Part shown: positions 1 through 64,000 of the stretch, one piece after another
How positions within the stretch are numbered: the stretch's first letter is position 1
Layout of the letters: the number at the start of each line of letters is the position of its first letter
Virus record (IMG/VR): IMGVR_UViG_3300010885_057925
Location: 1-64,000 of that record
Source of the DNA: a virus
Reading direction: 5' to 3' (one strand)
DNA length: 64,000 bases
The notes under the pieces: generated by a model
Seen by the model: the letters and a program-made list of their open reading frames with translations, nothing else
What the model was told of the DNA's origin: nothing
The model's database searches: none
Program-made: the position numbers and the translations under genes

Positions 1-1
1 A

Positions 2-514
2 CTCCCTAATTTCGAGCGTCTCACGCTCAAGATTCTCGTCATCAACCCAGACCGTGAGGACCTCGCACCGCGTCCACCTCTCGAACTCCGCGTAGAGGCT
101 GTCAAGCCCCTCGAGCGCGTGAGAGTCAATGTAACTGTGGAGGTCATCACGTATCCCATTATAACTCTTCCTGCGACAGATAACAATCTTGCCGCCGGCT
201 TCCGCAAACTTTTCGTCAACCCTGCGAAGAACCTCGTCGCTTGTGTCGCGGTTGAAGTACCTCGAGTAGACCCACTCTGATGCATAGTTCCTGTCCATGA
301 TAGCGCTGGCTCGAGTCTGGCAGAGAAAGTCTGCCAGGAATGTTGCTCCGTATGTCAGCAGATTCTTGAAGTAGCTCGGATCACGAAGATCGGTGAACCA
401 CTCTCCAGAGTTCTTGAATACAGGGATCCCGAGCTGCCGAGAAAGCTCGGCGGCGATCTGGGTTTTTCCCGTCATATCTACGCCTTCGCAAGCGAGCAAA
501 ACATGATTCTTCAT
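2..514 (-). CDS. Thymidylate/dNMP kinase-like protein (3' end runs off the window)
   Basis: Translated by hand from ATG at 514: MKNHVLLACEGVDMTGKTQIAAELSRQLG...IMDRNYASEWVYS. It has an EGxDxxGKT P-loop and the DR motif of dNMP kinases, with a GGAG RBS upstream. Not in the ORF track because it is truncated. Confidence 0.8.
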   Translation of the reverse strand, partial: MKNHVLLACEGVDMTGKTQIAAELSRQLGIPVFKNSGEWFTDLRDPSYFKNLLTYGATFLADFLCQTRASAIMDRNYASEWVYSRYFNRDTSDEVLRRVDEKFAEAGGKIVICRRKSYNGIRDDLHSYIDSHALEGLDSLYAEFERWTRCEVLTVWVDDENLERETLEIRE

Positions 515-570
515 ATGATTTCTCCGTAGAAGATTGTATGATTATTCCGATCCTACTGTTAAAAAAGCTG

Positions 571-1626
571 CTAGCCTCGCTTCGCGTGCTGCTCGATCAA
601 ATCAATCTTATGCGCTGGACTGAAATCCACAACCTGGCGGAGCGCTTCCTCCTGACGATTGATAACATCGGTACGCTCAGCGACGCTCATCTGGGAGAGG
701 CGGGTTACAGCTCGAACAACGTCCTCCTGATCGTCAACAAGGAACTCTCCCAGACCGACCGGACGAGCGTGGACATACTCATTCGGAATGAGGGACACGA
801 CGCCAGCCTGGATTGCCTCGGAGAAACGCATCGTGATGTTGCCGTAAGGAGTGTAATCGTCACGTGTGATGTGCGTCACAGCGATCGAGTTGTTGATGAT
901 GCCGAAGATCTCCTTGTACGCGAGACGATGACCGAACGCGACGTGCGGGTTCTCGCGGAGAAGGACGCTTGGATCACGGCGTTCGGGGCTCCGCTCGAGC
1001 CAGTTGCCCCAGACCTTTGTCTGGATACCACGATCACGAAGAGCGCTGCTCGGTTGCGAGTAGTACTTCTTGAACTGTGGGTCGCGATCGTAGTTGTTAC
1101 CGACGTATGTGTAGTTGTATGAGTACTCGGCAGGTTTGAAGAGCCGGCGAGCGGAGGAAGCCCATGGCATCGAGACACGAGAGCGGGTCTGCTCACGGGG
1201 CTTAATGCAAGCATCAGCGAGTTGAGCATTCGGCCAACGTCTCTCCTCTTCGGGGGTCATCTTGAGATCGCCGTCATGAATAATGATAGGGACTCCCTTC
1301 GCGTGATAGTGATCGAGGAGCGCGCATTGACGTCGATAATCAGGCTCCGTCGCTCGATCGCCGCCGAGCGCAGCATCATTCTTCCAAGTCGGCCAGCGCC
1401 ACTCGACGAAGAGAACATCGCCATCGGGAAATCCAGTGTCGTCGTACTCAACACCGGGATAGGGCTCATCATCACGACGCTGTTGGACCTGGATCACCGT
1501 GTGTCCACGCCGCTGCATCTCATCCACGAGATCAACTCGACCACCTCGATAGTGATCTGGGGTTGCGGAAACAGTCTGCTTTTCGAAAGGGGTCACGAAG
1601 CCCCAGAAGGAGTATAGAATTCGCAT
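571..1626 (-). CDS. GT-B glycosyltransferase, T4 DNA beta-glucosyltransferase-like
   Basis: C-terminal half YTYVGNNYDR...WGNW...NSIAVTHITRDDYTPYGNITMRFSEAIQAGVVSLI resembles the T4 BGT sugar-nucleotide-binding domain as recalled (YGG..R..FGN..ITLRVWE). It lies between dnaE and the dNMP kinase. Confidence 0.65.
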   Translation of the reverse strand: MRILYSFWGFVTPFEKQTVSATPDHYRGGRVDLVDEMQRRGHTVIQVQQRRDDEPYPGVEYDDTGFPDGDVLFVEWRWPTWKNDAALGGDRATEPDYRRQCALLDHYHAKGVPIIIHDGDLKMTPEEERRWPNAQLADACIKPREQTRSRVSMPWASSARRLFKPAEYSYNYTYVGNNYDRDPQFKKYYSQPSSALRDRGIQTKVWGNWLERSPERRDPSVLLRENPHVAFGHRLAYKEIFGIINNSIAVTHITRDDYTPYGNITMRFSEAIQAGVVSLIPNEYVHARPVGLGEFLVDDQEDVVRAVTRLSQMSVAERTDVINRQEEALRQVVDFSPAHKIDLIEQHAKRG

Positions 1627-1634
1627 GGTTTACC

Positions 1635-4600
1635 TCACATAACCTTGATTTTCTTACCTTTTGTCGCCAGCCCGAAGTCAGAACGATCGACCTCGGCAAC
1701 GCATAGGGTGTATGGCTCGAATCCAATCTTACCATCCCAATCCCACATGAACATCTTTTCCATATTTCCGGCCTCACCCATCACCTGAAGCATCAGGTAC
1801 GGTTTTCCGTTCTTCGTCTTCTTCTCGACCGAGCTCACAACGACAAACCAGTAGACGTCAAGTCTCTCCCAGTTATCAATCGAGTAAACCTCCTTGTCCT
1901 TGAACTTCTGACGAAGCTCTGGAGAGATCAGGGAGAGAGGCTCCATCTTTCCAGAGAGCTCAATCTGCATCAGAGCGTGCTCTCGACGGGTCCACTCTGG
2001 CATGCCCTCAGTCTCAACAACAAGTTCGCGGAACTTCTTGATACCACGCTGGGGATCTTTCTTCGCCCACTTCTTGATATCGTCAGCGTTCTCGATGAGA
2101 ACGTGATGCATATGCTTCCAAGAAGAGAACTGCTTGTCCCGCCCGACGACGTCCATCGACTCGAAAGCGCCCGCCTTGATGAGAGCCTCCAGGGCTCGAC
2201 GGTTAAACTTAGAGGGCCTCCACTGCCCGTCCTCCTTCCATAGCATCTGCTCAACGCTCTGGTACGGTCGACAAGTCACAATCTCCTCAATCGCAGTCTC
2301 ACCGACTCCCTTGATCGTGTTGAACGAAGGGATGAGCAGCTTACGTCCCGAGTCAACGGACCACTGGTTCGTGGAGAGGTTGATGTCGACGTTGCCAATC
2401 TCGTAACCCATCTTCTTCACGTCAGAGATTGCCTGGGAACGATCATCTGGATTACCGATCATCGACTCCATGTAAGCGCAGAGCCACTCGGCCTCGAAGT
2501 AGGTCAGGAGCCAAGCGCAGTAGAACGAATCGATGGCGTAGGCGAGAGCGTGGGAGAGGTTGAAACCGTATCCTGCGAAGAAGAGGATATCATCCCAGAG
2601 CTTCGAGGCTACGGATTCCCTGATGCCATTGCCCACAGCTCCGTTGACAAAGTTATCCTTCATCGCCTTCGCCTTCTTCATCGACTCCTCAGGGTTGCCT
2701 CCCTGGCGCTTCAGAATGTTCTTTCGAACTTTGTCACACTCGGACTTCGGGAATCCCGCCACCACGTTGCAGAGCTGCATCAGCTGCTCCTGGAAGATGA
2801 TGCATCCGAAAGTCGGCTCGAGAACCTGCTTAATGAGCGGGTGCTTGTAGTCGATATTCCGAGGGTTCGCCTTCGCCTCGAGGTAGAGTTTGTCAACCTT
2901 CGCAGCGAGCGGACCGGGACGGAAAACTGAGGTCAGGGTCGCGATGTCGATGATCGATCGTGGCTTCGCGTTCTGGAAGAGTCGTTGGGCGCCCTTACTG
3001 GTGAGCTGGAAGACGCCTGGAGTTCTGGAGGTTGCCTCATGGTAGACGTTCTCATACACCCTCTGGTCGTCGAAATTGATCACATCGGTTGCCATGTGTT
3101 GGTCGAACCACGCCTTGACGTCCTGGAACGTAGGATTCTTCATCCCATGGTGGCGCTGGAGGATGAGCTCGATCGTTCGATGGATTGTCCGAAGCGTTTC
3201 GAGGCCCAGCAGGTCGAACTTAACCCATCCCAGCATCTCAAGATGCTTGTAGTTCATACCCTCGACCCAGGGGGTCTGCTGCTCACCCTTCGCCATGATG
3301 AGAGGCATCCGCTCCTGGATGCGCTCAGAGATGATAACACCGCCAGCGTGTCGACCCAGAGCCTTGTTCTGCTTGAACAGGACCTTGATGGATTCCGAGA
3401 CCTGCGGATGACGATCGATGAAGTTTCTGAAAGTCTCGCAGTGTTCGTAGCTGTCCTCGAAAGTTAGGACAAAGAGGTTCTTATCGTCGCCAATCTTCTT
3501 CGTCGCGTTCATGACCTCCTTCTCGACTGTCTTTAGAGCCTCGTTGACCTCCTCGAGTGGGATATCGTAGAGACGGGAGACGTCCCGGATGAGTGTCTTG
3601 AGCTTGAAAGTATTGTAGTTCGAGATTGGAACGATGTTCTCACCGCCGAACTTCTCACGAAGGATCGAGAGGAGCAGGTCGCGGTTCTCAACGTCGGTGT
3701 CGATGTCGGGCAGACCCTCACGGTCAGGGGACAGGAATCGTTCGAAGAGCAGACCGTACTTGATCGGATCAACGTCGGTGATGCCGAGGACGTAGCAGAC
3801 AAGGGAGCCCGCGCCGGAGCCTCGACCCACGCCGACGAACATCTGCTCCTTAGCGGCAGAGATGATCTCCTTCATCGTGAGGAAGTAAGACGCGAAATCC
3901 TTCTGCTTGATGACATCGAGCTCGTACTTCGCGCGGTCAACATACTCAGGATTCGTGTGGAAATTCTTGGAACGAAGACCGATCTCTACCGACTCCTCGA
4001 GAGCCTCATTCGCAGTCTTACCCTTCGGGATGACGTAGCTCGGCAGCTTCACGGAGCGATCGGGCTGGACATCGCCTATTTCCTCATGCGCGAGATGCCA
4101 GGTACGCTCGACCGCCTTACGAACAAGCTCCTCCTCACCACGATAGAAATCATCGGTGCCTCGGGAAATCATGAACTCATCCCAAACCTGGGAGGCGTTC
4201 TTCGGGTATAGCTCACACTTGAGCTGGTCCTTGCTCTTCGGGATCGAGTCTGCCGACAGATCGGCGTAGTTCAACCAGCCGAGCTTCTTGTAGATCTCGC
4301 GCTCCTTCCAGTGCTCCGGACGGGCGTAGTGGGAGTCGCAGGTAACGACGAGCTGATCGGTCATGCCCTGACGCTTCGCGAACTCCATGATCGCACGGTT
4401 GACGATGTGCTGAGCAGGAAGGCGGTTGAACTGCAGCTCGAGCATCACGTTCTTACGGCCGACAGCCCATGCGAGACCATCGAATGAGTTACCGACGCGG
4501 TTGATGACGCGCTCCATGATCGATTGATCATTGAGGAGACGACTGTTTAGCGTCTCGAAGCTGTGCTCCTGCAGCTCACGGAAGACCTCGAAAGCGAGTG

Positions 4601-5258
4601 GGCCGCCGATGCAGGCCGTCGAGACGATGAAGTTGTCATCCTCCTGAGCCTCCTTGAGCATCGCGAGGTCAACACGAGGGAACTTGTAGAAGCCCTCGGA
4701 GTAACCACGACTCACGAGTCCGAAGAGCTTCTCGAGCCCCTTACTGTGACGTGGTAGAACAACGAGGTGGTGACGACGGTTGATCGGGTTGAAGTGCTTC
4801 GTTGACTTCGTCTCGTCCTCGTTCTCGATCGTGAGAGCGGAAGCGTCGGTGTCGATGCCGATCGTCTCATCATTCTCATCGGTGACAGCGACGATCGGAG
4901 TCACGATGCTCTCGGGCTTCTCCTTCGCCTTCGCGTGGCTCTTACGATCACGCTTGAGCTGCTGCCACTCATGGTACTCAGCCCGCCAAGCGTTGAGGTC
5001 GGGGTGGATGTACATCTCACAGCCCGGGATGAGTTTGATGTCCTTCCCTGCCTTCCTCAGCTTGTCAGCGTGGAGCCAGGCGTGACCGAAGCCGTTCATC
5101 TGGCCGTGGTCAGTCAGACTCCACCCATCGAGACCGTTCTCAAGGCAGAAGTCAATGTGCTCCTGAGGGTAACCGAGACCATCGAACGTGCTGAAACCCG
5201 AGTGAGAATGAAGTCCAAAGAACTTCTCTGGACGCTTGAACTCGCCGCCGTCTGCCAT
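1635..5258 (-). CDS. dnaE: DNA polymerase III alpha subunit (family C)
   Basis: PHP motifs HSHS..S..DG, LTDHG and CDSHY; GRGSGAGSLV; FERFL..R..PDIDTD; GRHAGG; KFDLLGL; YGFNLSHA; C-terminal OB fold. Confidence 0.97.
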   Translation of the reverse strand: MADGGEFKRPEKFFGLHSHSGFSTFDGLGYPQEHIDFCLENGLDGWSLTDHGQMNGFGHAWLHADKLRKAGKDIKLIPGCEMYIHPDLNAWRAEYHEWQQLKRDRKSHAKAKEKPESIVTPIVAVTDENDETIGIDTDASALTIENEDETKSTKHFNPINRRHHLVVLPRHSKGLEKLFGLVSRGYSEGFYKFPRVDLAMLKEAQEDDNFIVSTACIGGPLAFEVFRELQEHSFETLNSRLLNDQSIMERVINRVGNSFDGLAWAVGRKNVMLELQFNRLPAQHIVNRAIMEFAKRQGMTDQLVVTCDSHYARPEHWKEREIYKKLGWLNYADLSADSIPKSKDQLKCELYPKNASQVWDEFMISRGTDDFYRGEEELVRKAVERTWHLAHEEIGDVQPDRSVKLPSYVIPKGKTANEALEESVEIGLRSKNFHTNPEYVDRAKYELDVIKQKDFASYFLTMKEIISAAKEQMFVGVGRGSGAGSLVCYVLGITDVDPIKYGLLFERFLSPDREGLPDIDTDVENRDLLLSILREKFGGENIVPISNYNTFKLKTLIRDVSRLYDIPLEEVNEALKTVEKEVMNATKKIGDDKNLFVLTFEDSYEHCETFRNFIDRHPQVSESIKVLFKQNKALGRHAGGVIISERIQERMPLIMAKGEQQTPWVEGMNYKHLEMLGWVKFDLLGLETLRTIHRTIELILQRHHGMKNPTFQDVKAWFDQHMATDVINFDDQRVYENVYHEATSRTPGVFQLTSKGAQRLFQNAKPRSIIDIATLTSVFRPGPLAAKVDKLYLEAKANPRNIDYKHPLIKQVLEPTFGCIIFQEQLMQLCNVVAGFPKSECDKVRKNILKRQGGNPEESMKKAKAMKDNFVNGAVGNGIRESVASKLWDDILFFAGYGFNLSHALAYAIDSFYCAWLLTYFEAEWLCAYMESMIGNPDDRSQAISDVKKMGYEIGNVDINLSTNQWSVDSGRKLLIPSFNTIKGVGETAIEEIVTCRPYQSVEQMLWKEDGQWRPSKFNRRALEALIKAGAFESMDVVGRDKQFSSWKHMHHVLIENADDIKKWAKKDPQRGIKKFRELVVETEGMPEWTRREHALMQIELSGKMEPLSLISPELRQKFKDKEVYSIDNWERLDVYWFVVVSSVEKKTKNGKPYLMLQVMGEAGNMEKMFMWDWDGKIGFEPYTLCVAEVDRSDFGLATKGKKIKVM

Positions 5259-5311
5259 GAAATCTCCAGTGTGTCCTAATCATACTACAGGACGCGGGAG
5301 GTTTGCATAAA

Positions 5312-5542
5312 TCAGCACGGGTTATTCTTGTACCACTCTATCATCTCGAGGATGCGTGGGAGATCGTCGTCATCGCAATCCTTGTAACTTCGGCCGAGCC
5401 TCGATTTCAGGCGCTCCCAGATATGAGCGTATGAATTGCGCTGCTTCAAAAACTTACATGGAGGCAGCTTTCCGTTGAGGTGATCACCTGCGTCTTTCGC
5501 TGCCGCCCTCACGATCTCAACGCTTTCTTTCGATAGTGCCAT
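5312..5542 (-). CDS. Small hypothetical protein (ORF6C-like helical C-terminus)
   Basis: 76 aa with AGGAG RBS; HIWERLKSRLGRSYKDCDDDDLPRILEMIEWY pattern. Confidence 0.55.
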   Translation of the reverse strand: MALSKESVEIVRAAAKDAGDHLNGKLPPCKFLKQRNSYAHIWERLKSRLGRSYKDCDDDDLPRILEMIEWYKNNPC

Positions 5543-5589
5543 GTGTGCTCCTATCGAAATTTAAGAACGAAAGATCTATTTTATCGAGC

Positions 5590-6891
5590 TCAACCTCGAC
5601 CTGCTCGTTGCCCACGATGCTTCAGCTTCGATCCCGCCATCTTTTTAGCCTTTTCGGGCGAAACTCCTGACGCCTTAAGACGGGCAAGACGAATTTTCTT
5701 GAATGTGTCGTCGTCCTCATAGACCGAACCGACCTCGTATCCGTCATCATGTGAGCCTGATCCGCCGGGTATCGCTGGTCGATCGACGTCGTATCCGCCA
5801 AGCTCCTCAAGCTCCTCGTCCTGCACCAGCAACTTCTTATGATCTCTCTCGACAGACGAGATCTCCTCTGCGAGCGCCCTGAGATAATCACGACGACGAG
5901 ATTCGGTCTTTGGAGCCTCAGCCGCGTCTTCTTTCGAGGAGGAATCAGGTGTAAGCTCGCCGCGCAGAATAACCTGCATCGCAGCCATAAGTGTCGCCAT
6001 CACCGGAAATCCGACTTCAACGACCAGACGGACGGCCTCTCTTGCCTGAGGTTCATGTTTTTCCAGAAAGTCGGCGGTCATTTCCAGAGATGAAGCTAGC
6101 GCGCTGGCGCCGACGTATCCGACAATGGGATACATGAATGCGGCGATTGTTTTTCCCTTCGGAGAACCAACTTTATCAGACACGTCTCTAACGAGCTTGA
6201 TGGTCTTCGGGTACATCTCGTCGAACGCTTTCGTGGCGGCGTCAGGATCGGTGAAGTATTTCGCGTAGGCTCCAGCTTTTCCAATTGCTGCAGCGAACGC
6301 GTCATAGCAATTTTCGCCCAGGCTCTCCAGCACCTCGGCCACACCGAGCGCGATAGTGTTTCCAAGCACAGCGTCCGGTATGGCTATCTTCAGAGAGTCA
6401 CCGATAGTATCCGTAAATCTAGAGATTAGATCCTCAATTTCTTCCTTAATCTTTTCGATGGCGTCGAGGATATATCGACCTCCCAATCTCACTATCTTTT
6501 CCAGAATGCTCTTCACTGTTTTGTAGAACAAATCTTTGGACTGTAAGAAGGTCTTTCCCAAAGATTTCGATTTTTCCAGCAAAGCTCCGATAGATTCGCC
6601 GCCCGTAGCCAGAGAAGAAACAGAATTCAGATTAGATATCACCGATTCTGCCGAGAATGCCACGTCGACTGCTGTCTCCGCAGCCTCTGCAGGTCCGAGG
6701 GACCCGAAGCCTGCGGTACCCGCCATGAGACCGTATTCGACAGTGGCGGCCGCCGCGGCCTGAACCACGTTCATCACACTCTCTTTCGCGCCCTCTTGCA
6801 AGAGTCGTGACTCGCTCAAAGAAGCTCGCGTGGAGCTACGAACGATTTCCTGTCTCACTATAGCGCGGAGTGTCGCCTCATTTATCATCAT
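5590..6891 (-). CDS. Hypothetical protein, putative head-packaged/ejected protein
   Basis: 433 aa. N-terminal INEATLRAIVRQEI...LSE..LLQE tag, hydrophobic helices, upstream ATACTTA motif. Confidence 0.6.
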   Translation of the reverse strand: MMINEATLRAIVRQEIVRSSTRASLSESRLLQEGAKESVMNVVQAAAAATVEYGLMAGTAGFGSLGPAEAAETAVDVAFSAESVISNLNSVSSLATGGESIGALLEKSKSLGKTFLQSKDLFYKTVKSILEKIVRLGGRYILDAIEKIKEEIEDLISRFTDTIGDSLKIAIPDAVLGNTIALGVAEVLESLGENCYDAFAAAIGKAGAYAKYFTDPDAATKAFDEMYPKTIKLVRDVSDKVGSPKGKTIAAFMYPIVGYVGASALASSLEMTADFLEKHEPQAREAVRLVVEVGFPVMATLMAAMQVILRGELTPDSSSKEDAAEAPKTESRRRDYLRALAEEISSVERDHKKLLVQDEELEELGGYDVDRPAIPGGSGSHDDGYEVGSVYEDDDTFKKIRLARLKASGVSPEKAKKMAGSKLKHRGQRAGRG

Positions 6892-6917
6892 CGCATCGTT
6901 CCTTATGCTGGTAAGTA

Positions 6918-7649
6918 TTATCGTCTGATCATCTTTTGGGGTCGCTCTCCGACCTTTCGACTTGGTCTCACGCTTCTCGACTGTGGCGGTGGCGGAGAAT
7001 ATGTCGCGACACCACCTGTGAATCCTGAATTCACCCAGTCAACGACAGCGTCGATGAGATTCGGATCACTCCCAGACCATCCGGAGACTCGGGCGACGTG
7101 GTTCAATATCTCACGCTTTTTCCCCTCGCCCCAGACCCAGGCTGCGGTGCTCTTTATCTGATTCATTCTCATCTCAAGTTCCGAAGCGAGACGTTCCATC
7201 GACGCGAGGTGCTCTTCGACGGGTGCGTCCTCGACGTCAATATCAAGCTCTGAGGCGATCTCGAGGAGCCGACCTCCGTCCTTCTTCTCCAGAGCAGTCT
7301 TCGAGTCGAGGAACATCTTGGATCGTTCGATTCTCTCGCGCTCGCTGAGCTCTTCACGAAGTAGCGCGTCCGGATGAGTCTTCGCAGTGATCTTTCGATA
7401 GAGCTTCTTCTGCCAGGAAGGTGCTGCCGACTCTTCTTCCTGTGAGCTCTCGTTCTCGTCTTTAGCATTAGATTGAGCCTGCTCGGCGCGGGTCTGCAAC
7501 TCACCTGCGCGAGCGAGGAGCTCTATGACCGCGCGCTGGAGCTCCCAACCACGGCGGTCGAACTCCTCCTCGAGATCATAGAGCTCCTCGCGAAGGTAGC
7601 TCATCTTAAGAGCTGCCTTCTTCAAGCGACGCTCGGCGGGAACGTTCAC
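6918..7649 (-). CDS. Coiled-coil protein with J-domain-like (HPD) segment
   Basis: KKLYRKITAKTHPD matches J-domain helix II plus HPD, followed by a helix III-like segment. Confidence 0.65.
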   Translation of the reverse strand: MNVPAERRLKKAALKMSYLREELYDLEEEFDRRGWELQRAVIELLARAGELQTRAEQAQSNAKDENESSQEEESAAPSWQKKLYRKITAKTHPDALLREELSERERIERSKMFLDSKTALEKKDGGRLLEIASELDIDVEDAPVEEHLASMERLASELEMRMNQIKSTAAWVWGEGKKREILNHVARVSGWSGSDPNLIDAVVDWVNSGFTGGVATYSPPPPQSRSVRPSRKVGERPQKMIRR

Positions 7650-7900
7650 TTAACGTCCAGTGACTTGCCCCACTTCAGCGCTGCGGTCGTGCCCGTCACA
7701 ATGACTGTGGGCCATTTCCACGATGAGCGAAGGCCACCCATGTGGTGGCGTGCGAGTGACATGCACTCGTTCTTAACATCCTTGCTACGGGTCGTGTCGT
7801 GATCGACCTTCAGCTCGGCGATCCTCATCAGACGATACGCGATGTTAAGAATCGTTCCTCCGACGTATAGCGAGAGAGCGGTTACGGGAACTACTAGCAT
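7646..7900 (-). CDS. Small hypothetical membrane-anchored protein
   Basis: Hydrophobic N-terminus, AGGAG RBS, ATATTTA motif upstream, 4-bp overlap with the next gene. Confidence 0.55.
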   Translation of the reverse strand: MLVVPVTALSLYVGGTILNIAYRLMRIAELKVDHDTTRSKDVKNECMSLARHHMGGLRSSWKWPTVIVTGTTAALKWGKSLDVK

Positions 7901-7921
7901 GATGATGTCTCCTGTGCGAGA

Positions 7922-8434
7922 CTAAATATTCGACGACTCGCGACTCTTCTTCAAGCTCGCCGCATTTCTCTTCACCGACATCGTCTCGGGGTGCTCCCCA
8001 ACCTTTCGACGGGCCTCTGGATTCTCAGCCTCAGCGAGTGCCTCGATCTTCTCAAGCTCTCTCTCCTGGAGGAGACCGGACTCGCGTACAGCCTGAAGCG
8101 CTCGACGCATCCCTTCTTGGGTCGCTTCGAGACGGAGCACATCATCGTTCGAGCTTTTGACTGTCTCTTCGATCTGCTTGATCACAGAAACGATTATACT
8201 CGCGACGTTCTCGAGAAGGACACGAGGATCCTCCGCACTTTGTGACCGCATCTCGCCCATGATCTGGTTGAGTATCGAGATGAACTCCGTCGACAAGCTC
8301 GATGTCGCGCCTGTGGTAAGACGTCTCTCGTAGATCACTCTCTCATTTTCCCCAAGCTTCGAGATGAGCTCATCAGCAATCGTAACAATTCTTCGGGATG
8401 CAAACTTCTGCCTATCAAGTTCTTCTTGTGTCAT
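7922..8434 (-). CDS. Hypothetical coiled-coil protein
   Basis: 170 aa helical ORF with TATAAT just upstream. Shares the C-terminal RKVGExP motif with 6918..7649. Confidence 0.65.
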   Translation of the reverse strand: MTQEELDRQKFASRRIVTIADELISKLGENERVIYERRLTTGATSSLSTEFISILNQIMGEMRSQSAEDPRVLLENVASIIVSVIKQIEETVKSSNDDVLRLEATQEGMRRALQAVRESGLLQERELEKIEALAEAENPEARRKVGEHPETMSVKRNAASLKKSRESSNI

Positions 8435-8464
8435 GCGTCAATTATATCAGGAGGTTCGTGATAT

Positions 8465-8500
8465 AAAAGAAAAGGGGCGGCCCCTTTCGAGACCGCCCCA
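8465..8500 (-). terminator. Rho-independent terminator
   Basis: Minus strand GGGGCGGTCTC-GAAA-GGGGCCGCCCC followed by TTTTCTTTT. Confidence 0.9.
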
Positions 8501-8526
8501 GGTTTGACCCAATCGGGTCCAGAAGA

Positions 8527-10710
8527 TCAGATCTTCTGGATCACGACCACGTCGCCAGCTTCCACGGCGAAGGAGAACTTCATCGCGGAGTAGCCACCGT
8601 CGAGTGAGTAGTCAGCCCCCGCGGCGGCGATCGCGGAAGCGGAGCCGGAGCGGATCAGCTGGCCGTTGAAGAACACCATGGAGTTGTCCACGGTGAGCTC
8701 AGCAGCGGTGAAGGCGCCCGGGCCTGTCACGGACACTGCGGTGTTGGCGGCTGCGGGAGCGGGCATGCTCTCAGACTTCTTCGCGGCGGCGGCAGCGGTC
8801 GTCACGACGGAGTCGAGACGGGCGTCGACGGCGAGGAAGGCATCGAGGATGCTCGTCGCGGAGGAGTAGCCGGCGTGTGCAGCGCGGAAGTCGGTCCAGT
8901 TCGCCGTGTCGTTCGAGAGCTTGAGGGCCTGGTCCTTGTCAGCGAACGTGAGCGTGCCGTTCGAGGCGGAGAGAGCGAGGTCGGAGGACGACCACAGCTT
9001 CTTCGCGCCGCTGTCGATGTGCAGCATCTGTGCGCCGGAGCCCACCTGGATCTCGACCTGGCCTGCGCCGAGGTCAGAGTAGCTGAGCATCGTCTCAGCG
9101 ACGTTCTTGCCCGCGTCGGTGACGAGGAGCTTCATGCCGCTGCGAGCCGGGAGGTTCACAACGCCAGAGAGGACGGATCCGCTCTGAGCCTGCAGCTGGC
9201 CCTTGATCTGTGCCGTGGCGCCGACCTTGAAGTTGCCAGATGTTCCACCGTCGCCGTTGACTGCGAAGGTTCCGGTGAGGGCCATGAGGCCACCGTTGAA
9301 CGTGAGGTCAGCGCTGTCAACGACGTTGTGTCCAGCGTCGGAGAGGACAACACGGCCAGCCGTGAGGTTGTTCGCAGCCACCTTGGGGGCCACGACGTCG
9401 CCAGAGAACGTTCCCTTGACGGCCGCGAGGTCGCCAGAGAATGTGCCCTTGACAGCTGCGAGGTCACCCGAGAAGGTGCCCTTGACGCCAGCCACATCGC
9501 CGGAGAATGTTCCCTTGACGCCGGAGACGTCGCCGGAGAAGATGCCCTTGACGGCAGCCAGGTCACCGTTGAGGATCGCGGACGGAGCCTCGATCTTCTC
9601 GCTGAAGAGCCAGCCCTTTGCAGCCTTCCACTTGATGGTCTTGTCGGTCGCGCCCTTGAGGGTGATACCACCGTCTTCCGCCGTCCCGTCAGTCGGAGAA
9701 GCCACCGAGCCGAGCTCGATGTTGATGTCGTCGACAGTCAGGATGGTGGAGTTCACGGTCGTGGTGGTGCCGTTGATGACCAGGTCACCGGTGACGGTGA
9801 GGTTCTGGGCAACATTCAGTCCGCCGCGGACGTTCGTGGCAACGCCAGCCGCCGCGAGGTCAACCTGTCCAGCCACGTCGAGCGCGCCGTTGAGGTCAGC
9901 TGCGCCAGCAACCGCGAAGGTTCCAGCGATGGAGGCGTTCTCGCCGAGGGTGCTGCCCTTGACGGTAAGCACGTCGGACGCGAAGGCGAAGTCAGCGTCG
10001 TCGGAGAGGTCGCCAGCCGTGCCAGCGAACACCACACGACCGGCCGTGAGTGACGCATCCTTGACGGAGGCGGCAGCCATGTTGCCGGAAGCGTCGACCG
10101 AGAAGCCGGTCATCGCGATCGTGCCAGCCTTCATCTCGCCAGAGGCGTCGATCTTGCCGGTCACGGAGAGCTTGCCAGCCGCGAAGGCGAGGTTAGCCTC
10201 GTCCTCGATCTGACCGGAAGCACCCACGAGGTACAGGTGACCGACCGCGTCGCCGTCGATCTTGATCTCGTTCGCGGTGATTCCACCGTTGAAGTCGGCG
10301 AGGCCCGCGACGGACATCGAGCTCTTCATCTCGGCGGAGCCGGTGATGGAGAGGGTGCTGTCCATCTTGACAGCGCCGACGATACGTGCAGCGCCACCGA
10401 CGCGGAGGGCGGCATCGGCCACGACGTTGCCCACGAGGTGTGAAGCGCCGTCGATCTTCATGTCGTGCAGGACTTCGAGCTCGGTAGCTGAGGTCGCAGC
10501 GTCGAGGTGAACCGCGAGGTCGAGGATCTGCACCTTGGCGGCGGAGACGTCTTCCTTGTAGTCGGCAGCGCCGATGATGTCAGCAACCTGGCCACGGAGA
10601 GCGGCGAGGTCACCAGCGAGCGTGCCGAGAGAGTCCTCAGACTTGACCTGCTCGGCGCGGATCTTGGTCAGCGATCCAGCGATCGCGGGGTATGACTTGG
10701 GAGATGGCAT
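8527..10710 (-). CDS. Gly/Ala-rich beta-repeat virion fibre/decoration protein
   Basis: 727 aa with beta-solenoid-like repeats, the LTVTGDLVINGTTTTVNS...DDINIELG fibre motif and a C-terminal xFxNGQL...DY domain. Strong codon bias, own terminator. Confidence 0.7.
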   Translation of the reverse strand: MPSPKSYPAIAGSLTKIRAEQVKSEDSLGTLAGDLAALRGQVADIIGAADYKEDVSAAKVQILDLAVHLDAATSATELEVLHDMKIDGASHLVGNVVADAALRVGGAARIVGAVKMDSTLSITGSAEMKSSMSVAGLADFNGGITANEIKIDGDAVGHLYLVGASGQIEDEANLAFAAGKLSVTGKIDASGEMKAGTIAMTGFSVDASGNMAAASVKDASLTAGRVVFAGTAGDLSDDADFAFASDVLTVKGSTLGENASIAGTFAVAGAADLNGALDVAGQVDLAAAGVATNVRGGLNVAQNLTVTGDLVINGTTTTVNSTILTVDDINIELGSVASPTDGTAEDGGITLKGATDKTIKWKAAKGWLFSEKIEAPSAILNGDLAAVKGIFSGDVSGVKGTFSGDVAGVKGTFSGDLAAVKGTFSGDLAAVKGTFSGDVVAPKVAANNLTAGRVVLSDAGHNVVDSADLTFNGGLMALTGTFAVNGDGGTSGNFKVGATAQIKGQLQAQSGSVLSGVVNLPARSGMKLLVTDAGKNVAETMLSYSDLGAGQVEIQVGSGAQMLHIDSGAKKLWSSSDLALSASNGTLTFADKDQALKLSNDTANWTDFRAAHAGYSSATSILDAFLAVDARLDSVVTTAAAAAKKSESMPAPAAANTAVSVTGPGAFTAAELTVDNSMVFFNGQLIRSGSASAIAAAGADYSLDGGYSAMKFSFAVEAGDVVVIQKI
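9397..9570 (-). repeat. 33-bp (11-aa, GDLAAVKGTFS) tandem repeat, about 5 copies
   Basis: NGDLAAVKGIFSGDVSGVKGTFSGDVAGVKGTFSGDLAAVKGTFSGDLAAVKGTFSGD. On the plus strand cccttgac recurs every 33 bp. Confidence 0.9.
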
Positions 10711-10945
10711 TTTTGTGTTTCCTTATGTTAGAGATACAATATCGCACGATCTCCCTCACCACCATTGGGGGGATTGACCGTGTTCTCCAACCGAACGCAA
10801 ACTGGAACTCGGGCGTCTGACGTCGAGCGCATGACGACCAGTCCCATCGAATACAATTATACTCGATCGAACCAAACTTCTAACCGTATTCGAAAAAAAC
10901 GTAACGAAAACAAACGGTTACAATCAACCAAACTGAGATTCTATC

Positions 10946-11179
10946 TCACGCTCCGTAGAGAGCCTTCTTCAGAGCACGGACCTGTGAGTCGTAGGTGCTG
11001 AACTCTCCGTTCACGAATTCAAGCGCCAGGATGGGGCATGTTCCGTCGTCCTCGAACTCGAAATTGAAGCGACCGCCGGTGGCGCGGTTTGCTGTGATGA
11101 GCTTCCTACCTTTCATCTTTAGGAAAGCTGCAAGCGCTAGATCTGATGTGTTGTACGTTTTCACGGGTTGTTCCTTCAC
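10946..11179 (-). CDS. Small DUF5659-like protein
   Basis: YNTSDLALAAFLKMKG...FNFEF...YDSQVRALKKALY pattern; ATAGTTA motif upstream. Confidence 0.6.
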   Translation of the reverse strand: MKEQPVKTYNTSDLALAAFLKMKGRKLITANRATGGRFNFEFEDDGTCPILALEFVNGEFSTYDSQVRALKKALYGA

Positions 11180-11235
11180 TTACTGTGACTCTAACTATTA
11201 CTAATTTTCGTGCAACTTTGTTCTTCTAGAAAAAA

Positions 11236-12654
11236 TTAAACAGCGTAAGAGTATGTGGCACGGACAACATCGAGGCCCTCGACCGGAGCGTAGAAAGTGA
11301 CCTCCCGACCGTCGAGACTGTAATCGTGATCGTTGCCCTGCGTGAGGAGCTGACCGTTCAGGAAGAGCATCAGCGATCCCGCAGGATCCGGATCATTCGG
11401 GAGAGTAAGCCCCGTCATGACGTTGTCCATGACAATCAGCTGAGAGGGGGGCATGTTGATCGCGTACAGTCGAGCGCTTACATTCTTAGAGTACATCACT
11501 CTAATCACGTCGGTTTCGACAGGAGCAATCGATTGCGAGAACTTGATCTGATTTTCCATCAGCTCGTAGTCAGAATCTTTCGTGAGGAGCTGACCGTTCA
11601 ACCAGAGCATCAGCGACTCCGGATCGGCGGGCGTGTTTGAGAGCGTGAACGTCAGGTTCTGACCGTCCTTCACTCCGGTCACCCCTCCGTTCAGGACGAG
11701 CTCGGTTCCGATGCCCATAGTAGAACCGACGCTAGCAGCAATCTCGACCTGACCGTTCGAGCCTGTCAGCAGTTTGATACCCGCGCCGGCCTTCAAGTAC
11801 GGAGTCATTCCATCGGTGAGAGTTGTCAAAGACCCGCTCAGACCTCCCTGCGCGATGATCTCACCTGTGAATGTCGAACCGTCGAGTAGAGCGAGTCCCG
11901 TCCTGTCGAGCGACAGAGAGAGCGTTTCACCGTTAAACGACCCGCTGACTCCATCGAAAGCGTCCAGTCTCAGCGTTGAGGAGCCCGTCATGGTCGACGA
12001 GATGACAAGCTCTCCGTCGGTTCCTGTCGTGAAGCTGATTCCAGTGCCTGGGTTGAATCTCTGCTGTGTGGGGATGAAGCTCGTGTCAAGCGAGAGTGAG
12101 AGCTTTCCATCCGAGGTTGCTGTACCGATCAGCCCACTTCCCGATGGGATCACGACACCAGCCTGAGTGGAAGCGATGTATGAGGTATCAAGCGAGAAAG
12201 TGTAAGAGTTCGCGAGACGTTTGATCTTTACGCCCGTTCCCTCCATAAAGCTCGGCAGGGTCGTCTCTCGATTCAAAGATAGAGTAAGGACGCCGTTGGA
12301 GACCGAGGTCATCAGACCATCACCTGATCTGACAAGGGTCTCGATGCCGCCGGCCGCCGTCCCCAACGACAACGTAACTGTCCCGTTTCCAGAATCAGTG
12401 ACCTTCACCCCAGATCCAGACCTCAACGCGAGCGTGCCGTCGGGAAGCTTCAGAGCGCCCTTTACTCCGCCTCCTACCTCGAGGCAACCCTCGATGTATC
12501 CCGATCCCTTCACCTTGAGTGAGGTATTCTTGAATCCATCGATACCGACCTGCAGCTCATGAGGCGCGACAATCTTCGCGATATCGATGTTATTCTTTTC
12601 CTTGACGACGATGAAGTCCTGCTTTCTAACGTCGTTCTTGGTTACTGGGGGCAT
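11236..12654 (-). CDS. Tail-fibre/virion structural protein
   Basis: AGxGI-type fibre repeats plus two C-terminal SLMLxLNGQLL...DY domains. Confidence 0.7.
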   Translation of the reverse strand: MPPVTKNDVRKQDFIVVKEKNNIDIAKIVAPHELQVGIDGFKNTSLKVKGSGYIEGCLEVGGGVKGALKLPDGTLALRSGSGVKVTDSGNGTVTLSLGTAAGGIETLVRSGDGLMTSVSNGVLTLSLNRETTLPSFMEGTGVKIKRLANSYTFSLDTSYIASTQAGVVIPSGSGLIGTATSDGKLSLSLDTSFIPTQQRFNPGTGISFTTGTDGELVISSTMTGSSTLRLDAFDGVSGSFNGETLSLSLDRTGLALLDGSTFTGEIIAQGGLSGSLTTLTDGMTPYLKAGAGIKLLTGSNGQVEIAASVGSTMGIGTELVLNGGVTGVKDGQNLTFTLSNTPADPESLMLWLNGQLLTKDSDYELMENQIKFSQSIAPVETDVIRVMYSKNVSARLYAINMPPSQLIVMDNVMTGLTLPNDPDPAGSLMLFLNGQLLTQGNDHDYSLDGREVTFYAPVEGLDVVRATYSYAV

Positions 12655-12672
12655 TTCAGCTCTAAATATGAC

Positions 12673-12699
12673 AAGGGACCGAATCGCTCGGTCCCTTTT
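12673..12699. terminator. Hairpin, probable terminator
   Basis: AAGGGACCGA-atcgc-TCGGTCCCTT perfect 10-bp stem right after the dUTPase-like gene. The U-tract is weak on the coding strand. Confidence 0.6.
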
Positions 12700-12700
12700 G

Positions 12701-13084
12701 TTAGTAGCCGTCCCTCAATCTTCGGCAGATCTTGTCGTGCTTTCGAAGATACGCTGAGTGGAGCTCGTCAGGTGTAACACCCACCAGCTTCAACGTTGTG
12801 TAGAAGTAATTTAAGCCGTCGACCATCTCCTCCAGGAAAGCATCTCGATCGAGCTGGGAGACCTCAGTCTGCCGATGGGGTTTCGCGTTCTTAAGCTCAG
12901 CCAGCGACTCAAAAATCTCTTCCACACCCCGCAGGGTAGTATCTCGAACTAGCGTCTGGGATTCTTTCTTCGAGAGATCGATCGGCCACTGGGGATAGTA
13001 GCCCGGGAACCTCTCGCAGAGCATCTGCATGAACTCCTCACGGAGCTCAAACATCTCGTCGAGCTTATCAGTTGACTTCGGCAT
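12701..13084 (-). CDS. All-alpha (dimeric) dUTPase/dCTPase, MazG superfamily
   Basis: Likely start MPKSTD at 13084; motifs EEIFES..EL..KPHR....EEMVDGLNY. Confidence 0.75.
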   Translation of the reverse strand: MPKSTDKLDEMFELREEFMQMLCERFPGYYPQWPIDLSKKESQTLVRDTTLRGVEEIFESLAELKNAKPHRQTEVSQLDRDAFLEEMVDGLNYFYTTLKLVGVTPDELHSAYLRKHDKICRRLRDGY

Positions 13085-13310
13085 TCTGCATGCCCTCAGT
13101 GCTGAGTTCCTCAGCACGGTCCTGGAGGCGCCTGACAGCTTCCATGAACATCTGGTTCTCCTCATCACTGATGATGAGACTGGAGCCGTCAACCGTCAGT
13201 CGAAGGGTCCTGAGATTGTCGATGATGTCGGTTCCAGTCAGCAGGGCTAGCTGGAGGAGGTCGACGATCCGAACGATAGCATGATCCGAAAGTGTAACAG
13301 TGTTGCTCAT
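13068..13310 (-). CDS. Hypothetical protein
   Basis: Likely start MSNTVTLSD at 13310 with GAGGAG RBS and a TATAAT -10; LQLALLTGTDIIDNLR. Confidence 0.65.
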   Translation of the reverse strand: MSNTVTLSDHAIVRIVDLLQLALLTGTDIIDNLRTLRLTVDGSSLIISDEENQMFMEAVRRLQDRAEELSTEGMQNAEVN

Positions 13311-13362
13311 ATGATTAGTCTCCTCTAAGATTATAGTCAAGTGCCTGGACAGTTTATAGGAA

Positions 13363-14172
13363 TCAGCTCTGTCGAGTGGGTACCCACCAGGTGGTTCTTC
13401 CGTCGAGGGTCTCCTCCTTTATGATCTCCTCTCCGTCTTCGTCAGTCTTTCTTCCGTAACAGAGAAGTTCATTTCCGTAACCACCCGACTCATCATCAAA
13501 TCCCTTATATGATTTGATTGTTGCCCCCTGAGACTCGTATGAAGCTCTGAGCACTCTCTTGATGCTTTCGTTGAGTGCCTCGAACTCCTCCAGACTCAGG
13601 GAGTCAACCTTACGGTGGGGAGAGAGACGAGCGAGCCAGAGAGAATCTGCCTTCACGTAGTTACCGACCCCAGCGACCACGCTCTGATCCATGAGCGCCT
13701 GGGCGAGTGTCCACTTCGGCTTGCGGAGCATCGCAGCCTGAAAGTGTTCGTGGCTCACGTCCTCACCGAGCATATCAGGACCCAGAGTCTTCAACTTTGA
13801 AGCCAGCGTCCGACGGCCCTGGGACCACTTCAGAGTCCCGAAGTTACGAGTATCATTGTAGTATACGCCCGTCCCATCATCGAGGCTCAGACGAACCCGG
13901 GCGTGGTTGGAAGCGCTTCTGGACCAATGACCCGTCATGCCCAGCGTCGACCAGATCGAGGAGTCACCGCCGTCAAGGAGAATATAGATGAACTTACCAT
14001 GACACCCAGCTCCGACGACCCGCTTAGGAAGCTCAGAGACGAGTTGCGAATGACCCTCGAACGGCTTTCTGGTGTAACGACCCGACAGGATCTGGACATC
14101 GACAATCGTTCGATCGGCGAGAGCTCGAGCGATGCCCTCGGCGGCTAGCTTGCATTCTGCGCCCTCTGGCAT
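13363..14172 (-). CDS. Fpg/Nei family DNA glycosylase (Nei-like, zincless finger)
   Basis: True start MPEGAE at 14172 (AGGAG RBS). Motifs GKF, LGMTG, DTRNFG and H2TH LMDQ..VAGVGNY; C-terminal GRTTWWVP lacks the zinc-binding cysteines. Confidence 0.9.
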   Translation of the reverse strand: MPEGAECKLAAEGIARALADRTIVDVQILSGRYTRKPFEGHSQLVSELPKRVVGAGCHGKFIYILLDGGDSSIWSTLGMTGHWSRSASNHARVRLSLDDGTGVYYNDTRNFGTLKWSQGRRTLASKLKTLGPDMLGEDVSHEHFQAAMLRKPKWTLAQALMDQSVVAGVGNYVKADSLWLARLSPHRKVDSLSLEEFEALNESIKRVLRASYESQGATIKSYKGFDDESGGYGNELLCYGRKTDEDGEEIIKEETLDGRTTWWVPTRQS

Positions 14173-14192
14173 GGCTGAATCTCCTAATGGAG

Positions 14193-14221
14193 ATTGTATA
14201 GGAGGTTCCTGATTTTTACAG
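14193..14221 (-). promoter_or_regulatory. Sigma70-like promoter of the Nei glycosylase gene
   Basis: CTGTAA-N17-TACAAT upstream of the AGGAG RBS. Confidence 0.55.
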
Positions 14222-16159
14222 CATCCGTCTGATAAGCTGACGGAGACGTCGCTCATTGAGCTGCTGACGCTTGGCGATCTCATCGGCTGCAAATTTGCGT
14301 ATGTTAGGGCTTCGATCACGTAAAAGCAACTTCAGAGCTTCGATTGGAGCGTTTTTGTTGAAAGCTACACCAGCTCTGGTCGATTTCGATTTGTGCTTAA
14401 CAAGCTTCATCAGGGTATCAGGACTCGTCGATGCGTTTCTGCCGACGTGGTCCGCAGTGTAGTCATTATCCGCGAGCTGATCCAGAACTTCAGGTGGAGT
14501 CGACCTGTTATTGGCGACCGACACGCGGACGTAGACTGACTCGTCCCGTGATAGTGCTGCGAGGATTTTAGGCGGGGCTGCCGGATTAACGGCGGCGCCG
14601 ATGACGACAGATTCACTCGGGTCTCTCGCGAGAATTGCTAGAACCTCGGGCGTCGTTGACGGATTTTTAGCGACGTAACCTCGGATTGTTTCGTCCTTGT
14701 GTCGTGCCAGCGTGGTGAGAATCTCAGGTGGGGATGAGGCATTCATCGCGATTCCACGAATGATACGCTCATTGCCCCTCTGCGCTAGATTCGAGAGAAA
14801 TTCAGGTGGGGTCGATCGATTGTAGGAAACCGCGAAGCGGACATCATCATCCGGATCATCTGCCAGTGCCAGGAGAGCCTCGGGGGGAGTCGAAGTATTC
14901 ACCGCCACCCTGTCACGTACTCTCACGTTCTCATCGTGTGACAGCTTGGTGAGAGCCTCTGGTGGACTTGATCGATTATAGGCAACGCTGGTGCGAATGG
15001 CGACTTCCGGATCATCTGCCAGTGCCAGGAGAGCCTCAGCTGCAGAGAGCTGGTTGAAGGCGACCATTTGTCGAACTTCCACACTCTCGTCTTTCGCTAG
15101 CGCAGCAAGGATCTCGGGCGTCGCTGATTTGCTAATAGCAACGTCACGACGGACATCGTCGTCTGGGTTCTGGGCTAAGATGGCAAGAACATCTGGGCTG
15201 ATGCTCGGCTCTTTGAGAACCGTCTTAACGATATCGATTTCCTCGTCCTTTGAAAGACCGACGGTTAGATACTTGAAAGCTTCTATGCTCTTCGCTGCTG
15301 ACGCGATCTTTTCACGAGCGGGATGCTTACCCCCGAGGCTCCTGTTCTTGTCCGTCAGTGTCTTTACGATCTCATCATGGTCTGATCCTAGAATCTTCTG
15401 CAGCTTCGCGGGGGTGAGACCATCGTTCGCTCGATCGACCGACGTGCTCCCATGCTTACCATCCAGCAAAGGCTTTCCGTCGACGAATCCAACGGAAAGC
15501 CAATCCTGGTCGCCCTTCGGATCATCCTTGATGACGTAAAAGAGGGTCATGTCGGTTCCCGGTCGACCAACGTAATTGTAGAAGAGGTTCGAACCCGCCA
15601 TACGGGCGGTGCACCAGGTCGTCTTCGGCTTACGGGTGACAGGATCGTACCCGGCGATCTTGCAGCTCCGTTCCCGGGTCGTCGGCATCCAGAGGTTCCA
15701 CGGGCCGACCTTTCCGATGCGGTCATTCTCCGTCTCCTCTTCTGAAACCTCGGTCTTGAAGCGCTCCTTCTTGCGCTCCGAGAGACCAAGGACCGTCTCC
15801 ATCTCATCGACTGTCATCGCGGCAGGATCAGCGGGAGAGTTCCACGAGCGCGTGTCGGTTGGGAATCGAGAATCTATAGCAGTCCTGAACTGTGCATTCG
15901 AGCGGTACTTCTCACCGATCGCAGCATCTTTCCGCGAGAAATTCAGGACAGTAACTATTGTGTCCTCGAACGGATGCGTCTCTTCTACCCTAGGGCTTTC
16001 ACCGAAGCGAGCAGTGAGCCAGGCGATCCATTTGGGCTGAAGACGTGACAAATCCTGAGCATGATCAGGGTACTTCTCGACGAGATAACGTTGGTCGTCC
16101 TTGAATCCCTCGAGGAGGACTGATTCGACAAGGCGACGAAGATAAATTTGAGAGATCAT
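14216..16159 (-). CDS. Leucine-rich-variant/HEAT-like repeat protein with N-terminal WCT domain
   Basis: About 13 repeats of VRxxVAxNxSTPPExLxxLAxD. The N-terminal domain carries TTWCTA. LRRLVE and LRQLI tags sit at the two ends. Confidence 0.75.
   Translation of the reverse strand: MISQIYLRRLVESVLLEGFKDDQRYLVEKYPDHAQDLSRLQPKWIAWLTARFGESPRVEETHPFEDTIVTVLNFSRKDAAIGEKYRSNAQFRTAIDSRFPTDTRSWNSPADPAAMTVDEMETVLGLSERKKERFKTEVSEEETENDRIGKVGPWNLWMPTTRERSCKIAGYDPVTRKPKTTWCTARMAGSNLFYNYVGRPGTDMTLFYVIKDDPKGDQDWLSVGFVDGKPLLDGKHGSTSVDRANDGLTPAKLQKILGSDHDEIVKTLTDKNRSLGGKHPAREKIASAAKSIEAFKYLTVGLSKDEEIDIVKTVLKEPSISPDVLAILAQNPDDDVRRDVAISKSATPEILAALAKDESVEVRQMVAFNQLSAAEALLALADDPEVAIRTSVAYNRSSPPEALTKLSHDENVRVRDRVAVNTSTPPEALLALADDPDDDVRFAVSYNRSTPPEFLSNLAQRGNERIIRGIAMNASSPPEILTTLARHKDETIRGYVAKNPSTTPEVLAILARDPSESVVIGAAVNPAAPPKILAALSRDESVYVRVSVANNRSTPPEVLDQLADNDYTADHVGRNASTSPDTLMKLVKHKSKSTRAGVAFNKNAPIEALKLLLRDRSPNIRKFAADEIAKRQQLNERRLRQLIRRML
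14850..15037. repeat. 32-bp exact direct repeat inside the LRV gene (14850-14881 and 15006-15037)
   Basis: tccggatcatctgccagtgccaggagagcctc occurs twice and encodes EALLALADDP. Confidence 0.85.
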
Positions 16160-16164
16160 GCCCC

Positions 16165-16590
16165 CTAACTATTTCCGTCACCGAGAGTCTTCTGCAAATG
16201 GGAGTGATAATCGTTGAGAGCGTGATCGTTCGGCTGCACCGCACGCCAGTCACCGAGGATGAAGATGCGGTAAGCATCGTCACCGTACTTACCGATGCCA
16301 TGCAGCTCCTTTGCCTGCTTCCAGCCGCCTGCGGCATACTCCGCAGACATCCGCTTGAGAGTCTGCGTCCGCTTCCGCTGCATGCCCAGGGGCGTGATGA
16401 GAGCTTCGAGATCAGCGTCGGGAGCCGAAGAGAGAGCCTGCGGGGTGGGCCAGCGTTGGAACATCTCCTCAACGACCGGCTCCATCTGCGCGCGCTTCGT
16501 CAGGTTGAGACACAGACAGCAGACGAGGATCTTCCAGCCATCTGGCCAGTACTTTTCCTGAATCAGACCGAATTTGGGGGGATTCCACAT
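16165..16590 (-). CDS. MBD4-like HhH DNA glycosylase (G:T/G:U mismatch)
   Basis: WNPP..LIQE..W..L...LN.T and ELHGIGKYGDDAYRIF...W..V.P.DHAL..Y closely follow the catalytic domain of eukaryotic MBD4. Confidence 0.88.
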   Translation of the reverse strand: MWNPPKFGLIQEKYWPDGWKILVCCLCLNLTKRAQMEPVVEEMFQRWPTPQALSSAPDADLEALITPLGMQRKRTQTLKRMSAEYAAGGWKQAKELHGIGKYGDDAYRIFILGDWRAVQPNDHALNDYHSHLQKTLGDGNS

Positions 16591-16620
16591 ACTATCATTT
16601 TAAGTGGAATCCCCCAATTT
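16571..16620 (-). promoter_or_regulatory. Inverted repeat enclosing the promoter -10 and start codon of the MBD4-like gene
   Basis: Minus strand aaattGGGGGATTCCAC-ttaaaatgatagtat-GTGGAATCCCCCcaaatt. The G of ATG begins the 3' arm. Confidence 0.65.
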
Positions 16621-16629
16621 ACAAGTCGA

Positions 16630-17007
16630 TCAGCCGACGCCAGCGAATCCTGCGGAACCTGTCACGGTGCTGAAGTTGGAAGTCGGCACAGAAGTCAAGC
16701 CGGCCAGCACGACGAATGGCATCGAAGCTGCGGTCGAGCTTGAAAGGAAGAGCCTGTCGACCCTGAAATCATTTGAGTAACTGCTGCCCGAAGGAACAAC
16801 GAAGTAATTCGTTCCCTGGACACCCAATCGAGTGAACCCGACGCGAAGCTCGAGCGCACTGCGATTCTGAACTGTGAAGAATCGCGTCACGAATGGAAAC
16901 GCGACTTCCGCAGTGGTCGTCACGTTTGAGGCAGTCACGAAAGGAGTCGCTGAGATCTGGTAAGCTGGGACGAACCCCTCGCTCATAACTGGATTATTTA
17001 AGCCCAT
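16630..17007 (-). CDS. Small beta-rich protein, probable virion component
   Basis: 125 aa beta-strand pattern; ATATTTA motif upstream. Confidence 0.6.
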   Translation of the reverse strand: MGLNNPVMSEGFVPAYQISATPFVTASNVTTTAEVAFPFVTRFFTVQNRSALELRVGFTRLGVQGTNYFVVPSGSSYSNDFRVDRLFLSSSTAASMPFVVLAGLTSVPTSNFSTVTGSAGFAGVG

Positions 17008-17045
17008 ATTCTTGTCATCCTACGAGCTTAAATATACGCAATCTA

Positions 17046-17858
17046 TCAATACGGAGGAGTATACATGTCCTCTGGAAAATGACCGAGACTTAGTATGATC
17101 TCGTCAATAACTTTCGCTGTTTGCTCGCAATCATGCACCCTGATCGATCGATTGAAAGATTTGAGAGCCTCGTATATCTCGAAATCGTTTCCCATGGGAT
17201 CGCAGCGATCGCCTACGAACCAGACCACATCGGACGGGAAGTGTCGAAGGACATATGACTTGTCCCATCCCTCTGGATAGATGTCGAAAGACGTCGATCC
17301 ACCGAGCTTGACCGTAAGCTTCTTGCTGAGAGCGTACAGACGATCACGAAGAGTGACCAGAGTTGCGATTCTCAAGTTCGACTTCTCGTCGATCCTTTCG
17401 AACTCCTCACGATCTTCATGCCCTGCCTCACGTCCAATCGGGCACCAGTTCATCATCGAACCTCGATACGATACGAACTGACCTGTCAGGGGAAGTTCAG
17501 GTACAACCTCCATGAGGTCTCCCTGCATCGCGTTTAATATCTTGTGAAATTGCCGCCAATCATTTCCCAAGTAATCTCTCATCGAAATCGATGGGGTCTG
17601 AGACTTCCACGAACCTTCCACATGGATCCAGTGCTCAGTTCCGTTGCAGGAAAAAACCTCTAAACCTTTCTCGAAGAGCTCGTGATCAACCTGCTCGATA
17701 ACGTACGCTAGCGTGGAGCCGGTTACTATTCCGACCCTAGCACATTGTAAGAGCTCGACCAGCTTATCCCTATTCTTTCTCGTGATCTTCTTGCGTGGGG
17801 GTGTTAAAGTCCCGTCGAGATCGAAGAGGACTATCGTTCTATTGTTCATGTTGTACAA
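17046..17858 (-). CDS. Eukaryote-type phosphomannomutase (HAD-IIB, PMM/Sec53-like)
   Basis: LFDLDGTLTPPR, VTGS, RGSMMNWCPIGR, GGSTSFDIYPEGWDK, FVGD...GNDFEI. Confidence 0.88.
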   Translation of the reverse strand: MYNMNNRTIVLFDLDGTLTPPRKKITRKNRDKLVELLQCARVGIVTGSTLAYVIEQVDHELFEKGLEVFSCNGTEHWIHVEGSWKSQTPSISMRDYLGNDWRQFHKILNAMQGDLMEVVPELPLTGQFVSYRGSMMNWCPIGREAGHEDREEFERIDEKSNLRIATLVTLRDRLYALSKKLTVKLGGSTSFDIYPEGWDKSYVLRHFPSDVVWFVGDRCDPMGNDFEIYEALKSFNRSIRVHDCEQTAKVIDEIILSLGHFPEDMYTPPY

Positions 17859-18491
17859 TTAGTATCCAAATGCTTCTATCGTATGCTTAAAAGGATTGCC
17901 CGGAATCTCTCGAACCTGATTCAGCATCTCCTCGGCCAGCCAGCAGATCTCTCGTTGAGCGTCTGGCTTCATCCTGAGACCCAGGAAATGGTTGAGCGAG
18001 CGCCAGTTGAACATGACGTCAGCAGTGATCTGATTACCATAGGGAAGGTAGAAGCGAGCACTTTCCTTAGCACGCTTGCGACTCATTCCGCCTGCCACAA
18101 GACGCTCGAGAGTGTCATGGTAGCGCATGAGAGCGTCCTCCATGAAAGCGATGTAGCGAGCCTGCTCATCGAGCGGCCAGTCCTTCGGGAGGTAGTACTT
18201 GTCGTCCTTCAACTCTTTGTACCTTGCACTTTCGGCGTTGCAGCTCGTGCCGATACGATGTTTGAGGAGCTGCACGTGTGTGGCGACCTCGGTTGTCACA
18301 AGGAAATGCAGATTTGACTTCTCGAACGGTGACTCATGTCCATTCTCGGCCAGCATTTTCAGGAGCGAGGGGATTCTCGCTTGCTTCTCCTCGGAGAGCT
18401 CCCGGCTTGTGCTCGTCCACGCCGAGAGAGCGTGGGTCTCGTCGCCACCATACCAACCGACCAATTCTACCTTGTTGTCCTGAAAGGGCAT
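17859..18491 (-). CDS. thyX: FAD-dependent thymidylate synthase
   Basis: GHESPFE; QLLKHR..S.NAESARY (ThyX motif with K in place of R); AKESARFYLP; LR..PDAQREI. Confidence 0.92.
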   Translation of the reverse strand: MPFQDNKVELVGWYGGDETHALSAWTSTSRELSEEKQARIPSLLKMLAENGHESPFEKSNLHFLVTTEVATHVQLLKHRIGTSCNAESARYKELKDDKYYLPKDWPLDEQARYIAFMEDALMRYHDTLERLVAGGMSRKRAKESARFYLPYGNQITADVMFNWRSLNHFLGLRMKPDAQREICWLAEEMLNQVREIPGNPFKHTIEAFGY

Positions 18492-18696
18492 ATCGTAACT
18501 TACTCCTGATTTGCTTGTCCCAGATGATCTCGAAACCCCACTGCAAGATAGTCAGAGTGGAACCAGTTAGGAACACGATCCCCGCCGAATCCCTTACATT
18601 GTTTGTGAACATGTAGGCGATCGAGAAGCTGTAACACATGGAGAAGAATCTCCACGTGATGACTTTGGTTAAGAGCTCGATCTTCGCAGTCTTCAC
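18334..18696 (-). CDS. DUF2061-like small membrane protein (3' end overlaps thyX)
   Basis: KVITWRFFS...two transmembrane helices...FEIIW pattern. Confidence 0.6.
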   Translation of the reverse strand: MKTAKIELLTKVITWRFFSMCYSFSIAYMFTNNVRDSAGIVFLTGSTLTILQWGFEIIWDKQIRSKLRYALSGQQGRIGRLVWWRRDPRSLGVDEHKPGALRGEASENPLAPENAGREWT

Positions 18697-18697
18697 T

Positions 18698-19300
18698 TTA
18701 GTCCAGAACGTAGTTCAGTTCGATCTTGCAGGTGAGAGTCGGGACTCTAAGCTCATTCGCGATATTGTGGAGCTTGGCCTCCTGACCGTCGAGGTACCAG
18801 TCTGCGTGTCCCTTCTCGTGGACAAGCTTGAGGAAGTAATCCGAGGGCTTACCACAGTTACGAGCCATCATCTCGTATACCTTCCTGTTGAGGCGCTCGA
18901 CCTCCTTAGCGTTCGTCTTGATCTCCTCGACCTTACCGAAGGAGCCAGAAGAGACGTCGTGGATCATAAGAGTTGCATCCGGATCCATGTAACGCATCCC
19001 CTCGGCGCCGAAGCTGAAGAGAAGGGCGCCGCAGCTCATCGCTTTACCCTCGACGATGGTTGCCACCGGGATTCGGGAAGCCTTGACGGCGGAGATCATC
19101 GCCATGAGAGAGTAGACCTGACCACCGTAGGAATCGATGACGACAGGAATCACCGACTGACCTGTGTTCTGCGCGCGGCTCATGAGATCCACAAACTCCT
19201 TCGCCGACTCCTCATCGAACTCGTTGACCCTAATGATGATGGGATCGACCTTAAGCTCGACTGCCTTGATGTGATTGGAAACATCTGCGATAAAGTTCAT
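18698..19300 (-). CDS. clpP: ClpP-like serine protease
   Basis: Likely start MNFIAD at 19300; IDSYGG, AMSCG (Ser), MIHD (His), DWYL (Asp). Confidence 0.88.
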   Translation of the reverse strand: MNFIADVSNHIKAVELKVDPIIIRVNEFDEESAKEFVDLMSRAQNTGQSVIPVVIDSYGGQVYSLMAMISAVKASRIPVATIVEGKAMSCGALLFSFGAEGMRYMDPDATLMIHDVSSGSFGKVEEIKTNAKEVERLNRKVYEMMARNCGKPSDYFLKLVHEKGHADWYLDGQEAKLHNIANELRVPTLTCKIELNYVLD

Positions 19301-19349
19301 TGCATATCCTGTCTGTGTTAGGTTAGTAATTTTTTCTGCTGGTTGCTTT

Positions 19350-22300
19350 TCACTTGCATTTCGAATACCCGCACGACTTGCAGGAAAGACATCCTTCCTG
19401 ATAGACGAGCTCGGGATTGCCACACTCTGGGCACCCCTTTTCGCTTGACTTGGTACCATCCTTGATGTATCCCTTGAGGACCCGAGCGATCACCCGGGCA
19501 TATGAAAACATATCACTATTCTTATCCTTTTGCAACTGCTCCACAACATAATGAAGCGGAACTTCATGCCGCAGGGCGAGCGAGATAGTTCTCGTGAACG
19601 CGCCCTGCGTCGGATTGTCGAAAAGATTCACGATGTCCTTGAAAACGAGATTATCGTCCTCTCCGACTGGAACAAGCAGGTTGTAGGTTGCGACTCCGTC
19701 GCGCTTTCCATTCTTTACGAGCGTTCCCGATTTGTATTTCTTCGGAATCTCGATATTCTCTGGAATTCCGCAGAAAACCTCGTAAGGCTTTCCTTCGTTC
19801 AGGCCGATGAGGACGAGCCAAGATTCTGGAGTATCGCCGTTCCTGATATTGACCCTGTGGATATCACTGGGGAGCGACTTCGGGCGCTTCGGTACCAGAC
19901 GCCCGTCGTCAGCCTTCTTACTCTCCTTCTTCGGTTCATCAGCAGCTACAAGAACGCCCGCCCGACAGCCGTCGCGATAGACGGTGAATCCCTTGCACCC
20001 CGTCTTCCAGGCCTTCATGTAGACATCGTTGACCGTTTCGCGTGTTGCTGTGTTCGGCAGGTTACAGGTCTTGGAGATCGAGTGATCGATCCATTTCTGG
20101 GCAGCAGCCTGAATCTCAACAGACTTGGACCAATCGATGTCGTTCGCAGTTCCACCCCAGTAAGGACTCTCCCGTGGATCCGACTTTCCGGTGACATCCA
20201 TCCACTTTTTGAACCAGTGATGATAGACCGTATACTCCTGCCACTTGTCACCCAAGGGATCGACGTAGTCCTCTCTGGAAGTAAGATCACCCTGTGTTAT
20301 CTTACGACGACGCTTGTAGGAGAGCATGAACGCAGGCTCGATGCCAGACGTCGTACGGGTGAGGCAAGAGACTGAACCCACTGGCGCCGTGGTTGTGAGA
20401 GCGATGTTACGACGCCCCGTAGTCTTCCACATGTCGAGAGCATCATGATGGAGAGCGCTGGTAGCCCCCATGACTCCCTTCAGGTACTCGTGATCCTTCT
20501 CCTTCTCATAGTCCCAGACTGGGAACGCACCACGTTCCCGTGCCATCACAAGGGAGGAGTAGTGAGAGTACTTCGCGAGCCAACTGTAGATCACCTCGGT
20601 CATGTGAATCGAATTGTCAGATCCGTACTTGAGCCCAAGAGCTGCGAGAGCATCTCCAAGACCTGTGATACCGAGACCGGTCCGACGACCGTTAAGCCCG
20701 GCGGCTCGAATCTTGTTCCAGAGATCACGCTCGATCCGCTTCACGTGATCGGGCTGAGGATCACTCTCGATCTTCTCCAAAATGCGATCAACACATTCGA
20801 CCTCAAGATCGACGAGATCGTCCATGAGACGCTGGGCTGAGTAAACCGTCACACCGAATTCAGTGAAATCAAACTCTGCGTTCTCGGTGAACGGGTCCTT
20901 CACGAAAGACGTCAGGTTGACGACCATCAAGCGGCAGCTATCGTACGGACTGAGAGGGATTTCTCCGCAGTTCTTCACGCAAATGCCAGAAGACTCAACG
21001 AACCGCTCATCCTCGCCGGAAGTGATGACGAAGTAGTTGTGGTTGTCGTCCACAGTGATATTGAAGACATCCTCGTGTCCCACGGACTCAACAGACACAA
21101 CCTTGTGGTTGTTGATCACAGCACTCTTGAAGTTGCTGAACCTGCCAAACCTAAAGTCGTTGGCGAGGTGGAGGGGCGCACCGACATCCCTTGCGTGATC
21201 GATCCACGCCTTTCTCGTGAGCTGGCCCTGCTGATCAAAGATGCGCCGTCCCATCTCGATCAGCTGTTCGTTCGTGAATCCGCTGTACCTGCCATTCTGC
21301 TCTCCCGGATGGGAGGCGAACTTCTCCTGCCACTCTGCGTCCATGCGATGGTACGGATTGTTGGATCCCCGCATCTTGACAGCATGGAGCTCGCGGTGCT
21401 CATCGTGCGTCATGACAGTCAGGTTGTCGATGCTGTCATTCAAGCAATCGAAGTCAGCGTGATGAATGGCGTGTGTCTTGGCGTCCACGCTGCCCCTCAG
21501 GAACTCGTGGATCAGGCGGTACTGGCGCCTGTTCCTAAAACCCTCACCCTGGAGCTTCTCACCTGTGTTGCAGACCTGTCGGTACCCGTTCGAGTTGAAG
21601 GAGTTGAAGGGGACAATGCTATCTCCGGGCTGCAGATCGCACAGATTTCTGTAAGTCAGGTCCTTCAGGAGGATCTTGTGATCCGGCGTTGCCCTCAGTG
21701 TCGATCCGTCATCGAGTGTGAGCTTCCAGATCTCCTTCTTCTCTCCCGTGAGTCGAGGGTTCCTGCCCATCTTGACGACCGTCTTTCCTGACTGGAGGTC
21801 GACCGAGTAGACCGGAACATCTCTCCCCTCAGCAGCGAGCTGAGCGATCGAGACCGCGTTCCTACCGTCGGCAACAGCGATCAGGGCGTCGCCCGTGATA
21901 CACGGATTGGTGCTGATGGTCTTGTAGCCCAGGTCCTGGTAACGATCCACGATGCCGTTGTCGATAACCGTGTCCCAGAAGAGCGCACCTGGCTCCGCCG
22001 AGGCCCACGCGGCGTCGATAAACTTGTCCCAGACATGCTTCGCGTTAACGACCTTCGTGATCTGAGCCGAATCTGCCGGCTCCTCGACGGGCCAACGCAA
22101 TGTGAATTCGCTACCGCTCTCAACAGCCCGCATAAACTCATCGGTGAATCGGATGCTAATGTTAGCTCCCGTCACCTTTTTGAGGTCACGCTTTATATCG
22201 ATGAATGTCTCAATCTCGGGATGACGGCAATCGATCGTGAGCATGAGCGCGCCACGACGACCGCCCTGGGCAACCTCACGACAGGAGTTAGAGAAGCGCT

Positions 22301-22784
22301 CCATGAAGACGCCGATACCGTCTGTCGTACGCGCTGCGTTCGAGGTCGGTTGTCCCTTCGGACGGATGGTGGAGATATCGAATCCCACACCACCGCGTCG
22401 TTTCATGATCTGGACCTGCTCCTGATCCGAGAAAAGAATACCGCCATACGAATCGTTGGGCTGCTCGATGACAAAGCAGTTGGATAACGACTGCAGCTGG
22501 TATGGATTACCAATACCTGACATTGGAGATCCCTGCGGCACGATGTACTTGAAGTCACGTAACAGGCTGTAGATGCTCTCCTCATCCATCGGATTCGGGT
22601 ACTTTCTCTCGATCCTAGCAAATTCGCGAGCAAGACGACGATGCATCATGTCGGGGTCCGCCTCGAGCAGATTGTCGTCAGCGTCACGAAGCGCGTACTT
22701 CATGAAAACGTCTGGTGCCAACTCGTCATTCTCAAAGTAAGCATTAGTACGCTCACGAACTTCATTCTTGGTGTAAGACATCAT
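19350..22784 (-). CDS. nrdJ: Class II (B12-dependent) ribonucleotide reductase with intein
   Basis: SNCFV, GGVG, QGGRRGA, NP[intein]CGE, TTAPVGS, SGIEP, SISKTCN, KGFTVYRDG and a C-terminal CxxC...CxxC. Confidence 0.93.
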   Translation of the reverse strand: MMSYTKNEVRERTNAYFENDELAPDVFMKYALRDADDNLLEADPDMMHRRLAREFARIERKYPNPMDEESIYSLLRDFKYIVPQGSPMSGIGNPYQLQSLSNCFVIEQPNDSYGGILFSDQEQVQIMKRRGGVGFDISTIRPKGQPTSNAARTTDGIGVFMERFSNSCREVAQGGRRGALMLTIDCRHPEIETFIDIKRDLKKVTGANISIRFTDEFMRAVESGSEFTLRWPVEEPADSAQITKVVNAKHVWDKFIDAAWASAEPGALFWDTVIDNGIVDRYQDLGYKTISTNPCITGDALIAVADGRNAVSIAQLAAEGRDVPVYSVDLQSGKTVVKMGRNPRLTGEKKEIWKLTLDDGSTLRATPDHKILLKDLTYRNLCDLQPGDSIVPFNSFNSNGYRQVCNTGEKLQGEGFRNRRQYRLIHEFLRGSVDAKTHAIHHADFDCLNDSIDNLTVMTHDEHRELHAVKMRGSNNPYHRMDAEWQEKFASHPGEQNGRYSGFTNEQLIEMGRRIFDQQGQLTRKAWIDHARDVGAPLHLANDFRFGRFSNFKSAVINNHKVVSVESVGHEDVFNITVDDNHNYFVITSGEDERFVESSGICVKNCGEIPLSPYDSCRLMVVNLTSFVKDPFTENAEFDFTEFGVTVYSAQRLMDDLVDLEVECVDRILEKIESDPQPDHVKRIERDLWNKIRAAGLNGRRTGLGITGLGDALAALGLKYGSDNSIHMTEVIYSWLAKYSHYSSLVMARERGAFPVWDYEKEKDHEYLKGVMGATSALHHDALDMWKTTGRRNIALTTTAPVGSVSCLTRTTSGIEPAFMLSYKRRRKITQGDLTSREDYVDPLGDKWQEYTVYHHWFKKWMDVTGKSDPRESPYWGGTANDIDWSKSVEIQAAAQKWIDHSISKTCNLPNTATRETVNDVYMKAWKTGCKGFTVYRDGCRAGVLVAADEPKKESKKADDGRLVPKRPKSLPSDIHRVNIRNGDTPESWLVLIGLNEGKPYEVFCGIPENIEIPKKYKSGTLVKNGKRDGVATYNLLVPVGEDDNLVFKDIVNLFDNPTQGAFTRTISLALRHEVPLHYVVEQLQKDKNSDMFSYARVIARVLKGYIKDGTKSSEKGCPECGNPELVYQEGCLSCKSCGYSKCK
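20970..21902 (-). mobile_element. Intein (about 311 aa) with HNH endonuclease in the NrdJ active-site NPC motif
   Basis: Starts CITGDALIAVADG; block B TPDHKIL; HNH segment IHH.D....ND..DNL.....H...H; ends VFNITVDDNHNY...ICVKN before CGEIPL. Confidence 0.92.
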
Positions 22785-22790
22785 TTCTCC

Positions 22791-24182
22791 CTATTTGCTG
22801 CCTGTCACTTCTTGCCATTTCTTACGCAAAAGCTTTTTTGCGTCGTTTCCGTCTTGAGTCATAGATTCCTGTAAAGTCAAGCTATTCTCGTCAAGAATCT
22901 TAATCCTAGATTGCGATGTATCGATGTGAATAGGAAAAAGAATCCCATCTCGACCAGCTCGGTTTTTCGCCACGAAAAGCCGACCCGAACCATCAGCTTT
23001 TTCGCTGGGTTTTCTCGAGATCGACACGACAACGTCTGCTACCATCGCCTTTCCGTATGCCTCACTCATGTTCTCGAGGCCGACAACCTCTGCTCCCGAC
23101 GCCTCACGATTCGCCTGCGAAGCAGTCCAGATGGGAATGTTGAGCTCCATGGCAAGGTTTCTAAGCTCTTCGTATACAAGCTTCAGCTCGTGACGAAGGG
23201 AGTCGAAAGTCCTCGAGGATCTCATGATGTCGGCGTAGTCAATGATGATCAGACTCGGTACAAATCCCTTCAGATTAAGCTTCTCGATATGATTTCTAAG
23301 CATCTGAACCGTTGCTGTGCCGGTTGGGTACTCCTTGATGATCAGGCGCCCGAGATCCATCGTCTCGTAATTCTTTAGAATCTCTTCCTTCATGTCAGGA
23401 ACATCGTTCGATGGGACCCCGCAGAGGTTAGAGTCGTACCGCAGGCCAACTGCTGTCTCGGTGAGCTCAAAAGTGTAGTGAACGACATTTTTGCCCATCT
23501 TGAGAGCATGCGCTCCCATCGCTGTCAACCAGTGACTCTTGCCAACACCCGTCGGAGCGACGACGACTCCGAGCTCTCCTCGACCGAGACCACCCCGGAG
23601 GATGTCCTTACCATCGAGAACGTCTAGTCCGGTGGGACATGGGTTGCGGTTAATCTTGACAAATCGAGCCTCGGCGTCCTCAAAGAAGTCGTGACCCGTG
23701 CTATTCGCCATGCCGACAGAGACTGCTTTCTTCATCAGATCTACGACGGACTCGAACTTGTCGGTTGCCACCATCTCGACTGCCTTCTCAAGAGCCTCAC
23801 GGAAAGCCTGCCGCTTGCAGAAATCGAGAGACTTCTCCTTCACGTAGCCGAGATCTCCCGGGTCAGGGTTGGCCCGCATGCGGTGAAGGAAGTCGATGAT
23901 CTGATCCTTCAGAATAGCGTCAGGACCCTGCTGCAGATCCTCCTTGATAATCGACACCAGAAGCTGCATCGTTGGGAAGCACTTGAACTTCTCGAAGTGC
24001 TTGAAATATCGATCGGTCAGGAAGGCAAGGTACTTCAGGTCGAAGTAGTCTGGCCGCATTACCTCAACCATCTGCGCTGCCCAGATATGATCCGTCAGCA
24101 AGCTCTGGAAGATTTTTTCTTGAAACGACTTGCCGTACTGGCGAAACAGAGCTTCGCCTGCGTTGATTTCGTTCTGAGTCAT
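22791..24182 (-). CDS. Replicative SF4 helicase (T4 gp41/DnaB-like)
   Basis: GLGRGELGVVVAPTGVGKS, IIIDYAD, WTASQANR, KNRAG. Confidence 0.92.
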   Translation of the reverse strand: MTQNEINAGEALFRQYGKSFQEKIFQSLLTDHIWAAQMVEVMRPDYFDLKYLAFLTDRYFKHFEKFKCFPTMQLLVSIIKEDLQQGPDAILKDQIIDFLHRMRANPDPGDLGYVKEKSLDFCKRQAFREALEKAVEMVATDKFESVVDLMKKAVSVGMANSTGHDFFEDAEARFVKINRNPCPTGLDVLDGKDILRGGLGRGELGVVVAPTGVGKSHWLTAMGAHALKMGKNVVHYTFELTETAVGLRYDSNLCGVPSNDVPDMKEEILKNYETMDLGRLIIKEYPTGTATVQMLRNHIEKLNLKGFVPSLIIIDYADIMRSSRTFDSLRHELKLVYEELRNLAMELNIPIWTASQANREASGAEVVGLENMSEAYGKAMVADVVVSISRKPSEKADGSGRLFVAKNRAGRDGILFPIHIDTSQSRIKILDENSLTLQESMTQDGNDAKKLLRKKWQEVTGSK

Positions 24183-24190
24183 GAGCTCTC

Positions 24191-25186
24191 TTAAGTATGA
24201 AGAAGGTGACTTGTCAGTTGGAAGAAAACTCGCTCTCGATCGAAATTGTTTATTCCGGACCTGACGAGTAACCTGAGATATTCCATCTTATTGGCCTCTG
24301 GCCTAAATGATTCGAGTCCAGATTCGATTTTTCCGACTTGATTTCCCGAGAGGGAAGAGACATCGAGGTTCATAAGCTGCCAGTTGAGCCGCGCTTCGTC
24401 CGCACCTTCCACTATGCTTCGGAGCAGCTGTGGACCCTTCGGGGTGACCCGCGCGGCAGCCATGTTGACAATGTCATCCGGACTGAGCAAAGCCTCTCCA
24501 GCGACCTCCGGGAAGCGTTTAGCCATGGTCTTCCATCCAGCTCCTTCGATACCCGGAATTCCGTCCGCACCGTCACCGACAAAGCATCGAGTCGACACGA
24601 AGTTCCTCGCTGTGCACCCGAAGCGGGTCAGAACGTCAGGTTCGTTAACGAAAGACTTCGAAGTTGGGCTCCAGATCCTCACACGACCGTCGAGAAGCTG
24701 GTAGTAGTCCTTGTCGGACGACATGATGACACAAGGATCGTCCTTTAAGCGGTAGCGGGCAACGTAAGCGATGACGTCGTCAGCCTCACAGTCGGTGACG
24801 TAGCTCTGCTGGACAGGTAAAAGCTTCAGAATCTGAACAAGAGTCGCAACCTGCCAGTTCCTGTTTCCCACAGTGTCGGGAATATCGCCCTCGTAGTACC
24901 TGTTGAGCTTTTGGGGCTTCCGTTTCGTCTTGTACTCGGAGAAAAGTGCCCGACGTCTGGGAGAGCCACCGCCCTCCCAGACAACGATGACCCGTCGTGG
25001 GCTCAGAAACTCACATTTCTGCCCAAGCTCGTTCAGAAAACCCACAATTCCACCGACAGCCTGCCCGTTGGCACCCAACGTGGGGTTCGCGCAGAAATGT
25101 CGCGTAAAACAGTTGAGCTAAAGACCGTCAATTAGGAGTGTTGGTCTCCCACTGACGGTCTTCTCCTTTAAAGTTAGAGATTGCAT
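24191..25186 (-). CDS. 5'-3' exonuclease/RNase H (FEN-like) with in-frame TAG at codon 23
   Basis: From ATG 25186: MQSLTLKEKTVSGRPTLLIDGL*LNCFTRHFCANPTLGANG..., then RR..Y.EYK..R, EADD, SSDKD and GDGADGIPG. The ORF track reports only 24191..25078, which lacks the first catalytic motif. Confidence 0.85.
25121..25162 (-). promoter_or_regulatory. Stem-loop ending at the CTT codon before the in-frame TAG (candidate recoding signal)
   Basis: AAGACCGTCAGTGGGAG-accaaca-CTCCTAATTGACGGTCTT, with a perfect 10-bp outer stem. Confidence 0.7.
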
Positions 25187-26138
25187 TTTCTATCGTTCCT
25201 TGAAAGTTTTCGGTTAGGTTCTTCTGCCAGATACAACAAAAACTATAACCTGATTGGATCGCGAGTTCAGCTTTCATTCTGTCTCTCGACCGAATCTCTG
25301 CAGCACGAACGTCTCGACGCTCATCGTAATGATTCTCAGAATACAGCTCAGGATTGAAGTGCCAGTAATCTCCGTTAATCTCTATCATCAGATTTAATTC
25401 TTCAACGAAGATGTCATACACTCGATTCTTAATTCGATGTGAATGCTTACAAGTGAATCTTTCACTCAAGTAATCAAATACGTCTTTTTCGATTTGGCTT
25501 CTCCACAGCCCGTTTCCGCGGTCAAACGCGCCGTCCTCCCACATCCTGCGAGTTCTTTCAGAAATTTTTTCGCGAACTACCTCACTGTGGTTTCGCCCTT
25601 TCATCCAGCAAGTTCCACCGTTCTTAAAGAATCGAAGCTTGGCTTGCTTCATTTTCTGCTTTGTTTCTTCTGACATCTTGAATCTTCTACCTGTCATTTT
25701 TTGAGAGAATTTTTCGTAGATGCCGTTTCTTATCTTAGTTTCTTTAGCTTTCGCAGCGCCCGCAATCAACGATTCCTTAGTTCGCAGCGGCCCAACTTCT
25801 TCGATCCTCTTCTTTAGAGACTCAGATATCTTCTTCTTAGTCTCTTGTGTATGACGAACCCCAACATGACTCGCTGCAATTTTTTTCTTTCGTTCCTCGG
25901 GCATGGGGCCATGCTTTCGCCCTTTATTGACTTTAACGCTAGCGATGTTTCTTCTATTCATCGCGGTTTTCCACGCTACCTCAGAGTATTTTTCCTCTCC
26001 AAGCTCGTGCTTCAACATTTTGATAGTTTTATTTCTCCCGAATCCCCATAAAGCTCTGACTTCATCGATCGTTGAGCCATTCAAAAACGCCGCTACACCA
26101 ACTTCAACGCTTTCAGACAAGCTAGCCTCCATGAACAC
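25128..26138 (-). CDS. Free-standing homing endonuclease (NUMOD3 repeats plus Vsr/EDxHD-like nuclease)
   Basis: Repeats HTQETKKKISES, MSEETKQKMK and HSEVVREKISE; C-terminal SQIE...YDIF...IEINGDYWH...D..K. It is more AT-rich than its flanks and overlaps the start of the exonuclease gene. Confidence 0.85.
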   Translation of the reverse strand: MFMEASLSESVEVGVAAFLNGSTIDEVRALWGFGRNKTIKMLKHELGEEKYSEVAWKTAMNRRNIASVKVNKGRKHGPMPEERKKKIAASHVGVRHTQETKKKISESLKKRIEEVGPLRTKESLIAGAAKAKETKIRNGIYEKFSQKMTGRRFKMSEETKQKMKQAKLRFFKNGGTCWMKGRNHSEVVREKISERTRRMWEDGAFDRGNGLWRSQIEKDVFDYLSERFTCKHSHRIKNRVYDIFVEELNLMIEINGDYWHFNPELYSENHYDERRDVRAAEIRSRDRMKAELAIQSGYSFCCIWQKNLTENFQGTIENAISNFKGEDRQWETNTPN

Positions 26139-26178
26139 GATTAAATATTCACGGAGGTTAGCGCTGAATTAACTTATT

Positions 26179-27381
26179 TCAACTTTCCGGATCGATGTCG
26201 GCACCAACCATCTGGTCACGAAAAGCTCTCATCTCCTCGTAGGACTCAGGATCGATGTCAAGGTCATTCGCGCTCACGGTGGTACGGATGAGAGCTTTCT
26301 CCAGGAGCCCATCGATCCACGGCTTGTACTGGGGATCCTTCCACAGGTCACCGAAATCAGCCTTGTAGAACTTCTTCTCGAGGATATTCTCGTTCCTTTC
26401 GTTGGTTACCTTGATCGTCTTCCACGCGCTGGTGCCCTCGACCGAAACCTGATGGTCGTTAATCATGTCGGGACCATGTTCACGAAGAACGTCAAAGACT
26501 TCCTCATGTTCCTCGATGCCCTTGCCGAAGATGATCCTGAACTCGACCTTTCGGAAGGGCGGAGCGACCTTGTTCTTGATCGTTTTTGCCCAGACGTTAA
26601 TACCGATCGCCTCACCCTGCTTATTCTCGATGTGGGAACCAGCTCCGAGCTTGAGACGAACCGAGGCGTGGAACGGGATCGCCATACCGCCGGGGGTCGT
26701 CGTGGGGTCACCATGCATCACGCCGATCTTCGTGCGGATCTGGTTAAGGATGACGAAGAGGACGTTCTGATCTCCGATGACACCAGTGATCTTTCGCATG
26801 CCCTTCGAGATCGCGCGCGCCTGAAGGCCGATGGTATCCTTGTCGTAAGCACCCTCAAGCTCAGCTTTCGGTGAGGATGCTGCCACTGAGTCCCAGATGA
26901 TCGTGATCGGGACGTCCTTTGCCATCGCTTTCGCCTTCAGGATCGTCTTCTCAGCGATATCAAGCACCTCCTCGGTGCAGTGAGTATCAACATAGACAAA
27001 CCGCTTGCTCACATCGACCCCCAACGCCGCCAGGTTCTCAACCGAGGTGCCGTTCTCGGTATCGATGTAGACTACGATGCCGCCCATCGACTGGGTCGAT
27101 CGGGCGATCTGGGTCGCGATGTGAGACTTTCCGATCGACGGAGGCCCAAAGATCTCCACGATTCGCCCCTCCGGGAGTCCACCCTTCGCTCGATTTGAAA
27201 CGACGAGATCAAGCTGCTTGGATCCGCTGGAGATCCAGCGCTTTACGTGGGTCGGTGACGTATCAACAGCTAGATTGTATGCGATTCGAGAGCCGTGATC
27301 CTTATTAAGGGACGAGATGAGCTCACTGGTAAAATCATCAGCAGCAGTCTTCGCTGCTGCCGTAGTATCCTTCTTTGCCAT
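26179..27381 (-). CDS. recA: RecA/UvsX recombinase
   Basis: GGLPEGRIVEIFGPPSIGKS, IDTEN, WDSVAA, NQIRTKIG, TPGG.A..F.ASVR, KNKVAPPF. Confidence 0.96.
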   Translation of the reverse strand: MAKKDTTAAAKTAADDFTSELISSLNKDHGSRIAYNLAVDTSPTHVKRWISSGSKQLDLVVSNRAKGGLPEGRIVEIFGPPSIGKSHIATQIARSTQSMGGIVVYIDTENGTSVENLAALGVDVSKRFVYVDTHCTEEVLDIAEKTILKAKAMAKDVPITIIWDSVAASSPKAELEGAYDKDTIGLQARAISKGMRKITGVIGDQNVLFVILNQIRTKIGVMHGDPTTTPGGMAIPFHASVRLKLGAGSHIENKQGEAIGINVWAKTIKNKVAPPFRKVEFRIIFGKGIEEHEEVFDVLREHGPDMINDHQVSVEGTSAWKTIKVTNERNENILEKKFYKADFGDLWKDPQYKPWIDGLLEKALIRTTVSANDLDIDPESYEEMRAFRDQMVGADIDPES

Positions 27382-27396
27382 TTCTACTCCTTCGGT

Positions 27397-27425
27397 ATTC
27401 TAATTTCGCGCGTTAGAATGTGCAA
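27397..27425 (-). promoter_or_regulatory. Sigma70-like promoter of recA
   Basis: TTGCAC-N17-TAGAAT directly after the SSB terminator. Confidence 0.6.
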
Positions 27426-27456
27426 AAGGCAGGGAAGCTTATTGAACTTCCCTGCC
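27424..27456 (-). terminator. Rho-independent terminator after the SSB gene
   Basis: GGCAGGGAAG-ttcaataag-CTTCCCTGCC followed by TTTT on the minus strand. Confidence 0.8.
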
Positions 27457-27476
27457 CTCATCATTAGTTCCTTAGA

Positions 27477-28316
27477 TCAGAATCCGCTGTCTTCAAGATC
27501 CGCGAAAGCGTCATCGAGATCACGGGCAGCAGCCTTAGGGCCGGCGCCCGTCTTCTTGCTCGTCTTCGGGAGATCATCGTCATCGAAAGCAGCGAGCTTG
27601 TTGTCAGTCTCGGTACGGGGCGCAGGACCGCCACGAGAGGTACCGGTATCGTTCGAGGTACTACCGCCGTTGATCCAATCGTTCACGATCTTCTCGATCT
27701 CCTCGTAGGACTTGAGGTTGACCGCCTCATCGACCTCCGGAATCGAATCAAGCCACTTCTTCGACTGGGCGGAATCGCGGCTGAGGGGCTCCACCTTGGC
27801 TCGTGGGGAGATCTTGGTGTCAGCGAACTGCTTACCGGGAAGCTTCGAGACCGAAACACGGATGTCGCGGCCCTCGAGCGGATCAGTGACGTCGCCGTAG
27901 TCCTCATCGAGCATGAGATTCAGGATGTCCTGGTAGACCATCTTTCCGAAGGACCAGATTCGGACGCCCTTGTCCTCCTCACCACGTACGATGACCGGAG
28001 CGAAGGTACGCATCTTCGGAGCGACCTTCTTGGCGAGCTCACGGCTCGTGTCGCTGCCCTCATCGTAGAGCTTGCTACGGAGCTCCTTGATGGGATCCGC
28101 CTTGCCGAACTGGAAGGGTGCGAGGATACCCGGGCTGTTACCGACGCCGTAGTAGTACCAGCGATCCTTGAAGGGCTGACCGTCGTTATTCTGGAATGCG
28201 AGGAGTCGAACCGTGTACTCCTTGCCCTCCTCGGGCTTCCACTGCTGGTCACGCTTGTTGTTCTTACCGGAGAGTTCGCCGAGCTTGCGGCGGATTGCGT
28301 CGAGATCGATTGCCAT
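27477..28316 (-). CDS. Single-stranded DNA-binding protein (T4 gp32-like)
   Basis: WKP...VRLL, VIVRGEEDKGVRIWSFGK, DVTDPLEGRDI, acidic C-tail DDAFADLEDSGF; strong codon bias. Confidence 0.85.
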   Translation of the reverse strand: MAIDLDAIRRKLGELSGKNNKRDQQWKPEEGKEYTVRLLAFQNNDGQPFKDRWYYYGVGNSPGILAPFQFGKADPIKELRSKLYDEGSDTSRELAKKVAPKMRTFAPVIVRGEEDKGVRIWSFGKMVYQDILNLMLDEDYGDVTDPLEGRDIRVSVSKLPGKQFADTKISPRAKVEPLSRDSAQSKKWLDSIPEVDEAVNLKSYEEIEKIVNDWINGGSTSNDTGTSRGGPAPRTETDNKLAAFDDDDLPKTSKKTGAGPKAAARDLDDAFADLEDSGF

Positions 28317-28454
28317 GATAGTTTGTATGTCCTTGAATGATTGATTGTTGATAGACGGAGAGTTTCAGCTTTCGCTTCCCCTCCCCGGAGTTACCCGATG
28401 TCCCGCCTTTCGAGCCAGAACATAGGGAGATTGTAAGGTGCGGTTTTGGTTTTT

Positions 28455-28748
28455 TCAGCGCTTTTTGCGCGGTTTCGGCAGTCCGCCAAAGCTGCGGTGA
28501 GCGGTCCTGGTGACACTGTCACGACGAGGACCCGAGGGACGCATACCGAGAGGTATGGTGTAGCCTCCGCCACCGGCGAGAGCGGGGACGCCCATGGATT
28601 CATCAACGTCGTCCTCTTCTCCCTCGTACATTCCACATTCGTGCTCAGCACCCATCTCATACATTGTGCCGCATTCGGAGCAGCTTTTCATCTCAGCAAG
28701 AGCTTCCATGATCATCAGTCGAAGAGCTTTTCTGTCCAGTGTTCGCAT
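28455..28748 (-). CDS. Small hypothetical protein, putative prohead-core/head-packaged
   Basis: KALRLMIMEALAE tag, CSECG, acidic MYEGEEDDVDES; ATAATTA motif upstream. Confidence 0.6.
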   Translation of the reverse strand: MRTLDRKALRLMIMEALAEMKSCSECGTMYEMGAEHECGMYEGEEDDVDESMGVPALAGGGGYTIPLGMRPSGPRRDSVTRTAHRSFGGLPKPRKKR

Positions 28749-28756
28749 ACCTTTAA

Positions 28757-29341
28757 TTATTCGGGTCCGACCTTTCTCACGAGGATATCTCGCGCGGAGC
28801 GTAGAAGAATCGTGAGAGTGGGCTCAGCGGTGGGGGCGAGCCGGCTCTCGACCCAATCAGGTGGGCGGCTCGGTCCACGGATCGCCATGAATTCCTCCTC
28901 GGTGAGCTTCACGCCGTAATGGTTCAGCAGGAAGAGGGAGCGCTCAGGAATCGTCATACGATTGAGACGCTCATTGGGCTTGTAGAAAGCCCCCAGCTTT
29001 TCCCGACGCCAGTGCTCATCCTCGGGCAGGAAGTATGGATCCTCGAGGCTCCCGACCTTTCCGACCTCATGCAAAAGACCGACAACGAGGATCGACTCTG
29101 TCGACACTCCCATCTCGAAAGTATCGTTAAGACGCTTCATGCCCTTAGCCACCGCGATCGCCTGCTGCACGAGACCTCCTGGTTCGCAGCCTGGGCTGTC
29201 ATTGCGAGGTTCGGCGGGGCACATCAGAAGTCGCTCACCGAGATCGTCCAACAACTGCTGGAGTCCTGATCCCCGGTTGATCTTGTCCGCAAGCTTGGCG
29301 TAGCTTGTCCATAGGTCAGTAAGCTCTCGTTCGTTCATCAT
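28757..29341 (-). CDS. HD-domain-like protein with degenerate metal ligands
   Basis: PGGLVQQAIAV / LLHEVGKVG / RSLFLL / EEFMAIR pattern of phage HD hydrolases. Confidence 0.65.
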   Translation of the reverse strand: MMNERELTDLWTSYAKLADKINRGSGLQQLLDDLGERLLMCPAEPRNDSPGCEPGGLVQQAIAVAKGMKRLNDTFEMGVSTESILVVGLLHEVGKVGSLEDPYFLPEDEHWRREKLGAFYKPNERLNRMTIPERSLFLLNHYGVKLTEEEFMAIRGPSRPPDWVESRLAPTAEPTLTILLRSARDILVRKVGPE

Positions 29342-29372
29342 GATTAGAATCTAAACAAGAGCGCTAGTATTT

Positions 29373-29801
29373 TCAACTAACGATCATTTTCACTATAACT
29401 TTATTTCCTGAGCGCTCGATGAATGTCCGCTGTGGAAGCGCGATTCGATTCATGAGCTCTGCTACGGCGAGGGTGTCGCGGACGAAATACTCACCCATCA
29501 GTCCCTGTCGAAAATCTGACAGGTCACGCGACATCGGAAGAATAACGTAGTACTCTCCGCTGGACGTCTTCATATCGATATCCTCGAAGAGCCCAGAGAG
29601 CGGCTTGGATTGAATCGCTCGCTCCAGAACTTCGTACGCCTCTTTGTGAAAGTCCTCTCCCTTTCCATAGTACGAACCTAAATTTAGGCCGCCTATCATT
29701 GAGGCTGGATCTGACTTAACTTTACCCGACGCACGACTTGAGAGCTTCGCTTCACCGAAACGCGGGTACTTGGACTTAAACTTGTTCCTGAGCGCGCTCA
29801 C
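29373..29801 (-). CDS. Hypothetical protein
   Basis: 142 aa ORF filling the gap between flanking genes; GAGGAG RBS. Confidence 0.55.
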   Translation of the reverse strand: MSALRNKFKSKYPRFGEAKLSSRASGKVKSDPASMIGGLNLGSYYGKGEDFHKEAYEVLERAIQSKPLSGLFEDIDMKTSSGEYYVILPMSRDLSDFRQGLMGEYFVRDTLAVAELMNRIALPQRTFIERSGNKVIVKMIVS

Positions 29802-30965
29802 TCATCCCTCCTCATCTACATAGGCTGGCTCGAAAGAAAGATAAAAGTGGCCGAGACGATCTATTTCGACGCCTTCACTCGCGATCTCTCTCATGCGAGA
29901 GATTGAATCGGGATGACAATCTACAAGCAGCGCGTCGTGGAGGACAAACACGGGTTGGACCAGCAGGTCCTCGGATTCGACCCTATTCATGATATCGCTG
30001 AATCCCATAAGCGAGACGTCGACGGCAGTTGATTGAGCGTAGTGTGATATCGCAAGATGCGGATCGCCTGCTTCAAGAAGCGGACGACCCCAGAAGTTTT
30101 TAGGTTCATCTGAGTCTATGATTCTACGACGAAGGGATTCCAAGCCGAAGTAATCGTTGATCTCCCTCATCAGCCGAGAGGCGTCAGCACCGACCTCCTC
30201 TCGAACTGACTGTCCTGAAGCACCGTAAAGAGACTTGAGAGTCGCAAGCTTCGCATGACGTCTATCGACTCCTTTCAAACGCTCAGCAATCGCTCCGTAG
30301 ATATCAGCCGGGGCCTCACCGCTTCGAAGGAGTCTGAGAACTCTAGGTTCGAGTGACACGAAGTCGATCTGGTATACTTTTCCGCCGTCGTATCGACTCG
30401 CGAGAATCTTTCTATGCGACTTTTGAAGCGTAAGAATCCTGGGACCTTCCGAGATCGTTAAGCGCCCGGTCGCAGTCCTATGAGAGTAAATCACGGGGCC
30501 AGCCATGCTATCGGACCCAGGTTCAAAAGTTTCGAGAACGTTGAGCTGCTGCGATTCAGACTGAGCTACCCGAAGAGCGGCGAGATCGATTCGACAGGGA
30601 ACGAGGCGCTCGAGAATGGAACGGCCCAAGGACAGCACATCAGAGTAATCACCAACAACCGCCAGAAGCTCTTCGAGCTCATCCGAGATCGTGGACAGGT
30701 TCTCATATAGAACGCGTTGTGGGATGACCAGAGGCCACGGGACTGCCCCTCGTGACAGCCCATCCATCGAGCTGACAAACTCGGGTGGGATAAGCTGCGG
30801 CAGCTCCCTGTCGCATGATTCGTAAATGGATTCGATCGAACGAGCCACCGAACGATCTCCGACGCACCAAGCGTTTTCCGGAACCTGCTCGGACCAGGAG
30901 AGCTTTCCTTCCCCTAAAATCGCGTGTTTTGGAGAGTTCAGGGCTAGTTTTGACGCGTACATCAT
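29802..30965 (-). CDS. Family A DNA polymerase core (no exonuclease domains)
   Basis: TATGRLT, motif A DFVSLEPRVL, motif B RRHAKLATLKSLYG, QSTAVD, motif C LHDAL. Confidence 0.82.
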   Translation of the reverse strand: MMYASKLALNSPKHAILGEGKLSWSEQVPENAWCVGDRSVARSIESIYESCDRELPQLIPPEFVSSMDGLSRGAVPWPLVIPQRVLYENLSTISDELEELLAVVGDYSDVLSLGRSILERLVPCRIDLAALRVAQSESQQLNVLETFEPGSDSMAGPVIYSHRTATGRLTISEGPRILTLQKSHRKILASRYDGGKVYQIDFVSLEPRVLRLLRSGEAPADIYGAIAERLKGVDRRHAKLATLKSLYGASGQSVREEVGADASRLMREINDYFGLESLRRRIIDSDEPKNFWGRPLLEAGDPHLAISHYAQSTAVDVSLMGFSDIMNRVESEDLLVQPVFVLHDALLVDCHPDSISRMREIASEGVEIDRLGHFYLSFEPAYVDEEG

Positions 30966-30970
30966 AAGAA

Positions 30971-30999
30971 ATGATATAACGTTAGAAAGCTATTTTCAA
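30971..30999 (-). promoter_or_regulatory. Sigma70-like promoter of the PolA core gene (near-leaderless)
   Basis: TTGAAA-N17-TATCAT at the structural-to-replication module boundary. Confidence 0.55.
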
Positions 31000-33900
31000 A
31001 CTGGAGCAAGCACGGTCGAGACCTCTTGCTCAAAAATAAGTCGAGCAATCTCTGGATCGTTGCTCTGAAGGGACGCGATGGCATCGTTCAACGAACTAAC
31101 TGCCTCGACGTTAGCTTGCACGCCCCGCGCTATCTCGTCAGCCTCTGCTTGAGCCCTTGCAAGTTCAATTCGTGCCCTTTCAGCAGCTTGCGTTGCCTCA
31201 GTTCCGACTGCCGCCGCCGCCGCGTCTCGAGCAGCTCTTTCAGCCGCTGCCTTAGCAGCGTTGAGCTTCCACTGAGCTCTGATTTGAGCTTGAGCGATTT
31301 TTTCATCGACGCTTCCCTTGACGACCTTGAACTTTTCGATTGCTTTTCTAACGTTTCGCACTCCGTCTCGAACGTCGAACGTCACCTTGCTGGCAGCGTT
31401 TTCAGTTGCCTGCGATTCACTGAGCTCGTCAACGGGAGCATCATACGAGATCTTCTGCGATTCTAACGTGTTGCCGCGTATCACTGAAAGAGCCGCGGCG
31501 AGGTTCTGAGCGAGGCTCGTGTAGGTCGCGAAACCTTGACCGTAGCTCATCTTTACCTCCGACTTGAAACCGTCGTTTCCGATCGTATGATCGATCTGCG
31601 TCACGAAGTAGACGTTATCCGCCGTGGTTCCAGTACCGAAATCAACGAAAATACGTTGCATCGGAAAGAAAAGCGGGCATCCAACGGTGGTGAGGCTCAG
31701 CTGGGATGGTACGATCTGCATCGGGACACCGGCGTCAACAGCAGCGGGATCGTAGTCGCCAGCGGAGTTGAACGCGCGCTGGAGCATCACGTTACCCAGA
31801 CCTGCGTTGTTGTTCGACTGCAAGTTCGCGTTTGTGATCGCAGAATTTTGGCTGCCATACACGACGTACGGCATGCCGGCCGAGACTCTAGATTTAATCT
31901 CCTCGTAGGTTCCAGCTACCTTAAAGAAATTTTTTCCAGCAGATGGAACGCTTTGCAGTATCGGATTAGGGCCTTGGGAAAGTGAGCTGACGATCTCGAG
32001 CGTCTTTTCCCTCTGTTCTTTAGAGACACCACCCGGAGCAGCTGCCTGCTGGTTGAACTCCGATGTCGGAATTCTGACGACGCTGAGCTGGTCGTCGCGC
32101 GTTGCAGCAAGTATCTCTCCAAGAGTAGAGAACGGATCTTGGGCTGCATCGTAGATATGCAGCTTTATCATTGTCTTCTCGGAGATTTCGTTGTTTTCAC
32201 CGTCCAAAAGTGGACAAGCTTCGACCTCTATCTGTATATTGGGCTGCACGAACCTTCCAGTTGTGATGCCTACGCTTTCCAGACGTTTTTCACGCGTAGT
32301 TTCGTAATTCGGTTCGATTTTGTAGCCGTTCTTCTTAATAGCGGTCAGGTTAGACTTCACACCCGTCAATTCGTTTATCTGGGTTTCAATCGTTGACGCT
32401 CTACCAGGGTCTTTCTCTGCTTCGCGCGCTTCGGTCAACTTGACTATTTTCGCGTCTATTTTCGCGATGTTTTCGTCAACAGCTGAGGTGTTGAGAGACA
32501 CTGAGAGCTTCTCAAGCTCCGCTTCACCCTTTTGAGCTTTTGCAGAGTTGTAGAAGTTAGACATCAGGTAAGCGCGATCGGCTGGGAAGCTGACGAATCT
32601 GTCGTTGATTATCGCGATCACGTCCCTTAGGGAAAGATCCTGAACCTTGCCCGCAGAAGTGGCAATAGCCGTGTTGAAAAGATTCGATTCGATCGGAAAA
32701 CAGCTCACGGGTAGCGAGTTAACAGCGCCCGCGTATCTGTTGAATGGGTAGAATATCAGCTGAATCTCATCATAAAGCTGAGATTTTGCGAGTTGAGCCG
32801 CCACGATGTTACTGAATATAGCTCCCAGTGATATGAAGTCTGAGGGCTCCTTAGTGTCTGTTATAACCTTGGCGTAATCATCGACCGTGAGCTTGTTATT
32901 CATGTCGCTAAGACCAGCGTCACGGGCAGATTGAGACTCTGTAAAGAGTGCCCCGGGGTAGTAGTTACCGCTTCCCAGGGAGGCGTTCATGCTGGCAAAG
33001 CGTGCAGGTACCATGTTAGCAGCGAAAGGATCAACGTCCATCTTGGGAATATCCGATATGATCTTCGAATACTCTTGCTTTGTCGAAGCTTTGTACCTGG
33101 CGACGAGGCTGTCCTGACCGACTTCGTACAAGTTGTTCTCGCCTTTGCGCTCAACCTTTCCGTAGGCGGTCGCGAGAATAGCTCGTGCGGATGCTGGAAC
33201 TGCGTTAGATGCCAACGCTTCTGAAATCTGCTTCAGGATACCCTGATCGTCGGCAGCAGACAGAATAGAGTTCGGGTCGGTAAACTGAGTTATAGTGTCA
33301 ATCTTCGAGAGCGAAGGCGTTTTCGGCAGCCTCTGGTACTCCTGCAGGATATCGGAGAGCTGCCTTGCTAATCTTTCCAGTTGATTGTAAATTGAGACGT
33401 TGCCGCGCATGCGAAGGAACAGGAGATCCGTACTTCCCACGGTGGCCAAGCTCAGGCTCACTTTAACCTGACCGACCTCGTCGAAAGTGTAAGATGAGTT
33501 GATGATTCTGTATCGTTGCTTCACCTTGAGCGCGTCGAGCAACGTCCCGTAAGCATTGCTAGATGCTATCCCACCATCGATATGCGACCACCCGTACGTG
33601 ATGTCCATGAATGTCAAACCGTACAGGTCAGGTCGCACAAAGTCGACAAAATCACGTAGTCTAGAACGATCGTGTATCACGATCTCGAGACGCGCGGTCG
33701 CGAAAGAAAGTCCGCCGCCGGCCGGCCTAAGCTTGTTGGAGACCTGAAGTTGACCCAAGCTCATCGGTGGCCTGAAGCGATCGATCACAGGAACATCTTC
33801 TTTGCCTCTCGTCGCTGCGTCCATGTTGGTAAGCGTCGCAGGAGATGTGAACATCTCCATGCTGGACTTCGCGCCGATCAGCGGGACGCCGCCCTGCTTA

Positions 33901-34658
33901 ATCGCGCCGGCTTCGGTGACGACTTTGGTGTTTTGAGCGGACAAGATGCCTCGATCCACGTCGCTAGGCTGGCCTGGGTTTAAGAACTTTACGAGAGTTA
34001 TTCCTTCCCCTAGACTCTTCTCGTCGGGGGCCAGCGCGCTCCTGGGAGTGATAACGTCTATATCAACGTATGGGACACACTTGCTGAACTCGATGTTTGG
34101 TATACCGTTCAGAAAGATCTGTAGAGCTCCGACATCGCGAGTCGCAGGGCCCAGATAGGGATTCTCAACGTTGACAGCGTAGAGGTTGGGGCGTGCCTTT
34201 GTCGGGTTTGACATCAGCGTATTCGGCTGCTTCTTTCCCGGGAATAGCTTCGGCGGTATTATCGGTCCGCTGACGAAAATGTCTTTTGCTGGAGCCGGTA
34301 TGTCATCATTTACGCCGTAAATTTTCACCTGCTGCAGTCTTCGTTGATCAGTGGGAACATTTCCCTCTGCCGTTAACGAGCTCACCTTTTGGTTGAAGTA
34401 GAAAACTCCACGACTTCCGAAGATGAGTTCAGCCAGCTCGTCCTCGAATGAAATTCCAACCGAGACATCGGTGTTTCCCGCGTCTATAGCTCTTTGATAG
34501 TCTGCAGATCTTTGTGACTCGCTCTTGCCTGTGAGGATCGTCGACGCCTGCTCAGATGCGATTAAGCGTGACTTGGCAATGTACTCTGACGTCGTTGTCG
34601 CCCCGAAATACATCGAAAGCTTTCTGACAGCCTGGGTTATCAGCGGGCTACGAGGCAT
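30996..34658 (-). CDS. Large baseplate hub-like protein
   Basis: 1220 aa in baseplate position; C-terminal TTVGCP...DNVYFVTQIDHTI...GFKSEVK is typical of gp27/VgrG-like hubs. Confidence 0.6.
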   Translation of the reverse strand: MPRSPLITQAVRKLSMYFGATTTSEYIAKSRLIASEQASTILTGKSESQRSADYQRAIDAGNTDVSVGISFEDELAELIFGSRGVFYFNQKVSSLTAEGNVPTDQRRLQQVKIYGVNDDIPAPAKDIFVSGPIIPPKLFPGKKQPNTLMSNPTKARPNLYAVNVENPYLGPATRDVGALQIFLNGIPNIEFSKCVPYVDIDVITPRSALAPDEKSLGEGITLVKFLNPGQPSDVDRGILSAQNTKVVTEAGAIKQGGVPLIGAKSSMEMFTSPATLTNMDAATRGKEDVPVIDRFRPPMSLGQLQVSNKLRPAGGGLSFATARLEIVIHDRSRLRDFVDFVRPDLYGLTFMDITYGWSHIDGGIASSNAYGTLLDALKVKQRYRIINSSYTFDEVGQVKVSLSLATVGSTDLLFLRMRGNVSIYNQLERLARQLSDILQEYQRLPKTPSLSKIDTITQFTDPNSILSAADDQGILKQISEALASNAVPASARAILATAYGKVERKGENNLYEVGQDSLVARYKASTKQEYSKIISDIPKMDVDPFAANMVPARFASMNASLGSGNYYPGALFTESQSARDAGLSDMNNKLTVDDYAKVITDTKEPSDFISLGAIFSNIVAAQLAKSQLYDEIQLIFYPFNRYAGAVNSLPVSCFPIESNLFNTAIATSAGKVQDLSLRDVIAIINDRFVSFPADRAYLMSNFYNSAKAQKGEAELEKLSVSLNTSAVDENIAKIDAKIVKLTEAREAEKDPGRASTIETQINELTGVKSNLTAIKKNGYKIEPNYETTREKRLESVGITTGRFVQPNIQIEVEACPLLDGENNEISEKTMIKLHIYDAAQDPFSTLGEILAATRDDQLSVVRIPTSEFNQQAAAPGGVSKEQREKTLEIVSSLSQGPNPILQSVPSAGKNFFKVAGTYEEIKSRVSAGMPYVVYGSQNSAITNANLQSNNNAGLGNVMLQRAFNSAGDYDPAAVDAGVPMQIVPSQLSLTTVGCPLFFPMQRIFVDFGTGTTADNVYFVTQIDHTIGNDGFKSEVKMSYGQGFATYTSLAQNLAAALSVIRGNTLESQKISYDAPVDELSESQATENAASKVTFDVRDGVRNVRKAIEKFKVVKGSVDEKIAQAQIRAQWKLNAAKAAAERAARDAAAAAVGTEATQAAERARIELARAQAEADEIARGVQANVEAVSSLNDAIASLQSNDPEIARLIFEQEVSTVLAPV

Positions 34659-34951
34659 TAGAGAAGCCTCATAACGGCACCGATGTCAATCGGTACCAGA
34701 ACTCTAGTTCCCGGTGGCGATTGCAGCCACCACCCGATCCCGCTGGCAGCGGCAATAACCCACCACAATTTACCATCACCGTAAGAGTCGAAAGCTATCT
34801 GATCGAGACGCTGACCCTCGACCAGGACGAATTCGTTGCAGAGTAAGCCACCAGCGCTCGCTGCCTCTTTTATACGTCTAGCCGCGGCCGGGGTCGCCAA
34901 GCGACGTTGGGTATCCAGTATGGGGGTTCTAGAATATCTGCTGGTTGACAT
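34658..34951 (-). CDS. Baseplate wedge protein (gp53/LysM/tail X-like)
   Basis: EGQRLDQIAFDSYGDGKLWWVIAAAS...PGTRVLVP. Confidence 0.82.
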   Translation of the reverse strand: MSTSRYSRTPILDTQRRLATPAAARRIKEAASAGGLLCNEFVLVEGQRLDQIAFDSYGDGKLWWVIAAASGIGWWLQSPPGTRVLVPIDIGAVMRLL

Positions 34952-37900
34952 CAGGCCCTTGTCTTAGGTACATTATTGTATTCATAGTGAGCCACTTGAT
35001 TACTGCGAGTTCCACGACCGTATGGGCTCTCCTCGCCGCCCTCCGTGATCTTGGTGATTGTCTCCCCGACCGGGTATATCGGGGCGCGGTTGAACCCTTC
35101 GTGGTCGAGGCCCGGGGCGATGTCGTGCATGACATCAAACTGCATATCGACGGTGCAGTAGCGTGGAGCTCGATTTCCTGGACCGTCATCACCAGCCCCC
35201 CAGGGCGCGTCCATCCACCCGAATTTGAGTGAGGTGCAGACGGCGGGTAGACCCTTGCCCATCGTCGATTCGAATGATCGAATGATAGCGTTGTTGTCAA
35301 CGTGGTAGAACGTATCTTTGTCCATGGCAGGACCAGAAGTGATTGATCCGCTGCTCACAAGAAACGGCTCCGGTTCTGTTCTGTTGACAAAGACAGCGTC
35401 CGTCGTTTCAACAGAAGTTTTTACAGCACCAGTAAATTCTGCAGGCCAAGCGCCATATTTTTTCCCGCTGACGTTGAATTGATAATAGTACTTGCCCTTT
35501 TCTTCAGCTTTTGTTTTAACTAATTTAGTCCCAGCGGGAACTTCCAATTTAACTACTTTTCCGCCGGGAGGATTGGCACTGATTGTTAGTTTTCTCGTTG
35601 TGGTGGTCGGACCAGCTTTCTTGCTCGCAGCTCTCAGAGTATCTTGAATTACGTTTCCGTTATCGTCTTTAACTTCACGTTGTCTTGTCCCGTATACATC
35701 GTCAGTCACCGTAGTGTACTGCAGGTTCGAATTTTCTTTTTGCTTGCTCGATATATCGGGGTCGGTGAACCCGAAGAGTCTTTTCAGGTTGAAACGTGAG
35801 TAGTTCGAACGGATCAGGTCACCAACGCGAACCCTTATGACTGGCGTCGCTGTCGGAATCTGGGAGAATGGCTGGATAAACGGAAACTTCGTCTGGTTCC
35901 CGCCCGCATTGTTCGTTCCTTGAACTATCTCAAGCTGACGACCCTTCGACCACTGCGGGTAGACCATCGTGGTCAGCTTATTGATCTGCCACCACATGTG
36001 ATCGAAATCGTCTGGGTTCGCGGCGAATAGGTGGAATTTAACGCTGAGCGATCGTTTCGTTCCCTTATAGATCTTCGCGTCCTCGATACGACCGTAGCCA
36101 GAGATAGATGAGTACTCAGCCTGAAATCCGTCCGAAACATCGTCCAGAAATGCGTTAAACGAGATGATCTCGTTCGTGCGAAGATCCTGGAAGTAGAAAG
36201 GCATGTACTCGGCGTCGAGGAGCTGCTCGATCTTACCGACTTGCTCCGGAGTGAAACGATTTTTTCCTTTCGGCGAGTCACCGAAGAGAAGATTAGTTTT
36301 AAACTGCGATGTTTCTAAAGCTTCGTTAATTCTTTTCTTATATTGCGCTGGCAACAGTCGCAGAGCAGGTATATTGTATCCATCGATAGAGGTTATTTTT
36401 GAACCCTCGGCTATTTTCGGTGATCTTATTCTGCCTGCAGCACGGGCGACTTCGGACCTAAAATCCTCGATCTCATTAATGTTGTACTCTCTCGATGCAT
36501 CGTATCGAAGATAAATCATATCGCCCGATTTGGCAAAAACCTCAACGATGTCGACGATGCCAGCGGAGAATATCGATTCTACGACACCTGAAGTTGCGAA
36601 ACTGATCACGTCCGGTGTCGACCTGACCTCAGCTGCTATCGAGTTGATGTTCTTTGATATGTTTCTGAAGATCGTCTCGTAATAACCTCGTTCCTGCTTT
36701 AGGGCAGCAAGTTCTAGCGTTCTTGCTGCTAGACCCAGGGAAATCTCGAGAAAAGAGAAAGCTTTATTTTGATCAGGTGAAGAGTCAGGATTGACGCCCA
36801 TGAAAGCCGAGAATCCGAGCATCGCGCATTCGAAGTACCCACGCCCAGACACTGGCCTGTAGAACTCTGGCGCCCCGGCGCTTTTGACGAGATTCGAAGC
36901 GAAAGACATCAGGCGATCGAACCCAGCAGAATCTCCAGCAGACGAGGGTTTAGTCCCGTACTTTCCTAGGATAAGAGAGTCATTTTCTGAACCCAGAATG
37001 CTATCGTGGGCACCGATGACCGGCGGTGGAGCACCATCGGCGCCAAAAAGATTCTGAGCTCCAACGATCACCGCGGCGACCGCGGCGATGGAAGCGTAGA
37101 TTGCGATTGAAGTGATCGCGAATGTCGAGATGTTCGATTGCGGAGCTGTGAAAGGCTCGAGCGGGCTGTACGCCACACCGGATGATTTACGGGCGTACCT
37201 ATCTTCTCCGATTCCGTCCGTGGTGATCACGGCGTCAGTTGAGCCCGGGTCGCCCGACATGCGGCGCGTTGTCGAGTTCATGTCGCGTAGAGGGACGTAC
37301 TTCGCGGGACGCAGATCATCAACGTCAACTCGTGATATTCCGGATTGAACTGTCGAAGGCTCAATGCCTGCTCTAAGCGGATTATTCTCATACTGCGCCG
37401 GATCGCCGTGTCCCTTGTTCTTTCCAGTGGCGGCAAGAAGCATGTCAAGGGTCGAGTTTCTGATGTCCTCGATTGATATTCTCTCCGCTCTTGGATCGTA
37501 GGAGCTGCTGAGACCCTCCTCGCCCAAAGTATCCGAAACTGTCGCTCTCGATGATGCAGTTGTCGTGTCCTGATCTGGGAAGTTCGGACGGGCCGGAGAG
37601 GCCGCGTTGCTGCTGTCGACGATCTCGGCGCCCGCTTGGGCTACCGCAGGTCGGTTGAGCATGTAGTGACCGAGCGTGCTCGGTCTTGTGGTCGGATTGT
37701 TGCTCTCTCCGAGTGTGCCCTTATCTACAAGATCGTTGAGGTCACCGCTCCGCCGACCGTCGAACTTGCCCGAGTTTGAGTACTCGAACGTATCGGCGAT
37801 ACGCTCTCCGATCAGATCGGTGAAACCCTTGGTCCTGCTCTCGCCTTCGGCAACAGGAAACGTGTTGGATCGCTCCGGGATCGAGCCTGCAAACTCGACG

Positions 37901-38061
37901 ACCTCATCTCTCGGAGCACGACCACGAGTGATCGAGGCAAGATACGAGCCGAGGGTTCTCTTCTGGTCGCGTGAGACGTCATTCTCGCCGGGAACGACGT
38001 AACCATCGCCATCGGCGTCCTCGAGCTTGGGGTAAGGAGGGTCAAATCGTGTCGTTGACAT
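34951..38061 (-). CDS. Baseplate/tail-tube initiator-like protein
   Basis: PFYFQDLRT...FNAFLDDVSD...YGRIED..IY..T.R.LS..F tube-initiator-like domain, next to the tape measure. Confidence 0.6.
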   Translation of the reverse strand: MSTTRFDPPYPKLEDADGDGYVVPGENDVSRDQKRTLGSYLASITRGRAPRDEVVEFAGSIPERSNTFPVAEGESRTKGFTDLIGERIADTFEYSNSGKFDGRRSGDLNDLVDKGTLGESNNPTTRPSTLGHYMLNRPAVAQAGAEIVDSSNAASPARPNFPDQDTTTASSRATVSDTLGEEGLSSSYDPRAERISIEDIRNSTLDMLLAATGKNKGHGDPAQYENNPLRAGIEPSTVQSGISRVDVDDLRPAKYVPLRDMNSTTRRMSGDPGSTDAVITTDGIGEDRYARKSSGVAYSPLEPFTAPQSNISTFAITSIAIYASIAAVAAVIVGAQNLFGADGAPPPVIGAHDSILGSENDSLILGKYGTKPSSAGDSAGFDRLMSFASNLVKSAGAPEFYRPVSGRGYFECAMLGFSAFMGVNPDSSPDQNKAFSFLEISLGLAARTLELAALKQERGYYETIFRNISKNINSIAAEVRSTPDVISFATSGVVESIFSAGIVDIVEVFAKSGDMIYLRYDASREYNINEIEDFRSEVARAAGRIRSPKIAEGSKITSIDGYNIPALRLLPAQYKKRINEALETSQFKTNLLFGDSPKGKNRFTPEQVGKIEQLLDAEYMPFYFQDLRTNEIISFNAFLDDVSDGFQAEYSSISGYGRIEDAKIYKGTKRSLSVKFHLFAANPDDFDHMWWQINKLTTMVYPQWSKGRQLEIVQGTNNAGGNQTKFPFIQPFSQIPTATPVIRVRVGDLIRSNYSRFNLKRLFGFTDPDISSKQKENSNLQYTTVTDDVYGTRQREVKDDNGNVIQDTLRAASKKAGPTTTTRKLTISANPPGGKVVKLEVPAGTKLVKTKAEEKGKYYYQFNVSGKKYGAWPAEFTGAVKTSVETTDAVFVNRTEPEPFLVSSGSITSGPAMDKDTFYHVDNNAIIRSFESTMGKGLPAVCTSLKFGWMDAPWGAGDDGPGNRAPRYCTVDMQFDVMHDIAPGLDHEGFNRAPIYPVGETITKITEGGEESPYGRGTRSNQVAHYEYNNVPKTRA

Positions 38062-38312
38062 CAGAATCTCCTAGGAGCTCGCTTTGTAGGTGTAGAACCG
38101 TCGTCGTCTATTGATTTCACCGTTTCTTCGCTTGACATTGCTCTTGATAGCTCTGTCAAAGTCCCACCGGGAAGCGCGGAGGTGACAGTGTTATAGTGCT
38201 GCAGGATCGAGGTGAGTTGCTCCTCCACGAGATATCTCTCGTTCTCAGGTACCTGCTCCATCATTGACCTGTAGAACGGGCTTGACTTTATCATGTCGCT
38301 GAAGTTTGTCAT
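38061..38312 (-). CDS. Hypothetical protein
   Basis: 83 aa, translationally coupled to its neighbours. Confidence 0.6.
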   Translation of the reverse strand: MTNFSDMIKSSPFYRSMMEQVPENERYLVEEQLTSILQHYNTVTSALPGGTLTELSRAMSSEETVKSIDDDGSTPTKRAPRRF

Positions 38313-38315
38313 CTA

Positions 38316-41300
38316 TTATTTCCTGAACTCGCCTGTTTCTGCGCTTCTGCTGGAGCGAACGAGTGACTTGTTGGATTCGATGAACTTCTCCGTGCTGAAG
38401 AAGTCGTCGACGCCGTCTGTAGTTGTGAGGAACTTCTCAAACTGCTCCGTCGGCGCGATGTAACCGCTCATGACGAGCTCCTCGCTCATCTTCTGCGCGT
38501 TCATATTAACCGTCATCGCAACCTTAACGACCACCGCGCCACCGTTAACGCTCATCGTTGTCTTCGCGACATTCATGTTCTCCGACATAGCGTCGAGGGT
38601 CGCATCGAGCGGGATGGTGTCGAGGTTCTCCATGATCTCACGGATTGAGGTGATGTGACCCGTGACGGCCTTGAGTCGATCAGTGAACTGATCGAGCTTG
38701 TAACCCGCGAGCCTCTCGCTGATGCTCTCGGCACGATCAAGATAGGAATCCAAGGGATCGAAGACACCATCGAAGCTGAGATTTGAGCCTACGCTCTCGT
38801 AAGCTAATAGCGATAGAGCGCCCATTCCGTTGGGATTTATAGCAGCATCCTGGAAGAGCCAAGACAGCTCGGCGATGGGACCTCCCTCTTCGCCCAGGGC
38901 TTTCATCGATCTCGCGGCGCGTCTCTGATCGCCGACCGTCATTCCCGAAAGCTTCTGGACCAGCTCGGAAACTTTCTCTATCACGCTGGTCATGCTCAGC
39001 ATCGAGTCAACTTTCTGCTGCATTGAGGCCGCGTCCACGTTTGGAACACCTCTTAGTATATCCTGAATCGATTTTTGAGTTCCGTCTTTGGTCCCAACAG
39101 CTGAGAACAATTGCATCGCGCTCGCCATCGCAAACTTCATCTTCGTGATACTTTCACTTGTTATATTGGTACCGCCGATGTTCTTTGCGATGTCAGAGAT
39201 TGCAGAGATTACTTTTGAAATTGAGCCCAACGCGTTCGCTTTCGCTTCGAGGCCCGTCGCATCGAAATTTGGTATGATCTGCAAGTATGACTGTATACCG
39301 TGGAGCTGACCACTTGAGGAAACTGAGTATCTAAAGAGATCGACAAAATGCGAGACTACGGCCTTAACCCGTCCGATTCTATCTCCCATTTTTCCGTCTC
39401 CGAACGCATCGAATGATTTCATCGCGTTTCCGATCGATACGACGGCTTTTCCAAGAGATTCAACGACCTGGCTCAAGGCTGTGATGCTTCCGATCTTTCC
39501 TGCCATTGAAGACCCGACTGCAGCTGCGCTATTAATCGCCGTCTTAAAATCGTTACCACCCATTATGTCAACGATTCCGATGATAAGAGCTCTCATCGAT
39601 GTTAGCAGTGACTTGATGGTTGATGTTCCTTCTGTCTCGCCCTCTTCCTTCTTGCCACCAGGGAGGAACGACTTGATCGCCGCGAGAGCACCAGCGCCTG
39701 CAAGCACCACACCGACAGCGCTGGCTGGCATCTTGGATATCGCGAATCCGATGGCTGCGATAATCCCACCGACTGCCAGCATTATCGCGCCGAGAGTGCC
39801 TCCAAGCACGAGAAGTCCCGTTACACTCACACCGCTTAGCTTATTCGCTGCCTCTCCGATGTAATCGATGAAGCTTTTACCGTCCTCACCCGGTTTTATG
39901 AAGGATTCTATCGCGTCCTTTACGGCAGCCGATATCGTCTTAATTCCATACGCGATCGCGGCGTACGTTGCGGCGGATCCCATCGCCTTGACTATCGTGC
40001 CTAGACCCTCCATCATACCACGGCTACGTTCGGCCAGCGCTGTCAGCGCTCCTGCGACGCCCGTACCTGTTCCCCCACCGGTGCCCGGTGAACCGACCGA
40101 CTCAGTAGCTGCCCTCACATCTGAAGCTGTGTTGGAGAGCTCAGCTGGAACGGCAGAACCACCCGTGAATATGTTCTTGATGAACTCGATCAGGTTTCCA
40201 GCGAATCCGCTGACCATCGAAAAGATCGGACCGCCTGCGACGAACAGCCCACCCAGTGCCGTCGCGATCGGATACTCTTTGAACATACGGATCAACATGT
40301 CCATGAGCGCGTCACCGAATTCAACGATGAGAGGCATCAGCGTCGGCAGTTGGTCTTTCAGAGTGTTGAAGACATCGATGATTGCAGTGAGGAGCTCTCC
40401 CAGGATGCTTCCGCTCGTCTTCGGACCAGGCTGGAAGGCGCTCTTCATCGCGTCTATCATCGATTGCAGGCCAGTCTTGATCATGGGCACGAGGCTCTTG
40501 ATGATGGACGGTAGTGCCTTAAAGACTTCGGTGAATATCTTCCCGATAACAGAGAGCATCGTCGAGATTATTCCAGAGAGAGTTGATCCCGAGCCTGACA
40601 GCAGGTTCATCAGGCCGCCCTTGCCGTCCTCGCCCAGTATGAAGTGCTCGATCGCTTGTCCCAGCGTCTTTCCAGCCGTGAGATCGCCCGCAAAGATCTT
40701 GGCTAAATTCGAAAACCCCTTTGAAAAGTCGCTGATCAGCTTGATAAAGCCGCTGATTCCATCTCCCATCTCAGAATTCATGAATATCGATCCGATCATT
40801 CTACCGACGTCGACCCCGATGTGGAAAACCTCTCCAAGAGCGATTGCCAGATCAGTGATTATCGGCATGAGCGACGTTCCGAAGCCGCGCATGAAACCCT
40901 TCATAAACGCATCAAGGAACCCCATGAAGGGTTCCATCCTGACGATCACGTTCTCGATATTGTCAGCAAGCTCCGATATGATCTGCTGCTGTGACTTCTG
41001 CTGCTTGGCAGCGGCATCAGCTTTCCCAGAGACCTGATCATAGCTGAGACCCATGCCCTTTGACGAGAACGCTAACATCGCCTGTTGCTCATCGAGACCC
41101 GCAGAATCAGCGAGCAGCTTACGCTCGGCCCTGCTCATCGCTTCGATCGAGCGACCTGTCGCAGCGAACGCTTTCCTCATCTCGTCGAGTCGCTTCGCGG
41201 GATCCTGCTCACGCATCATCTTCAGTGGGTCGATGACGAGACCGAAGCCCTGGGCGAGCTGGGCTGCTGCCTCCGCGCCCTGCTCGAAATCGTCGAACTT

Positions 41301-42275
41301 GCCCGCTAAGTTTGCAAGCTCGTTGAGCTCGATACCGAGCTTACGGGTGAACGCAGCTGATATGATCGTCTGCTTGACGTAATCACCCGTTGTCTTACCA
41401 AGCACCTGGAAGTTTGTGATCGCAGCGGCAACGTCCTTGCCGAGAAGCTTGGTTGAGATTCCTAAAGACCTTCCGATCTTGTTGACATTGTTGAGGATGC
41501 CTTGGCTGAAATCCTTCAGGCTGAGAGACGACATCCTCGAGAGGACACCAACTTTCTTGAGCTGCTCACCGCTGAACCCGAGCGATTTGTTGAGCATGTA
41601 CGTCTGGGCAGTAGCCTGGCTGAAATCCTCTCCCAGGACATCGAACACTGCCCCAAGATCACCGGCGTATTCCTTCATCAGCTCGAGGCGCTCTATTGTT
41701 CCTTCAATCCCTGGTGCGAACTTGGAGCCGAAGTAATAAGCTCCATCAGCCGAATCTCTCAGCTGGCCATCGAAATCCCCTAGAGCGCGTTTGACTCTGC
41801 CCGATGTGTTCTCTGCAAAGCTTCCGAACGCTTCTCGAACTTTCTCAAAAGCGTCGCGAAGATTGTACATAGATTCGATCAGCTTGTTAGCCATCTCAAG
41901 CGCGCCTTCGTACGCCGTGCCGAGAAATCCGAGGATCGAAGTCATGGGAGTAGTGATAGCCGTGAACAGGGAGCTCACGTTCGTCTTGAGCAGCTCCCAC
42001 GAGTTCGACAGCATGTCGGTGATGCTAAGACCACGAGACATCGTGTCAAAGGCTCCCGAGGCGGCAGTAGCAGCGGCGTCTGCAGCGGCAGCGAAATCAT
42101 TTGTCGCGTTGCCTGCATCGCGCATGGAACCAGCGGCGATGCCGCCGGCCTCCTTGATCTCGCGGAGTATCTGGAGCTGCTCACCCATCGCGATAGTCAT
42201 ATCACGGGTGTTAGCAGCGTTCTCAGCGAGGAGACGCCGCATCTGCTCCATAAGCTCTATCTGTGCTGGATCCAT
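38316..42275 (-). CDS. Tape measure protein
   Basis: 1319 aa, Ala/Gly-rich and helical with hydrophobic segments; downstream of tube and chaperones. Confidence 0.8.
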   Translation of the reverse strand: MDPAQIELMEQMRRLLAENAANTRDMTIAMGEQLQILREIKEAGGIAAGSMRDAGNATNDFAAAADAAATAASGAFDTMSRGLSITDMLSNSWELLKTNVSSLFTAITTPMTSILGFLGTAYEGALEMANKLIESMYNLRDAFEKVREAFGSFAENTSGRVKRALGDFDGQLRDSADGAYYFGSKFAPGIEGTIERLELMKEYAGDLGAVFDVLGEDFSQATAQTYMLNKSLGFSGEQLKKVGVLSRMSSLSLKDFSQGILNNVNKIGRSLGISTKLLGKDVAAAITNFQVLGKTTGDYVKQTIISAAFTRKLGIELNELANLAGKFDDFEQGAEAAAQLAQGFGLVIDPLKMMREQDPAKRLDEMRKAFAATGRSIEAMSRAERKLLADSAGLDEQQAMLAFSSKGMGLSYDQVSGKADAAAKQQKSQQQIISELADNIENVIVRMEPFMGFLDAFMKGFMRGFGTSLMPIITDLAIALGEVFHIGVDVGRMIGSIFMNSEMGDGISGFIKLISDFSKGFSNLAKIFAGDLTAGKTLGQAIEHFILGEDGKGGLMNLLSGSGSTLSGIISTMLSVIGKIFTEVFKALPSIIKSLVPMIKTGLQSMIDAMKSAFQPGPKTSGSILGELLTAIIDVFNTLKDQLPTLMPLIVEFGDALMDMLIRMFKEYPIATALGGLFVAGGPIFSMVSGFAGNLIEFIKNIFTGGSAVPAELSNTASDVRAATESVGSPGTGGGTGTGVAGALTALAERSRGMMEGLGTIVKAMGSAATYAAIAYGIKTISAAVKDAIESFIKPGEDGKSFIDYIGEAANKLSGVSVTGLLVLGGTLGAIMLAVGGIIAAIGFAISKMPASAVGVVLAGAGALAAIKSFLPGGKKEEGETEGTSTIKSLLTSMRALIIGIVDIMGGNDFKTAINSAAAVGSSMAGKIGSITALSQVVESLGKAVVSIGNAMKSFDAFGDGKMGDRIGRVKAVVSHFVDLFRYSVSSSGQLHGIQSYLQIIPNFDATGLEAKANALGSISKVISAISDIAKNIGGTNITSESITKMKFAMASAMQLFSAVGTKDGTQKSIQDILRGVPNVDAASMQQKVDSMLSMTSVIEKVSELVQKLSGMTVGDQRRAARSMKALGEEGGPIAELSWLFQDAAINPNGMGALSLLAYESVGSNLSFDGVFDPLDSYLDRAESISERLAGYKLDQFTDRLKAVTGHITSIREIMENLDTIPLDATLDAMSENMNVAKTTMSVNGGAVVVKVAMTVNMNAQKMSEELVMSGYIAPTEQFEKFLTTTDGVDDFFSTEKFIESNKSLVRSSRSAETGEFRK

Positions 42276-42325
42276 CTAGTACAGAACCTAACCTTTCTGA
42301 GCTTAACTATGCCCGGAGCAAAAAA

Positions 42326-42601
42326 TCAGAGCTTCCACACAACGCCAGTAGCTTTCCAAAAATCCTCGGCTGCCGATCTTTTTTCCTCAGCGAGCTCAAT
42401 TGCTTTGACGACTGTGGTGTCACGTTCGCCCAGGGCCTCGTACAAGGCCCTTGAGGTCTCGATCGCTCGCTTTGTGGCGTCAACTTGTGCTGGATCGCCC
42501 GAAAGCTTCGGAAACTTTTTATTCTCTCCCAGGATGTACTTGGCCGATTCGATGAAAAGCTCGGCAACAATTTGCTTGTCGCCCTTTGTCTTTTTGCTCA
42601 T
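42326..42601 (-). CDS. Hypothetical protein
   Basis: 91 aa with GGAG RBS and ATATTTA motif upstream. Confidence 0.6.
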   Translation of the reverse strand: MSKKTKGDKQIVAELFIESAKYILGENKKFPKLSGDPAQVDATKRAIETSRALYEALGERDTTVVKAIELAEEKRSAAEDFWKATGVVWKL

Positions 42602-42625
42602 TAGAACACTCTCCGGGATTAAATA

Positions 42626-42893
42626 TCACGAGAATCGACGAAGCCGCGCAGGAGCTTCACCTCTGTGCATTCCGAGCATCGCTCGGGTCTGAGCGTCGTT
42701 CTGATGGGCTGCTCGGGTTGGATCACCCTTCTCTGAAGCTCTTGTGAGCTCCTTATTGAGACGGGTGATGAACCAACTCCTGTACTGCACCGGGATATTG
42801 TAGCATTCCCAGTAGCTGAACCCCATGTAATACATGAGGAGGAACGACTGCTCGAGGTAGTACTCCCTATCGCTCGGCGTCAGGCCAAAAAAA
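42626..42893 (-). CDS. Tail assembly chaperone C-terminal frame (probably reached by frameshift)
   Basis: FFGLTPSDREYYLEQSFLLMYYMGFSY..CYNIPV..R.WFI. The frame opens across the T7 run of the upstream gene and has no clear RBS or start. Confidence 0.65.
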
Positions 42894-43712
42894 GCTTGCC
42901 CCAAGCGGGATTCGCACCTCGCTTATCTCGTTGCAGGATGGGCAGTCGAGCTCTCCCTTCATGTCGATGCCGGGTTCGCTGGAGTCGATATGACGGCGTA
43001 GCTCCATCGAGTCGCGGGCGGGCATGTTCCTGATGAATCCGTTGATCGCACCGCGGTCTGTCTTGCTGTCGATCGCCACGATGGAGTACTGGAGACGGGA
43101 GGTGACGAGGTTGTCAGCAAGAGCCCCCTGCTTCTTGGCGCGCTCGAGGACGGTGTTGATCTCCTCCTCATCACGACCCGTGAGGAACTTGAAGTGGACC
43201 GTCTTCTTCGTGATCGGAAGCTTGAACTCGAAAATGTTCCTGCCGCTCTCGATTGGAGCATACTCGAGCCGCTTGATGGGAAGAGCCGAGAGATCGAACG
43301 TCTGCTTCGACCTAGCATTGCACTTCGGGCACTCCGCCTCGACGTTGTAGTCAGAGCCATAACCGGTGATCCGAAGAGCGACCATGATCGCATTTCTGTC
43401 TCCGACCAGCATGTCAGAAACGTTTATCCTCTTGTCCGTCAGGCAGCTCTTGATGAGCTCCGTGATAACCGTTCCTTTCTTGATGAGAGCACGGGAGGTG
43501 AGGATGTCCTCCTCACGAGCTGTCATCGCGCGAATATCGATCGTCTCTTGACCATGAAGGGGGGACTCCGGAGAATACGCGACACCGTTGGAGGGAAGTG
43601 GGACCGATTCGATCGGCACCTCGTATCCGAAATCGTCCTTCATAACATCACGGGTCTGAATTCCTGCGGGAACTGCGCCACCGAACAGCGCGCTGCGATC
43701 TGTCTCTGCCAA
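42867..43712 (-). CDS. Tail/baseplate assembly chaperone (T4 gp26-like)
   Basis: LPSNG..Y, MTAREEDIL, L.GDR..I....R..GYG, two CPxC motifs, ends FFWP. Confidence 0.8.
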   Translation of the reverse strand: MAETDRSALFGGAVPAGIQTRDVMKDDFGYEVPIESVPLPSNGVAYSPESPLHGQETIDIRAMTAREEDILTSRALIKKGTVITELIKSCLTDKRINVSDMLVGDRNAIMVALRITGYGSDYNVEAECPKCNARSKQTFDLSALPIKRLEYAPIESGRNIFEFKLPITKKTVHFKFLTGRDEEEINTVLERAKKQGALADNLVTSRLQYSIVAIDSKTDRGAINGFIRNMPARDSMELRRHIDSSEPGIDMKGELDCPSCNEISEVRIPLGASFFWPDAER

Positions 43713-43781
43713 TTGAATACTCCCAAAAGTTGCTAATGCAATTCTTTATCGCAGCTAGAGTTCGTAAACATGGCACGACTC

Positions 43782-43820
43782 AAAAGAAAACAAGCTCCGG
43801 AGATCGACTCTCGGAGCTTG
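43782..43820 (-). terminator. Rho-independent terminator after the tail tube gene
   Basis: CAAGCTCCGAGAG-tcga-TCTCCGGAGCTTG followed by TTTTCTTTT on the minus strand. Confidence 0.85.
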
Positions 43821-43862
43821 CTGACTCTTCAGTTCGATAGAAAAATCTATCGAATCATCACG

Positions 43863-44351
43863 TCAATACTGCAACACACAGTTGTCGAAGCGGAGCGTGA
43901 GCGAGATTTCCATGGGATCGTCACCGTCGTAAGCGAGATCACCGAAACCAGCCGACGTAATGAATGCTCCCTTGATGTCCCAGAGCTCGACGACGGTACC
44001 GACGGGGTCGAGCATCTTGAGCTGGCAGTCACGCTTGTAGAAGTCAGCGTAACCAGCGCGGCCTGACACCGACTCGAAGTGGGTACGAACCCATTCCATG
44101 ACCTGCTGCGCACCGGACGGTGCGATGGCATCGTAAAGAGTCACATCGAGAGTGTCGAATGTGGTCTTACCGGCGATGTAGCGGCGAGAGTTGATCCAGG
44201 GGATCTCCTTCTCCTCAGTCTTCACGCTGGGACGCTTCGTCGACTTGATGAGGTAAGCGTCAATTCCTTCGATCGCGAATACCCATCGGTTCTTCCTCTT
44301 TGGTTCGAACTTGTTGGGTAACATGTCAGTGACTGAGAGTGTCTCGGCCAT
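43863..44351 (-). CDS. Tail tube protein (gp19-like)
   Basis: FEPKRKNRW...TLYDAIAPSGAQQVMEW...GYADFYK...LDPVG.VVE.W.IKGAF. Confidence 0.9.
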   Translation of the reverse strand: MAETLSVTDMLPNKFEPKRKNRWVFAIEGIDAYLIKSTKRPSVKTEEKEIPWINSRRYIAGKTTFDTLDVTLYDAIAPSGAQQVMEWVRTHFESVSGRAGYADFYKRDCQLKMLDPVGTVVELWDIKGAFITSAGFGDLAYDGDDPMEISLTLRFDNCVLQY

Positions 44352-44367
44352 TTTATCTCCTGTTCCT

Positions 44368-44374
44368 TAACTAT
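44368..44374 (-). promoter_or_regulatory. Putative late promoter ATAnTTA (tail tube; representative copy)
   Basis: ATAGTTA shortly upstream of the AGGAG RBS; the same motif precedes many structural genes (see findings). Confidence 0.7.
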
Positions 44375-44392
44375 TGTGTTTGTCTTAAAATC

Positions 44393-47300
44393 TTAGAAAC
44401 TCGCGGCGTTTCTTGCTTCAAAGTCGATTGAGATGAACTCTGCCGACTTTGTGGGCTGGAGGAAGATCTTTCCGCGGATGGTGTTATTCTCGATATCGGC
44501 CTGTGTCGTTGTCGTCGTGTCGATCTGGACACGGTAACGGTCAACGCCACGCTGCTCCTGAACCTGCTTCATGATCGGTGAGACCGCTGCATTAAAGCGA
44601 GCAATCGTTGCCTCTCTGTTCGGCTCGAAGAGGATCGTGTTGGCGACGGCGCGGACGCGACGACGAACCTCGATCAGGAGTCGTCGAACGTTGATACGAT
44701 CAAGGGAGCTACCTTCTGCGAGGAGAGTACGCTGACCATTTACGACAGGGCCGACGCCGGGGGCGGACACAAGCGGATTGATGCCAGCGTCGTAGACTGT
44801 GTCAACGTTCTCAACAAGGAACTTGGTACCGAGCTCCTCAACGTTGAGAACCGCGCGATTGTAGCCAGCTGGTGCCGTCCAGGCGTAACCGAGAGAGTCG
44901 TTCTGCGCGAAAGCTCCGAGAACTGGAACTGAGGCGGGAACGCGGACTCTACGAGCTGGATCAGCGGGAAGTCCCATCACGGCATCCGGGAAGTAAGCAG
45001 CTCCGAAAGAGTTGTTCAGACCACGATTCGTGAAGCGTGTTGTTGTGTAGCTGACGTTGACTGCCGGATACGAGCTAGCTCCGAGAGAAGCTGTGATGAA
45101 GTTGTTCTGACCGTCCTTGTGCTCAACGTCCATGATGTAGAGGGCATCGAAACGCGTCTGCATCGCGGAGAGAGCGTAGTCAGTGACAACCGGATGACGC
45201 TGACCGGGAATCGCGAGGAGGTGGACATCGGCAAACGCCTTCTCTCCCATGATATCGACTGCCTTCCTGTAAGCAGCGACCGTGGGACCAGAGAGACCGC
45301 CCTGGTTCGAGTTGTCCATCTCGCGGCGGGTTGCAGCGTCAGTCATGCGAAGCTTGCTGGAGTCGAAGATGTTGGCACCGTCGAATCCACCCTGCATGAA
45401 TGTCGTGAGCTTCAGGTAGCTTCTAACTGAAGCATTTGAGAAGTCAGTCGGTGCGGCGATGAACCTTCCACCGATCGAGTTGTCAATGGCGCCATCGCGC
45501 TGGTAAACAGCCTCGTCCCAACGAGCTCCGTCAATCAGACCGTCAGATCCAGTCTGGACCTGAACTCTCTCGAGTGTGAAGCGATTGTTGTTGAAACGAT
45601 CGGCGTCAAGAACCGAGCCGCTGACATCTGCCGCGCCGGCGTTGTCACCGACCCAGGGGTTCTGGTAGGTCGTGTGGAACCTTGGGAAGTACTTCGCCTG
45701 CTGGGCGAGGGAAGCATCTCGAGTCGCTGCGGTGGTCGTTGAAACACCATCGTTGGGACGGGAGACAGAGTTCGCTGTGTCGAACTGGACGCCCCAGTAG
45801 TACTTGCTCTCTCCGACGGCAGTTGTTGCACCAGACGCACCACCGACGGTGATGGAGCGACGGAAAGGAATCGGGGGCTGACGTGCGCCTGTGGTGGGAA
45901 CGCTAAGATGCGCCGAGCTGTGCAGGCTTCCCGTGGATAGGAATCCTGTTCCAGCCGTGACAAGATGGTAATGACCGCGGAAGCCGACGGGCAGGGAGCT
46001 AACGGGTACAAGCTTGTCGATCACTTCGTCGGAGAGCTCGATGCGAACTCGTTGGGAGACCTTACCGTACAGACCTTCCTCGACTATCTTCTGCGATCCA
46101 GCAGCGCGATCGAAATCGTAGTAGGTGTTGAGATCGCCGATCTTCTTTCCTACGAAGTTGTCGCTATCAGGATCGAGATCGCAATCGAGATAGGACTCGA
46201 GAACGACGGGTGAATCGTCGGTGTCATTCCAGTCGCGGATCTCGACGGTGAACCTACCGTAAGCGCCCTCAGTCGTGGGAGCCTTGATGTTCTTGATCGA
46301 AACCTTGTACAGATCGTTCGCGTATGCACCGTCAGAGCGTGCGTGGATCTTGAAAAGATCCTTCGGGCTGTTACCCTGCGAGATGAAGAACGGAGTGGAT
46401 GGGTGGGTGAACCTATCCTCAAAGTTCTCATAGTTCGGGAAAACAGAAGTGCCGTCGTTGTAAGCCCGCGAGCCCGTTAGGCAGAACGCAACCTCCTCGA
46501 TCGCAGCAGTGGTGCTCACACGGCGGATGTTGGCCTGCGCAGCGACTCCTGAACCTGTAACCACCGCGTATGCATCGAAGATATCGTAGTGGGAGTAGAG
46601 CACGTAGCCGGCTCTCTCGAGAGCAAGCGGATCACGGTTGAACGTGTTGGCGAAGTATCCCTGATCCTTCGGGTTGAATGAAGCCGTGAGGATGCTGGGG
46701 TATTCGGCCGAGTCTGCGTGACCGTTGAGGAGGAGCACGAAATCCTGCTTTCCGCTGCGAAGATCGACAGATCCGGTGAACCAACCTTTCGCAGGAGATG
46801 CACCAACTGCCGTAGTACCGTACGTGTCTGATGTCGTACCCGGGGCGGAGCTCGAGAGAGTGAGCTGGACGCCCGACGCTGCCATGAGCACGCCTCTGAC
46901 GATGGGGGCTGCAGCAGTTGAGGTCTGAATCCCAGATTCTGAGAAGACCCAAGATCCTGCAGACTCTGACATATAGCAACCGAGGAAGTACGTTCTTCCG
47001 CTGATGCCACCTGCGACTGCGTAAGGATTGTTTCCGAGCTGTCCGTTTCCTTCCTGGATCTGCTTCGATCCAACGACGAATCCGGCGTTCGTAACTCTTC
47101 CGGTGTTGTTTCCGCTTGTCGTGCGCTTGTTTCCGTCGCCCGCGCCGAGAACTCGAACGTAAGTTCCAGCCGATGCGTTTCTCAACCATTCGTTGAGAGC
47201 TAACGGAGCGAACGTGTCTGCGTCTGCGTTTCCGAACTCTCTGCTGAATTGTGAGTTATTGGCGAAAGTGACAGGGACGAATGCAACGCCCTGATTCGCA

Positions 47301-47395
47301 GTTCCAATAACACCGGCCGAGCGGCCGGAGGGCTGCGCCTCGACCACTCCACCTGTGCTGTCAATCTCCCTAACGCTTATGCCTGGGGCTGCCAT
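44393..47395 (-). CDS. Tail sheath protein 2 (gp18-like)
   Basis: PGISVREID N-terminus; W.APAGYNR, INP, GQRTL, LDRINVRRLL, FEPN, PTKSAEFI. Confidence 0.9.
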   Translation of the reverse strand: MAAPGISVREIDSTGGVVEAQPSGRSAGVIGTANQGVAFVPVTFANNSQFSREFGNADADTFAPLALNEWLRNASAGTYVRVLGAGDGNKRTTSGNNTGRVTNAGFVVGSKQIQEGNGQLGNNPYAVAGGISGRTYFLGCYMSESAGSWVFSESGIQTSTAAAPIVRGVLMAASGVQLTLSSSAPGTTSDTYGTTAVGASPAKGWFTGSVDLRSGKQDFVLLLNGHADSAEYPSILTASFNPKDQGYFANTFNRDPLALERAGYVLYSHYDIFDAYAVVTGSGVAAQANIRRVSTTAAIEEVAFCLTGSRAYNDGTSVFPNYENFEDRFTHPSTPFFISQGNSPKDLFKIHARSDGAYANDLYKVSIKNIKAPTTEGAYGRFTVEIRDWNDTDDSPVVLESYLDCDLDPDSDNFVGKKIGDLNTYYDFDRAAGSQKIVEEGLYGKVSQRVRIELSDEVIDKLVPVSSLPVGFRGHYHLVTAGTGFLSTGSLHSSAHLSVPTTGARQPPIPFRRSITVGGASGATTAVGESKYYWGVQFDTANSVSRPNDGVSTTTAATRDASLAQQAKYFPRFHTTYQNPWVGDNAGAADVSGSVLDADRFNNNRFTLERVQVQTGSDGLIDGARWDEAVYQRDGAIDNSIGGRFIAAPTDFSNASVRSYLKLTTFMQGGFDGANIFDSSKLRMTDAATRREMDNSNQGGLSGPTVAAYRKAVDIMGEKAFADVHLLAIPGQRHPVVTDYALSAMQTRFDALYIMDVEHKDGQNNFITASLGASSYPAVNVSYTTTRFTNRGLNNSFGAAYFPDAVMGLPADPARRVRVPASVPVLGAFAQNDSLGYAWTAPAGYNRAVLNVEELGTKFLVENVDTVYDAGINPLVSAPGVGPVVNGQRTLLAEGSSLDRINVRRLLIEVRRRVRAVANTILFEPNREATIARFNAAVSPIMKQVQEQRGVDRYRVQIDTTTTTQADIENNTIRGKIFLQPTKSAEFISIDFEARNAASF

Positions 47396-47415
47396 TAAAA
47401 GCTCCTATCCTCGTG

Positions 47416-47422
47416 TAACTAT
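47416..47422 (-). promoter_or_regulatory. Putative late promoter ATAGTTA (sheath 2)
   Basis: Intergenic copy of the recurring motif. Confidence 0.7.
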
Positions 47423-47428
47423 TCTGGA

Positions 47429-50400
47429 TCAGACGAACTCGACGCCCGCCGGGGTGATGATAAAGTCGACCGCGATGAATTCGACTGCGCGGGTTGGGAC
47501 GAACACGATACGACCATTCAGTCTGCTGGCCGCGATGTCAGCTGGCGTATTGTTTGTCTCGTCCATGACGATTCTGAACTGCTCGATTCCGGCCTGCGCG
47601 CGGACGAGATTCAAGAGTGGTGTTGCCTGATCGATGAAACGCTGACGCGTGGTCTTGTCGTTCGGCTCGAAGATGAGACCGCGTGCCACCGCAGCGATGA
47701 CTCTCTTAAGCTCGAGGAAGAGACGACGGACGTTGACGCGATCCAGGGCCGACTTCGAGAGCTGCAGGGTCTTCTGTCCGAAGATGACGAACCCGCTTCC
47801 CGGGAATGTACCGATCGGGTTGATGTTTGCCTCGTAGAGGCTGTCACGATCCGCAGTGCTGAGACGAACCTCAACGTTCGAGACGAAATCGAGAGCTCCC
47901 CTGTTGAATCCTGCCGGAGCGTACCACGGGTACGAGACCTTATCACTGTAGGCAAGAGCGCCGAGAGCAGCGATTGAAGCGGGTACCTTGACGCGTCGGG
48001 CTGCGGCAGCGTCATTGACGTAGACATCCGGGAAGTACGTTGCTACGTAGCTGTTGTTGACGCCGCGAGAAGCGAAAGCGTCGATTGTCTTGGAGACGTT
48101 GGGACGACCCGCCGAATCATCGAAGAGTCTTACGTTGTTGTCATCATACGCCGGTGTGTCCATGACGTACATTCCGAAAGCGTAGGAATCGAGGCGACGC
48201 GCGAGGTACTCGGTCACGAGTGGGTCCTTGACACCGGGAACAGCGATCATGTTGACGTTGACTGTCAGCTTGTCGGTCATCATGCGGGAAGCAGCGCGGT
48301 AGGAGTTGACTGCGTTGTTCGCGAGTTCCTCTCCACCAGCGTTGTATCCAAGACCAGAAGCTGCAATCGGAGCAGCACCTACAGCGGCGCGCCCGCCAGC
48401 TTCGGTTGATGTTGCACGGTCACCGAGAAGAGCAGCAGCTTCGTCAAAGATGTTGACGCCGTCGAAACCACCGTAGAACATCGTCGAGAACTTCGCGTAC
48501 TCAGAGAACTTGTTAAACGTCTGCGCTGAGCCTGAGAGCAGAGACGCGAATGTCAGGCGATCGAGAGACGCTCCCGCGTCGTTGATCCTGTAATCCGTCG
48601 TAGAGGGAACACCGTTTCTGATGTAAGCAGCTTCTCTGATGTGAGACTCAACCGTTCCAGTGATGTCAGAAAGAGTCTGGTTGGAGAAAGCGACGCGGGC
48701 GAGAGTGAACTTGTTCGCGTTGAACGCGTCCGCATCAGAGCCCGTCACCAGCGCGTTGAGCTTCTGGATTCCCTGCATCTTCGCGTACGAAGTGATGAGG
48801 GAGTTGAACTCGGTTCCAGCGTTAGCGTTCATGACCGCGTTGGTCACGGAGCCGGTGGACGGAAGACGCTCGAACTTGACGCCCCAGTGAAGCCTCGAGT
48901 CAGGCGTCTCCAAGGGATCTGCTGCACCGATGTAGTTCAAACCGGCGAGAGCGCCCTGGGTGACCTTGAAGCGGAAGGGGAGCGGGGGAACGATCGCCGA
49001 ATCGAGCGTGTTGAACGTGCCGACGCCCTCCAGTCTCGTGGGACCGCCTGGTGTGCCATAGCTGCGCCCGCCGAGTGAGAGAGTCGCCGAAGTGTCGGTA
49101 AGTGTCTGGGTCGTTCTAACAACGGGAATACCCCTGAAACCGAAAGGAAGAGCTGACGCTGGGACCAGACCTGAATCAAGCTGGGTGGAGGGGACGACCC
49201 TTATGCGACGGCTGACGTTCGGGTAACGACCGCTCACCTGCAGGCGACGCTCAGACTCATCGACAGCGTCGAAGTTGAACGTGACCTTCTTGTCTCCGAC
49301 CTTCCGGGCAATGAAATTGGCGCTTGAAGGATTCAGATCACAACCGCCGAACACCTCAAGTATCCGCGGGTTCGTGTCGGTGTCATAGAGGTCTCTAACG
49401 ATGACATCGAACGTTCCATACGGGTTCTTCGGGTCAACGGACGCTCTCACATTCGCGATAGAAACCTTGCAAACTTCATTGGCACCCGCGCCGTCGGACA
49501 GAGTCTCAAAATTGAATAGATCGTACTCCATCGATCCATAAGGCTGTGAGATGATCGCAGGAGTTCTAGCGTTCGAGTAACGTGTATCGTATCGACCGAA
49601 GTTTTGCAGGTAAGCGCTTGAACCAGAGAGGATCGCGACGTGTCCCATTCCGACCGTGTCGATTCCCGTGAGCTCATCCTCGACAGCGAAGTCGAGGTAG
49701 AGACAGTGCTGCTCTTCCTGGAGACGACGGGGATCAGTGTTAAGAACCTTGCCGAAATAATCAGAAGAGCGAGGGTCAAGAGAGGCCGTGACCATCTTGA
49801 CACCGCCGATTCCGTCGGTGGAAGAGAACGCTGAACCGAGAGAAGAAGAGATCGCGAACTTGAACTTCTTGTAGGTCGGAGAAGCGCTGTTAAGATCGGT
49901 CGAGGCGACGTCGTCCGTCGAAGCTCCGGTTCCCGTCCACGCAGCACCCGAACCCGTCATATCGAGAAGCATACCACGCGCGCCGGTAGGGAACATAAGA
50001 ACGCCGCGAATGATATTCAGAGTGTCAGAAGATCCCGGATTGAAGCTTGGATTGTCGCTGAAGATCGGGAAGCCCTTCCATTCCGAAGGGTTGGTCGTGT
50101 CAGCTGGCAGAGCGTGACGAGCCGCGAGAAACTGAACGGTGTTCGTGTTGCGTAAATCACCGGGTGGGAGACCGACGTTGGATCCCGTGACCTTGAAACC
50201 AGCATTGCGCACGGTTCCCTGAGAAAGAGTGGTGTTGAAGTCTGATGTATTCGAGTTTGCACCGGCACCGAGGATCCTGATGAATGTAAGGGATCCCTTG
50301 TGCTTTAAAAATTCGTTCGCTGCGTAAGAGGCGGGGAACTTGGGGTCAAGTCCACCGAATCTAGCCTCGAAGTCCGAGAATGATGCCACCGTGGTGGGCA

Positions 50401-50527
50401 CGAAAGCGGGACCGGTGGCCGCCGCGCCGATAAGCCCACCCGGCACACCTGTGGGCTGCGCGCCCGGGGCGGCGAGTTCAATCTCCTGCTCAAAGAAACC
50501 AGGAGAGCGGAAGGTCTGTTCGGACAT
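47429..50527 (-). CDS. Tail sheath protein 1 (gp18-like)
   Basis: SPGFFEQEI, GPAFVPT, PWYAPAGFNRG, GQKTL, LDRVNVRRL, FEPND, PTRAVEFI. Confidence 0.92.
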   Translation of the reverse strand: MSEQTFRSPGFFEQEIELAAPGAQPTGVPGGLIGAAATGPAFVPTTVASFSDFEARFGGLDPKFPASYAANEFLKHKGSLTFIRILGAGANSNTSDFNTTLSQGTVRNAGFKVTGSNVGLPPGDLRNTNTVQFLAARHALPADTTNPSEWKGFPIFSDNPSFNPGSSDTLNIIRGVLMFPTGARGMLLDMTGSGAAWTGTGASTDDVASTDLNSASPTYKKFKFAISSSLGSAFSSTDGIGGVKMVTASLDPRSSDYFGKVLNTDPRRLQEEQHCLYLDFAVEDELTGIDTVGMGHVAILSGSSAYLQNFGRYDTRYSNARTPAIISQPYGSMEYDLFNFETLSDGAGANEVCKVSIANVRASVDPKNPYGTFDVIVRDLYDTDTNPRILEVFGGCDLNPSSANFIARKVGDKKVTFNFDAVDESERRLQVSGRYPNVSRRIRVVPSTQLDSGLVPASALPFGFRGIPVVRTTQTLTDTSATLSLGGRSYGTPGGPTRLEGVGTFNTLDSAIVPPLPFRFKVTQGALAGLNYIGAADPLETPDSRLHWGVKFERLPSTGSVTNAVMNANAGTEFNSLITSYAKMQGIQKLNALVTGSDADAFNANKFTLARVAFSNQTLSDITGTVESHIREAAYIRNGVPSTTDYRINDAGASLDRLTFASLLSGSAQTFNKFSEYAKFSTMFYGGFDGVNIFDEAAALLGDRATSTEAGGRAAVGAAPIAASGLGYNAGGEELANNAVNSYRAASRMMTDKLTVNVNMIAVPGVKDPLVTEYLARRLDSYAFGMYVMDTPAYDDNNVRLFDDSAGRPNVSKTIDAFASRGVNNSYVATYFPDVYVNDAAAARRVKVPASIAALGALAYSDKVSYPWYAPAGFNRGALDFVSNVEVRLSTADRDSLYEANINPIGTFPGSGFVIFGQKTLQLSKSALDRVNVRRLFLELKRVIAAVARGLIFEPNDKTTRQRFIDQATPLLNLVRAQAGIEQFRIVMDETNNTPADIAASRLNGRIVFVPTRAVEFIAVDFIITPAGVEFV

Positions 50528-50594
50528 TAATTTGCTCCTAAGCGTAAGGATAGTTCAGAAGCTAAGTATCACGCTTGGAGTGAAACTTCGCAGC

Positions 50595-51857
50595 TTATGT
50601 GATGTCCTTGTTCGATCTAGCCGTAGCAGTGACAGTCGACAGAACCTCCTCTCCGTGCACCTTGGAGACATTTCGAACTTTGACTGTTACATCCATTGGC
50701 CTACCGGTCATCGGGTCAACAGAGAGGTTCCTGGTGGTGCTGGTGACCTTGATAGATGATGACTCGGTCCCGCCAAGAGCTGTCGATTCTTGAGGGGCGG
50801 AAGAGGTACCTTTTTTTTGCGTTCCGTGCGCAGAAAATTCTGCTTGTCCTATGGGCAAAGATCCGATAGCCCCCGTGAGAAGGGGATCATCGATCGTTGT
50901 GATGGGATCCAACATTCTAGAATCGTGACGCATATCCTGAACGCTACCCGGCAAATTCGCAGGTGATGCAGGGTCCTCGATTATTCCGAATGAGAATTGA
51001 GTCGCGGAAACGTGTCTGCGCGTTCCATTCGGAATACCCGGAAGATCTGGAGAGATAATGTACGCAGATACCTCGACGGTCAATGTGCTCTTGATGATCC
51101 TTTCCTCGTCCGTCATACCATCGAAATTATTATCAGAGCTGATTGCTGGTTCGAAAGTTGCCACGAACCAGTAGCCTGCAGGTGTTTCTATCCTGTAAGT
51201 GCGAGCTCGAGTGTTATGATATCCGCTCATGATCGTCGTCAGGATCGAGTTGCTGTGCTGGAGGTATTGTGCCCATAGCGTGATCTCATACTTCGCGGTG
51301 TAGAACTTCGGTGTTGGGATCGTGATGGTCTCGTAAAGTCCACCTGCCAGATTGGGCTCTAGCAATCTACCACCCGTTTTGCGTGAGGGCCTCGAAAGAG
51401 AGCTGGTTCGATTCCCCGCTCCGATCTGGGCATGCTCTAGGTTCAGAGAATTAACAACTCTCTGATAGAGCGGATCATCACTCGAGACTCTCCTTTTTAT
51501 AGAGATCGTCCCTGCGTCAGGCACCTCTATTATCTTGGGTGCCTGCTGCTCGATTCCCGTTCTCGTTATGGTAACGAGTGGTAGAATGAGAGCTCCGTTC
51601 TTGTCGCGCAGAGGTTCTCTTCTACGATTAATCGCGAACCGCTCTCCCGTGGCAAATATGACGGGGACCTTACGGGTCGTGCCGTCTTTCTGCTGATACA
51701 CTAGAGGTATATCATTATCGAAAAGTTTGAATAAGGCACGATCAACGTCTTCGAGACCGCATGAGGGAACAAGACGCTCTGGTATATTAGAGCCCTCGTA
51801 TCCCAGATTCAGTGACTCTACGCCGTATTTTTTCGTAGTTGAGAATCTGGTGCTCAT
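50595..51857 (-). CDS. Tail terminator/sheath stabiliser (gp15-like)
   Basis: KVPVIFATGER...RDKNG..ILP; Y.I.LWAQY; located between neck and sheath genes. Confidence 0.7.
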   Translation of the reverse strand: MSTRFSTTKKYGVESLNLGYEGSNIPERLVPSCGLEDVDRALFKLFDNDIPLVYQQKDGTTRKVPVIFATGERFAINRRREPLRDKNGALILPLVTITRTGIEQQAPKIIEVPDAGTISIKRRVSSDDPLYQRVVNSLNLEHAQIGAGNRTSSLSRPSRKTGGRLLEPNLAGGLYETITIPTPKFYTAKYEITLWAQYLQHSNSILTTIMSGYHNTRARTYRIETPAGYWFVATFEPAISSDNNFDGMTDEERIIKSTLTVEVSAYIISPDLPGIPNGTRRHVSATQFSFGIIEDPASPANLPGSVQDMRHDSRMLDPITTIDDPLLTGAIGSLPIGQAEFSAHGTQKKGTSSAPQESTALGGTESSSIKVTSTTRNLSVDPMTGRPMDVTVKVRNVSKVHGEEVLSTVTATARSNKDIT

Positions 51858-52510
51858 TCGTCACCGTAGAATGACGAATTGATTCCATCTGGCGACACTT
51901 TCTTCGGCCCCGTGAGCGGAGCGTCGAGCTTGCCATCAGCCTGAAGCTCTCGACGATCCGAAGTCTCGCCAAGTTCGTTCGTGGAGGATCCACGTTGCTG
52001 GACGAACGTATCCTGAGTGATCTTGTTCGTATCGAGATTCTGGGCTGCAGGACCGAGTTGCGTGACTCTGTTGATGAGACCTTCGCGAGCCTGCTTGCCA
52101 ACGAGTTTGTATCCTGTCACGTGCTCGACCTGTCCGAAGATCTTGCTGATCGAAATGACCTGCGCGATCTCGAACATGATCGATCCGTACGACATGAAAT
52201 CGCCCATCTTCATACGAAGATTCTTGTCGTTTAAATCCTGCGCGTGGACTCGAACTTCGATAGAATGATATTTCTCGCTTCCGAATTTGTTGGTTCTGAT
52301 TTCACCAGGTGACCATTCAACCAGCGCGTCGATCTCTATCGGAGGATCGAACACCTTCTCGATCGATTCTTCATAAACGTCGTGTACGGATGTTACGTCT
52401 GACCTGACAGGGTAGTAATAGATCTTCTGGCCTATCACGTCCTTCATGACCTCTTTCGTTAGATCACTGATCAGGTCTATTTCTCTAGGAGTGATAAAGA
52501 GTCTTGCCAT
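51854..52510 (-). CDS. Neck/head-closure protein (gp14-like)
   Basis: IGQKIYYY...VYEES..K.F..P; GDF; synteny with the gp13-like gene. Confidence 0.7.
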   Translation of the reverse strand: MARLFITPREIDLISDLTKEVMKDVIGQKIYYYPVRSDVTSVHDVYEESIEKVFDPPIEIDALVEWSPGEIRTNKFGSEKYHSIEVRVHAQDLNDKNLRMKMGDFMSYGSIMFEIAQVISISKIFGQVEHVTGYKLVGKQAREGLINRVTQLGPAAQNLDTNKITQDTFVQQRGSSTNELGETSDRRELQADGKLDAPLTGPKKVSPDGINSSFYGDE

Positions 52511-52515
52511 CTCGA

Positions 52516-53694
52516 TTATCCTATGGTGATGACACGACCCATCGGGATCGGAGTCGCTCTCAGTATCTTCTGCAGGTTGTCGATTTCCGCAGCTTTCGTC
52601 TCTATGAGCTTGTTGTAGGTGAGGGTGTCGAGCATCTCTCGAAGGTCCGTCTTGAGCTTTTCCTTTTCTTCCTTCGCCGTGCTCTTCAGATCAGATCCAT
52701 CGAGTTGCAGCTCGCCACCGGGTATCGGTACCGACCCGAATTTAGACCTGATCATACCGAGAAGTTCCTTACAAAGAGCTAACGCGTATTGCCTCACCCA
52801 CTGACGTGCTATCGAATTTACCTTCGCGTATACGAAATTTCCATATGGGACGTTTGAGAGATTGGAAACGCCGTTTATGGAACCATCGCCGGGAATTGAG
52901 GACACCAATGGGTTGTTCTCGAAACCGACCCTGACCCAAAGCTTCAAGGGAATGTCGGCCGTGGGCATTGGGAATATCCTGAGCTTCGTTCCGGTCACAC
53001 GATAGCTGTAGTTAGATCGACGGACCCTGTTCGATATGTTCATCTGACCGCCGCGAAGGATGTCCTCGAAGACTGGCAGGACGTAAAACACAGTCTCTGG
53101 TGTGAATGACTCGAAAGAGAACTCGTTGTTGAGATAGTTGATCGCCGAAGTTGTATCGAAGAATCGATACGCAGCCATTGGATTAAAATGCATGATCTCG
53201 AAGATGCGCATCTTACCTTGCGTCGGATTCATCGATGAGCTGGCGATGGGAGCTCCCGAGGCGGGATCGAGAAGATCAGTGTACAGATCATAATCCTGAA
53301 CGTTCTGTCGAAGCTGAATCGATCCTGTCGCTGAATTGTATGTGCCTCCCAGACCTGCTTCAACCGCGTACGGTTCAGCCATACGAATAACATAGTTGAG
53401 CGTGTCTCTTGGGAATTTTTGCGTAGCCTCATTCAAGCTTCCGGTTTGCATTCCCAGAAGCGAGAGAAGTTGGCTTCTAGCCTGATACTGATTAACGATC
53501 GAGGCATACTCGAGAAATGACTCCTCGAAGCATGCCCAAATCTGCTTTTTTGTAAGTTCAACAGAAAGCACATCATCACCGAGACGACGCTTCACGAATG
53601 TGATCATCGCGTCAGCCTCTGTTTGAAAATCACCATCAGAGTCGAAGAATCCGAATGGAGTCGGATTAAGAGTTGATGTGAATGTTGTTGACAT
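52516..53694 (-). CDS. Neck/adaptor protein (gp13-like)
   Basis: RRLG...VELT..Q; WVRQYALALCKELLG..RSKF..VPIPGG...LDG. Confidence 0.85.
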   Translation of the reverse strand: MSTTFTSTLNPTPFGFFDSDGDFQTEADAMITFVKRRLGDDVLSVELTKKQIWACFEESFLEYASIVNQYQARSQLLSLLGMQTGSLNEATQKFPRDTLNYVIRMAEPYAVEAGLGGTYNSATGSIQLRQNVQDYDLYTDLLDPASGAPIASSSMNPTQGKMRIFEIMHFNPMAAYRFFDTTSAINYLNNEFSFESFTPETVFYVLPVFEDILRGGQMNISNRVRRSNYSYRVTGTKLRIFPMPTADIPLKLWVRVGFENNPLVSSIPGDGSINGVSNLSNVPYGNFVYAKVNSIARQWVRQYALALCKELLGMIRSKFGSVPIPGGELQLDGSDLKSTAKEEKEKLKTDLREMLDTLTYNKLIETKAAEIDNLQKILRATPIPMGRVITIG

Positions 53695-53721
53695 GCTAGC
53701 TCCCTCAAGTAAATAGGAGCC

Positions 53722-55527
53722 TCACTCGTCTTTCATCATCTGCCTTTTCAAAGCTTCGTACAGTATCCGAGATATAGAATGACGCTTTGAATCCTGAACC
53801 TTACCGTATTCATTATTCAGAATTTTCCAGTATTTTTCCTTCATCTCTGGCGCGAGGGTGGCAGGAATAAACTTTTTGAAGCTGTCTTCGTCTCCGTCTT
53901 TCAGGAACTCTCGCATTTTTGTACCTGAAATAGAGACTGTCTCACTACGAGGCACGGGTCGCTGTCGAAATTTTTCGATGACGATCGGATCTCTGATCAT
54001 CGCTTCAAGCTTCTCTTTAGAGTATTTCGTCGATGTGTCCTCGTCATCAGCGTAAAATATGAAAGAGCTAACCACGTTTTTGAGCTCTCGCATCTTGTCG
54101 ACCGCAAGCCCGAGCGGAGAATCAGGGGTGATCACCAGCGTAGCGTTCGGATAATCTAGATGAAATTGCGGTTCTAGCACAACCCTCCAGGCATCGATCA
54201 TAACACCCGCGGGAAGCTCATCACGACCAGAAGTTGATGTCAAGACTAGAACTTCATCGCACTCTCTCGTCGCTAATTCAATAACGCCCCAGTGACCTGC
54301 GTGTACCGGCTTTCCAGATACGACGAAGATACCCAAAGTGAATCCGCTCTTGTCACCCACCTCGAGACGCTTCATGATGCGGCTCTTTGTGGTCAAGAAA
54401 AGATCCTCCTGCCTTTGAATCATGGACTTAGGATGCTCAAGCCGCCCTAGTCTGTTGGATATAGCGAGATCAAAGTAGCACTTATTTCTGATAGTCTCCA
54501 GAATGCCGTCGAGATCATTTTCAGGTATATTCTTACGAGACTCAGGAGCTATCTCACGAGCTAGCTCGTCCGCGATGACGATGACAGAATCCCAGTATGA
54601 CTGCTCTTTCTGAGGATCTTCTGCCCTAAACTTCTTCTTCATCCCGGAGCGGTGCTCAACGTCATGCTGATCGAATCTAAGAGCCTTGTACAGTGTCTTC
54701 GCTAGCGATGGCTTGAATACCGAACCTTCGGCGGCTGCTGTTTCAGACTCCGTTGATAGCGTTGTGTCGAAATCGGAGAAAATATCGTAAATAGCTTCAA
54801 CGATTTTGATCGGACGATCCGGGCTCGAGTCATCATACGCGGCGCGGAGCTTGTCCATCGAGCTTTCGATTCTACGCTTGATACTCGGGCTTTTTGTTCC
54901 CCTGATCAGATCTTCAATGCTTCCAAGATTTCCCTCGAATAGCGCTGGGTATGTTCCAACCTCCAGCATCTTAGCGTATTCTGCTAGCCGACCATCATCG
55001 TCGACCGGATTTATGTTGGAGACGAGATGAGTGCCAGTTACCTTGTAGCGTGTTGGACCGAAAAGCGTTAGAAAAATACCGTGTTTCTGAGGGTAGTCGC
55101 GGCTGATCGTTGGCTTTCTCTGCACAAATTCTAGGAAAAATTCTGTTCCTTGCGGGATTGAAGCAGTGCCAGAATGAACTCTTGCCATGTGATCATGCAC
55201 AAGAGAATACTGCGCAATGCCAGACGATTTCTCTCTAACTTCCTTCTCACGTGCAGCCAGTCCGCCGACCTCACCTGGGAAAATGACGTTCCCCTTGTAG
55301 GCGATGATCCAATTTTTGGCGTAATTATTGGGATCAAATTCGTTGTTACGACGAATCAGAGTGAGTTTTGTGCCGTCGATCTTTTCTTCGATTTTTAGAT
55401 TGGGGTCGCTCAGAAATGCTGCCGCTTTCACTCGATCATTAGCGCGAGCTTTCGCAGAAGTTCCAGCTCGAGCCATCGACCCCTTTAGGTCATCTATCGA
55501 AATGTTAGTCGACATTAACTCTCCCAA
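53722..55527 (-). CDS. Fusion of ATP-dependent (RNA) ligase-like nucleotidyltransferase and HxGH cytidylyltransferase-like domain
   Basis: N-terminal EEKIDG (motif I), EFFLEF (III), AEGSVFK (IV), YK (V). C-terminal GKPVHAGH and ISGTKMR. Confidence 0.7.
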   Translation of the reverse strand: MGELMSTNISIDDLKGSMARAGTSAKARANDRVKAAAFLSDPNLKIEEKIDGTKLTLIRRNNEFDPNNYAKNWIIAYKGNVIFPGEVGGLAAREKEVREKSSGIAQYSLVHDHMARVHSGTASIPQGTEFFLEFVQRKPTISRDYPQKHGIFLTLFGPTRYKVTGTHLVSNINPVDDDGRLAEYAKMLEVGTYPALFEGNLGSIEDLIRGTKSPSIKRRIESSMDKLRAAYDDSSPDRPIKIVEAIYDIFSDFDTTLSTESETAAAEGSVFKPSLAKTLYKALRFDQHDVEHRSGMKKKFRAEDPQKEQSYWDSVIVIADELAREIAPESRKNIPENDLDGILETIRNKCYFDLAISNRLGRLEHPKSMIQRQEDLFLTTKSRIMKRLEVGDKSGFTLGIFVVSGKPVHAGHWGVIELATRECDEVLVLTSTSGRDELPAGVMIDAWRVVLEPQFHLDYPNATLVITPDSPLGLAVDKMRELKNVVSSFIFYADDEDTSTKYSKEKLEAMIRDPIVIEKFRQRPVPRSETVSISGTKMREFLKDGDEDSFKKFIPATLAPEMKEKYWKILNNEYGKVQDSKRHSISRILYEALKRQMMKDE

Positions 55528-56915
55528 ATGATGGATTCTAGAATTCGATTCAATTTTCTACGATTCGATTCGTCAACCGAAGGTTGATCGGAGTCTTCCG
55601 AAAAACCTTCCTGACCTCTTACCTTGTACTTCGAGTAGAAATTCGATTTTAAACCCCTGAGATCTATTGTCGAAGATTCTACCTCGGGAACAGCCTGCTT
55701 GAACACCTCGAGTATTCTGTCTTTAACAGACTCGTCCTCTTTAGGGTCGGTAGCTGATAGCTGTTGACCTTCCTCTCCGAAGAATCTATTGACAACCTCT
55801 TCGTACAATCTAACAATCTCGGGTGGGCTCATCCTCTGTTTGATTATTTCCAGCAGACCGGTGAACGAGCCAAAGTTATTAATATCTTCCTCACTTGGCG
55901 GAGGATTTTCACCAAAAAGATTCGAAAAAATTTCGCTTAAATCTTGTGTGGAATCCGTGCGTTCGACGCGCTTCAAGTACTTGTAAGCTTGCTCACCATT
56001 CAAATTCCAATCCAACTTTACGTATCTGCTTCCATAACCCGAAACAAGATCAAATGACTTGAGAGGTCGAAGGGGAGCCGGCTCCATCACGCCGGTTTCT
56101 TTGTTCCTCGTGCGCTTGAACTTGGGCGCCTCTGGGGTTGCAGCCGGCGTGATCGCGCGCGCGTTTAAGGGCGGGGGCGATTTAATGGACGCTAGCGACA
56201 TGAGAAGCACCTTATGCGCTAGACCCTTAACGCCCTGAGTAATGTCTCGCCATGAGGAAGAATACGAGAATTTAGCCCATTCGGTGGGACGCCCTTGATT
56301 ATATTCGGAGCCCTCGAAATCTATCTGGAAGAAAGTATCTCCAGCGCCTTCCGGAACTGTAGAGTCCCATGTATATGAAAACAAAGAGTTTATCTGATGA
56401 GAACCCGGGACTTTTTTATTATGACCGATGTACGCAATCTTTCTTGTGAGCTGCTGGTCCTCTCTCCTATTCAAGGTAGAGTACAGATCATTCATTTTTT
56501 CAGCGGGAACTGTCAGGTCAATATCTCCGACAGTCGGCTTGTATTGTATAAATTCATCGTCCGAAAGAGTCTCGGGCGGCGCGAAAAGATGAGCGGATGA
56601 GCCGTTAAACGCGAATCCAGCTCCTAGAATATCGTCACGTTGACCTGGGTCCCATATCGTAGACCCGTGGTCTTTTTTGAACTCAGAGTCCAAAACTCTT
56701 AGCATCTCGATGACATCGCCTCTGAGCTGCTGACGAGTTATCCTACCAGTCGTGAGATCTATCTTTTCAGCCGTAGCTACACGACCCCGAAATTTTTTGA
56801 TAGCCTCAGGTCCTTTCACGAGTCCCGTTTCCGGATCTCTCACTAGAGCTCTGGTGTTTCCACCTTCGTTGATCGACTTTTCGTTACCAAACATGAAGCG
56901 AGTAATGCTAAACAT
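55515..56915 (-). CDS. Pol-beta-superfamily nucleotidyltransferase-like protein
   Basis: NGSS...GDIDL...QIDF triad; KG..HK; N-terminal INEGGN and C-terminal LNRILE tags. Confidence 0.65.
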   Translation of the reverse strand: MFSITRFMFGNEKSINEGGNTRALVRDPETGLVKGPEAIKKFRGRVATAEKIDLTTGRITRQQLRGDVIEMLRVLDSEFKKDHGSTIWDPGQRDDILGAGFAFNGSSAHLFAPPETLSDDEFIQYKPTVGDIDLTVPAEKMNDLYSTLNRREDQQLTRKIAYIGHNKKVPGSHQINSLFSYTWDSTVPEGAGDTFFQIDFEGSEYNQGRPTEWAKFSYSSSWRDITQGVKGLAHKVLLMSLASIKSPPPLNARAITPAATPEAPKFKRTRNKETGVMEPAPLRPLKSFDLVSGYGSRYVKLDWNLNGEQAYKYLKRVERTDSTQDLSEIFSNLFGENPPPSEEDINNFGSFTGLLEIIKQRMSPPEIVRLYEEVVNRFFGEEGQQLSATDPKEDESVKDRILEVFKQAVPEVESSTIDLRGLKSNFYSKYKVRGQEGFSEDSDQPSVDESNRRKLNRILESIIWES

Positions 56916-56961
56916 GAAACTATGTATGCGTTTTCCGCCCTAAATTGACCGTCGTCCGCCC

Positions 56962-56995
56962 AAATAAAAAGGGTCCACCCCGAAGGGTGGACCCT
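56962..56995 (-). terminator. Rho-independent terminator after the major capsid gene
   Basis: AGGGTCCACCC-TTCG-GGGTGGACCCT then TTTTATTT (cUUCGg tetraloop). Confidence 0.93.
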
Positions 56996-57021
56996 AGTTA
57001 GAGCCCTAGGCCCTCAGAGCA

Positions 57022-58905
57022 TCAGATGATGTTGAGGTCGAGGACGGTGACCGTTCCGTAGAAGTCGGAGCGGACCATCTTCTTGCCGTAGCGGGTCATC
57101 ACGCCCTTACGGGGTGTGAAGTCTTCCGGCGCGAAGATGGTGGGCGTGACGATGAGCGGCACGTACGGAGCGTAGACGTACCCGGTCTCGAGGTAGGAAC
57201 CGCCCTTGAAGCCGACGAGGATCTTGTTGCGGGGGAAGTAAGGATCCTTGTAGACCGTGAAGCGGTTGCTGAGAGTACCAACCTTCTCAGCGCCGATCGA
57301 GAACGGAGCGCCGACCTGGCCGGAGCCGTCGATGCTGTAGCTCGGGCGGTAGTACGTGGAAGCCTCGAGGATCGTGGCGACGTCCGGACCGACCACAATG
57401 AAGTTCGCGGAGCCGCGAAGCGTCTTGCGGTGGATCTCGTTGCCGACGTCGATGATCGTCTCGGTGAGGGTCTCGTACCACTCGCGAACGGTGCCGGTGA
57501 ACATCGGGCCGATGTTGCCAGCGCCGCCGGTTGTCTGGTAGTTACCGGTGGTCTTGTTGACGAACTTGCCAGGAGCGCGGCTCCAGAAGTAGTTCGCACC
57601 AGAGGCCTGTGTGAGGAGGTCGTTCAGGATCTCGCGATCGAGCTCGAGAGCAATCTGCTCGGAGAGGATCTGGGTGAGCTCAACCTCAGCGTCGATGCTG
57701 TGGTAGGCATTCAGATCCTGCGCGAGCTCCGGGGACCAGCGAGCGCGGAGCTTGCGGGTCGTCGCAGTGACGGCGATTGACTCGATCTTGATGTCGATCT
57801 CAGGGATGACCGGAGAGGGGCTCGTGCCGAAGTTCGACTCGAAGACCGGGATGGTGATCGTGGAGCCGGAGGAGCTCTCAACGTCGAGTGCCGTGCCGAG
57901 CGGGTAGCTGACTCGGAAAGCGTTCAAGCCGAGTGCACCAGCCGGGTCGGAGGTCACGACTGCCGTGGCCGGGATGACCATCAGGACGTGCGTGCCGGAG
58001 AGCGGTGTCGGAGTGAACACTGTGCCGCTCCAGGAGCCGAGCTGGTTGAGGCGACGGATGTTGACAACGCCGTTGCCACCCTGGAAAGTCTCGCCGGGGA
58101 CCCCGGTGCCCGCGAGGGTCGACGCGGTCGTGAAGAGCGCGATGTCCTTGACGAGCGTCTGATCCATGGAGGAGGAGAGCGGACCGGTCGGAACGACAGC
58201 GAACTTGAAGGTGGTGCCACCCTCGATCGCGGTCGTGACCTGGGGATCGAAGCCGATGAGTCGGCCGTCGGTACCGGACGTGAAGATGAAGCTGGATGCT
58301 GCACCGCTGAAACCCATCGAACCGAGGAACGAGCCGGTAGCTGAGAGCGTGAGGACGGTCTGGCCGTGGACGCGGCTGTAACCAGCGCCGGCGAGATCGT
58401 ACATACCACCGGTTGCGAGAGAGCCGCTCTGGACTCCCTTGCCCACGGGGTTGTTGTAGATCGACTGACCGACAGAGTAGGTCGCCTTTGTGGAGGCGTT
58501 GCCCTGGCCGTCGATGTCAGATGCGCCACCGCGGTTGGTGCCGTAGGTGTAATCCAGGTAGAAGAGCAGACCGGAAGGAAGGCTCATGGGCTGGATCGAG
58601 ACGAGCTCGTTCGCCACGAGACCGCCGAACACGCGGCGGACGATGGGGAACGCGATGTTCGAGAAGCCGCGGATGTCGCCAGAGCCCTGGCCCGAGGCGG
58701 CGCCGGTGGAGAGAGAGTTGCTCTCGCGGAGGAGGTTGGCGGTCTGGTTCTCGAGGAGACGAGCCATGTTCTCACGGTTGACACCGTCGAGGCCACGGAG
58801 GAGGCCGGTACGGTTCCACTTCTCGACGAGGCGGCTGTTCTCAGCGCCCACGTCACGGCCACGGATGCCCTCAGAGAGCTGCTCCAGTGTGAAAGTCTTA
58901 GACAT
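57022..58905 (-). CDS. Major capsid protein (T4 gp23-like)
   Basis: LLENQ, FPIVRRVF, VSIQPM..PSGL.FYL, TRKLRARWSPELAQDLNAYHSIDAEVELT, YAPYVPL, F.PRKGVMTRY. Confidence 0.96.
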   Translation of the reverse strand: MSKTFTLEQLSEGIRGRDVGAENSRLVEKWNRTGLLRGLDGVNRENMARLLENQTANLLRESNSLSTGAASGQGSGDIRGFSNIAFPIVRRVFGGLVANELVSIQPMSLPSGLLFYLDYTYGTNRGGASDIDGQGNASTKATYSVGQSIYNNPVGKGVQSGSLATGGMYDLAGAGYSRVHGQTVLTLSATGSFLGSMGFSGAASSFIFTSGTDGRLIGFDPQVTTAIEGGTTFKFAVVPTGPLSSSMDQTLVKDIALFTTASTLAGTGVPGETFQGGNGVVNIRRLNQLGSWSGTVFTPTPLSGTHVLMVIPATAVVTSDPAGALGLNAFRVSYPLGTALDVESSSGSTITIPVFESNFGTSPSPVIPEIDIKIESIAVTATTRKLRARWSPELAQDLNAYHSIDAEVELTQILSEQIALELDREILNDLLTQASGANYFWSRAPGKFVNKTTGNYQTTGGAGNIGPMFTGTVREWYETLTETIIDVGNEIHRKTLRGSANFIVVGPDVATILEASTYYRPSYSIDGSGQVGAPFSIGAEKVGTLSNRFTVYKDPYFPRNKILVGFKGGSYLETGYVYAPYVPLIVTPTIFAPEDFTPRKGVMTRYGKKMVRSDFYGTVTVLDLNII

Positions 58906-58960
58906 ATCTTAAAAACTCCAATTTTAGAAATTTGAAACTTAACTGGACCTTACGATCCGA

Positions 58961-60679
58961 TTATTTGATGCCTGCGAGGATCGCCCAACGATCCACCTCG
59001 ACGGATTCATTAACGGCACTGCCGGACTTCGTCGATCTGGAGGATGAGCCGAGAACACGACCCTCGTTCACGGTGCCTGTCTTTGTCTTGAGCGACTCGG
59101 TAAGGCTCGTGTAGAGAAGTTTTGCCTCCCTAACTGACTTCGCAGCGTCGAGCGATTCAACAACGGCTCTCTGCTGACGGGGGGTGAGGTCACGGTTCTG
59201 CATAAGCTTATTGACGTAGAGAAGCTTAGCATTGAACAGGTTAACCTCCTCAAGCTGCTCGCGCAGGGTAGCATTCGCGCGCTCAGTCTCGGCGAGCTGG
59301 ACCTTGAGGTCCCGATTCATGCGGGCCTCCTGCACTCTGGCCTCGCGCTCTGACTTGGCTGCCTTGACGGCCTTCTTCGAGACCTCAAGCGCCTTCTTTG
59401 CGACCGCCTCGGTGTCGCTGGCGTCATCGTCGCCCTCGTTCACGTTGAGGTCTGTATCCTTGGACTGCATGACGAGGTGCTTGCCGGCCTTTCCACCGCC
59501 GAAGCTGCCTGCCATAGCGTCGGCGATCCCGCGGCCCTTGCCACGAACAGCGCCCTTCTTCGCTTCACGAAGACGTGTGAGCTCACGACGAAGCATGGAC
59601 TCGTCGACATGGAAAGTTCTCTCGTCCATATCCTCTTCCTCTTCCTCCTCGTCCTCGTCCTCGTCTTCCTCTTCGTACATCTCTTCGATGTCTTCGCCTT
59701 CTTCGTACTCTCCGTACTCTTCCTCGAGATCATCATATCCCTCAGAGGGAGCGGGGGGAGCTCCAGCAGCGGGTGCTGGGGTGGAGGACACATCGATCGG
59801 GGTCTCTTCGGCGCCGGCTTCGGGAGCTTCCTCGTCGCCGAACTCGATGCCGAAAGTCATACCCTTGAGCTTCTCCTTGAAGTCCTCGTCATCGAGACCC
59901 TCGAGGTCAGCGGGATCGAACACAAGCTTCGCCTCATTACGACGGGGCTTGGGTGATTCCATATTCTGTAGCAGGCGACGAAACCGCGCGCTGTTTGACA
60001 TAACACTCATCTCCTTTAAAAAATTATCGAATTGAGCTCTGTTGGACGAGCTCCCTCCATTAGATATGAGGCGCTCCTGCAACTTCATGACGTTTTTCAG
60101 AAGAATTGAGTAAGCAGCCTTGAAATTCTTGCTTTCGCTTAGAGAAATACGCCGGGAAACCCTGCCCAGGTCTCTCAGCTGGCCACGGACCTCGTCAAGG
60201 CTCGTGGACTTATTGTTCTTAGACCCTAGAACTAGATCGGCGAGGCCCTGCAGACCCTCTTTGTTGAGCTCGACCTCGACGTCGTCACCCTCGGCCTCAT
60301 CAGCCTCGGCTGTAGCAGAAGCTTCGCCGTGCTTGTCAACTCGAACGTTGATCTTAACCTCTGTTCCAGATGCAGTCTTTGTGGTAACGGTGTGCGTAAC
60401 CTCTTCGTCAGGATCAGGAGCACCAGCTCCCTGGATAGGAGACGGAGAGGCAGGCGGAAGAGCAGCTGGATTCATCGTCGGCTCGTCTGGAAGGGCGTCA
60501 AGATCGAGATTAGGAATCTCCTCGTCTACCTCTTCCTCCGCTTCGGACATGATCTGGCGTTCGATCAGATTCCTGATCTTGGGAGTCATAGCTTCGATGA
60601 TCTTATTCTTAGCATTACGCTCAGCCATCTCTCTGAGTGCTCTAGCGTCTGCGATTGCTTCTTGATACAAATTTGACAT
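58961..60679 (-). CDS. Prohead core scaffold protein (gp22-like)
   Basis: EAIADA..LRE.A..NAK; long acidic tract; L.EVNLFNAKLLY.NKL; ends RWAILAGIK; directly upstream of the capsid gene. Confidence 0.85.
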   Translation of the reverse strand: MSNLYQEAIADARALREMAERNAKNKIIEAMTPKIRNLIERQIMSEAEEEVDEEIPNLDLDALPDEPTMNPAALPPASPSPIQGAGAPDPDEEVTHTVTTKTASGTEVKINVRVDKHGEASATAEADEAEGDDVEVELNKEGLQGLADLVLGSKNNKSTSLDEVRGQLRDLGRVSRRISLSESKNFKAAYSILLKNVMKLQERLISNGGSSSNRAQFDNFLKEMSVMSNSARFRRLLQNMESPKPRRNEAKLVFDPADLEGLDDEDFKEKLKGMTFGIEFGDEEAPEAGAEETPIDVSSTPAPAAGAPPAPSEGYDDLEEEYGEYEEGEDIEEMYEEEDEDEDEEEEEEDMDERTFHVDESMLRRELTRLREAKKGAVRGKGRGIADAMAGSFGGGKAGKHLVMQSKDTDLNVNEGDDDASDTEAVAKKALEVSKKAVKAAKSEREARVQEARMNRDLKVQLAETERANATLREQLEEVNLFNAKLLYVNKLMQNRDLTPRQQRAVVESLDAAKSVREAKLLYTSLTESLKTKTGTVNEGRVLGSSSRSTKSGSAVNESVEVDRWAILAGIK

Positions 60680-60704
60680 CAGTGTTTCCTGCGTCCTGCT
60701 GTAG

Positions 60705-60711
60705 TAACTAT
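60705..60711 (-). promoter_or_regulatory. Putative late promoter ATAGTTA (scaffold-capsid)
   Basis: Copy of the recurring motif about 25 nt upstream of the scaffold ATG. Confidence 0.7.
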
Positions 60712-61307
60712 ATCGTTGTTTTGTCTTTTTCGAGCTCTTGTTCGTCGTGAATAGCTCTAATAAGACGTCTGAGCCTGGACATCGTCATCTCATCAGATGT
60801 TGGAATGTCAGCTAGATTATAAGCGTTTTCCGCAGATCCTAAATCACGCAATGGGTACGAATGTGACCAGCCCGCCGTCGAGCCTCCGAGAGATATTCTC
60901 GCTGGAGCTGGTCTAATCGACGGACCGTCAGCTCCCGCTCCGAGGACTCCCTGCTTGTTCTTGTAGAGATCTGGAATGGGAGACATGCTGCGGCCGGTCG
61001 TCTGCTCCCACATTCTGAAATCTGGACCTACGAAATTCCTGCGATCGATTGATCTCGTCGCGTATGAATCACCGGGAACATGACCCTGACCGGTCTTATT
61101 CCCGATCGCGACCTGCGTCTCTAGCTCGTTTTCGTCGTCTAACGGCTCTTCGTCATCAACATCAAATCTAGCTGGTTCGATGTACGGCCATGAAGACTGA
61201 CCATTGCGCGGCTTATTTCTACCCGCGTTATTAATAGAAACGTATCCGCGGTCAACTCCTGAATCGTAGTTCGGAAAGTTGGCCTCGGATACGCTTCTTC
61301 TCTTCAC
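60708..61307 (-). CDS. Hypothetical head-module protein
   Basis: 199 aa with C-terminal SRLRRLIRAIHDE tag. Confidence 0.6.
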   Translation of the reverse strand: MKRRSVSEANFPNYDSGVDRGYVSINNAGRNKPRNGQSSWPYIEPARFDVDDEEPLDDENELETQVAIGNKTGQGHVPGDSYATRSIDRRNFVGPDFRMWEQTTGRSMSPIPDLYKNKQGVLGAGADGPSIRPAPARISLGGSTAGWSHSYPLRDLGSAENAYNLADIPTSDEMTMSRLRRLIRAIHDEQELEKDKTTI

Positions 61308-61314
61308 GTTGATC

Positions 61315-61860
61315 CTAGGAGATCGCGCCAGGGTTTAGTCTGTGAGCAGCGCTCTGACCCTGATTCGCGACCGGTCCGACCGCCTCGATGGATGTCTGAC
61401 CCATCAGGACTGTCGTTTCGGACGGATTGGCGATGCCAGTTCCTGTTCCGAAGTTGTCGTTCGCAGTGATTCCGTAACCGCCGGCCGGAGGTTCGGGCTG
61501 AGTGCTTGGGTCGGCTGGGTTCGGAGCCGACGCAAGGTTCGGGTAGTACGGGGAGGCAGGCAGACCGCCCCCGCCAGTAACAACGTCATTCATGTTGGGA
61601 GCATCGCCAAAATCGCGATTAACTGTTCCAACAGCGTCATCTCCCGTGATCGTACCATCCAGCAGAAGACGCTGAGCTCTCTGACGGAGTTGCTCTGCGG
61701 TTGTGCTGTAAATTGGAGAATTCGGAAAAATGGAGCGAAGGGTCGACGTATCAGAATTGGAGAGGCTGTAAGCTGAGTGCTCCACGTCGGGAGTCGTCCC
61801 TGGCGATATTGAAGAGCGCGACGTTATCGGCGCCTCTATTGTCGGATACTTTCCTGGCAT
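61315..61860 (-). CDS. Hypothetical Pro/Gly-rich head-module protein
   Basis: 181 aa with AGGAG RBS and ATACATA motif upstream. Confidence 0.6.
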   Translation of the reverse strand: MPGKYPTIEAPITSRSSISPGTTPDVEHSAYSLSNSDTSTLRSIFPNSPIYSTTAEQLRQRAQRLLLDGTITGDDAVGTVNRDFGDAPNMNDVVTGGGGLPASPYYPNLASAPNPADPSTQPEPPAGGYGITANDNFGTGTGIANPSETTVLMGQTSIEAVGPVANQGQSAAHRLNPGAIS

Positions 61861-61901
61861 GTGCTATTTGTCTCCTAGCCTCTTCATATGTATTCTCAAG
61901 A

Positions 61902-62219
61902 TCAGATGTTCTCGATGATCTCGCGGCGAAGCTTCTGAACGGCCTCATTGATCTCTGAAAGCTGATGAGCCAGCTCAGCGCTCTCCTTCTGGAGATTCTT
62001 CATGTGATCAACCTTCGAAGCGATCGTGTTGGCGAGCTCCGAAGCCTGAACTTCCTTCGTACCCTTGGCGACTTTCGCAAGATCATCAGGCTTTCCAGAG
62101 GGCATGCCCTTACGATTGGGGGCGGGCTTCCTGGACTTCTTGCGATCAGCCAGCTTCTTCTTCTCTTCGAGTATGATGCGGCGGAGGAGAGCGGGTGTGA
62201 GATTGACGACCTTAGACAT
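61902..62219 (-). CDS. Small basic head-core protein
   Basis: LTPALLRRIILEE tag plus coiled coil; AAGGAG RBS; ATATTTA motif. Confidence 0.65.
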   Translation of the reverse strand: MSKVVNLTPALLRRIILEEKKKLADRKKSRKPAPNRKGMPSGKPDDLAKVAKGTKEVQASELANTIASKVDHMKNLQKESAELAHQLSEINEAVQKLRREIIENI

Positions 62220-62278
62220 GATTAACGAACTCCTTGGTTAGGGTATCGTACTTAAATATCAGCTAAATTGTCTTCTGA

Positions 62279-62731
62279 TCACTTTTTTGTCGTCGCGAAT
62301 GCCATGTCGGCCCAATTTCCCGCGCCTTCGAATATCTGCATCGGATCGATGCTGGAGACTGGACCTCCAGCTCCGGGATTTCTCTCTGCTTCCATCATGC
62401 TGGGCAGAGTGTTCTTCATAGTATCTTCAAAAATTGATTGCATCACGCTTCGTTGATTAGGCGGAAACGCTGAGGAAGCTTCGGCAGCGACAGCAGCGTA
62501 TTTCTGTGTTTGTCCCTGAGCGCGAGCAGCGACCTTGGAGACTCCGTCAGAGAACGACATGGAATCAAGATGCTTTTTTCCAGTAGGAAGCGGAGCGGGA
62601 ACTGGATCAGCTCGGCGAGTCGATTCACGAATACCGGGCGTCTTTCTCTCGGGTTGTGAGATTCCTTCCATGAGAATCTCGATCAAGCATTCCTTAACGA
62701 TATCTTTAAGATCAGATCTTGTCAAAGCCAT
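62279..62731 (-). CDS. Hypothetical head-module protein
   Basis: LTRSDLKDIVKECLIEILME tag; coupled to the protease gene. Confidence 0.65.
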   Translation of the reverse strand: MALTRSDLKDIVKECLIEILMEGISQPERKTPGIRESTRRADPVPAPLPTGKKHLDSMSFSDGVSKVAARAQGQTQKYAAVAAEASSAFPPNQRSVMQSIFEDTMKNTLPSMMEAERNPGAGGPVSSIDPMQIFEGAGNWADMAFATTKK

Positions 62732-63351
62732 TATTTTTTCCAGGACATTATGTCGTTGAATATTCTATCGATTCTATCGCTACGATTAAATGTTCTGGAA
62801 AGTTCTGATGGAGCAATTTGACGACCCTCGCGCATCATGAAAGCGCCGGGTGTAGAAGGTTCTGAAACGAAGTCCCAGCATATAAGCTGGAAGTCATCCT
62901 GCACTATCTGCTGATCACCCGATTTTTTAGTAGAACCAACGCCTCTGGATGAGATTCCAAGAGTGACCCCACTCTCGACAAGGCTCTGGAGGATCTTACC
63001 CATCGGAGTATCAAGAATCTCAACCGTACCGTAGCAGACCAAGCCGTCCATGTAAGCTTCACGAACGATATGACTCACCTTCTTCAGCTCGACCACGGAC
63101 GAATCAGGGTGATCACACTCGCCCAGAGCCCTGTTTTCGCGAATGAACTTCTGGTAATTGCGAACCTCACGCTCGAGTATCTCACGTGGGTATATTCTTC
63201 CGTTCTGGTTGATCGTTTCAGCCTTCTGGAGAATTCCTTTCATCATAATCTTACCACCGTTCTGCTCGCGATTCTCCTTGATGGACTTCGTGTCATAGGA
63301 AAATGGAGACCACTCGGTTAGAAGCGTCAATGTAGAAGATTTGTCACTCAT
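62731..63351 (-). CDS. Prohead core protease (T4 gp21-like)
   Basis: NQNGRIYP, ALGECDHP, VSH, TPMGKI, GISSRGVGS, DFVSEPS. Confidence 0.95.
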   Translation of the reverse strand: MSDKSSTLTLLTEWSPFSYDTKSIKENREQNGGKIMMKGILQKAETINQNGRIYPREILEREVRNYQKFIRENRALGECDHPDSSVVELKKVSHIVREAYMDGLVCYGTVEILDTPMGKILQSLVESGVTLGISSRGVGSTKKSGDQQIVQDDFQLICWDFVSEPSTPGAFMMREGRQIAPSELSRTFNRSDRIDRIFNDIMSWKK

Positions 63352-64000
63352 CTTTTGACTCGAGCTCCTGCTGTAGCTGGGTTAGTTGCATGAACTTTAC
63401 GACAGTATCGTCATCGAGCCGAGTGATGTCTATACCGTTGACTTGCTTGCTTATATCGTCTATTTTCTCAAGAAGAATTGTGCTGTTTGTGTTTTCTTTG
63501 AGTCTTTGAAGGCCTCTGTTAACTCGACGCTTCGTAGATTCTAAGAGTTTAACATCGGTTCTTCCCATCACGTAATCCTTAATGATGGAAGCCTGCTCAT
63601 GCGTTAGCTTTCCCGACCATTTCTTCTCGAACTTCTCTGTCATGAGCTTAACGGACAGAGCGTTAACATTTTCATCCACCATTTCATCAAGATCGGGTGT
63701 GGTGCCCTTATCTTTCTTAAGCCATTCGACCAGCTTGTGCTCATAATCAGTGACTCTCACGAGAGATGCATCGTCCGACTTTCTCCAATCGTTTATTAGA
63801 GTTTGAATCGTAGCATAAAGACGATACTCTTTGACGGGTTGATTGAAAAAATCGACATCATCTAGCGTGTGATTTATCTCGCGAATCAATTTGGATTTCT
63901 CAACGTCTAGCTGCTGCTGCGAGAACATGCGCGCTCCACGACGAGCTTCTTCGAGTATCCTAACTGCAAGCGGCTCAGATCGAGTAGTCGTGTTCAGAAG
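63344..64000 (-). CDS. Head-module protein (5' end beyond the window)
   Basis: The frame stays open from 63928 to 64000 (LLNTTTRSEPLAVRILEEARRGARMF...); EKSKLIREIN...Y..YATI pattern. Confidence 0.7.
   Translation of the reverse strand, partial: LLNTTTRSEPLAVRILEEARRGARMFSQQQLDVEKSKLIREINHTLDDVDFFNQPVKEYRLYATIQTLINDWRKSDDASLVRVTDYEHKLVEWLKKDKGTTPDLDEMVDENVNALSVKLMTEKFEKKWSGKLTHEQASIIKDYVMGRTDVKLLESTKRRVNRGLQRLKENTNSTILLEKIDDISKQVNGIDITRLDDDTVVKFMQLTQLQQELESKDE

Follow-up and report, generated by a model that had tools for sequence, protein, structure and literature searches.

A putative stop-hop in the catalytic motif of a phage flap endonuclease gene, carried by a homing-endonuclease cassette

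The window analyzed here, the whole 64,000-nt stretch of DNA, covers the opening 64 kb of a tailed-phage record of 171.5 kb. The only copy of a flap-endonuclease gene within that record contains six surplus bases inside its catalytic DGxN motif, which reads D-G, CUU-UAG-CUC, N. Most probably the interruption is a site of programmed bypassing over a very short distance (a stop-hop), which a homing-endonuclease cassette has brought in. A stop-hop had been suggested in an initial annotation of this DNA. The suggestion held up in comparisons with uninterrupted (plain) homologs, in the compensatory changes of a hairpin and in dN/dS, with the hop itself predicted from these sequence comparisons.

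The interrupted flap endonuclease gene

The minus strand carries, in order, a gp32-like SSB, recA, a 336-aa ORF, the nuclease gene, a DnaB helicase and a ribonucleotide reductase. The nuclease gene starts at an ATG (25186-25184) with AAGGA 10 nt upstream. Reading from this ATG yields 22 codons ending in Asp-Gly-Leu, then TAG, CTC and 308 sense codons before a TAA at 24193-24191 (Table 1). The coordinates, junction codons, hairpin position and 308-codon continuation in the initial annotation were all reproduced. The same hairpin and junction occur in independent JGI and Logan assemblies (L004, L056, L057).

Table 1. Features of the interrupted nuclease gene and its surroundings in the window.
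Feature	Position	Strand	Description
ORF1 of flap endonuclease	25121..25186	-	22 codons; cassette-encoded N-terminal extension, first beta-strand and catalytic Asp (codon 20); ends in the take-off codon
Take-off codon CUU (Leu)	25121..25123	-	66 distinct elements: CUU 57, CUC 5, CUG 3, CUA 1; CUU is 15% of Leu codons in the same genes
In-frame stop UAG	25118..25120	-	66 distinct elements: UAG 32, UGA 20, UAA 14
Landing codon CUC	25115..25117	-	66 distinct elements: CUC 24, CUU 20, CUA 11, CUG 10, UUC 1 (CUN in 65/66); right edge of cassette at most 5 bases from the codon start
ORF2, remainder of flap endonuclease / 5′-3′ exonuclease	24191..25114	-	begins at the Asn of DGxN
RNA hairpin, ~17 bp	25121..25162	-	3′ arm is coding sequence up to the take-off codon
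Shine-Dalgarno-like AGGAG	25163..25167	-	directly 5′ of the hairpin
Putative free-standing homing endonuclease, 336 aa	25128..26138	-	NUMOD3 repeat, C-terminal nuclease domain
Inferred mobile cassette	25113..26195	-	last recA codons, endonuclease gene, replacement gene start, hairpin, stop, landing codon
recA/uvsX	26179..27381	-	borders directly on the start of the nuclease gene in the majority of close plain relatives

The ORF2 frame matches Pfam 5_3_exonuc_N (E 3.7e-21, profile positions 11-164) and also 5_3_exonuc. The first match begins at profile position 11, and ORF2 thus lacks the first strand. Judged by Pfam and a homolog model, the protein is a FEN, with the FEN fold, the conserved acidic motifs and a first Asp that ends strand 1. 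The Asp before the break (D20) is invariant in 95 aligned proteins. A structure model of a plain homolog (P0001, 90% identical; pLDDT 92) matches the folds of T5 FEN, M. smegmatis Fen, ExoIX and T4 RNase H. In this model the invariant Asp ends strand 1 and the next helix begins at the Gly, which locates the insert at the first active-site motif.

Most close viral loci (35/40) have a plain D-[GA]-x-N, mostly with the start codon right after recA, and these plain relatives begin 12 codons before Leu-Asn. In the other five the Leu-stop-Leu insert recurs, its stop being TAG, TGA or TAA. None of the 120 protein homologs listed has a two-residue sense insert. All five truncated database proteins that were traced (P0002, P0008-P0011) derive from insert-bearing loci, and the insert accounts for many phage nuclease genes annotated without their catalytic N-terminus.

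Both halves of the gene are under coding constraint. The dN/dS of ORF2 is 0.035-0.056 between the window and four element-bearing relatives and 0.035-0.11 for other element-bearing pairs (0.057 for L237 and L274), close to the plain controls at 0.022-0.024. The pairs with low values include clades in which all sampled members carry the element. Most changes in the 12 codons that follow the stop and precede the next start are synonymous, and downstream start codons are not conserved, the first one lying anywhere from codon 2 to nowhere within 50 codons. Together these results argue against a pseudogene and against a restart at TTG 25078. The initial annotation had proposed relaxed selection downstream of the TAG as a sign of a pseudogene, and none was found. 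It had also dismissed the TTG restart for the loss of the catalytic Asp, a view that the variable starts and the synonymous variation before them bear out.

A genome-wide scan for a stem, matched codons around a stop and a long open frame returned only the target site and one weaker site. The latter (window 50986, minus strand; 9-bp stem, Glu codons) lies inside a 420-aa ORF and is probably a chance match. Elsewhere in the window, an in-frame ORF pair at 29801/29802 was considered as a second hop and rejected as ordinary translational coupling with its own SD. One member of the pair is a 387-aa ORF (29802-30965) with a weak DNA polymerase A match, possibly a degenerate or partial polymerase; the ORF next to it starts in frame right after its stop and has its own SD.

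The element and its homing-endonuclease cassette

Pattern scans of phage sequences identified 104 loci with 66 distinct elements, each of ~50 nt in total and scattered over deep branches of the nuclease family. The element counts share ancestry and are not phylogenetically independent, but even close pairs approach saturation at synonymous sites elsewhere. Some scans fixed both Leu codons, and 28 distinct elements from unconstrained scans were tallied separately. Among these 28, the take-off codon is CUN in all (CUU in 24) and the landing codon is CUN in 27, the exception being UUC. UUA and UUG make up 54% of the Leu codons in the element-bearing genes, and the codon following DG is non-CUN in 17/34 plain genes. 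Exact identity of take-off and landing codons is found in 21/66 elements and a CUU followed by CUA or CUG in 19/66; the rule holds for the first two bases only. The matched codons of the initial annotation are thus present in the window as CUU/CUC, but exact matching does not extend to the family.

One scan pattern required AGGAG and both Leu codons, which overstated the SD, and it was repeated with a free gap and a free middle codon. With the middle codon left free, a stop was found in 84/84 nuclease loci, and a sense codon in none. Near-identical elements differ solely by the stop in two cases, L335 versus the L294 group (TGA vs TAA) and the window versus L045 (TAG vs TAA), and these differences are direct stop-to-stop substitutions. 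Among the matches listed for bacterial genomes, the pattern gave chance matches only. Cultured phages bearing the element were not found, and a DNA search had no match; the closest cultured phages, Microcystis phage Mel-JY01 and Flavobacterium phage immuto, are plain.

The hairpin has one bulge and a 7-nt loop and is present in both the MFE and centroid folds. Its folding z is −3.0, with 2/200 shuffles equally stable. The 5′ arm is complementary to the Asp-Gly codons in 52/53 scorable elements, compared with 3/34 plain genes. The third base of the Asp codon covaries with its partner (C-G 31, U-A 20, U-G 1, C-A 0), and the third base of the Gly codon does likewise. In an ungapped alignment of 15 sequences, 92% of the cells in the 12-bp lower stem pair (18-49% in slid controls), and four pairs of this stem show two-sided change. 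A plain DGxN in homologs, and the insert recurring with compensatory changes in the hairpin, is what the initial annotation had expected of such an alignment. The distance from the arm to the Asp is a multiple of 3 in 51/52 elements and ORF1 is open from the start codon wherever the contig extends far enough, which argues that the hairpin region is translated.

It had also been proposed that the stem extends by pairing GAG with CUC, bulging out the UAG. This is not a general feature: the third pair is broken in 7/15 sequences, the remaining two pairs are invariant, and no conserved helix lies 3′ of the bulge. The AGGAG 5′ of the hairpin is invariant in 15 aligned short-loop elements but is not universal, and an SD-like word lies no more than 10 nt from the hairpin arm in 42/66 scored loci. 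It is a possible landing aid.

The 336-aa ORF overlaps ORF1 by 59 nt in a different frame. Besides its NUMOD3 repeat it has matches to PHROG homing/HNH endonuclease families, and its homologs match REase_MTES_1575. Immediately upstream of the nuclease gene, an endonuclease gene is present at 27/61 element loci and 0/32 plain loci. Two kinds are found beside elements, relatives of the window protein and HNH-NUMOD3 proteins. The window and L004 have 5 mismatches in ~1,080 nt, from the last recA codons to just past the landing codon, in contrast to flanks that differ by 7-22% per 100 nt on both sides (78-93% identical). This identity boundary places the cassette at ~26195-25113. The cassette of ~1.08 kb has moved recently, with the element as its 3′ end, and the unit travels between phages together with an endonuclease gene. 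Mapped on a FastTree protein tree, the element requires 18 changes, and genes that carry it are interspersed among plain ones of 93-96% identity. Where the endonuclease is absent, the element and cassette remnants are still present, and the element seems to persist after endonuclease loss. The earlier description of a minimal 6-nt element agrees with the six surplus bases, but the site does not stand alone, since it forms the end of a homing-endonuclease cassette; in some relatives the gap is also longer.

Other mobile elements were seen nearby. recA is broken near residue 229 in L046, L049 and L050, in L066, and in L040 and L304. The breaks look like split-intein halves, the N-half starting with Cys and the C-half ending in His-Asn. 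An endonuclease ORF lies between the intein-like halves in L050, and L066 seems to carry a recA intein in cis. A split intein with an endonuclease is a known “fractured gene” arrangement (PMC2677866), and broken recA genes of this type suggest that the recA-nuclease region is a hotspot for mobile nucleases. The ribonucleotide reductase in the window (19350-22784) has an intein holding an HNH domain. An AT-rich stretch just before the endonuclease gene (26142-26150) is possibly its own promoter; no sigma-70 site was found on the strand of this gene.

A proposed stop-hop and its alternatives

In the mechanism we propose, a ribosome would start at the upstream ATG, melt the hairpin and pause with CUU in the P site and the stop in the A site. 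In the paused ribosome the 3′ arm of the hairpin would lie inside the mRNA exit channel, and its re-zipping would pull the message. Peptidyl-tRNA-Leu would then leave CUU and re-pair six bases on at the next CUN, and decoding would resume at Asn. The insert may serve to interrupt the endonuclease's conserved target in the DGxN codons, which would make cassette-bearing alleles immune, and the hop would keep the nuclease gene working despite the insert. For gene 60, a 5′ stem-loop has been proposed as the motor that pulls the mRNA during bypassing (PMC5009743). In E. coli 70S lysates, forward slippage at CUU-UGA was stimulated by upstream hairpins, but only without RF2 (PMC6321510). Competition with termination may therefore keep the efficiency of the hop low.

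Further points count against a hop. The 19 elements with CUA or CUG after CUU, and an AUC at the landing site of L244 and L274, imply imperfect re-pairing. The nascent peptide of ORF1 is short (22 aa here) and variable, with no evident signal of the gene 60 type. In some hosts a wobble-expanded tRNA-Leu(UAG) could serve all four CUN codons. The 20 phage tRNA genes (G000 147053-163242, outside the window) include Leu anticodons UAA and CAA only, which read only UUA and UUG, and no suppressor tRNA.

Three further lineages carry stop-led gaps of 8 or 10 bases that change the frame. In L237 and L394, from distant branches, an 8-nt gap that opens with UGA separates the take-off CUU from a CUU or CUG, which Asn follows. 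The gap of L244 and L274 is 10 nt, with AUC preceding Asn. The hairpin and an intact ORF2 are retained in all four. A +1 frameshift was rejected, as the +1 frame closes after 29 codons in the window and L244 has a stop two codons on. A −1 frameshift would formally fit the two 8-nt loci only, where it would add four residues, and fails for the 10-nt gap. A second small hairpin, enclosing the landing codon, is possible 3′ of the stop in the long-gap variants (L237:661-745, L244, L274), and in these three the stop is immediately followed by an ATG whose frame is not that of ORF2.

The frame-changing gaps bear directly on stop-codon readthrough, in which a near-cognate or suppressor tRNA would decode the stop to give D-G-L-X-L-N, since readthrough cannot join ORF1 to ORF2 across 8 or 10 nt. 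Readthrough would keep the frame in the 6-nt class, and the base following the stop is C in 65/66 elements. A C after the stop is a weak termination context. AlphaFold still folds the readthrough protein (mean pLDDT 91), but in this model the helix that follows the catalytic Asp is unwound at its start (local pLDDT 78, against 94 in the plain form), a weak indication because the underlying alignment has no insert. All three stops are used, UAA included, and no sense-codon version occurs in the 84 loci, although a single mutation would create one that is translated in full. With no suppressor among the phage tRNAs, and with CUU and the hairpin behind the ribosome left unexplained, we regard readthrough as very unlikely. 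Genome-wide recoding or suppression of TAG was rejected on the three stop types, the long ORFs that close normally in code 11 and the lack of a suppressor tRNA.

Hairpin-guided removal of the insert at the RNA level, either as a micro-intron cleaved by an endonuclease and then religated or through trans-excision by a ribozyme, would accommodate gaps of any length, and is slightly less likely again. The site adjoins a conserved helix, the six bases lie between direct CU repeats, and a degenerate-intron origin has been suggested for the gene 60 insert (PMC5009743). Against it, no Rfam match was found at the gathering and E-value thresholds, the gap ends in A in 34/66 elements and so has no conserved terminal G, and the helix does not continue as a conserved one 3′ of the bulge. 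The genome record, estimated to be 51% complete, has no RtcB. An in-frame stop of any type exactly after CUU is the signature of a ribosome, not of an RNA enzyme. A group I intron was specifically rejected, for lack of an Rfam match to the catalytic core and of the terminal G.

A split gene would release the 22-aa peptide and start ORF2 separately, at the Leu codon via a hairpin-looped SD or at a downstream start, with the pieces assembling or the truncated protein working alone. Homing endonucleases are known to split phage genes (PMC2677866), a TTG is present at 25078, and an SD-like word often precedes the hairpin. However, this word is missing in a third of the loci, none of the 28 unconstrained elements has AUG, GUG or UUG directly after the stop, and the downstream starts are as scattered as described above. 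With the invariant Asp in ORF1, a split gene is highly improbable. A selfish knock-out with host Pol I as the substitute, to which recent homing transfers would leave little time for decay, or an assembly artefact is largely refuted and barely credible, given the low dN/dS even in clades where all sampled members carry the element, an ORF2 intact in nearly all loci, the covariation and stop-to-stop substitutions, and a junction that recurs in independent assemblies.

Comparison with known bypassing systems

Very few natural cases of programmed bypassing are known, and the role of mRNA re-pairing at the ribosome exit as a motor is debated. A stop-hop at the nuclease gene would provide dozens of natural variants, with three stops, four landing codons, different loop lengths and jumps of 6, 11 or 13 nt. 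With an element of this size the motor could be tested in isolation. We think it likely that these loci represent a natural and widespread family of minimal stop-hops that has no relation to T4 gene 60 in either sequence or host gene. One upstream hairpin, a CUU and any stop would bypass 6-13 nt efficiently enough to supply a replication nuclease, and homing endonucleases of at least two families would use it as an intron-free seat on a catalytic motif. This suggests a third route, beside introns and inteins, for homing endonucleases to occupy conserved coding sites. We found no published description of the element in the literature covered, which was mostly open papers.

By its codons the element would fit the definition of a stop-hop. 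No natural in-frame stop-hop was known up to a 2016 review, and those in E. coli are low-level events in synthetic constructs (PMC5009743). As in these constructs, matched codons flank a single in-frame stop and nine nucleotides would specify one residue. Their product is two residues shorter than that of readthrough, which is also predicted for the phage nuclease. Unlike the synthetic cases, the site is natural, conserved and needed for an active site, and has a hairpin as a candidate stimulator.

Short bypasses are also known from the Streptomyces phage Hau3 terminase (PMC10732093) and from the mitochondrial byps of Magnusiomyces (PMC5009743). The byps tolerate two-of-three re-pairing and have spread like mobile elements, as here. 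However, both are triggered by hungry or unused sense codons rather than stops, and are found in other genes and other hosts. The prfB (RF2) site, CUU-UGA-C, shares the shift-prone CUU before a stop followed by C, and an upstream duplex drives forward movement there as well (PMC6321510). The frame that is productive in the phage gene needs +6, not +1. There is a hairpin instead of an SD 3 nt upstream, and any stop serves.

The closest parallels are with T4 gene 60 and MobA. Like them, the element has a stop right after the take-off codon (66/66 elements and the three out-of-frame lineages), a matching landing codon (CUU/CUC in the window, as a rule only in the first two bases across elements) and a 5′ stem-loop. 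In MobA, too, a free-standing homing endonuclease overlaps a new N-terminal extension and supplies the homologous replacement segment, the landing codon marks the end of the element, the endonuclease can be replaced or lost, and the insert follows Asp-Gly (10.1101/2022.08.31.505936). The differences are several. The host gene is a flap endonuclease and not the large subunit of topoisomerase II, the bypass is 6 (rarely 11 or 13) nt instead of 20-50 nt, and the take-off codon is Leu instead of Gly or Asp. ORF1 is 22 codons here and ~19-42 in relatives, compared to an N-terminal extension of 44-45 aa in MobA. Gene 60 has a take-off stem-loop whose 5′ strand holds the take-off codon and whose loop is a stable tetraloop; this structure is absent here, and take-off would occur at the 3′ foot of an upstream hairpin. 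Also absent are the 45-aa nascent-peptide signal of gene 60 and its mini-SD, located 5-7 nt ahead of the landing site; any SD-like word in the phage loci lies 5′ of the hairpin. In the element it is the upstream hairpin that is conserved, whereas the 5′ stem-loop is poorly conserved in MobA clades. Thus the element would work like gene 60 bypassing without being a member of that group, from which it differs in host gene, gap length, take-off codon, take-off stem-loop and mini-SD.

Follow-up and report, generated by a model that had tools for sequence, protein, structure and literature searches.

The window, i.e., the whole stretch of 64,000 nucleotides that was analysed, represents the first 64 kb of a single viral contig of 171,517 bases with 20 tRNA genes. 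It contains a replication module that runs entirely on the minus strand and comprises the genes for a gp32-like protein, recA/UvsX, an endonuclease, a 5'-3' exonuclease, a DnaB-like helicase and ribonucleotide reductase. The original prediction, made from this DNA alone, of an AT-rich, free-standing endonuclease gene between recA and the exonuclease held in its layout and in all coordinates, with the three genes adjacent on the minus strand. The G+C content of the cassette endonuclease gene was 39-47%, compared with 52-60% in the flanks. The ATATTTA motif at 26142-26148, an overlap of 59 nt between endonuclease and exonuclease, and an endonuclease stop 7 nt before the TAG that interrupts the exonuclease were each reproduced. 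The features of the locus are as follows.

26179..27381, minus strand: recA/UvsX recombinase gene (Pfam RecA, E 3e-62), whose final codons form the left edge of the cassette
25113..26195, minus strand: cassette of 1,083 nt, almost certainly mobile, with putative promoter hairpin, endonuclease, replacement exonuclease start, hairpin and insert
26142..26148, minus strand: ATATTTA, probable phage late-promoter motif, judged by its strand bias
26121..26162, minus strand: hairpin predicted to mask the endonuclease Shine-Dalgarno (SD) sequence (z -5.1)
25128-26138, minus strand: open frame of the endonuclease
25128..26120, minus strand: endonuclease, 330 aa, from the likely start TTG 26120 (GGAGG at 26126-26130, spacing 5 nt)
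25197-25201, minus strand: AAGGA upstream of the exonuclease ATG 25186
25121..25186, minus strand: replacement exonuclease 5' end (ATG, 22 codons, ending in I-D-G-L with Leu as CTT)
25163..25166, minus strand: GGAG, SD-like, abutting the hairpin base on its 5' side, with a putative role in decoding
25121..25162, minus strand: hairpin ending at the putative take-off codon (z -6.5)
25115..25123, minus strand: CTT TAG CTC, with putative take-off (CTT) and landing (CTC) codons on either side of the stop; intact alleles are 6 nt shorter
25118-25120, minus strand: TAG of the insert
24191..25117, minus strand: exonuclease (flap endonuclease) body, 308 codons (Pfam 5_3_exonuc_N)

An interrupted exonuclease gene

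The exonuclease gene starts inside the endonuclease gene (ATG 25186, overlap 25128-25186). It runs for 22 codons to I-D-G-L, meets the TAG, and then continues in the same frame for 308 codons. The junction reads GAC GGT CTT TAG CTC AAC, whereas insert-less relatives have GAC GGN YTN AAY and are 6 nt shorter. In these relatives, the recA stop is followed by ATG and LGGRPTLLVDG-LN, indicating that the excess is 6 nt and that the start found in the window is a replacement. In an alignment with the 5' nuclease of Taq polymerase, the DG ahead of the stop falls on the LLVDG motif. We take the Asp of this DG to be catalytic, as is established for the 5' nuclease family.

The gene is the only copy in the 171.5-kb genome (a single tblastn match). 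We collected 221 distinct exonuclease 5' ends, of which 188 were intact, 32 carried a 6-nt insert and one carried a 1-nt insert; truncated database proteins and a nuclease homologue led to three more alleles with an insert. The 36 distinct insert alleles, from independent assemblies, together with the purifying selection on the gene rule out an assembly error or a recent nonsense mutation. Within clades in which all members carry the insert, dN/dS of the exonuclease was 0.035-0.16 at dS of up to 2, and the acidic motifs were invariant. The open frame before the stop was 22-41 codons long in nearly every insert allele, and the codons right after the stop changed mostly synonymously. Residues N2 and R6, which are encoded upstream of the in-frame TTG 25078, were invariant in 30 alleles, with synonymous variation of their codons. 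The view that the interrupted gene still yields a functional protein, which had been put forward at the outset, thus gained support from this selection and from the signatures of hopping described below.

The closest cultured matches to the exonuclease were 27-35% identical, and the three best matches examined included no carrier; the Mel-JY01 and immuto genes are intact. A pattern scan of a genome collection gave 25 matches, none of them in an exonuclease, and among the matches listed for viral contigs when the gap length was allowed to vary, there was no new variant of an exonuclease.

The endonuclease and the cassette

Pfam assigned NUMOD3 to the endonuclease (E 7e-6, two N-terminal stretches above cut-off). 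An AlphaFold model (mean pLDDT 79) was compared with the PDB using Foldseek, which ranked Vsr (1cw0, E 9e-4) first and I-Bth0305I (3r3p) third and fifth, with probability 1.0. According to the model, the C-terminal domain is of the Vsr/EDxHD type (I-Bth0305I-like). A PDB sequence search with the nuclease profile found nothing relevant, and no sequence match to 3r3p was detectable. Residues E211, D236, E247, Y252, W253, H254 and D280 were invariant across 14 homologues and include the catalytic-type pattern E, D, H, D with an aromatic pair before the His; their equivalence to Vsr D51/F67/W68/H69/D97 (PMC2677866) is one of motif pattern rather than of residue-level superposition. Between diverged pairs, dN/dS of the endonuclease was 0.08-0.18. 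Vsr-type fold, NUMOD region and conserved catalytic-type residues place the protein among the EDxHD/Vsr-like nucleases, so that the family assignment in the original prediction (NUMOD3 plus EDxHD/Vsr-like) could be retained. The patchy distribution of the gene, its lateral movement at a fixed site, and its late-promoter-type motif with an SD-masking hairpin are those of a free-standing homing endonuclease.

A second hairpin, at 26121-26162, had gone unnoticed in the earlier inspection. It sequesters the endonuclease SD, with ATATTTA spread over the 5' arm and the loop. A similar hairpin was present in most nuclease-bearing relatives and in remnants of the gene. ATATTTA occurs in 13 copies on the coding strand, most of them just upstream of an SD and start codon, versus one copy on the opposite strand, and is a probable phage late promoter. 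Endonuclease genes of T4 and Vsr-like endonuclease genes show the same arrangement of late promoter and SD-masking hairpin (PMC2988022, PMC2677866).

The proposal that endonuclease and insert form one mobile cassette was borne out by comparison with a relative (L004) and by polyphyly of the insert alleles. From 26195 to 25113, only 5 of 1,083 bases differ between the window and L004, compared with about 15% in either flank (recA and the exonuclease body). The last difference on the left is at 26196, within the final recA codons, and the first on the right lies 5 bases past the start of the landing codon. In a DNA tree of 28 close exonucleases, presence of the insert requires 6 changes, and AU tests on this tree rejected a single clade both for the 8 insert alleles (p-AU 7e-81) and for the window plus L004 (2e-40). 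In a protein tree of 220 rows, the insert requires at least 20 state changes. The sharp edges and the scattered insert alleles imply that nuclease, replacement start, hairpin and insert move together, and we are nearly certain that the four constitute one mobile unit.

A tree of 46 catalytic domains separated proteins inside recA (18 rows, including L040) from those adjacent to an exonuclease start (28 rows) with support 98; the latter occur in either orientation. Within them, a subclade of 14 rows (support 90) had the insert in every row, and L474 makes 15. The insert was thus present in 15 of 15 members of the close nuclease clade. The sister of the 14-row clade, L113, has DASS where others have DGLN. 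Two distant nuclease members, L058 and L267, classed by HMM only, are also placed before an insert.

Independent distribution of nuclease and insert had been named beforehand as the outcome that would speak against their association, and it was not observed. In scans that started from the exonuclease only, an adjacent nuclease was found in 0 of 155 intact and 2 of 8 insert alleles (Fisher p 0.002), or, when decayed remnants with the promoter hairpin were counted, in 0 of 155 and 5 of 8 (Fisher p 6e-8); these p values are rough, since the rows are related and were partly gathered by pattern. The co-inheritance is nevertheless one-way. Within the clade of 15, the nuclease implies the insert, but an intact nuclease is missing beside 19 of the 36 insert alleles, and 12 more distant exonuclease-adjacent nuclease relatives lack the insert (one of them, L099, adjoins an ordinary GAC GGC CTC AAC), indicating that the family can do without it. 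An apparent avoidance of DGLN by insert-less alleles beside a nuclease (DGLN in 1 of 12 versus 114 of 188) was discarded, as most of these alleles fall into a clade that lacks DGLN even in members without a nuclease.

Among alleles with the hairpin, the insert was kept in 17 of 17 with a nuclease, but in only 6 of 12 without (p 0.002), and it was lost only from alleles whose nuclease is gone. Six intact alleles (L030, L396, L416, L434, L438 and L441) have the hairpin but neither insert nor nuclease. We read them as precise 6-nt deletions that followed nuclease loss; the alternative is that hairpin-only alleles represent a precursor state. The same order, with the nuclease lost first and the insert later, has been described for the MobA/gene 60 system (10.1101/2022.08.31.505936). 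The insert can outlive the nuclease for long (dS > 1 in L025/27/28 and L265/269), which leaves room for a regulatory role or a low cost.

Probable decoding across the stop

The hairpin at 25121-25162 has a predicted energy of -26 kcal/mol (z -6.5, none of 200 shuffles as strong). Of the 67 CTY-stop-YTN contexts in the genome, none has a stronger one. As had been suggested, this hairpin is mostly coded in both frames (35 of 42 nt). A hairpin at the insert site was found in 33 of 33 insert alleles tested (z <= -3.4, median -5.7), compared with -0.15 for intact alleles. Covariation supports the structure, with 88% of cells paired and 6 pairs changed on both sides (0 of 500 shuffles). On its 5' side, GAG is invariant and GGAG is present in 15 of 16 alleles of the close group, but missing from some distant alleles; with the hairpin closed, GGAG in the close group is brought to 3-5 unpaired bases from the landing codon.

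Among the 32 alleles with the 6-nt insert, the stop was TAG in 15, TAA in 11 and TGA in 6. The take-off codon was CTT in 30 and CTC in 2, a count that is biased because some alleles were gathered by DNA patterns fixing GGT CTT. The landing codon was CTN in 30, TTC in 2 and never TTR, although TTR is found in 51 of 114 (45%) intact DGLN alleles. The order CTY, stop, CTN/TTC was thus kept in 32 of 32, with CUA, CUG and UUC landings requiring relaxed pairing. The 1-nt variant, L103, was seen in two runs of one study and reads GGT CTT TAA T, so that DGLN would be regained if the tRNA slipped by +1, from CUU to UUU. As expected for a bypass site, a codon pair readable by one tRNA surrounds a stop, and a conserved mRNA structure has undergone compensatory changes. 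The patterns of stops, landing codons, hairpin and L103 agree with re-pairing of a P-site tRNA-Leu but poorly with readthrough, and judging from these comparative data we consider it probable that ribosomes hop over the 6-nt insert.

Readthrough would decode the stop as an amino acid, giving D-G-L-X-L-N, while the hairpin would only slow termination. The insert is in frame, and the stop is followed by C in 30 of 32 alleles, a weak termination context in E. coli. However, three different stops are used with no suppressor tRNA, the codon after the stop is TTC twice, and the +1 variant cannot be read through. In none of the 188 intact alleles does the DxxN motif contain additional residues, and we know of no case in which a hairpin 5' of the stop signals readthrough. 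On balance, readthrough appears quite unlikely. An alternative code with genome-wide recoding of TAG was rejected, since TAG ends 18 of 128 long ORFs and none of the 20 tRNAs reads a stop.

An explanation without any recoding needs no unusual mechanism: the gene would be a pseudogene, or the product would start at TTG 25078, with or without a separately supplied 22-residue peptide. Gene callers do annotate such truncated products (P0003, P0009-P0012), and by truncating interrupted exonuclease genes they cause such cases to be missed; in addition, host polymerase I could cover the exonuclease function. Yet the selection on all-insert clades with invariant acidic motifs, the conservation of N2 and R6 upstream of the TTG while their codons change synonymously, and the position of the first motif Asp before the stop all argue against it. 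To our knowledge, CTC, CTA, CTT and TTC are not usable starts. We therefore regard the absence of recoding as very improbable. Initiation at the landing codon, by way of an SD bridged across the hairpin, was rejected because these codons are mostly CTC, CTA, CTT or TTC and because the first Asp would be lost.

Finally, the six bases might be removed from the RNA by cutting and rejoining at the base of the hairpin, or the RNA polymerase might skip them. A long, conserved hairpin that ends exactly at the site is what this explanation has in its favor; it leaves unexplained why every insert opens with an in-frame stop, why landing codons are limited, and why a 1-nt version exists, and we know of no precedent in phages. 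It seems just as improbable as the lack of recoding.

For the hop, the following course is suggested by the sequence features. The ribosome would stall with peptidyl-tRNA-Leu on CUU and the stop in the A site. Because the hairpin ends at the take-off codon, its folding could be completed only as the ribosome moves on; zipping up behind the ribosome, it would pull the mRNA forward. A 5' stem-loop forming behind the ribosome has likewise been proposed for gene 60 (PMC5009743; 10.1101/2024.12.09.627546). The tRNA would then re-pair at CUC six bases on, nine bases would yield one Leu, and DGLN would be restored. The GGAG 5' of the hairpin may help to fix the landing.

Probable target site, possible self-immunity and known systems

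The original prediction had the nuclease cutting insert-less exonuclease alleles at the motif that the insert interrupts. If the cassette spreads by break repair, the break should lie within the replaced interval of about 55 bp between the recA stop and DGLN, which is probably the case; a cut at or next to the DGLN codons is most likely. An end of the shared tract within the last recA codons makes a cut inside recA improbable, and members of the nuclease clade go with the 5' end of the exonuclease rather than with recA. The I-Bth0305I consensus TTxG-N6-CxAA had no match at DGLN. A pseudo-palindrome TTGA-N5-TCAA that arises on removal of the insert was within chance, with only 3 of 4 matched in close recipients, and is at most a lead.

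A role of the insert in protecting carriers from the linked nuclease is suggested by the right edge of the cassette at the insert, by a clade that follows the exonuclease start, and by a variable junction next to a conserved DGxN. In I-Bth0305I, insertions in the central target reduce cleavage most (PMC3239194). On the other hand, distant relatives do without the insert, it persists for long without nuclease, and the insertion of the cassette also removes the junction. Moreover, the RPTLLxDG codons of the cassette differ from those of recipients (about 8 of 27 bases relative to L001) and crossovers to the left of the insert may be rare, so that linkage alone predicts co-inheritance.

An alternative accepts both the mobile cassette and the hop, but places the cut at the junction of recA stop and exonuclease start or farther away; the insert would only be linked, and would be kept because it is cheap or tunes the exonuclease level. 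The replaced interval includes this junction, which is destroyed by the insertion itself, and free-standing T4 nucleases often cut far from their own gene (PMC2988022). Distant family members reside inside recA, which I-Bth0305I cuts (PMC3239194), reverse-oriented relatives need no insert, and 19 alleles have the insert without intact nuclease. Against this alternative, the junction differs widely among hosts that are 44-100% identical while DGxN is conserved, the clade adjoins the exonuclease even where other genes separate nuclease and recA (L098, L114, L191, L198), the shared tract ends within the last recA codons, and insert loss is confined to alleles without nuclease. We consider a merely linked insert rather unlikely and lean towards immunity of carriers to the linked nuclease, on comparative grounds.

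Together, the data are compatible with a cycle that would begin late in infection, when, by T4 precedent, the promoter inside the 5' hairpin would free the endonuclease SD. The Vsr-fold nuclease would then cut cassette-less DNA within the interval of about 55 bp deduced from the cassette edges, and repair would copy the 1,083-nt unit in place of the native exonuclease start, a replacement shown by the comparative data. The 6-nt insert would spoil the target, so that carriers would resist cutting, while the hop would preserve the protein. The nuclease would later decay, and the insert would persist as a resistant allele or be deleted, leaving the hairpin. Taken as a whole, the reading as a homing cassette with a recoding insert is one that we favor by a small degree.

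The closest parallel is the MobA/gene 60 element of T4 (10.1101/2022.08.31.505936, summarising Bonocora 2011). There, too, a free-standing nuclease and a translated-over insert travel together, a new N-terminus is provided by the nuclease in an overlapping frame, and a take-off codon followed by a stop is accompanied by a 5' stem-loop and an SD-like element. The insert is found there wherever the nuclease clade is, also in several genomes that lost the nuclease, and is later lost precisely. In T4, however, the target is a topoisomerase instead of a 5'-3' exonuclease, the gap is 50 nt instead of 6 nt in frame (1 nt in one variant), and take-off is from GGA instead of the Leu codons CUU/CUC. The locus studied here also differs in having no separate take-off stem-loop, only 22 nascent-peptide codons, and a host gene that is not split into two proteins. 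The insertion that defines this element, in the topoisomerase large-subunit gene with CTE/NTE and about 50 nt skipped behind GGA, is lacking here, and the cassette is an analogue of the MobA/gene 60 element, not a member. The independent origin claimed in the original prediction is supported by the difference in target gene and by an unrelated recoding signal, but its appeal to a different nuclease family carries little weight, as gene 60 cassettes are known with VSR and GIY-YIG nucleases, too (10.1101/2022.08.31.505936).

Among bacterial bypasses, only that of gene 60 is well studied, and it seems too elaborate for an origin in one step. If our reading is true, the exonuclease cassette reduces the same strategy to a hairpin and two Leu codons separated by a stop, and provides, beside introns and inteins, a further route by which a homing nuclease may destroy a catalytic-motif target and yet keep the protein. 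Stop-hopping would also gain an example from nature. All cases known to the 2016 review were synthetic, with no natural in-frame one among them (PMC5009743), and our literature search found no report of a natural stop-hop at an exonuclease locus. In the synthetic E. coli stop-hops (Weiss 1987, reviewed in PMC5009743), matched codons also flank the stop and nine bases would yield one residue; here, the hop would be natural and selected, with a dedicated 5' hairpin and landing codons that are often imperfectly matched. We are evenly divided on the broadest claim, according to which a natural stop-hop driven by a 5' hairpin would be a minimal self-immunity module against homing endonucleases that attack DGLN, used in hosts down to about 33% identity and by more than one nuclease lineage, and switchable between a +6 hop and a +1 slip at CUU-stop. 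With 36 natural alleles that include three stops, five landing codons, a +1 variant and hairpins with compensatory changes, a test set is at hand for hairpin-driven forward movement of ribosomes.

The +1 frameshift of prfB (RF2) occurs at CUU-UGA-C. As in prfB, whose upstream SD spacing has been reviewed (PMC5009743), CUU precedes the stop, and in L103 the same CUU-to-UUU slip would bring back DGLN. Most alleles here are +6 and not +1, however, the SD-like sequence is separated by a 42-nt hairpin, and no autoregulation is implied. I-Bth0305I and other EDxHD endonucleases share with the cassette nuclease an N-terminal NUMOD, a C-terminal Vsr fold, an SD-masking hairpin with late promoter, and a 3' overlap with the downstream gene (PMC3239194, PMC2677866). 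The cassette nuclease, in contrast, is free-standing at the exonuclease start and not located in a recA intron or between split inteins, and it belongs to a clade separate from that of the recA-internal relatives found here.

Variant and probable remnant alleles

Departures from the six-nucleotide form of the exonuclease insert, and from its companion nuclease gene, occur at the following related loci:

L103:1309-1323, and also L473: +1 variant of the exonuclease insert
L279, about 90-305 nt 5' of the insert: 72-residue ORF

The nuclease that accompanies the +1 variant, in which one extra nucleotide takes the place of six, has EIQRDYWH instead of EINGDYWH. A 5-nt repeat distinguishes the +6 form CTT TAA CTT AAT from the +1 form CTT TAA T, and therefore one could arise from the other. 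The 72-residue ORF joins the start of a 193-residue gene (as in L269) to the tail of a Vsr-like nuclease and is a probable deletion remnant; the L279 stop codon is TGA, and that of the near-identical L269 is TAA. Three intact alleles (L437, L440 and L444) have a strong hairpin upstream of the DG codons, which lie outside it.

Related nucleases beside the exonuclease and within recA

L045, L098, L099, L114, L119, L191, L193, L198: related nucleases in reverse orientation near the exonuclease start
L040, L106, L121, L140, L143, L147, L165, L178, L214, L215, L222, L227, L241, L267, L296, L358: Vsr-like nucleases in recA, near residues 222-233

The reverse-oriented nucleases start about 100-160 bases from the exonuclease motif, and the exonucleases beside them lack the insert. 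The recA-internal nucleases, which form a clade of their own, split that gene close to the MHGDP loop, where the recA-cutting enzyme I-Bth0305I has its target region (PMC3239194). In L042 this region holds about 440 nt of additional sequence that contains no nuclease and may be an intron.

Probable inteins, codon supply and a polymerase-like gene

L103:2245-3939: helicase gene, match interrupted at residue 216
Window 19350-22784, minus strand: ribonucleotide reductase ORF
G000:C1 (the whole contig) 147053-163242: 20 tRNA genes
Window 29802-30965, minus strand: short DNA polymerase-like gene, 387 residues (PHROG 17, E 2e-12)

The helicase match resumes about 550 nt beyond the break within a single open frame, and the interruption is probably an intein. 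An apparent intein, with a CITGDAL ... KN/C pattern and an HNH-like stretch, lies in the ribonucleotide reductase ORF. Only two of the tRNAs are for Leu, and since they read UUA and UUG, decoding of CUN codons, the take-off and landing codons among them, relies on tRNA from the host. The DNA polymerase-like gene is separate from the exonuclease gene.
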